DNA of 59,654 nucleotides, filler included, from Sluysia triapertura (taxonomy: Eukaryota): the NCBI GenBank assembly GCA_046118255.1. It is 5 parts of 5 records of this genome, joined end to end, with 100 filler letters (N's around TTAATTAATTAA, not from the genome) between each part and the next. Parts side by side here need not be neighbours in the genome. Positions count along the whole stretch, not along the records: positions 26,490 to 37,487 come from JBJNIA010190308.1; 4 more parts are not named here. One strand, given 5' to 3'. Below the pieces are notes generated by a model. That model was not told the DNA's origin. It made no database searches and was given only the letters and a program-made list of their open reading frames with translations. Below are positions 1-59,654 of this stretch, in pieces. The stretch's first letter is position 1. The number at the start of each line of letters is the position of its first letter. The position numbers and the translations under genes are program-made.

Positions 1-13677: not shown

Positions 13678-14140
13678 ACAAGATTTTAATTTATTTTATT
13701 TTTAAAATTTTAATAAAAATAATAATAGTAGTAATAATAATAACAACAGTAATAATAATATGAACGAAAAAATTACTGTTGTTATTCTTGTTAACATTAA
13801 AAAACGCATAAAAATCTTGGACCTAATTACACGATCTTTTCTATTTATTCTTTTAGCTTCTACATATAGATAAAAGTAAAAAAAGAGATATGTACTGTGA
13901 AGGAGCAATGATTGCTAAGTGTATGATGTATGATTGTTAATTGTTGCTTCACAGTATGATAATAAATTCTCTAAAGTTATCTGGAATTGTTTTGAAGGTG
14001 TAAAATGGTTGAAGTTAATGATGAAATAAAGAGTGTTAAAATAATTTGTTAGGATTTATTGAAACTTGTAAATTGAAAACAAGATCTATGCATTAGATTT
14101 AAGTTTGAAATGTTTATTGAAAAGGTTAAAGTTAATTTAA

Positions 14141-14240
14141 NNNNNNNNNNNNNNNNNNNNNNNNNNNNNNNNNNNNNNNNNNNNTTAATTAATTAANNNN
14201 NNNNNNNNNNNNNNNNNNNNNNNNNNNNNNNNNNNNNNNN
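14141..14240. other. Artificial contig linker N44-TTAATTAATTAA-N44
   Basis: Identical 100-bp structure at four places. The 12-mer puts stops in all six frames. Confidence 0.98.
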
Positions 14241-16559
14241 AGAATTCCATAGTATTTGAAATAAGATGGTTACATTGTATGTATACATACAAATAATTTA
14301 GTTGGCGAATAACCGATATATATATGATCCATTTAGTTTTTATTGTCAAAATTCACTAGTTAATCGTCTTATTCAAATTAATAAATTGAAAAACTCAAAA
14401 TAATCATCTGTACACATTGTGATTTTAGTAATTTTAAGAGTTTTAGGAGACTTTAGTAAACAATATTTTGTATTATATTTATTGAAATACACTCAAAGAA
14501 TTGCATATAATATACCTGGATTCATTATAATGGATGAAAATAATTTTAAAATATCTAATTACTAGATGAATTATTATTTTTTATCAAACATATTAACTTG
14601 TACTTTTTCACTTGATATTTAAATTGCCACATTTAGTGGTCTAATCATTGACACATTTCATATTGTATAATTTTTTTCGAAATTACATTTAAAATTTAAA
14701 TAAAACCAATAATTTAATGTAGACTATTCATGAACGGACAAAGAAGCTTTTATTCATCTTTGAATTATTTAATTAATTATTTATATAATAAAAATATTCA
14801 AGTGTTATATAGTCAATGTTCAACTATTATTATTTAATATTAAAAATTAATATTTATTTAATAAATAAAAATTAAACACTAATTAATAGTAATATTTATA
14901 ATTTATAATAAATCCTTTTAAATCATTATATATTAAAATATTGCAATAAGGATAATTAGAGTTTATTCTGTAATAATTGCAATAATAGTAATTATCATCA
15001 TCATCATCATCATCATCATTATCATCAGTAATTTTCAGTAATATACAAGGTTTACTTTAAATGTGGCATATTTCGGACTAAAGAATCCTTAAAAAACCAC
15101 TTAAATATTGCAGACATTAAGGCGGTATAAAAGTTCGATTTTATTAATCATTGGTCTACTTGATGACATTACCTAGATTATTAATAAAGTACATTTTTTA
15201 AAATAATACTAATTTTAATCTATTATTTAATTTAGATAATTATATAGTCCAAGAATTAATCAGTGTTCATCAAATAAATATTTTTAAACTATATTAATTA
15301 TATTTCATAAATTAAAATCATCGTGAGATTGAAAAAAAGAATAATATTTCGAATATTTACATGTAGATCTTTTATTAGCAATGTTAATTCATTTAAATTA
15401 GTAGACAAAATATTTTAGGTATACTTTATGAATTATTTAATGCGAAATTTCAAGTAAAGGTGTCTTGCTTTATGTGTTAAAAATTTTAAATGACATATAT
15501 ATTTCAAATTAACATGTATTTAATGAAAAAAGAAAATAGTTATTAATTTGAATATAAAATGTACATCCAATGGAACAAAAGTAGGTCGAAATATAATTTG
15601 TACGACTTATATTATTTGAAATTGCGGAAACATGAATTATGAAGAAAACAAAAGTTCAAATAAAAATGACAATCATGACTTTCAAAACTGAAATTACGTT
15701 TGGCAGTTTGCAAAATAGTAAAAATATTCACGGAAATGTATAATTAAGAATATGACAAAAGTTTTTAGTATACCTATTATTTTGTACTACAAAATTTGAC
15801 GAATAATTTTAAATGATTGTGACAGATGCGATATGCATGAAGTAATTAAGAGTTATATTTGTAGCTATATGAAAGTTGAGTTTTGTTGGATGGTCCTCAC
15901 TATTTTATAAGGTGGGAATTACAACATAGTACATAGTACAACGTAGGAAATTTAAAAAATTGTTTTGGTGACATTCAATGATTCATCAAAAGAAATTTAA
16001 CAATTACGATATTAAATAAAACAATGAATATGAGCTACTGCCTAGAGATGGCAAGAAATAAAGCACTAAATATTGGGCAATTAATATCACAGAAAGATCA
16101 TGCTTGATTGCATGTGATCGAACAGGTAATATTGAATTCTGATCTTTCATTAATTCAATAAGTAAGTTTACTTAATTTGAAGTCTTACTGAATTTATTAA
16201 TCACATAATCAACACAAATTATTATATTCAATTTTTACTTTTACAATAGTACAATCAATTTAATTATCTACTAATAATTAATAAATTTCAATCTAATACT
16301 AAATTTAAAATTTGATAAGATCAAAAGATTTGAAGTGAATTATATTCAATAATTCATTAATATCTTATATTTCAATTAAAAGAGAACTATACAAATAATA
16401 GTAGTTTACGCATTTAGTACAACAAAATATCCAAACAAAAAATATTCTTCTCAGTACAAATTAGTTCTTTTAGTACAATTTAGATCATGAGGAAATCTAT
16501 TAAAAATTACTTAAAAATAAAATAAAGCAGAAATGTAATAAACCATAAAAAATAAATTA

Positions 16560-17862
16560 AATTAATAATAAAACAAAATAAAAAATATTACCAAAAAGTA
16601 GATCTTATTTCAAAATTATTTTCTTTTGACTTCAAATTCCAAAATATTTCTTTTTATACTTTCTCATCACTCAGTCATTTCTGATTTTTAAAATCTAAAC
16701 AAATCTCTGATTCTCTTAAACAAATCATCACAAAATTCTGTAAGTATTAAACTGACAATATTAACTTTGACAGTTACATGATAAGGTCTGTCAAACTTTA
16801 TTAGATACAGAACATCTATGATCATCTATTATTTACTTCTACTCTTCTCGGTCAATTTTTACTTAAATTATTTCGCACTTTAAAGTAACAACTATTATTG
16901 TTAACATACATAAAAATAATGAATTTAATTTTAGTTTTTAGAATTTAATTTTAGAATTTTTTAATGAAAAATGTTAAAGGTTCTTATTCTCAAGCAAACT
17001 ACTCTACAGATATTTCAAGCTTACTTCTAGATTCTTCTCTTTCATAACAATTATTTCTTATTAAATTCATTTTTTTTCGTCATTCTAAGTATAAAAATTC
17101 AACATTCCATAATTAAGAATTATTTTAAAATTTGACTTTGCTCAATATTTAGGCTTTCCTTGCATGAACTCGGTCAGACCATACCTTCATCGAAAGGTTT
17201 TTTTAAAACAAATGCATACACACTTTCAAATTTAAAGTAGCATTCCATATTCAAACGTTATTCACAAAAACGTACTTTTTCATAATTAAGTTAATTAAGA
17301 TTTTAATTAATTAATCTATTTTTAGACTTAATCTTATTTTATGTTTAAAGGTTTTATTAAGGTTAAAAAGTTAATTAGTGCTTTAAAAGGCACTTAAGGA
17401 GTTCATCTTCACCATTCAGGTTCATTTTTCTATTTCTTTAGGTAATGATTATTATATCAAATTTATCTTTAATTTTAATAACAATGATTTTATTTCTCAA
17501 TTTTTTAAAGGTTTTAACTACTTTATAAGGTTACTCAAATGTCCTAAATTACCTAAGAGATTCTTAAAGGTCAGTAAAGCCTTAAGTAATCTCAAGTTTC
17601 AGAAGTTCAAAGATACCTAATGTCCCTAAATATTTTTCAAGTCCATCTCAAGCCTCAACAAAGTCTCAACACCTTATAATGATATTTGGATTCCAAGGTA
17701 TTCTTCAGCTGTTAACATTATTACAGATGTTTTTATCTTCATGATTCTTACTCCATCAATGTTTTCAATATTTTATCCATCACTTTATGTCAATTCTTCC
17801 TTCATTTTATAGTTCTAAATGTTTCTCACTCATCTCCTGACCCACAGTTGGGCAACCCTACA
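16560..17862 (-). mobile_element. LTR-like dispersed repeat, related to 31919-32971
   Basis: Blocks shared with 32400-32971: ggtctgtcaaact; aacatacataaaaataatgaatttaattt; aaaatttgactttgctcaatatt..ctttccttgcatgaactcg..cttcatcgaaaggt. Both copies end in an equivalent terminus (minus strand TGTAGGG vs TGTTGGG). Left boundary approximate. Confidence 0.6.
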
Positions 17863-18331
17863 AAATGTTTGAATGACTAAGTAAGTAATGGATCAAAAAT
17901 AATTTAGATGGCTAATTAAAAACTGAAATTTATGAAAATAAAGAAGGAAAAATGTCAATCTAGGGATTATAATGCTTTTAGTAATGCATTTACTTTTATA
18001 ATGATAATGTGCTCATAGAAAAATCTGTGATTTTTGGTATATTTTTATTGAAATTTCAAAATAAAATAGCTCCTAATTTAATAATACATTTATGAAGCAT
18101 TAACATCTACTATAAAATAAGTATAACTAATTGAAACAAATGTACCATACTGTACAATAAAATTGGCATACATAAAAAATATATAAATAATATTTATTTA
18201 CTTGCGATATTTTTATTATCAAAACGTTTAAAATGATTACGCAGTCACTTATTATAATTAATTTATACGATTATTTATATTAGTTTTAAAATACGTGACA
18301 TTTGCTTACATTTAATTTTTAAATAAATATT

Positions 18332-18456
18332 ATAAACTTCAGAATGCCAATCATAATCTAAAAAAATGAAAAAGGTAAAAGAAATGGTAAATTCTATGAA
18401 GAAATGAAGTATGAAATGAATACGAATTAATTTATCCAAGTAAATCAACTTAATTA
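18332..18456 (+). repeat. Left copy of a ~125-bp near-identical inverted repeat pair
   Basis: Reverse complement of 22920-23059, which has a short extra insertion. Confidence 0.9.
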
Positions 18457-20269
18457 AAATAAACAGTTTTTGAATTAGTATTACCGATATCATTAATATT
18501 ATTCTACATAAAAATATAAAGGAAAAGCAGTTTTATAAGTCATTTATTTATGTATTATTATTTTTTACTTTTAAAAATGTTTTAGAGTACATTTTACGGT
18601 TTTCTTGATAATATTATAAGATACATTAGTAATTTATTTTATACAAATTCAGTTAATCAAATTAGTTTGCCAGAATCCTCTATAATTTAGAAGATTCTTC
18701 GTTGATGATAGAGATGTAGATGAAAATTTTGTAATAAGATAAAGTTTCAATTTAAACTTTTAACATACTAAGGTATATTTTAAAACAATAGAACAAATAC
18801 AAATAAATGCAAATATACTTAAAATAAAAATTGGAAAATACGTATTAGTTAAAATTTTGTTTGATTTTAATTTTCGTTTAATTAATTAATTATTATATTT
18901 AAAAAAGTTGATAATACATATTTCAAAATCAATAGAACAACAAAGATGTTAATAGAATGTCAATGTCACGTTTATGTATTTTAACATTTCTTGTTTATCT
19001 TGTTATCACTATTTTCCCACAAAATGTACTTCAAAAATCCAGGCATTATCAAGGAATTATCAAAACATTCAAAGCTCATTACATAAAAACGTTTATGAAA
19101 AATTTGACTTAGAAACTGAAGGTGATGTAAAAATTGTAAATAAGCATTTTTGTTTGTGAATTGATATTTTTATATAAAATTATTTATATTTTATTATTTT
19201 ATATTTTATGTATTTTTATGTTTTGTGTATTTATTAAAAAATTATAAATATTAAAAATACTATAAAAAATTATTAAAATTACTATTATTTAAAACATTCT
19301 AACTACAATTATGTTAAAATGAAATTAATACTTAATTATTTTAAAAGTAATACAAAAAGAAGTTTCTAGAAATGAATTATTTTAGTAAATCAAAATTAAA
19401 AATATGATTCCTTATAATCAAAAAACTATAAAAAGACAAAGAACAGCAGACAACCATTTTAATATAGAAGCCATTTTTATATTTCGATTTGGCAACCATT
19501 TTGATTTGCTAGTGTAGTGGCCATTTTGTATTGCAACTATATTGAATCTAGCGATTTGGTGATTTATTCCAAGCAGTTCTATCCATCCAAATATTCGTTA
19601 CAAGAACATTTTGATCTCAATCTTTCGATTAGAGAGATCACAATTTTTAATTATCTTGTACATAACGTGTAGACTCGCAAGAGTTAAAATATTGACTTAA
19701 ACAATTTAATTTTCAGTTGGTCATCAAGGCCAATTATAAAATAATACCAAAATATAAAATCATTGTCTTTTCGTTGGCCTCTAAGGTCAATTACAAAATA
19801 ACTTTAGACAGATCGAGTCTTCGGGCTAGGTCTTTTGTAATAAAATAATTATTTTTGATACTACCTATTTTATTTTATATTATTATAGTTTGCTATAATA
19901 ATTGTATTGTGAAATTAGTAATTTTGCTTTTTAGTTGTGAATAACACATTTTATAATAATTGTTAATTTTAATATAAAGATTTGACGCATTTAATTTAAC
20001 TAAGAAAGTAAGATTATTACACCAGAAATAGTCATGTATCCTACAATTATCAAAGTGAACGTTAGAAGACTTATTGTTAATTCTTCTATATAAGTAAATA
20101 GAAGAAAATATGCTTATTTAATAGTATTCTCTCATAGATTTCTCATATCGCATATTAAAGTAAAGTACACCTTATTGTAGCATCAGTCTTTCAGTATATA
20201 CTTTCACAGTAGTAAGTCTTATACTGTAAACGGACTCTGAATAATAATCTATTTTGCGGTTAGGTAAGT

Positions 20270-20832
20270 TCTAAAAGAAACCCAGCAGTGACACCATTAC
20301 ATATGAAGAAGCAATTAAAAGAACTTATTTAGTTGATGTCCTTCCGCTCATAATAAATGCTTAGAACTCATTTAGCAAAGAGACTATAATCAACTGTTTT
20401 AGACATGGATTTGATAATTGGAGAGGATATAATACAGATACAATTTCAGTAAATGAAGTACATGAAGCTCTACCGGATTCCAACATGGATGTTTCTGAAA
20501 TATTTGAATGCAATGACTTCCCAATATGTGCAGATTTCAATATTGATGATATGCCTTTCCTTGAACGGGTTGAACATGAGGCAGAGATCGAATTTGCAGA
20601 TGCTGTACATTATTTAAAACAATTTGAAAGAGACTTTCTAGTGCATAAAAACTTGGCACTAAAAAATTTGGATTATCTCAGAAATCAATTGCTATAGACA
20701 GCAAAATAATAGATCTTCAAAAATAACAGAATTTTTTAAAAAATGAATAAATGCTGATATCTTAATTATCTTTTTTAAATGAACAACCAGTTTTTGGGTT
20801 ACCATGGAGTTCATTATCTCAAAAAATTACTG
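20270..20832 (+). mobile_element. pogo/Tigger-type transposase 3' remnant
   Basis: TYLVDVLPLIINA*NSFSKETIINCFRHGF matches the Tigger AW..V...TIxNCF motif. An acidic tail and FADAVHYLKQF helix follow. Ends ...aattactg like a CAGT-type TIR. Confidence 0.65.
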
Positions 20833-22919
20833 TGTTTTATACTTCCAGAAATTGTCTAATGGCATCTATGTTACTTCTCGAATGTTACTGTAAAACTTCT
20901 TTTTTTATTTTTCGGGAATACAACTGTAATCTCGAATAGTTATCGAAATATTTAGCAAGCTAATTTCTCAGTAATCAGTACCGCTTGATACAGTATATAA
21001 GAAAAATTTATTTAATTTTATCACATGCTTTTACAATATGCACACCATTCCTCATTGTGTCTGCGGAAGAATGTTTTGAAATGTATCATCATTTTGATCT
21101 TTCACATTTAAACTTGTTTGTTAAATCGATAAATTCCAAAACATATACATTTCATGTAACTTGAACAAAATATCAATTTCTTCATATATATTTTTCCTAT
21201 AATATTTTTACATAATTCTATTGTTTAACTTATTGAAAGATGTCCACGATGATTAGGATAAACTATGCACAATAGAGGAATTCAATTTATAATTGAGAAA
21301 ATATTGTATTAACACACATACTCGGCCTCATCTATTATAATGATAAGCCAAGCTGGTGACGTTTCATTTAATGCTTCATCGTTATTTTCGGTAAAGTATT
21401 ATTTTCTGAATCAGACATTACTTATTTTTTTAAGTTCTGTATTTATATCGTTAGATCTTTTAATAAACTATTAAATACAAAACTCAGAAAATCAAATTAA
21501 TACTTAACTGCAATTATATTCTATATATTATACATTAATAAATATGAACTTTCACAATAAATGTTAAATTACAAATTAAGTAATTAACACTTAACTTAAA
21601 GCCACATTAATGTAAAATTATACAAATAAATAACTAAGGTTGACACAACTAAAACTATAATTAAGTTAATGAAAAAATAATCTAAAACGAAATAATAAGT
21701 AAGCGTTATCCTATATTATTAATAATTTGAATCAATTTCCTAATATATAATTCTTCGTTCAGGATCCCAATAATTTTTTGTGAAATTAGAAGATAAATCA
21801 ATTTATTTAAGTAGTAAATTTTTAATCACTTTTATCCTTCTACTTAGAATAAATGTGATAAGTTTTTGAAGTTCAATCTTTTTAAAATGATTAATTAACT
21901 TTGTACTGCACGTTCCTTTATATATCTTTCAATAAACACATCTCATTTTAGAATAACATTTTTGGCATTATATTTCCTCAACAAACCATTAACTTAACTT
22001 TTCATGTGATTTTTTTAATTTTAACAAATTTTATTGTAGAAAAATCATTTTCTATGCGTAACACGTCAATATCGTTCTTCCTCACGGATTCATTCTAATT
22101 ATTTTTCTAGTTTATTACATTATTCTATGATATTTAACTCTTTGTTAAAACTTTAGGTTCAATTAAAATAATAATTTCTTGAGTTACCTTCGTTAATTTA
22201 AATCACAAGACTTCAATTTTTCTGTCACTAATGTGTTACAATATAGTCTTTAATTCAAAGTATATATTTTTCAAAAATATCACTTTCACCCAAAGTTATT
22301 TTACAAAATATATTTTAATTAACAAATGTACTTTCATGAATTTTATATATTAAAACACATCTTAGTGATTTTTACAGCCTTTTCATCATGCTACCTAAAA
22401 ATACCGACTATGTCTCATTACAATCTTTCATGTCATATTCTATTTATCGATTTACAATTATTATATCCATTATTATTAATATTATTAAAAATAATATTAT
22501 TATCAGTAATTAATTTCATTTATTTCTATAATTATTTGTATTGTTAATATTTATTTACATTCACTAATTTTATTATTATTCTTTATTAATAATTTAAATT
22601 ATTAATTTCATGATTTCCATAAATTTTATTATTAACTTTTAGGTTTTATTTTTAATTATTAATTATTAATTTTATTTTTATTTTAGATCTTTATTTTAAT
22701 ATCTTTATTGTTAACGTGATACTTTATTTCTTATAAATAATTTCATTTTGTTAATATACTTTTATTTTTAATTTCTTATCTTATCTTAGACACGACATCA
22801 CTTATCTGTAAGTCCTTTTATACGCAGTTTATCTGCTGATATTCTATAAGAGATTCTGTAACCGTTATGTATTTCTTCAAATATTATAATACTTTCATTC
22901 ATTTGGTTCTGGTATATTA

Positions 22920-23059
22920 TAATTAAGTTGATTTACTTGGATAAATTAATTCGCATTCATTTCATACTTTAGTTTTAAATTCTTCATTTCTTCATAGAAT
23001 TTACCATTTCTTTTCCCTTTTTCATTTTTTTAGATTATGATTGGCATTCTGAAGTTTAT
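22920..23059 (-). repeat. Right copy of the inverted repeat pair with 18332-18456
   Basis: Direct sequence comparison. Confidence 0.9.
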
Positions 23060-25148
23060 GAATGAGTGTTTGTATGATTATGACCAACTAAAAAATTTAA
23101 TCCTTCACATTATATAATGAGTTGCAAATTCTTATTTACCAATAATAATGATAGCTTTTACCACAATATATAAATCTATGCGTCCAAAAAAGAATTGACT
23201 GATTATTGCAAAGTTTATATTTTGTAAAATTATTTTTTTATATGTCATAGTTCAACCTTTCATTTGAAACTTTATTCATATATTTCAACAAAAATATCGC
23301 AAACACTAACGAACTAAACCTTCAATCAAACATTTAAATATTTAAAGGCAAAATTCTGAAACCCCAAAATAATTATGAAAATAACGTGATAATGGAATTT
23401 CTCCAAAAGCTTATATATCCAACTGTTGAACACTCAAGCCAAATTAAGCAATCATCAATTTGATTTAGAAGATAAAAACGTCAAACTAAAACTAAATTCT
23501 GCTAAAGCATTTATTCATGTTTTTACAAACTAATGGAAGAGATTTTAAACTGATTCAACTTCACATCATTATTTTGTTTACCTTTGGTTCTCTAAATTCC
23601 CATAATCTCTACTACTTTTGAAACTATTTTCTGTCTTGCTTTTGTCTTTGCAATATCAATTTATTGTATTTTTTGATGTATTCTTTGTTCACGCCACAAA
23701 ATTTTTATTCATTAGAAGAGTAATTTTCTTCAATAATAAATTAAGTTTTCTGAAGATTATCAATAAGTGTTTATGTTTATAATATTTTTGATTTTAATAT
23801 TAATTTTTAAGGAGTACTTTTTAAGGAAATTTTGGTGGAACATTTGCGATATATTTTTGACAAGAAAAGAATGACCCAGTGTCTACATATTGTAAATTTT
23901 ATTAAAATAAAACAAATAAAATAAAAATAAAGTAAAATAAACATAACTTAAACATATACAAATATTTTAAAACCCTAAATATGCACTTCTGGGATGAAAA
24001 TTATTTTGGAAAATCTTCTTTTGTGATAAAGTTTTGCCATTTGCATATATAATTAGTCAATCAGTTTATGTAAATATTACTTTTCTTTCAATTTTATGCG
24101 AATATTTATAAAATAATTTTCTGTTTTTTACATATTCTTCAAACTTGAACAGAAAATGAAATTTCAGGATATTCATATTTTAATTACTCCTTCAAACAAT
24201 AAGTCAAGAAACTTTTGTTACACATACATTAGTTCTTTTACAATAGCATAATAAAAATTCTTTGCTGTTTTCTCGCATTATACGAAATTCCATTAATGTA
24301 CATAAATTTTTCGATCATATAACAAATGTGATTAAATTTTTGTAAATAATTATTAAATTTATTAATTTTAAATCAGATTTTATCAATTATTTAAATAAAC
24401 ATAAATAATGCAAAATATGTATCAATGTTTTTTTTCACATCTGAAACGAAATTATCGATTTATTTAGCATTGACACTAAAATTAATAACCAATGATAAAT
24501 TAATTTTGTTTTAATCTTTAGATTAAATAAATTCAAAAATTGTGCATATATTTCCAACAAAAATTAGGATTATTAACAACTATTTTAATATAGTTCAAAG
24601 ATAAATGTAACTGCTTTGTATATTGTAAAAGATATCTATCTATATATTATTCAGTTTTAATTAATACTTATACTTATAAATTTTAGAAATTCATATCTTA
24701 TGTATAATTTGAGAAAATAGAAATGATTTTTAATTTAACTTTTCAAATTGTATAGAAATTAAACATTGTTTCTTTCAGCTATTGCGTCCTAAGGTATGCT
24801 AGATAAACCTTATGATTTCTGACAATTTTTAAAACATTAGGTAGCTCAAAAGCAAAAAAATCCCCAAGCTCCACTGAATTAAATATTTAAAAATATTTAT
24901 TATTCAAACTTATTTTTCTTTCGTATGAATCGGAAATAAATTCCAGAAGAGATATATCTTATTTAGTCATTTTAATTATGATTTCAAATGGGTCATAATT
25001 TTTTTAAAGTTTTTCAGAAAAAAGTTGAAAATTACTGTTTTAAAAGGTTATCAGTTTAGAATAGTACATTTGAGATAATCTTCCAAAACTGAAATAAATA
25101 TTCTTTGATTGTATAATTTCATTAGTGATAAAAATATTAATTTCTTAC

Positions 25149-25606
25149 ATTGTTCAAATCAAGCCATTTATCAAGTACTATTGATGAGTCAGTCTGATTG
25201 ATAAAAAGAATGAATTGCTTAGATAAATGTCTCATTCGTTGTGAATTCGATTGTGTTTCTACTTTGTGTGAAACGATTTGATACATTTTTTGAGTAATAT
25301 TTACATAAAGGTCTTGTTTAGACGTAGTCCAGTTGTGTGCCATTGGAAGAACCATGTCAGCTGTATAGTCAAAACTATAAGAATTGTTCAACTTTGAAAT
25401 ATTTTCATAAATTGGTTCAATATTAATATGTTGAATATTTGTTACTGTAGTCGAAGATGGTAGTATTAATTGACAACTGACAATTTCATCGATACTTAAT
25501 AAATTTGGTAACTGAACAGTTAAACAGGCTTCTCGCGTTGTGTAATTCTGATGATGTGAGTATTTTGTATTATTACTGCTTTGTTTTAAAACTTGACATA
25601 TGTCAG
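25149..25606 (-). CDS. Intact internal exon, possibly a TGF-beta family ligand prodomain
   Basis: ttcag acceptor, gtaaga donor, about 152 open codons. LTVQLPNLLSIDEIVSCQLIL, YSFDYTADMVLPMAHNW and QFILFIN resemble prodomain motifs, with several N-x-S/T sites. No mature cystine-knot exon found. Confidence 0.4.
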
Positions 25607-26389
25607 CTGAAATTATAATTATCGATATTATATTAGATTAAAAAGATCAAAATATGTGAAAATATTATCCTTAATTAGAAAAAACTAAAGACAAACGGAG
25701 TTAAAATTAAAATATACGTAAAATTCTAACTAAAATTGTTATTGGTAACACATAAAACTTTATTTTAGTAAGTAAAATAAAAGTACTTTTTAGAATTAAT
25801 TTGATTTGTTAATTAACTTTACTTAATATTATACAATGCAATAAAAAACCACATCTTCTGAGTGAAAATATGGAAAAAAATCTACAAAATGGATTACTCA
25901 TCAATAAAGACGGTAGACTTAAGAAATTTTTTATATGTGAATTAATTTATTAATAATTTTTTCATGGATAATATTAATAACCACCACCTAATTAGACAAA
26001 ACAACGTGATGATAGACAGACGATAATTACAATAGATAATAATGAAATATTCTTGTAAGTGTGAGTTATTCACAAGGTAGTATCGTATAAAAAATTGTCA
26101 GTCGATTGTAAAATCGTGAAAAAGATATTCAAAAGAAATATATTATTTGTGGGTTAAAAACTACTTATATAATTCCCTATAACCTTAAAAACAACTGTGA
26201 CAGTAAGTGTATTACGAATTTGTTAATTTAAATTTTTGTCAAAATAAAAAAAGTACGTTTCCGAGTGAACTCTAGTTAATTTCGATATTTTAAAGGTCAA
26301 CATTTACGCAGTAACGTTAAGTAAATGAAGTTGCAAAATCTAAAATATTATAAGTGGTTTTCGTGTTCTACTATTTTTACCGGTTATAA

Positions 26390-26489
26390 NNNNNNNNNNN
26401 NNNNNNNNNNNNNNNNNNNNNNNNNNNNNNNNNTTAATTAATTAANNNNNNNNNNNNNNNNNNNNNNNNNNNNNNNNNNNNNNNNNNNN
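26390..26489. other. Artificial contig linker
   Basis: N44-TTAATTAATTAA-N44. Confidence 0.98.
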
Positions 26490-28502
26490 CACATAAAGAG
26501 ACAAAACTATTAAAGATATTAACTGCTAAGCACTTCCATCCTAAACATTTAGGACGAGTATTATAAACTCACGCCTCCAGCTAAGTAATATAAAGTGATA
26601 ATATAATTACGAGTTTCATAGAGAGACTTGAATTGATAACATATAGTGAGGATTTTAATAGTATAAAATAATATTAGTAATCGATAAGTAGATCTAAATT
26701 CTTAAGAAGAAAAATAAGTCAAGAGCAAAGAAATAAAATAAAAAAGCAGTAAAGAAAAAGAAAAGTTTATTACATTTTGCAAAGATATTTATTACATTGT
26801 TGTTGTTGTAATACCAATGCCAGTGCTAACATTCTTTATATTTTATATAATAAGATCCTCTAAACTTAAAAACAATGTTATATTGTGGCAGTATAAAAGC
26901 GTTCTCTAATCTAATAAGCATGGTTGTAAACTGTGAAACAATATTGCATAGTAGCAGTTTAAGTAATTTTAAATTAAAATTTTTAATAGAACAAATTTTA
27001 AAAATATACGACCAAAAATAATAGCTATAAAATAATAGAAACAAGAAAAACATCTAAGACGTATATATATTATATTTAAAATCTCGCAAAAATGATAACA
27101 AATCTAAAAAATAAAAATTTCCATATATCACTAAATCCATAATTATCAAAGTATTATTCTTATAATTAATACAATTAAAATAATAATATCTAAACGAAAA
27201 ATAATTGTTTTAATTGGTTAAATTTAATTATGTAATGAAGTTTAAGTATTTTAAATTAACTATAAATATAAAATGGTTTACTATCACTTTACTATTAATG
27301 CATATATATTCATGAAAACGAGGATGTGATCATTTTTCGGGTCAAATTTTTTAGTTGACTAATTTCGAAAGAAAAAAGAATCAAGTTTACCAAAATTTTT
27401 ATTTTCGTATCTTTTTGAAATCCTATACTACAGCAGCATTATACAAAAACTAAGGCATATAGAAAATTTTAATGTTATTATTAAAATATATATTTATTAT
27501 AATTTATAGCTGAAAATTCTCAAAATTCCAAATGCATTCATTCTGCCTTATTTTTTGACAAAGAAAAACAAGGAATTTCACAAACTTCAAAAGAAATCAT
27601 TTTTTCATTTTATTTTTAAGCATAAAATAAAACCGAAATTGGAAAATTAAACCCTTAAATCCGAGCAATAATAAAATAGTATAAAAAGAAAAATATAAAA
27701 ATATTTCTCTTATGAATGTTTCTTAAAATAAATTAGCACACATTCACGCATATCACATGAAACAAATAGAATACATTTTACATTTTACCAAATATTTGAA
27801 TCTTATCTCAATAGTTATTAATCATCTCTAAATGGATCAGAAGTTAAATCGCCAAAAAAATAAACATTTTCAATTACTGTTAAAATTGTATTATAATATA
27901 ATAATTACTTACTATTTAAAGAAACTCTAAATGCTATTTAATACATTCGTGCCGGCACACCGCGCATGAATAGAGAATATTAAGCCGATGCAAACAAAGC
28001 AGTGAAGCGTAATGCAATAGAGTGATTGTTTAATTAATTATTTTGAAAACGAAAGTAAAGTTTCATCAATTGTGATTAATAAAAACTAACTGAATATATG
28101 TTTTCAATTGTGGATATTTTGAATTTTTCAGCTCACTACACCATATTTTGCTACAATATAAACACATAACTATTTTACATTTTTGACATATGAAAATGTT
28201 TTAAATATCGTGATTTTCAGTTTAGTTGTTAAAAACAAAATAAAGATCGTAAAATACTCTAAAGTTAAAATATTGAACTAAAAGCATAACATTAAAAATT
28301 TTTTCCAAAAATTAAATGCACATTTAATAAATTAAAAAAAACATTATCAAAATCTTTATGTGATTGGTAAAGAAATCTAAATAAAAACAAATTCTAATTT
28401 ACTAATTCTTAATATAAATCCAATACTTTAATAGATTTAGGTTTCTAAATTATAATACTATATAACTGGATTTTAAAAATGATATTTTATCTATAAAGGT
28501 TA

Positions 28503-28932
28503 TCAATAATGAATATCTTGACAGTATATTTTCAATTTCATATATAAAGGACCATAAAATAAATTTAAACAAGACAAAATGACACAGATAGTATTAAAGC
28601 CTATATATTTCAATAAAATTGGACCTAGTAATGATCCCGTTGTAGCGGTTAAAGCAATAAAAGTCATAATTAGTGCCGACATTAAACCAAATTGATTATC
28701 GTGATTTCTGTGCACTATTGTCATAAAAATGGGTGACATTAAAGTTTCGAAGAGTAATTCTTGCATCGAAATTATACAAAGTGGAAATGAGATTAGATAC
28801 CAAGTTTTCTGAATACAAGGAATAATGATAATTGCTATTCCATGTAAATACATTGACCAAAATAAAACAATGTGACGGTATGATGCCAAATGAATATTAA
28901 CGAAATGACCAACTATAAAACCACACAAATAT
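28503..28932 (-). CDS. MFS transporter, SLC18 (VAChT/VMAT)-like, last exon
   Basis: tacag acceptor. Phase-2 join with the upstream exon gives QQGIVWLLTLLG-YLCGFIVG. GSLLGPILLKYIGFNTICVILSCLNLFYGPL resembles the SLC18 TM11-12 motif (GP...IGF.....NxxYAP). Confidence 0.75.
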
Positions 28933-30635
28933 CTGTAATTACAAAGTATCTTTAAATTACAACTTAGTTAATCAATTGAAATATTGTATTCTATATTTAG
29001 ATAAATACTTATTTAAAGGTCATAATTACTATTTTAATTTACTAAATTTTAATTTATTCAACATTTTAGTATCTAAATATTATAATTGAAGTAATTCATT
29101 TTTATTTCAGTAACATTTCGCATAAGCTTATTTGTTTGTGTATAACCTAAGGAGATTATTATTATTATTATCACTATTATTATTATTGTTAGATATTTTC
29201 TAGATTATTGTAACTTTATATTTATCTTACTTACTTTCTGTTGATTGGTACAATTTAAATTCCTTGTTCTTAACTGCATATGTCTAATGTTTATTAATGT
29301 CTTACAAACGTATTGATCTGCAGGTTATTGTTCGCTCATCTCTGATCGAAGAGGAGATAGAAGTGCAATCATGTCTAACACGTTTGAACTCAAATTATTT
29401 CCTTTAATTTGAAATAAAATAAAAATAGGTTAAAATACAATATAAGTTAACTAAAAATTTATTTATTCAAATGGCAAAAATGTTTATGGACACAATTATA
29501 AAACAGTTTATCAAATATAAGACCAATTTAAATAAAAAATACAAATACTGAAAATATAATAACGGATACCATACGTAATTAGGTTATATTAACTTTAAGA
29601 TAAAATATTAAAATAAAATATGCTGATATTAATAAAACTGTTATTATTCACTGTTAAATCAAATATTAATTGTACCTAAGTTAACTTTATAAACTTTTAT
29701 AAACCTTTGTAAAACTTTGTGAATTAAATAATACTGCCCAAGGAATAACAAATAGTGCATAGTAAATCTTGCAGATTTGTAAAGCTTATAAACCTTGTAA
29801 ACCAAATATTGTTTCATGAGTACAAAATAATACATTGTAAACCAAGATTGTTTAATTACACTTGGTTTTTGTTATAGTGATAATGACTTCTTAATTTATA
29901 TAATATGCAAAATATAATTAACTAATTTTCTGAGTACACATGATATGTAATAAACTAATTTTTTTGTTTATGCAGTTTATCATACAATTAATTATTTTTT
30001 AGCTTTTTTATAATGAAAATAATTGCTATTAATTTATTTATCTCAATGTTAGCTTTTATAATGATAGGTCCATTATTTGTTCTATTAATTGTCAGCTTAA
30101 TTATTTTCATTTAAATTTTTTATTTAATTTTAATTTTCAAATAAATGTTATAAATTTTCTATATACACATCTTTTATTAATTTTTTAAACTCTGAACTCT
30201 TTTATATTCTAAGTTTTATAAGGTTCTATATTTCTTCCATGACGTGGAATCTTTGTCCCCAAAATAATTATAACAATAACACGAATAAACATTTACATAA
30301 AAAATAGTAATAAGATGTTTGTAATAACTATAGAAAACATTCACATAATAACACTAAATCAGAATAATATTTATATGATTTCAATTAGTTTATTACTCGA
30401 TGTTATCGTCTTTTAATAAATGAGTTCATAATTCGCATGGGAATTTTGTTTATATAACTTAAAAGTTTTTTAGTTGTGTGCGGCGATGATGTTTTCGATG
30501 GGATGGTGTAAGGGCTAAAGAGAAATTTGGTTGAAGTGCGTTTGGGATGTTTATTTTAAATTTTGGGGTCTGGTGTGAAATATTATCTGTACATTAGTTA
30601 ATTGAAATTTAAAGTAGTCTCTAAGCAATCATGCA

Positions 30636-30800
30636 TTACCCTATTACTTGTGTTCCGCACGTGGGACATTTTGGGTACTTAATATTATCGACGTTGTAGA
30701 GTTTAGACAGATATTTTTAATCACAACTGTAACCACAAAGTGAACATTTAACATAGTAATCTGCAAGTGATTCTAAACAAGTGGGACAAAGTATACTCAT
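30636..30800 (-). pseudogene. Stand-alone RING-finger ORF (54 codons, one internal TAA)
   Basis: MSILCPTCLESLADYYVKCSLCGYSCD*KYLSKLYNVDNIKYPKCPTCGTQVIG*. RING-type Cys spacing; TAC and TAT are each one transition from the expected His (CAC) and Cys (TGT). Confidence 0.65.
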
Positions 30801-31046
30801 AGTTTTAAAATTCGAGGAGAAAATTTGAATTTCAAACATTTTAGTAATTACATAAAAAGATAATAGTTTTTATATATATATGATGTGCCGACTACCCAGA
30901 AGCTGAGATCAGTGGGCTACAAACATCGAGATTATCATTATTATTATTCTAAAACTATATAATTAAACGATTATACATTATGTACTTATGAACAAAATAA
31001 AATAAAATGTTTATTTACAAATGCGTATCATTTTTATAAAGGTATT

Positions 31047-33977
31047 TTATGCGTTGCAGCAGATGATTAGAGGGTGTATAGTGTTAGACATGTAATAGGA
31101 TGTACCACTACATTTTGAAGAGCGCGGATTATATCCAGTCTGATAATTCAGGACGTAGGCCATCCTCATATAACTACAAAGGTATTTCCTATCTAAAATG
31201 TCGGCTTCATTAGAAATTAAATCTGTGGGTAATTCACGACCCTTTGCAACAACTCGAAACATCTAATTGTGTAAGGTGTGGCGGTGTCTCACATTTTGCC
31301 AAACATAAATTTTATCGAGATTTGGGTTACAAAATGTCATTAAACGCATTTGATTTCTTATGGCAGGTTTTTTGTGAATCGTCTTAGACCGAATAGAGAA
31401 TATTATGGAAATTATAGTCCATAAAAATTGTATGCTTATGGCTATTATTAATATTTTTATTAGATTAATAGGGTAAGTACATAGCTTGTCTTCTTTTAAA
31501 TAAGCTGGCTTTGGAGCGACGTTCATGATGTGGTTATGTGTGATAGTTGAGTTTAGAAAATTGCGGAGTGTCTAAATGTTAGATGTGGGTACTTGGCTTA
31601 CTGATCTCGAAATCGTAATTATATAATTATTTTTTGTATCATTATAGTAGAAAAACATATCATTATATCGTAATCTCCTTTCTAGTAGGAGCAATTAAAT
31701 TTTCGAAAGTTCTAGATCCTTGCATTCCGAATCTAAAGGTTCGTTGTTCCACTAAAATGGGTATCCAAATTGATATTTTGTAGTATATTTGCGCCTTTGA
31801 AATGTCCGATAATAATAAGTCAGTAAAATTTAATTTACTTAAACGGAATACCAATATTTTCAATACTTATCAAAATAAATTAAATTACCTCAAATTCTAT
31901 TAGTTTAGTAACGGTAACTGTTCAACCCCAGCAGAAGTTATATTCTTTAATTCAAATTAATAACAAAATCCAATGTTATAATAATTACAAAAATCAAAAA
32001 CAAATATCTAAAGTAAATCTCCGCTTTAACAATAATATAAATGAGTTAACTAGAAACGATAACAATTAAAAGAAAATTAACAATAACTTTAATAACAATA
32101 TTAAGTATACAATAACCAGTTCAAAAAGAAAAACCAGAGGTGACGCAAAAAAAATTAAGATTTGACAATAATAATGCAAAAAATCAAAATCAATTTTTTT
32201 AAAATAAATTTGGCAGAGTGTCTCCCACAATGTTAACTTAGAAATAGCTGAAAAATCAAATAATTAACTTAAAATAAAGCTAACTTATACTAAAATTGTC
32301 CTCCCTGTACAATAAAATTAAAAATAAAATCAAAATTAAAATAAAATTAAATTAAATTAAATTAATAAAAATTACCTAGAGCATGGAAATGAGCAGCATG
32401 AAGAAAATTTGAATTGTGGCTCTGTATTTGTGTTGTGTGCTAAAATTTTTAAAATTTTCATATTGTACTCTTTCATCATCAAATCAATCCTGAGTTTCAC
32501 AATCACACACTCTCTCATACAAATCATCAAAACCTCTTTGAGGATCATACCGACAATAACGACTTTGACAACTACATGGTACGGTCTGTCAAACTCCATT
32601 AGGTACAAAACACAAAAATTTGATTTATTATCAACCATCATTTTGTTTTACTCAAGTCAATATATTTTTACTTCAATTACTTCTCACATTAAAATAACAT
32701 TCAGCAATATTATTAACATACATAAAAATAATGAATTTAATTTCACTTTTCAGAATTTAATTCATTTTCAATTTTTCACAGCCAATTTTCTAAAGAAAAA
32801 TGTTTAAGGTTCTTATTCATTCCATAATTAAGAATTAATTAAAATTTGACTTTGCTCAATATTAAGACTTTCCTTGCATGAACTCGCTTAAACCATATCT
32901 TCATCGAAAGGTCTTTTATAGTATCTGTGTTTCCCACACATTTCCTGATTCACAGTTTGACAATCCCAACAGTATGTGATTTTCTACTACCACTTTTATT
33001 TTGGAGTTGGGACACTTAACGAGGACCACGAATGGTATAATAAACACGAAAGCTTTATGGAATCCGATGTAGGTTGGATTTGTTAATAGTTTGTTACTCT
33101 CTTAATCGTTTCATCCGTCTGTTGAAATTCACTTGTTTTAAGAGAGAACTTAATGAATTGTTGGTTGGTAATTTTATAAGCAAGATTGAAGATTAGTAAT
33201 AGATATATTTCATTGTCGATTAGGTCGTAGTTGCTTGAAATTGACCAATAATTTTGAATTAGGGATACTTACAGTTGTAAGGTTGAAATATTCTACAGAA
33301 ATCGTGATTCGCAAGGATAGGTTGGTATCGCGGTATGAGTATATTGTAATTTCGCGGGTTTTAAGTGAAAAGATTAAATCTTTTTTGGGAGTAAGTGCAC
33401 GTAATGATCGCAAATATCAGTAGATTTTGTACATTACATTCTGGAAAAGTAGAATGTGTAAGTGGTGGATTACCTGAATACGAGGCATTGAAATATTATT
33501 GGTTACTTGACAGTAAGAGGGAGGTAGATTTTCCAACTTTTTCAAATTAATGATAAAAGAATTGGCATCACAAATAAGAGAAAAAAATAAGGACTATCAT
33601 TGTCAAACTGAATAATGATTCGTGTAGTACTACTGAATTAGTAGTTATGTTTATGTTGTAATTGAAATAACGTAACATCCATAACGTAGCATCACTGTGC
33701 AATAACATGTTTATGCTTCATAATTATCGCATAAAATTGAAAACGGTTTGTGATGACATTGATTAAGTGTCGGTAACATGAAGATTAACTTGAAGCGTTA
33801 TTTTTTAGATGAATCGAGAGTAAATTCTTGTTAATTCTTTTAAATTTCGCAGGGTTTTCGATGTTCATAGTTCCAACAAATAAATAGCAATGACAATATT
33901 AAGACATCTTTTATGACTCTGGTGTTGACATAACTTGTGGTTCTATTACTTTGTATCGTGCATATTTTATCTTTCAT
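31047..33977 (-). pseudogene. Decayed env-position ORF: signal-like start, FN3-like repeats, C-terminal TM
   Basis: Start MKDK...VLILSLLFICW. Repeated motifs YFNYNINIT..FSLT, MYKIY..IFSLKT, LRPNRQ*NISIT..KFSLKT, YYKISIW. Many N-x-S/T sites. TM IKILIIAISIQFLWTIISIIFSI followed by basic RSKTIHKK. Interrupted by the insertion at 31919-32971. Confidence 0.5.
31919..32971 (-). mobile_element. Nested solo-LTR-like insertion (TGT...ACA)
   Basis: Begins tgttcaacccc, ends cccaaca. Flanks gtaac/gtatg could be a degenerate 5-bp TSD. Homologous to 16560-17862 with internal deletions. Confidence 0.55.
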
Positions 33978-33979
33978 TT

Positions 33980-35045
33980 AGATCAGAGGTTGTAGGAGAT
34001 TCTATAACAGCCATCTTACACCTTTTGGCATGTACAATTTTGGTTTTCTTAGATTTTTTATTCGATTTTGCTTCTAAATTAGAAGTGGTGGTATTTACGA
34101 CCTCATATGGACCCCTGAATAGTCTATTTAATTTGGGTGACTGTCCTTTTGATATACGGAATCATAAATTAAGACCTTATCGCCAATTCTGAAATTGTAA
34201 GGCTTAGTTTTTATCGTAATATTCTTTCATATTTTCTTGGTTATGTTTTATATTTTGACTAGCCTTAGTCCATGCTTCATTTAATTGGGATTTTAATATT
34301 GCCAAAAAATCAGGAGATTCCATCTACTGCGACTGTGATTCTGACCAATCCAAGTCGACTGGTATACTTCAATATCTACAATACATTAGATAAAAAGATG
34401 TTTCCTTTTAGTTGTATGTACTGCATTTCTGTATGCAAATAAACGCGGTTTTATGTATAGATCCTAATTTGTCTGCTAGAATTTGCTTAGGAATGTAACA
34501 CGTTTATTAGTGTTTTATTAAATCGCTCTATTAGTCCGTCAGTTTGTGGATGATACGGCTAATAATTCTAAAATATTGTGTAACAGAAGCTCATGTTTCG
34601 CTTAAAATTTTTTTCCTCTATCTGTGAGCAGTTTCTTGGGTGTTCCATAGCGATGTAATATTTCTTCGACAAGTAATTGTGCTACCGTTTCTGCTTTCTG
34701 ATTCTGAATAGGAAAAGCTTCAGTCCATCTTATTTGATAGTCTGAAAATATAAGTATGTATTATTTCCTCTGGATGTAGCTGGCAGTGGTCCTAAAATAT
34801 CCATTGCCGTTATTTCCATCGGACTTGTTGGTACTGGCATTGATTGTATATCGTTTCCGCTCCAGTTTTTTTCTTGACACGTATTACACCATTCTTTAAC
34901 ATCATTTCTTAATATTTTTATTCAATTCTTTTTAATGTTTTTGCCGCAGATAAATGTCGTCCTAATTGTCCGTCATGATATTGAATCATTAGAGCGAATT
35001 TTCTTGTGTCTGGTACTACAGTTCGAAATCCGTCTTTGGTCATAT
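33980..35045 (-). pseudogene. Ty3/gypsy integrase (frameshifted)
   Basis: HDGQLGRH..CNTCQ zinc domain, MDILGPLP, RYGTPKKLLTDRG, PYHPQTDGLIERFNKTL, FAYRNAVH and FRGPYEV (GPY/F) motifs. Confidence 0.93.
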
Positions 35046-35199
35046 ATTTTTATAGTTTCTGTTTTGCAGCTAATTCATCAGTTATTTCTTTATTGATAAT
35101 AAGATTTATTATAAATATTAACTTAATGTGTAATTGAACAAACATTGCAATAGAATAAAATAAAAAATATGCCATTTGTAAAAAAAGACTAAAAGGACT

Positions 35200-35660
35200 G
35201 CTACAAGAAGCTGCCATACTGCACTTCCTTCCTTCTTCACGTCTTGCGATCTTTTAGATTTATCCAGAGCGAGCGATGATTTTTCAAAAAAGATTTAACT
35301 TGCGGATTAGAGTTAAATTCTTCCAAAGATTTTCCATTTAAACAGATCGTCATAAAATCCGAAAGATCCAAAAAATCTTATTCATTGAACTAAAAGCTCG
35401 TTTAGCTTCAGTGCTTCTAACTGTGATTGTTTCAAAATGACCTTGGTTTTTTTCAGAATGATGGGAATTTCGATTTGGAATTTTCCAGTCAGTGCATTTT
35501 CTACTAAATTTCTAAAATCATTTATTTTAATTTCATTTTTCAAAATAAAATTCAAAGTTCTTATTCTCTTTTCTCCTTTGGTCGTGGACAGGTAACTTCT
35601 TCCATATTCTATGTTTCAGAATAACATACATTTAAAATGTTCTTCAAGAACAAGGGGCTC
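35200..35660 (-). mobile_element. hAT transposase C-terminal dimerisation-domain remnant
   Basis: TITVRSTEAKRAFSSMNKIF...ICLNGKSLEEFN...HRS matches the hAT TxPVSTAExERxFSxMN...IxLNGP motif. Confidence 0.65.
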
Positions 35661-35813
35661 GCAAATCATAGAATAATTTAACAAAAGGCTCTCGCGAGCT
35701 CCCTTATATTTTCATAAAAGTTATTAAAGTTTATTTAATGAATACTGAATAAATATTCATTAAAGTAACAAAAGAAAATAAAAATGGCATGTCATCATAA
35801 AACAATTTCTAAC

Positions 35814-36742
35814 CCTAATAACGTCAACAACCACACAATACCTTGTTGAGATTCAGTAGCATTGAATTGCATTTTCATATATCTTGGTAAAGAAGCCAAA
35901 AATATAAACAATGAAGTTAATAAACATGGTAATGATAATAAACAAATCATTACATGTGGATCTTTAAGTAGATTTAATAATTTATAAACTAAACTAGATT
36001 TTTTACTAACAAAAACCTCTTTTTCATTATTTATTGTATGCATATCACTTTTAGTAATAGAATTTTTATAAATCCACACGTGATCTAAATGTATTAGTAA
36101 TAGTATCAGAAAAATATTTATAGAAGTAAATGGTACTATGGTTAAAAATGCAACTTGTTGATTGTAATATTCGAACATATAACCGCTGTAAGCAGGTGAT
36201 ACAGAACAACCCAAACATAACATTAAACCAGCAAAACCAAATAATGAAGAGGATGATGATGATGATTTAGTTTGTTGAATATTACGATAAGATATAAATG
36301 CAGCTAAACCAGTATTAAGTGACGATGAAGATACAGCTTCTGAAATCCGCCCAATGAATAACAGTTTGTATCCATCACTTAATCCGTAAATAATTAACGT
36401 GATAGTTTGAAAGATTGCACCAATCAAAATTACATAATATGGACCAATATATTCAATTAATAATCCAAATAAAAATGAACAAAATACTTGTGCTAGATTT
36501 TTGCTAGCATATAAAATTGATAATTTACCGTATTGATATGATTTTGTTAAATTAAAACTATTGTCACTATTATTATTAAAGCTATTATTAATGGAAAAAT
36601 ATATTTCTATTAATTTCGGAAACACCGGTATTACAGAACTTGTTATAAAACCAATCATTGATTTACTAAAAAATATTATTAATATTATCAAGAAAAATTT
36701 TCCACTGAATTTCATTTTTGTCAAAAAAGTACTATAATGAAT
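35814..36742 (-). CDS. MFS transporter, SLC18 (VAChT/VMAT)-like, large exon
   Basis: Multi-TM ORF with VIPVFP, LYASKNLAQ, LIEYIG, YKLLFIGRISEAVSSS and LLKDPHVMIC, all SLC18-like. First ATG at 36715, acceptor-like ttttag ending at 36743, donor gg|gttaga at 35813. Confidence 0.8.
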
Positions 36743-37416
36743 CTAAAAATAAAACTATAAAATTGACCAATAGAAATGCAGAAAGACTGAGTGAAATTTA
36801 TATTGATTTTGTACATCTCTACTGTTAATATTACTTTTATATCTAGTAAGTGTATTTTAAGTTTTATGTTGACAATTTAAAAAATATTTAATAATATTGA
36901 TAACATTAAAATATAATTTCTTAATTAACACAAAATGAAATGCAAATCTTAATCAAAGATTTACCATAGTAAATATAATATCTTTTTGAATTTTTCAATT
37001 TTATATATTGTAATTAATTATTTAAAGAAAAACTGAAAATCTTCAAGACGAAATCTTAAATAGCTTTCAAAACCGAAAATGCATTGAAGTTATATCAAGA
37101 TGCATTAGAAATTTCTTCAGTATGTTTAGTAGGAAATGACTTATAAATCAGGAATTTTCGGACACTTGTTTCACAATGTTCTGGAAATGCAAGTTATGGA
37201 CTTCACATTTTGCTTAAGTCATTTTTCTTCAAAGAATTCTAAAATCCCTATTAACTTGAAATAAAATAACTGTAAAAACTAATGTATCGACAGTACATTA
37301 AACTGTCGGGTCATATAACCTAAAGAAATTCTTATGACAATAAGGATATTAATTAATGAAATAATAAATAATATCGGGGCAGGTCTTAAGCAGCCAATGA
37401 TAATAATAATAATAAT

Positions 37417-37457
<41 letters not shown>

Positions 37458-37487
37458 TAACAATTAAATGCAAAAGTTTAAATAATG

Positions 37488-37587
37488 NNNNNNNNNNNNN
37501 NNNNNNNNNNNNNNNNNNNNNNNNNNNNNNNTTAATTAATTAANNNNNNNNNNNNNNNNNNNNNNNNNNNNNNNNNNNNNNNNNNNN
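37488..37587. other. Artificial contig linker
   Basis: N44-TTAATTAATTAA-N44. Confidence 0.98.
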
Positions 37588-38100
37588 TTCTTCTTTGCTA
37601 TTATCATTTTTAGATTCAATACATGAATATTTGTTAAATGATTTGAGTTGATTTGTGAAAGAGAAATAAGTTTATAATGTTTTAAAAACCAATAAACGTT
37701 CTTTTAGTTATAACAGTTAAGTTATTTGGAACATGGTAATTTGGAAGATGGTTCAATGTCACCGTCAAATCCGTTTTATTCAAAATTGAAAATGACTTTG
37801 AAAATGTGGTACCAATCACTAAAGCATATTTAAATACAATTAAAGAAATTGTCTTTAAGTCAAATTTGACTTTCAGTATCGAAAAGTTAGACGTAAATTA
37901 GAAAAATTATTACAGAAAAAGAAAATCGCGTGGAAAAAAGTGAAATGTGAACGAAAACGACAGAATCATGATTCGAAATCAGATTTATTTTCATACAAAA
38001 GTTATTTTAGTTTTAAATATATCAAATAATAATAATAAATAAAAATTTACTTAGTAAAATAAAAATCAATATTTTACTAAATTATCATACATTATTTAAA

Positions 38101-39077
38101 ATGAGACGAAGATATTTAAAGAGTATTTCAATTGTAGCTCCCTATAACACTGAAATAAACTTTTTAATCAATTCCATATTTTCCGTGCATCTACGGCTTT
38201 CAGTTGGACTTTTGTATACTACAATGATGTATTTTAAAGCTTGTTATTATTGAAGAACATCTGTTTTTTAAGAAAATTATCTTATGATTTTAATAATGTT
38301 TACGATATGTATAAAGAAGATCATGTTATTATATACGAAGTTTACTGTTATGATTCCTTTTTGCTAGCGTTGATGGGAATTATTAAAAGTAAATTGTTTG
38401 AAATTTATTGTATATGTTATGATTATACTTGTTTATTAAAATATCCATCGACGGTTTCATCACTTCAAGCTAGCTGTTACAAACTTTTCGACTATTTTTC
38501 GTGCAGTTTAACTGAAAATGATATAATTAACAATTATGTTGATAAAGATAAAGTAAAGTTCAACATTCGAGATAGCTTCAATAAAGAAAAATTATCGTAT
38601 TCTGTGAATATTATTAGAAACTCTAGACAATATATAGTGATTATGATTACGTTTTTCGCTATTTCTCTTTTGTTAAACATTGTAATTTTACTTTAACGTT
38701 TAATGCAAAATAAACAATTAATCAAAGAAACGGTGTGTTTAATAATGTTTACGTTATCACTTATACTATCGAATTTCAATAACTCTGTAAAGAATACCGA
38801 ATTGTCCTGTGTAGTACCGCTAGTTTTATTATTAATGTTGTTTATATCCTTTGTTTACTTGTTATATTTTATGTATAATACAATATCATACTTTGTTACC
38901 GTTTTAAATTCGTTAATTTTTACAGGCTTTAAGCCTATTTCGTTTATAGTTATAACATTAAAGTTATATTGTTTTTTCTTTATTAATGTTTTAAATTTTC
39001 TTGATGAAAGATTCAAAAAAAATAAAAATGTTAGTGATTTTTTAAAATTAAATTATTTATCGCCCACAATACAGTAG
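38101..39077 (+). pseudogene. Truncated class-B (Methuselah/adhesion-like) GPCR remnant
   Basis: ORFs 38241-38696 and 38703-39077 are in the same frame, split by one TAA. A Cys-rich ectodomain precedes 3-4 TM segments, with a Cys before TM3 (ELSCVV). Frameshift at the 5' end. Confidence 0.4.
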
Positions 39078-39224
39078 CCAACTAAATCAAATGTTGGTAA
39101 TTATAATTAGTATGATAGAAATGATGTTAATAATGAAATAATAATTAATAATTATAATTATAGTAATAATAATACTAATAATAAAATGAACAATAATAAT
39201 AATAATAATAAATAAAATGCATAA

Positions 39225-39520
39225 ATTTTCTGTAATACATGTGTCTATATCTTAACATATTTCTTCGTAAGTTCTGATATCTTATCTTTAAATAATTCTT
39301 TTGTAACATGTTCTGTATCTTTTCTTAACGGACTTATTAAATATATATATATATGCGCATAATTCTTTAAATACTTATTATTTTCCGTGAATATAATTTA
39401 TTTTATGACGAATTTGTGAATGTTTGCTTAAATCTTATTAAATAAGTGTGTTTCTTGAAGTTTCTGATTCTGTGAATTTTTCAGTGACTTTAAGAATCTT
39501 TACAATAATGTTTAATGTTA
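39225..39520 (-). mobile_element. Possible P-element/THAP9-type transposase C-terminal remnant
   Basis: IVKILKVTEKF...FKEL...KNYLKIRYQNLRR...RKFMHF resembles the P transposase tail. Heavily decayed. Confidence 0.3.
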
Positions 39521-39869
39521 GTGTAGTTAACTTGAAGTTGTTGGAAATTTGTGTTACAAATTGTTTGTTGAAGAAAATTTACGCATTTGGAATAAAAATG
39601 AAATTTCATAAAATGAGAAAAAGGAAGAATAATAATAAAACTGGAGAAAAGAGGAATTGTAAGGAAGATTTGGTGAAGTGAGAAGTGTTAAAACAAATTA
39701 TTGTTTTAAACTAAATTTAAAATGTACATTTAATGATTTTCGATGAAGATTTAATTATTTTGATGTTATACTGATTTTAATGTTGTCGAATTGTGAACTT
39801 AAAAGTGTTTTAATATATTTCCAATTTTGAGTTATAAGGTTGGCTACCACAAAAAATTCAACACTTAAA

Positions 39870-40250
39870 TGACAAACAAAACTCGTTTCAAAACATCTAT
39901 AGTTAAGTTATCTTTGTTATCTTTAACAGTTTTCTTATTTTGCTATTTCGATGCAGAAAAATTTTCCAACTTCAAAATATTAGTTTAATTATTAATTTTA
40001 TTACAATATTAACATCAAATCAAACTAAAATTTTAATTAACTTAATTTTGTTTTCTCCATTTTTAAAGCTTAGTCATTTTTTTCTATTTAAATCATCTCA
40101 AATTGATCCTGCCCAAATAGCTTGTAATTGTAGAATTGACAAACAAAACTCGTCACAAAACATCTGTAGTTAAATCATCTTTCTCATCTTTAACAGTTTT
40201 CTTATTTTGTTATTTCGATGGAGAAAAATGTTAATACCTTAAAAATATTA
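39870..40250. repeat. Direct repeat, ~113 bp x2, spacing 267 bp
   Basis: tgacaaacaaaactcgt...tttaacagttttcttattttg.tatttcgatg at 39870 and 40137. Confidence 0.9.
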
Positions 40251-40532
40251 ATATAATTATGAATACTTAAAAATTCACTTTTTATTGCTTTTGTATGTTG
40301 TCCCAATTCGGGCATAAAATTTTGCTGTGATTTTTCTAACATTTAATTTGCAGCAAAATATTTTTTAACAGAGTCCGGTTACAGTAAACGACTTACAACG
40401 TATAGTGGGCGTTCCTGTAACTTTAAGTTAATAATTTTCAACGTACCTTTGATATAATACTAGTGATGTTTTTATACACTTATTTAATTATTTCGATGTA
40501 CAAAATTATGTTAATCTTTCTTATAATTTATC

Positions 40533-40888
40533 TAGGGTTTCCAACCGTCCCGGTTTTAAGAACTTGTCCCGGCGTCCCGGCCGGTTGTTAAAAATGTCCC
40601 GGTTTTTCCATGTTCTTCAACTGATTCAAAATATATTTATCCGGCGCCAATAAACTTGCGAAAAAAATTTTGAAAACATATTTGATGCGTCATACTGTAT
40701 GACTCAAACGCATACGTATATGTGTGACGTATGTGTGCCTCTAACTTTGAACTTTTTAGTGTACAGGTAATTAATTAATTATATATGTACAATGAAAAAC
40801 ACAAAATTTTTTTTGGGGAGGGGGGAGGGGGGAGGGTTGTTGAAAAAAATTTGACCGTCCCGGTTTGGCGAAAAAAATGGTCATAAGA
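40533..40888 (+). mobile_element. Non-autonomous hAT (Blackjack/MER94-like) MITE
   Basis: Starts TAGGGTTTCCAACCGTCCCGG, has five GTCCCGG subterminal motifs, ends ATGGTCA (eroded TIR). Confidence 0.7.
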
Positions 40889-42912
40889 CCTGACACAATC
40901 ATTGAATCATGAAGTCGTTAGAATTGCCATAATTCACGTTTATTTTTCCAAAAAGTAATTCGATATTTCAGATTGTATTCAACTGTATTACAATTTATGT
41001 AGAAATTAAATCATGGAAAATAATTTGTTGAAATTCAAAGATGACATTTTTATTCTCGGTTTTAGTTTAAATTGTTAAATTTAAAAATTTAAAATATTAT
41101 GGTGTAAAATAACTGTTATTTTACTTATGATAAAAATGAATTTAAGAAATTTGGTAGATAAAATTATTCTTAAGAAGAGGATTGTGAGAAAATTGAACTA
41201 GAGTTTGAAATAATGAAAATAAAAACAAGATTACCCGAAATAAAATGCTAATAAAAAGTTATAGAAAGTTGTCGTTAGGTTTTTGAGAGAGTGAAAAAAG
41301 AGTCAAGGTTTTGGATAGTAAAATTCGCTTGTCCTAAACCGGCGAGACTTCAGCGTTTGGATAGCCATGAAATCCTTAAGGACAATGTAATATATTCCTT
41401 TACGGTTTGTTCAGATTTTTTACCACATGAATTCATTTAAATGATAAATGTAGGGAGCAGTTACACTTTTCATTCTTTACAATAATAATCTTTTTAGTGA
41501 TAATAGTCTTTCTATTGGTCGTATGTATATTTACTCGAAATAAAGACAATTCTCCCATATTTCACACACATAGATAATGATAAGTACTCTGTTCCTTATC
41601 ATTTCAACTCCCAAACACTTGTTCGCTTTCTTACGTGAAACAATTATAAAAATTATTTTAAAATAGGTTCACCTGTGTAACACGGTTTATTTAAGAAGGA
41701 CGTGCTCACATGATTTAATTTCTACGATGCAAGAACCTGACGAATGTAATAAGAGGGTCAAATAGACTTAACAAATTATTAGCTTTATAACTTTAATTTA
41801 TAACTTTATAACTTTTATAACTTTGAAACTATTCTTTTATGATTTACTGTATTAATGTTAATATGAGTTTTTTTCATATCTTTATGGTTAACAGCTAATT
41901 CTATTTAATAAACGTTACTATATTATCAACTTAAATTCTACTTAATAACAATAGCACTACCTTAAGGATTTAACAATTCTAACCATTTTTCTTTATAAAC
42001 GTTGCTATTAATATTATGATCTCTTTTTCCTTTTACAAAGTATAAAATTTAAAAACAAAATTTTTATTAATCAAATAAAAATGATAAACAAATGTACAGT
42101 CCGTGTTTAAAATAAGAAAACTAATGATAATAAACAATTATAATAAATAAATATGCAATTTACTAAATTTTTAATTATGATTTTGACCCAGGATTAATTC
42201 TTGGGTTGTAAATTAAACTGATTTTTAAGTAAAGAATTTAAAGCAAATGTTATAAATGCCCTTACAAAAAATTAGCTTACTTATGTTCAATAAACGATTG
42301 TCGAAAAATATAGTATTCAATGAGTAATCTCCGAAATATAATCTTCACTAAGTATTGTCTTCAGCAAGAAATATCTGGTGAAAAATTTGAGCAGTTATAG
42401 CCTTTGTAATTGTAAGAATCTCTAGGCAAAGAGTTTGTATAAAATTTTCCAAATTAAACCAAATGAGAAATGAATACTTTAAATTGAATATTTTACTTGT
42501 AGATTTTTTGGTGTGAGTCAATAGTTTTAGAAAGTTATTTATATATTAATCTTTTAGGTCAATCATGTTCTATTTTTTTAATGATCATAATAATATTACT
42601 CATTTATAAACAGATATCTTTGCATATTACTCATTTATAGTAAAATTGAATTTCATTTAATTGAATGAGCATATGTTTTTCATAATCATTACGTTAAATT
42701 AATTTTCTAAAACTTGAATTTAATTAATTTTCCAATTTATTTTTAATAGATGATTATTTTACTTTTTTACACAAAATTGTAATGTTTAAAATATACGCAT
42801 AAAAAACAAAAATATACAAATATCTACAATTATAATATACAATATAATATTTACACACTATTGAAAATACAATCAATCCCATTACCCCTATATAAATACC
42901 CCATCTTTTCAT

Positions 42913-43856
42913 TATGGAATTCAATTGACTCACCTACGATCAACATTATTAGCTTGTGTTCATCTGGCATTTATTTTTCACTCATGTTCTTTGCAAAGCT
43001 GTTTTGACAAACAACCAATATTAAAGCAGAATGAAAAGAAATATACAGCGTGATTAAGTTAACGAATAATACATTAAGTAACGCCTAGTTAGAATGATGG
43101 TGTAAGTTCACCATTTCTATGAATAAACTTCAAAATCATTGGATCATTTTTTATAACGACATATTCGAAAATCAATCACTTAATGTTACGATCACTATAG
43201 CAATAATAGTGAATTAGGCAAAATTCGTAAACATTGAATATTGTTTGATAAGAAAGAAACCCTTCGAATTTTATGATGTATCAAAATTACTTACATGCCA
43301 AAAGTTGGCTACCGAAATGAAAAATAAATTTGAGACTCAATAACCCACTATATAGTCATGTTGTATTTATAAGTTTACAGCGAAATTAACCACCTAACTC
43401 GAGAATCTTTTTACATTACGTATCAAAATCAGTATTACCAATCATTAAGATTTGGATTTTGCATGGTCAAATTTTAGGTCATACGACTTTTCTGTACAAG
43501 TAATTACTATATCATTGTATATGAGAGATGAATTTCGGGTCAAGCAGAATTTAAATGTTAATTATAATAAAAAAATATATGAACACAATAAATCAATCAA
43601 TATAATCCCCATTAATCCGAAATATAATTTTAACCATACAATTACACGAAATTCAACTTTTTATCTTTTATGTAACTCCATCCAAGTAATGATCTTAATA
43701 CTTTTTACTGTGCTTGCAACCAATCTTAAGCTATTAAATTTCATCTCTTTTTAATACATAGACGTAGAAACAGTGGCATCACCATACACCTGGTCTTGTC
43801 AATTTGAAAATATATATATTTTTTGCAATCAAATAATAAGTTTAGGATTTTGTTAA
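42913..43856 (+). pseudogene. Decayed intronless secreted or membrane glycoprotein ORF, FN3-like
   Basis: TATA-like ctatataaata at ~42888, signal-like TLLACVHLAFIFHSCSL, one long frame with scattered stops, N-glycosylation sites (NNT, NQS, NVT, NKS, NHT, NST), motifs CIYKFTAK, LDFAWS, NPKYNFNHTI. Confidence 0.35.
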
Positions 43857-44819
43857 AATTCAATTAAATTTAATTAAATTCATTTAATTTCATTCAAGCT
43901 CATTTTTATAATTCTTTAATTTTGTTTCACTTATAGGATTTTCTCACTGTTCAATCTTTTGCGATGCCTTGCATCAATCGTTTTCATTTTAGGTCCATCT
44001 TCTTTCTTTATGACAACGCACCTACCGATAGTATTAATTAAATGAAAGTTAAATAGAATTTCCTAGGCAAATAGAAGATATTTTCCGATTTATTAACACC
44101 CTCTTCTCGACATAAGACATTTGCTGAATCGGATCCTGCTCAATTTTAATTTGCCGTAGGTTAGGAATTAAGAGAACCACAGCATATTATTGATTTTTTT
44201 GTTTATTATATGTGACCTTTTAGAATTAGTTTTTTATAACATTGTTTTTTAAAAATAAACAATAAAAATAAAACATTAAAACATTTGTAATAATACTTGA
44301 GATTATTTTAAAGTAATATTTATCAAATTATATTAAATGTTAAACTAAATTTAAAATAATACTAAAATAGATGATTAAATTTTAAGTACTTACAATAAAG
44401 CATTTTAATGTTATTAAGTTGTATGTTTACGTAATTCCAAATTATTGTTATGCACAATTCTATACACAATGTCAGTGACTGTTATCGTAATCTAAGTTAC
44501 TTTTTGAAATAACTTTATATTTGATATCACGTTCATTTAATATCTTTGGTAGTCGGAATTTCATATGAAATATCAGTTCATTGAGGTTTGTCTTCTTACG
44601 GCCTTTTGTACTGTTACTTGCCACTTGTTTGTTTAAACCTTGATACCATAATTTTAATGGTTCGGCGATTTTTTACACATAATTTCTTATCTAATTGTAC
44701 GTTAAAGTGAATATCTGTTCCGTTATAATATCCGAGTGCAGCGGCTTCGTATGAAGATGGTAAAATTAATTTTTAACTTTTATGTCCAAATTATGCCATA
44801 GTGAAATTGGCCATTCATT

Positions 44820-44820
<1 letters not shown>

Positions 44821-44897
<77 letters not shown>
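44821..44897. repeat. Head-to-head (AAT)n/(ATT)n palindromic microsatellite
   Basis: An AAT run switches at C44861 to its reverse complement. Confidence 0.95.
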
Positions 44898-44898
<1 letters not shown>

Positions 44899-45750
44899 TT
44901 TTAATGTTTTACAAAACCAATGAATACTATTTAGCAATTGTTGATAATTTTTTATTTTATTATTATTGTAATAAATTTTTTATTGTTTAAGTGTTTGCTT
45001 AATGTAAAATTTAGTCTCGACTTCTTCTAAGTCTTTTTTTAATTTTATTTTTTTAAATCTTTACCAAATATCTGCTATCTTTTTAACTATGTCTGGATAA
45101 TATTTTATACTCTAAAAACTTTAGTTCTGTATTATTAATTCAAATAACTTTATGAAATTTATAGTTCTGAACTTCAATTAATATTATCACTGTATATTAA
45201 ACTTAACTGGAGGTATGAATCAGTATACTCCTCCTTGCTGTTCAGGACAGAAGTGCTTAATAATTTATTAATAACAGTTAGGCCTTAATCAACTATATTT
45301 TATAAAATCGTTTTATTAGTAGCGCCACTCTCAATTAAATTTTACAAGTAACCTTTAAAATAAAACAAGAATACCAAATTATTTATTTACTTTTATTTAC
45401 GTATTTTATGAAAACAAAATTTTATGAATTCCAAAATAAAGATAAAATAATACAATTAACAACCACTTACTGTATCAATCAAAGTCAATGTGATACTGTT
45501 CAATAAGACGGCAGAGCTTATCTTCTTTATTGACATTGTTAATATCTTTCAGCATATATTGTGAGTGTCTTGCTTTCTTCTTGTTCCTTTTATACTTTTT
45601 TGCACAATATAAAATTGTCAAGTAATAGTATACAATGATCAATAATTTTATCCAATATAAAATTTCATTTTCATTATAAAATAAAATTACATAAAATTTC
45701 GTTACTAGTATAATTTAATGTTTATCAGTTTTAAATAATAATAATAATAA

Positions 45751-45867
45751 TAATCAAACACGACATCAACAATAATATTTAGATAGAAAAATTTCGTTAC
45801 ATGTAATCAAACACGACATCATCAATAATATTTGGATAGAAAGAATAATAATATTTAGATAGAAAAA
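45751..45867. repeat. 53-bp tandem duplication plus a partial third copy
   Basis: taatcaaacacgacatca.caataatattt.gatagaaa at 45751 and 45804. Confidence 0.85.
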
Positions 45868-46136
45868 TAATCATAATAATAACAATAATAATAGCAAGAA
45901 TAATAATAATACTACAACAACAATTTAATTATTATATCATTCTATTCTATTTTGGACATAAATTTTCAATTTAATTTACTTTTATTTGATTTAAAATATT
46001 ATACTATAATTTAATTTAAAATATATTAAAATATTGTATTATGTTAACATTATTTTTATATTTACTAATTATGATTGATAATCTTAATTATATACTTAAT
46101 ATATAGTTGATCAAGCCATATCTCGGCTATATATTT

Positions 46137-46139
<3 letters not shown>

Positions 46140-46177
<38 letters not shown>
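46140..46177. repeat. (AT)n microsatellite
   Basis: Perfect AT run. Confidence 0.95.
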
Positions 46178-46179
<2 letters not shown>

Positions 46180-48705
46180 CGTATAATTTTTTATATTCAA
46201 GTGTTTCTTATTGATGGATTCACCCACGTCTTATATTCTAATGGAAAAAACCTCTATAGGAATTTAATTATCACTTTATTACTTTATAACTTCAATAATT
46301 TTTAATTCGCACACACTCTGATACCTTATTATTTCGCCAAATGGGAACATAAATAGATGAATAAATACTTAGCTGTATGTTTTCGTTTAGCAATCGTTTT
46401 CTCTATTTTAAGGCTATTATATTGAGGTACGCATAGTAGGTTAAATACTTTAAGTAGGTAGTAAGACTTATATTCTTTTGAATTATATTTTGTACTTTAG
46501 TTTTATCTTTTATCTATTAATGGTATTAACCATGTATGTAATTAATTTTTACTGCGGCGGTTTATTAGTAATTTCCACTTAAAATTGTAACTATTTTAAT
46601 TGATAAATATGTAATCGGTTTCTTGGTCTATATTTTTAACTTTTTCTTCTCTTATCCCTGGGTTCTAGTTTTAAATAATTTTAAATTAGCAAGACAAGTT
46701 ACTATATTAACACACGAAAAAAGTATGTTAAATGATTTCGAAGAACTTTGTATTCAGTAACAATCATAACAATATAGCAAATACTACGAATTAAGATACA
46801 CTTGAGGAGTTATAATAATAATAATAATGAAATTGCAAGATAATCTATTAATATTTTTGTTAAGTACTTTAGAACATATTTTATTACTAACTTTAAGTTA
46901 GCGGTAAAGTATAATCATTTTAAATGTGATCCTAAAATTATTTAAAGAAAAAACTTCACATTAATAAACTTACGATTTAATTTTACAGTAATAGGTGGAC
47001 ATACTTTTTATAATATTCTCTCCAGAAAGTAATGACATGCTAGCCCAGTAATACAATGTATAGAGCCGTAAAATTATAATTCTGCAGATAATTATTAATT
47101 AGCGTTTTACAACGCTTTTTATACTTTTACAAAATGCGCGTTATATCCCGTAATTCAAATAATTACTTTTACGCATAAATTTCTTTTAATTATAGGCAAC
47201 ACACCTTAAATTATTTCATTAAAGTATTATTGTTATTATTGTTATGTATTATTATCAATCTTTAACAAATTTAGAATTTTTTGTTATTAACAGAAATCTT
47301 AATGTAAAAAGTTAGGTCATGTGTTAATTAATCGATAGCAATATGAAATATCAAAAAATTGTATTAAGTTTTTGTAAAATGTTTAGATTCAAATGTATTA
47401 ATAATAATATTTTATTATCACGACACTTCTATGCAAAATTATTTTTATACGGGTTCGTATATGGTATATGATTTATATTTTGTAGTAAAAAGCCGTACCT
47501 ATAGGTTTTTTCTATTTATAAAAGTTTAGTTTATGAAGCTTAACTTATTCGGAGATTCTAGTTGAATTAATTTTTACGCTCTCATGCTAAAATAACAGTT
47601 TAAGTTTAGGAAACTCTTATTAATAGATTGTGCGTAATTTAATTCTTATCGACTGAAAAAATATGTTTTTAATTCTGAAATTTAACAAAATTGTAAATAA
47701 AACAAAACCAGTACAAATATTTTATTTTAATAATTACAAACATTGATAATAAATGAACGAAATAATTAAAGAATTTCACAATTTAAAATATAAAAGTAAT
47801 TCTAAAAATGATTTTATGACTGGCTTAAGCCAGCGCCAAAAGTAATTACAATTTAAGTTAAGTTTGTACCCTCCTTAAATAAGGTAAAAACCTGTGTGAT
47901 AAAAACTTACAAAAAATGGGCGATAAAGGATCAGAAACCAATTTAGGCACAAATATAATTGGAAACTCTTTAGAATAATCCAGTGGTATCATAATAGTAA
48001 TGTTGTCACAAAACTTTTGAATCAATCGTTCATACTTTAATTTGTCATTATTTCCAACAAATTTTCTGTGTGTCTTTTATTTTTTCTTGTTATTTATATC
48101 ACCATAAATCTATTCGACATATTTCTATTTAATTAACAAATACGTTTTTTAATTGAATCAATCCATTATAATTCAATTTATTTAATAATGAAACATCAAT
48201 TTCACTAATGTATTTTATTATTAATTTTGAAAATCTACTAAATAAATATATTATTTTTCATTAATTTATTTTCTATTAAAAATTTTAAAAATATGATTTA
48301 ACAGCAACAACAAAAACAATAATAATAATAATAATTATATTAATATTACATATTTTCAGAATCACAATCTTGCCATCAGTTTCAAAAATTAAAGAAGTAA
48401 TGGAAAGAATTCAAGATTTTCATTACAACTTCATGAAAGAATATCAATGACTTCAAAATGAATTAATAATAATAGAAAGCTAGATCGAGTAGTTTTTATT
48501 TATCAAATGATAGTCATTAATGTATATTGAAAGAGTAAAATAATGATGAAATCTCATATCTGAACATAATAGTTTGCAGGAAATGATAAACTAAAATAAT
48601 GTATAAATGAGATCATTTGTTGAGGTTGAATGATTCGTCATGTAAATCAATGTTTATAAATCCATAATTAAATGTAGTAGAATATTTTCGACAGCGATAT
48701 TAAGT

Positions 48706-48805
48706 NNNNNNNNNNNNNNNNNNNNNNNNNNNNNNNNNNNNNNNNNNNNTTAATTAATTAANNNNNNNNNNNNNNNNNNNNNNNNNNNNNNNNNNNNNNN
48801 NNNNN
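48706..48805. other. Artificial contig linker
   Basis: N44-TTAATTAATTAA-N44. Confidence 0.98.
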
Positions 48806-49130
48806 TTTGCAAGGTTATTATGTTTACACTATATTCAATAAAAGTATAAATAAAATGCTATCCTGGAAAACATTTTACATTTTATCAATATTTATTATAA
48901 TTGATACTGTTATATTATTTATTTTTTCGACGTTAACAAATCTTGTTTATTTATTAAACTTATTAATTGTTTTTTCGTTTTTAATCGTTACAGGCATTAA
49001 GTCTATGTTTATAATAAAAAAATATGTGTCTTAATCTTATTAACTTAATTGTTATTTATTTTCTAAAAATAATTCTAAAGATAAATAAAAATAAAGTTGA
49101 TTTAGAATTTGTAAAATTAAAAATAATATT

Positions 49131-51050
49131 GCCCTCCACACAACTTGTCTTCGTTACCCAGATATCGCTCTCATAACTTCCTTGTGTGATCCATACTATA
49201 AGAACTCCATTATTTTCAAAAGTTACATTCTTGGATACCTCACGGGATGCCCTACGATTTGTGCGGTAATCTATATTAAATCTCATTTTTCTTTACTTGC
49301 CATTGACGTAAATGATGGATCTTCCTACGTGGTTGACCTTCTGCGACACAATCAATCAAGCTACCATTGCGTAGGGAGAGGGCTTTCACAGCGCCTCTGT
49401 TTCTTTCTTGACATTAAAGCCATTACATTTCTCGCAAAGGCACCTTTTCCCTATAAACTCCAGAGTAATTCCTGTGATTGAGGAGTCATGATTTGTGGGT
49501 ATCTGGAAGCCTTAGCTTTGTGTCGCACCCTTATTGACATAGATCCACGAGCAATTCGCTGCTTTTTGAGGCCAGAACCTAATTTCCCTAAAAATTCAAT
49601 CAAATTCCGAATCAACGTCCTGACAGACTTGACCCACAGAGCAAGAATATGGCTGCTGCAGCAGTCCAACATATCTCCCCACCTAAGACGAATTATCAAC
49701 TTCCTCCAAAAGCAATCATCTCTCAGTGGACCAACATTCGCCCAAGCTGTTAAACATACAAGTAAAGCTCCTCATAGGACATCGCCAACATTGAACTAAC
49801 TGGTGATCCCTAAATGGACGAATATTAAAGTCTCGGGGCCTCGGACTGCTAAACCCCCAATCCCTAGGATGCTCAGGAATACCTAAGCCGCCTAACCATA
49901 TAAATAACATAGGTCGTAAGATTGCAACTGTTAAAACATCGAATTCTAAAGTCTCTGGACCTAGTAACAACAACTGATGTAAAGTTATTTTTCAAAAAGT
50001 GACTGAAGGAAAAAACCATTTCGGTACAATAATCTTCAAGTCACACTGACCCTTATTACTAACTATGGTGTGGTGGTACTCATAAACAAATGGCTTCTCT
50101 ACCCATAATCTGATAATTACTATTGATGGGGATACATTCTTCTCTGTAAAACTGAATGCAATTCCTATGGTCACTGAGGAAGCCATCCCTAACCCTAATG
50201 TTAATAATAATGCTACAACCTACTTCTGTGACCCACCACCTCAACCTAGCAGTATCCTTCCGATCCCTTCAAATAACTTAACTACTACTGCTGCTAATCC
50301 ATCGATCTTAAACGGCACACCTCCTGTGATGCCCACTAACAACGATCCAACTGCCCTCTGAACTTCCACCTATCGCCTCCATTGTTGATCCTATTAATAT
50401 TCCGTTACAAACAATTTCTCCTGCAGAGTCTGAGACCTATGAAATTATTAGCTTCCGCAATGAATGTATCTCCACAACTCCTCCTCACATTGTCCCTGCT
50501 GAACCCTAGGTTACTTCAGCCGTCGGAAACGGCATTGATATTGATGATTGCACCACCTATATTTCTTCAACTTCTTGCAATAAGCTGCATGATAATACTC
50601 ACATTATTATCTTTCCTAAGAGAATCATTAAATACTCTCTACTTGACTGTAATATGAAAGGTCTTACTATTAAGAACCGCTCCGATTTCAAGGAAGTCCG
50701 TAGGCATTTTACTACCAAACACAAGTTTACCACCATATTGAGTAATCTTAAAGTAAAATGCACATGTGGAGCAATCAAGACATGGGAATAATTTATCATG
50801 ACCCACATTGAACACACTAACGTCTTCGATAGTGACATTCGTGGTGCAGGTAAAAAAGTCACCGTCCTACCCCTTATACCGCAAGAAAATAAGCAGATCC
50901 TGTGCACGGTCTCATCTCCTATCACTGTTCGGCGTACTTCCTGCGGGATTACTCAAAAGCTTAATCCTAATGATTAAAATAGCCTTAAGCATCACCAACT
51001 TAAGAAGCATAATTTTAAAGGAAATCAAGTAATGGCAGGATCAAAATAAA
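49131..51050 (+). mobile_element. Decayed 5' part of a NeSL-like non-LTR retrotransposon: Ulp1/C48 protease, Pro/Thr linker, C2H2-like zinc fingers
   Basis: GC-richer block. IYIKSHFSLLAIDVNDGSSYVVDLL...QSNSCD*GVMICGYLEAL matches the Ulp1 H-D-Q-C motifs. Later IIIFPKR..LDC..VRRHFTTKH..CTCG..H and SLKHHQLKKH. No RT in the window, so the clade assignment is inferred from domain architecture. Confidence 0.65.
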
Positions 51051-52345
51051 TAATAATCAGTAAGATGACGTTTCATCGATAATAAATTTGTTGCATTCGC
51101 AGTTTCAATTTTATGGGTTTTAATCTCGGATTCATATGAAATTTATTCCTTCATGTAATTTAGTTTTTCTTTTGCAAATAGTCGAAATTACGAGGTTGGA
51201 TTTTTAGTTTAAACTGGTTAATACAATTGGTATTAATATTGATTTTTTAGGCCGTTTTAGTAATTATGAATTTTTTTATTATTACTAAATTTTATAATTT
51301 CAGGTAGCTTACCATTCAGTATAAGAAACAAATAGAGTTAATTTAAGTGCGACTTCAATATTTTTGAAAAATTATAACAATTGACGTGTGCAATATAACT
51401 AGTAATAAATTATTTAATGAATATTTTTCAGTTGTTGATAAGTTCTTTAAAGATCTTACGTTATCTTTATCAGTGCAAAGTATAATTTGAATATTGTTTT
51501 GTCAACAATCATGTATAATATTAAAATTTCGAGGACGATATATAAACTTTTGCTGGACACATTGTGACCAATCAGACCATTATGATCTTTGTAGCACGAT
51601 TCTTTCGGAGATGTTGATTTTGCTTCAATTGATCCATTCATAATTATTGAACAAAGGGAGCGATATTGCATTAATTCAGAAATATTCTTCAATATTGACC
51701 ATGACGTACATTCAGATTATACAGTTTCATAACTTGATGGACATATTTCAAAATAGATTTTTCTGTTATTATTATATCTATGTTTAATTTTTTATATTTA
51801 CACTTGCTCCAAGAATTCTAAGTAAACCAAGAATTAATTTCAAACGTCTTAACTGAACAACTCGAGCAAACTTCTTATGTCGTGATGAGGGCATTCCTTT
51901 TAACTAAATAAGCCAATATTTTACCTGAATATAAATGTTCTATATTTAGGGTCTTTAACAAATGCTGAAATGATGAAATTTTATTAACGTAACCTATATC
52001 TTTTAATAATTAAATAAACACAAAAATATCAACTTTATTCACGAAATACCAAAGATCTTAGAGCAATAATAAAAAACATAAGAGTGTAATAAAAAGGGAA
52101 TTTAAGGATTAAAGCTCCAAGAGCGTTTAATCTGTTAACTATAATAATTCGAGTGTATATTACCCCCTCAATATATCGGGGACTTAAAAATTACAAATAA
52201 TTTAAAAATTTACGTTGATTTTATAATATCAACTTCTAAAGTTGAAATTGAAGTTAAAAGTATATAAATTACTAATGTTGGGGTAAGAGGCCTAAAAAGT
52301 GCCAAGTAGTATAATTGAATATATTGAAAATGAAATTGTTAGACG

Positions 52346-52417
52346 GGGCTGATAGCTCAGTGGTAGAGCATTCGAACTGCGCAGCGATGGTTCCGGGTTC
52401 GATCCCCGGTCAGTCCA
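52346..52417 (+). tRNA. tRNA-Ala(TGC)-like gene with a disrupted anticodon stem (atypical or pseudo)
   Basis: Acceptor GGGCTGA/TCAGTCC+A with G3:U70, D stem GCTC/GAGC, T stem CCGGG/CCCGG with TTCGATC loop, A and B boxes, TGC at positions 34-36, TTTT terminator. Anticodon stem TTCGA/AGCGA is mostly mispaired. Confidence 0.8.
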
Positions 52418-54199
52418 TTTTACGAAGTCTAACAGAGCGATTATCACATATAATAACATACATTACGAAATTTAGATAATGTAAAAATCGTCAATTTTAA
52501 TTAAATATTGAGCATACGTAGTAAAAGTATTAATTCTCAGTAATAGATCATTCTTTATATGTTATTGACGTGTTACGCATTGCATCAAAAATTATTATTG
52601 AAAATAAGTTTATATTTGATTTAGATTTATGTTCAATTTAAGTTATATTACTGTATCAATAAGCACTTTTATAACCATGATGTTAAATTTTATTATTTCG
52701 AAAAGATACGAATTTGTTTGCTACAAAACTCATTATCTTTGGATAATTGCTAGATAATATTAAGACGGAAATTTGTATTCAAATTTGATTCATAAAGTTT
52801 GGAGGCATCAAACCGACTTGCACAATAATTAAATCGAATTCCCTCTTCCTGGCAATTATCTAACACAATATAAAGAACCACATTTTCCTATCATCTAACA
52901 CAAAAATTCATTACAATGTCTATTACTTTCACTGTATGAGGGCTGATTCTACATAGTACTGCAAAAACTTCTAACTAAATTATATTCTTTTTAAAGCAAC
53001 TTATTCGTGATTGGTTGTGTCTTGACTTTTTAATATTTATTTATTTGTACTAATATATATGTACGATGTGTAACCCTTGAAATTGAAATGTAATTGAAGT
53101 ACTTTGAGATTGACTTATAATGAATCGTAACTAATTTTCATAAACATTACTTGATTTCTGTTGTGATAAACTTTGTCATGTAGTTATAATCAAGATTCGA
53201 ACTCATTTAATTGTGTTATATAATTATTGATGATAATTTAACAGATAAAAACACAACTTATTTAAAGTAAGTATTTAAAGAAACATTTTGATTGGCTAAT
53301 AATCAAAATTCAAATAAAATTTTTAGTTTATTTTGGATAAGAATACTTCTTTGCAAACCTGAATTTTTGCTCTAAATTCTTAAAAATTAGGATAGCTAAT
53401 TGGATGCGTTTTTTCATTTTTCTATATATTTTGTTTAATACATTAAATATACAGTTCATTGTCAATGAAATGCATCCAAATTAAATAAAATTTATTACGT
53501 AAAATATATTTCTGAGATTTTTCGAAACAACACTTCTTAGCGAAGAACTGGTAATAGGAAAAGGTGTCTTAATAAAATTCCACAAGAAGTTCTAAATTCT
53601 TCATTATTTAATATCAAATTAAATCTATCATTTCAGTAGAATAAAGTTTGACATACAAACTTTTACTTTACAAAATTCAAAGCAATTTTTATATGTTGTT
53701 TTTGATCTAACACAAAACATTTTGCTTTTAGAAGTATAAATAAATGTAAGTGAAATAGCTTGTGTTTTATTTTTTAAGTTACGAGTGATCGCAGAAAAGT
53801 GTTTTTATATATGTAAAAGTACAATATTAAATACCTAGTAAAGCGGGAAATATCTTAAAATATTTTGTTCAAATGAATTCAACTCACTCAATTTTAAATG
53901 ACGTCATTTAACAATAAATAAAATTAATGAAAAGTTTCAAACAATATTTAAAACAATTTATTTTCAATCATAATAAAAATAAATTTAAATTTTAGTTGCA
54001 CTTAGAGAAATATCAAAATGAAAATTTTCAAATGTAAAATAAAAAGGAATTCTCTATGAATGTTTTTGTAACGGTAAAAAATACAAATAAATAATTTCTT
54101 GTTAAATAGGTGAAAGAATATTGCCCTAAAATGAATTTGTAAAACTGATCAATATTGAGAAAAATTTGTGCTTACCAAATGTTTAAGCAATCAAAGATG

Positions 54200-59654: not shown

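Follow-up and report, generated by a model that had tools for sequence, protein, structure and literature searches.

A decayed gypsy integrase in Sluysia triapertura points to env-bearing elements with a predicted second membrane protein behind the integrase

Results

The window analyzed here is a stretch of 59,654 nucleotides from Sluysia triapertura (GenBank assembly GCA_046118255.1), with a GC content of about 24% and abundant AAT microsatellites. Animal-type genes are present, as indicated by HEATR5-like and MFS matches in Pfam. We presume a flatworm-like host. On the minus strand, an element fragment is flanked by two MFS frames, 36742-35795 and 28967-28503, with MFS_1 Pfam matches on each side. 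Because these frames are joined in phase by a GT at 35813 and an AG at 28933, the entire fragment likely sits, in sense orientation, in a 6.9-kb candidate intron (28933-35813, minus strand) of a host MFS transporter gene. Rfam gave no matches in 29000-37000.

Repetitiveness across the locus was read from the contigs of one public run containing the locus, placed at a likeness of at least 80%; we note that summed contig depth is not equivalent to copy number. The locus's own contigs have depths of 13-25, and summed depth is 28-104 in the bins past 35744. Upstream of the integrase, a coding-like repeated stretch at 35100-35740 (minus strand) reaches summed depths of 4,000-10,000, which drop to 28 past 35744. 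Its frame openness was reached by none of 300 shuffles. This stretch is not RNase H, it showed no convincing match to the polyproteins of the two metagenome loci L001 and L002 described below and none in Pfam, and Atlas returned an unsupported lead only for 35615-35385.

The clearest feature of the fragment is a gypsy integrase at 34009-35019 (minus strand), which bears out the Ty3/gypsy assignment of the preliminary description. Its HHCC motif, DDE core and GPY/F tail are those of Ty3/gypsy elements (Metaviridae), in decayed form. Weak matches to Pfam H2C2, rve and rve_3 are spread over three minus-strand frames; aligned with L001, the integrase is identical at 177 of 357 positions and contains seven stops and nine frameshifts. 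The last integrase frame closes at a stop at 33969-33967, and summed depth over the integrase is 2,500-5,900. Everything 5' of the integrase is missing from this copy: neither gag, protease (PR), reverse transcriptase (RT) nor RNase H (RH) was found in the window by Pfam or by comparison with relatives, and the copy contains no fusion env. The other hallmarks of Ty3/gypsy elements, namely the set of paired LTRs, primer-binding site (PBS) and polypurine tract (PPT), are likewise missing from this truncated copy: no LTR pair turned up when the 20 largest of the 31 families of direct repeats were inspected or when 29001-36000 was compared with the window by BLASTN, and there is no clean purine tract. 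The order PR-RT-RH-IN is present in L001 and L002.

Intact relatives came from a metagenome scan that used 52 in-frame residues of the integrase as query, and we considered the best 30 loci of 578 pattern matches. The closest among the matches listed were L001, L002 and L003 (71%, 62% and 61% identity over 52 amino acids), whose whole-integrase scores were about twice those of the remaining listed loci. In an integrase tree, the window and these three loci formed a clade with support of 100/100. This tree contained 30 of 31 rows (L022 was too short), all read on the L001 template and without named reference elements, and the window branch was long. Searches of protein databases returned no relatives, either word-seeded with the post-integrase frame and two integrase frames or by phmmer with a 1,114-residue frame, and these searches were weakened by decay and frameshifts. 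No relatives were found in scans of viral contigs and prokaryotic genomes or by tblastn in phages.

The three closest relatives listed share a layout behind the integrase. None of their polyproteins ends with the integrase: each continues in frame for another 400-603 amino acids, and this extension comprises a hydrophobic segment (L001, +48 residues; L002, +72; L003, +83), an ectodomain, a C-terminal transmembrane segment (TM) and a basic tail. Between the zinc knuckles and the protease, L001 and L002 contain a Monjiviricetes_fusion domain (Pfam PF24664; E 1e-83 and 1e-90), such that both relatives with a visible 5' part carry an upstream fusion env. Compared with the PDB, the relatives' env matched gB only at E of about 1. 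Weak ubiquitin/UBX matches were also found in L001 and L002. In more distant loci (e.g. L008 and L011), the integrase frame ends and separate downstream ORFs look env-like by eye.

Behind the polyprotein, L001 has a likely coiled-coil ORF, a weak RNase_T/dnaQ exonuclease match and an 87-amino-acid ORF. The long 3' ORF of L003 is related to the L001 exonuclease (E 3e-05), and that of L002 is similar to the exonuclease-like ORFs by eye. On sequence, then, all three relatives appear to carry an exonuclease-like accessory ORF in the 3' slot.

In the window, the integrase is followed on the same strand by a broken membrane-protein frame. Its N-terminal part (32977-33977, minus strand) likely encodes beta-sandwich domains and contains stops and frameshifts; a signal-like hydrophobic segment (33873-33905, minus strand; 11-mer mean 2.91) lies about 37 codons past the integrase end motif. 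The C-terminal part (31263-31790, minus strand) is one frame with three stops, and comprises a Ser/Thr-containing stalk, a transmembrane helix (31398-31454, minus strand; 19-mer hydropathy mean 2.57) followed by basic residues, and a basic tail. A hydropathy scan identified this helix as the single strong TM in open frame outside the insertion described below. Frame openness of 31790-31263 was matched in 3 of 300 shuffles, a weak test in that a non-coding control passed (11 of 300) and the integrase did not (22 of 300). No Pfam match was found in any single frame of the membrane protein, no PDB match for 31263-31790 and no usable Atlas match for the ORF at 31571-31266. A frame remnant past the basic tail (30950-31262, minus strand; single-copy depth of 28 in the bin 30967-31247) had no match to the relatives' ORFs.

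Between the two parts lies a 1.2-kb composite repeat (31791-32977, minus strand). The segment 32977-32318 represents part of a highly abundant repeat, a second copy of which occurs at 17868-16511 (68-91% alike), and GC content within the insertion is mostly lower than in its surroundings. One contig (depth 2,970) joins 32992 to 31790; this joint is a single contig with a short side of 35 letters, and the intervening letters are not seen in it. Together, the bridging contig and the second repeat copy indicate that the frame has been split by insertion of the composite repeat. A TM-like end near 32400 is part of the insertion and was rejected as the protein's TM. Summed depth is 410-713 over the N-terminal bins of the frame and rises to about 3,100 at 32934-33214 and 0.5-1.0 million within 32372-32933. 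It is 3,100-6,600 at 31810-32371, and 1,747 and then 378 after 31809. Relatives at least 80% alike cover both halves of the membrane frame. The decayed ORF noted earlier, with its signal-like start and C-terminal TM, is therefore recovered, but at about 505 codons without the insertion rather than roughly 600. The repeated beta-strand motifs attributed to it were mostly not recovered in the window copy, where 10 of 11 internal-repeat comparisons were not significant and one had its score reached in 2 of 300 shuffles, but two internal repeats are present in L001.

We compared the window frame with the extensions of the relatives by frameshift-tolerant alignment, with X at breaks. Against the L001 extension the frame scored 75 (200 shuffles: 41±6, maximum 62), and 32977-33977 was the top of 118 one-kilobase window segments, the next scoring 58. 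With lenient gaps, the two sequences aligned collinearly for about 290 residues, beginning in the first domain and ending at the basic patch (score 102 versus 68±10, maximum 95 in 60 shuffles). We note that this pairing was picked out from 63 comparisons and that two registers are possible. Scores against the L002 and L003 extensions were not significant, being reached in 8 and 11 of 60 shuffles with strict gaps and in 8 and 3 of 60 with lenient gaps. Because the L001 extension aligns significantly with neither the L002 nor the L003 extension, the argument for homology throughout the clade is one of position and layout. We have moderate confidence that the window frame is homologous to the L001 extension, a view carried mainly by position and layout and accompanied by a weak sequence match.

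The same alignment bears on where the membrane gene ends. It could stop before the insertion, with two domains, a decayed TM near 33180-33120 and a basic patch near 33100, in which case 31790-31263 would be a separate small TM accessory gene. The best L001 alignment places the TM and arginine patch of L001 on 33180-33097, and the length would then fit the two-domain layout of L001. However, the segment 33180-33097 is not hydrophobic in any frame and the only strong open-frame TM is at 31454, a deep contig connects the two halves, and the other register maps 33359-33131 onto a whole L001 domain (not significantly). We consider this shorter gene unlikely, and treat the two halves below as one broken frame.

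Structure prediction was applied to the L001 ectodomain, which has two internal repeats (30% identity, score 76 versus 26±4.5). AlphaFold2 models of the two domains were all-beta, with seven strands in repeat 2, and of low confidence (mean pLDDT 42 and 59). In Foldseek, the top four PDB rows for the domain pair were fibronectin type III (FN3) tandems (E 1e-3 to 3e-3), single-domain searches were weaker, and no match reached E ≤ 0.001 in the PDB or viral libraries. The best VIA-align match of repeat 1 was fibronectin type III (Z 7.6, rmsd 2.2, 80 residues), and repeat 2 had a best Z of 6.6 (rmsd 3.5, 67 residues), with 27 of 50 listed titles naming fibronectin or FN domains. Other Ig-like folds were within 1 Z unit of the FN3 match. 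Sequence searches gave no fn3 Pfam match in the window frames or the relatives' domains and no PDB match. Since no Z reached 8, FN3/Ig-like stays a prediction rather than a domain membership. The two extension domains of L001 are accordingly described here as predicted FN3/Ig-like sandwiches, and the prediction applies to L001 only.

Downstream of the membrane frame, a Cys-rich zinc-finger ORF of 54 codons (30636-30800, minus strand) is RING- or PHD-like by Pfam, PDB and pattern searches. The ORF described earlier as a RING gene thus exists and is Cys-rich, but it has an in-frame stop at codon 28 and its type is ambiguous, as the best PDB matches were the TRIM32 RING (E 0.08) and a PHD finger (E 0.34). 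Pfam RING families matched at E 0.24-0.63. Its seven Cys form an incomplete ligand set by either RING or PHD spacing. A relaxed RING-like pattern, drawn up after the ORF was known, occurred once in the window and in none of 3,000 shuffles of 30230-35050. From its sequence, 30800-30636 is unlikely to be a chance ORF.

Whether the zinc-finger ORF belongs to the element is close to evenly balanced. It lies on the element's strand and within its GC block, where values are 0.29-0.37 apart from the insertion and one spacer, and GC falls to 0.17-0.22 below 30400. No contig linking it to other copies was found and coverage is single-copy just upstream; summed depth over 30124-30966 is 65-238. It is absent from L001-L003, and no clean PPT or LTR closes the element 3' of it. 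We consider membership in the element to have an even or slightly better chance; that this ORF alone is an independent insertion or captured host fragment falls a little short of even. The ORF occupies the slot where the relatives keep accessory ORFs.

The remaining 3' features of the preliminary description found no support. The proposed basic ORF (30410-30594, minus strand) has an element-like GC content of 0.33, but 125 of 300 shuffles equalled its frame openness and it has no Pfam match. In place of a PPT-like tract there is a purine-rich motif at 30250-30260 (minus strand; 10 of 11 purines), located where the element-like GC block ends, and this motif is not a clean PPT; no run of at least nine purines with at least three G occurs in 31300-29500. 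An E3 ligase as an accessory gene of the lineage is not supported so far, given that the RING-like pattern occurred in none of the 30 loci among the matches listed, including none of L001-L003, and that no linking contig was found. Of the downstream genes proposed, a membrane extension is present in all three closest metagenome relatives listed and a RING in none.

These results bear on the proposal that the FN3-like protein is a separate ORF in the env position of an element without another env, with the RING and basic ORFs as fixed cassette genes. The window frame opens with an ATG in a frame different from that of the integrase end, all parts lie on one strand and, as far as 30400, within a block of 0.29-0.37 GC, and the relatives have accessory ORFs in this slot. 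The frame change proves little because the integrase alone contains nine frameshifts, the extension is fused in frame in three of three relatives, and the two relatives whose 5' part can be read both encode a fusion env further upstream; with no RING in the relatives and a basic ORF without support, we regard this arrangement as quite unlikely. Least probable is that the intron simply collects unrelated repeats inserted one into another, and that the post-integrase frames arrived separately or were captured from the host. Nesting of this kind is demonstrated for the 1.2-kb insertion and is likely at 35100-35740 and 30948-30899, and coverage by relatives falls to the single-copy level (28) at 30967-31247, just before the zinc-finger ORF, but for the membrane frame position, layout and the weak match to the L001 extension oppose it.

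Discussion

Gene content and phylogenetic position of the window fragment suggest a decayed, 5'-truncated Ty3/gypsy copy whose integrase clades with elements bearing both an env and a second membrane protein. The broken frame behind the integrase is likely that second protein, with a predicted FN3/Ig-like ectodomain, and we hold this combined reading to be reasonably probable. The retrovirus-like lineage with a surface protein that was proposed earlier is retained, with three of three relatives in agreement, but in these relatives the surface protein is an in-frame part of the polyprotein rather than a separate ORF, and a fusion env is already present upstream in the two with a visible 5' part. 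Because that env lies upstream of the protease in L001 and L002, the FN3-like protein is likely a second surface protein and not an env substitute. By extension from these relatives, we infer that the window's own family also carried an env.

The hydrophobic segments of L001, at residues 868, 1430, 2967 and 3253, suggest how such a protein could be arranged. One polyprotein would cross the membrane four times. An internal signal ahead of env would open the lumenal env ectodomain, and the env TM would bring PR-RT-RH-IN back to the cytosol. Past the integrase, a second internal signal would translocate the tandem beta-sandwich domains, which the final TM and a basic cytosolic tail would anchor. 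Signal peptidase and the element protease could then free a type I surface protein, one-for-one with env. We propose this scheme of topology and cleavage as a likely mechanism.

The second protein would most likely be an attachment or cell-contact partner of a class III-type fusogen and itself no fusogen, and superinfection block or host-receptor mimicry could be alternative functions. The 3' slot may hold swappable accessory genes, exonuclease-like in L001-L003 and, with about an even chance, a small RING/PHD zinc finger in the window family, which could act on host ubiquitin or chromatin pathways. A more far-reaching picture, which we consider possible but doubtful, is of endogenous viruses that form a lineage, widespread among invertebrates and so far undescribed, in which one four-pass polyprotein supplies both a class III fusogen, encoded ahead of Pol, and an FN3 attachment protein, encoded behind the integrase. 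Such a lineage would have herpes-like two-part entry and a swappable 3' cassette, here a stand-alone mini RING ubiquitin ligase directed against host defences.

The window copy itself is dead; what it offers is a lead to the lineage. An adhesion-like second membrane protein behind the integrase, seen in three intact elements and likely in the window copy, would add a component to cell-to-cell movement, and would be a concrete candidate for the receptor-binding partner of gB-type fusogens. The layout also implies an unusual polyprotein, in which Pol would be tethered between two membrane anchors.

Comparison with known systems

Env-bearing gypsy elements are normally described with a single envelope gene. 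In herpesviruses, gB is a class III-type fusogen that works alongside separate attachment glycoproteins, and gB-type fusogens often require a receptor-binding partner. Herpesvirus gB with a second surface protein is the functional model we propose, as an analogy only.

Errantiviruses with a GAG-ENV-POL order and an HSV/gB-type env are described from Platyhelminthes, Nematoda and Bryozoa in the available portion of a recent account (PMC13524379). They share with L001 and L002 an env ahead of pol, which the window copy lacks, and the N-terminal env rows of Schmidtea errantiviruses 1-6 shown there have motifs in common with the env of L001 and L002, as judged by eye. The words "fibronectin", "RING", "accessory" and "exonuclease" do not occur in the available main text of this source, which mentions no post-integrase membrane protein.

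The planarian giant gypsy Burro (GYPSM1) offers a second comparison, again from part of the published account (PMC6431247). It encodes one large polyprotein with an env in frame between gag and protease. This env resembles mononegavirus-type fusion proteins and is separated from gag by a ubiquitin-like domain; accessory ORFs and ubiquitin- and apoptosis-related cargo are also present. The position of env is as in L001 and L002, and the ubiquitin-like domain may be compared with the weak ubiquitin/UBX matches in these two loci. Burro polyproteins are larger (4,873-5,140 amino acids versus about 3,180 in L002), and the sections available list no FN3-like or TM domain after the integrase, unlike the TM extension of L001-L003. 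The giant ORF1 of Burro, in an element of more than 30 kb, also carries BIR, MATH, BCL2 and ankyrin cargo, whereas the complete L002 polyprotein has none of these Pfam matches; BIR, MATH, BCL2, ankyrin and dUTPase were found by Pfam in neither L001 (5' end left out) nor L002.

Swappable 3' ORFs are known from LTR elements of bdelloid rotifers, where ORF3 cargo includes a DEDDy exonuclease and small TM proteins according to the portion of the report available (PMC5408684). The exonuclease ORFs there resemble the weak RNase_T/dnaQ match of L001 and the related ORF of L003. The rotifer env is separate and of the paramyxovirus F type, unlike that of L001 and L002, and neither "fibronectin" nor "RING" occurs in the text available. 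Our literature search found no account of an FN3-like membrane protein after the integrase or of a RING extra ORF in an LTR retrotransposon, and an earlier description may exist. A lineage with env before the protease is already known; judging from the sequences and a predicted fold, the new element would be the FN3-like second membrane protein after the integrase.

Probable host genes in the window

Two MFS_1 frames on the minus strand (window 28503-36742) flank the decayed Ty3/gypsy element on both sides, and our reading of the sequence gives an in-phase junction between them via GT 35813 and AG 28933. The frames likely represent a single host transporter gene, with the element lying inside its intron. 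Elsewhere in the window, a HEATR5A-like exon is present on the plus strand (3974-4528, E 2e-17). A plus-strand frame at 2529-3056 was judged by eye to have a tetraspanin-like start; the Pfam scan returned no tetraspanin match for it.

Repeats within and beyond the element

Directly upstream of the integrase is a coding-like, repeated stretch with a hydrophobic segment (35100-35740, minus strand), which had no match among anything compared. A short piece at 30899-30948 lies under contigs of depth ~670, and one contig links position 30948 to 30135 with 22 other letters, hinting that both pieces come from one repeat or LTR located elsewhere.

Positions 16511-17868 and 32318-32977, the latter within the insertion that splits the membrane-protein frame, are diverged pieces of one extremely abundant repeat, with a summed contig depth (not a copy number) of up to 1 million. 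Each piece starts near a TGT, its opposite end is rich in A and T, and both are possibly LTR-derived; inspection by eye revealed no clear target-site duplication.

An 81-nt inverted repeat (18332-18412 and 22979-23059) is 98% complementary across a spacing of 4.6 kb. Between its two arms, a 110-codon frame (20365-20697) resembles a transposase tail by eye and had no match in the Pfam scan. Probably another mobile element is the island of high GC (0.38-0.40) at 49000-51000, which holds several 100-codon frames; the four scanned gave no Pfam match at E <0.05. At 10670-11630 is a long degenerate trinucleotide array whose open frames are Asn/Asp- or Ile-rich.

Coding content of the closest relatives

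All three of the closest metagenome relatives carry a long ORF directly behind the polyprotein (L001, 10977-12362; L002, 9958-11778; L003, 3308-5434). That of L001 weakly matches a DEDD-type exonuclease, and that of L003 is related to it. In L003 (5849-6680 and 7344-7748), about ten 64-nt tandem repeats lie 3' of the accessory ORF, followed by a PBS-like motif and the start of another gag, similar to that of L002; these mark a second element, tandem or nested. The L001 polyprotein contains a tandem pair of aspartyl-protease-like stretches at residues ~1650-1900 (Pfam gag-asp_proteas and RVP, two stretches); that of L002 contains one.
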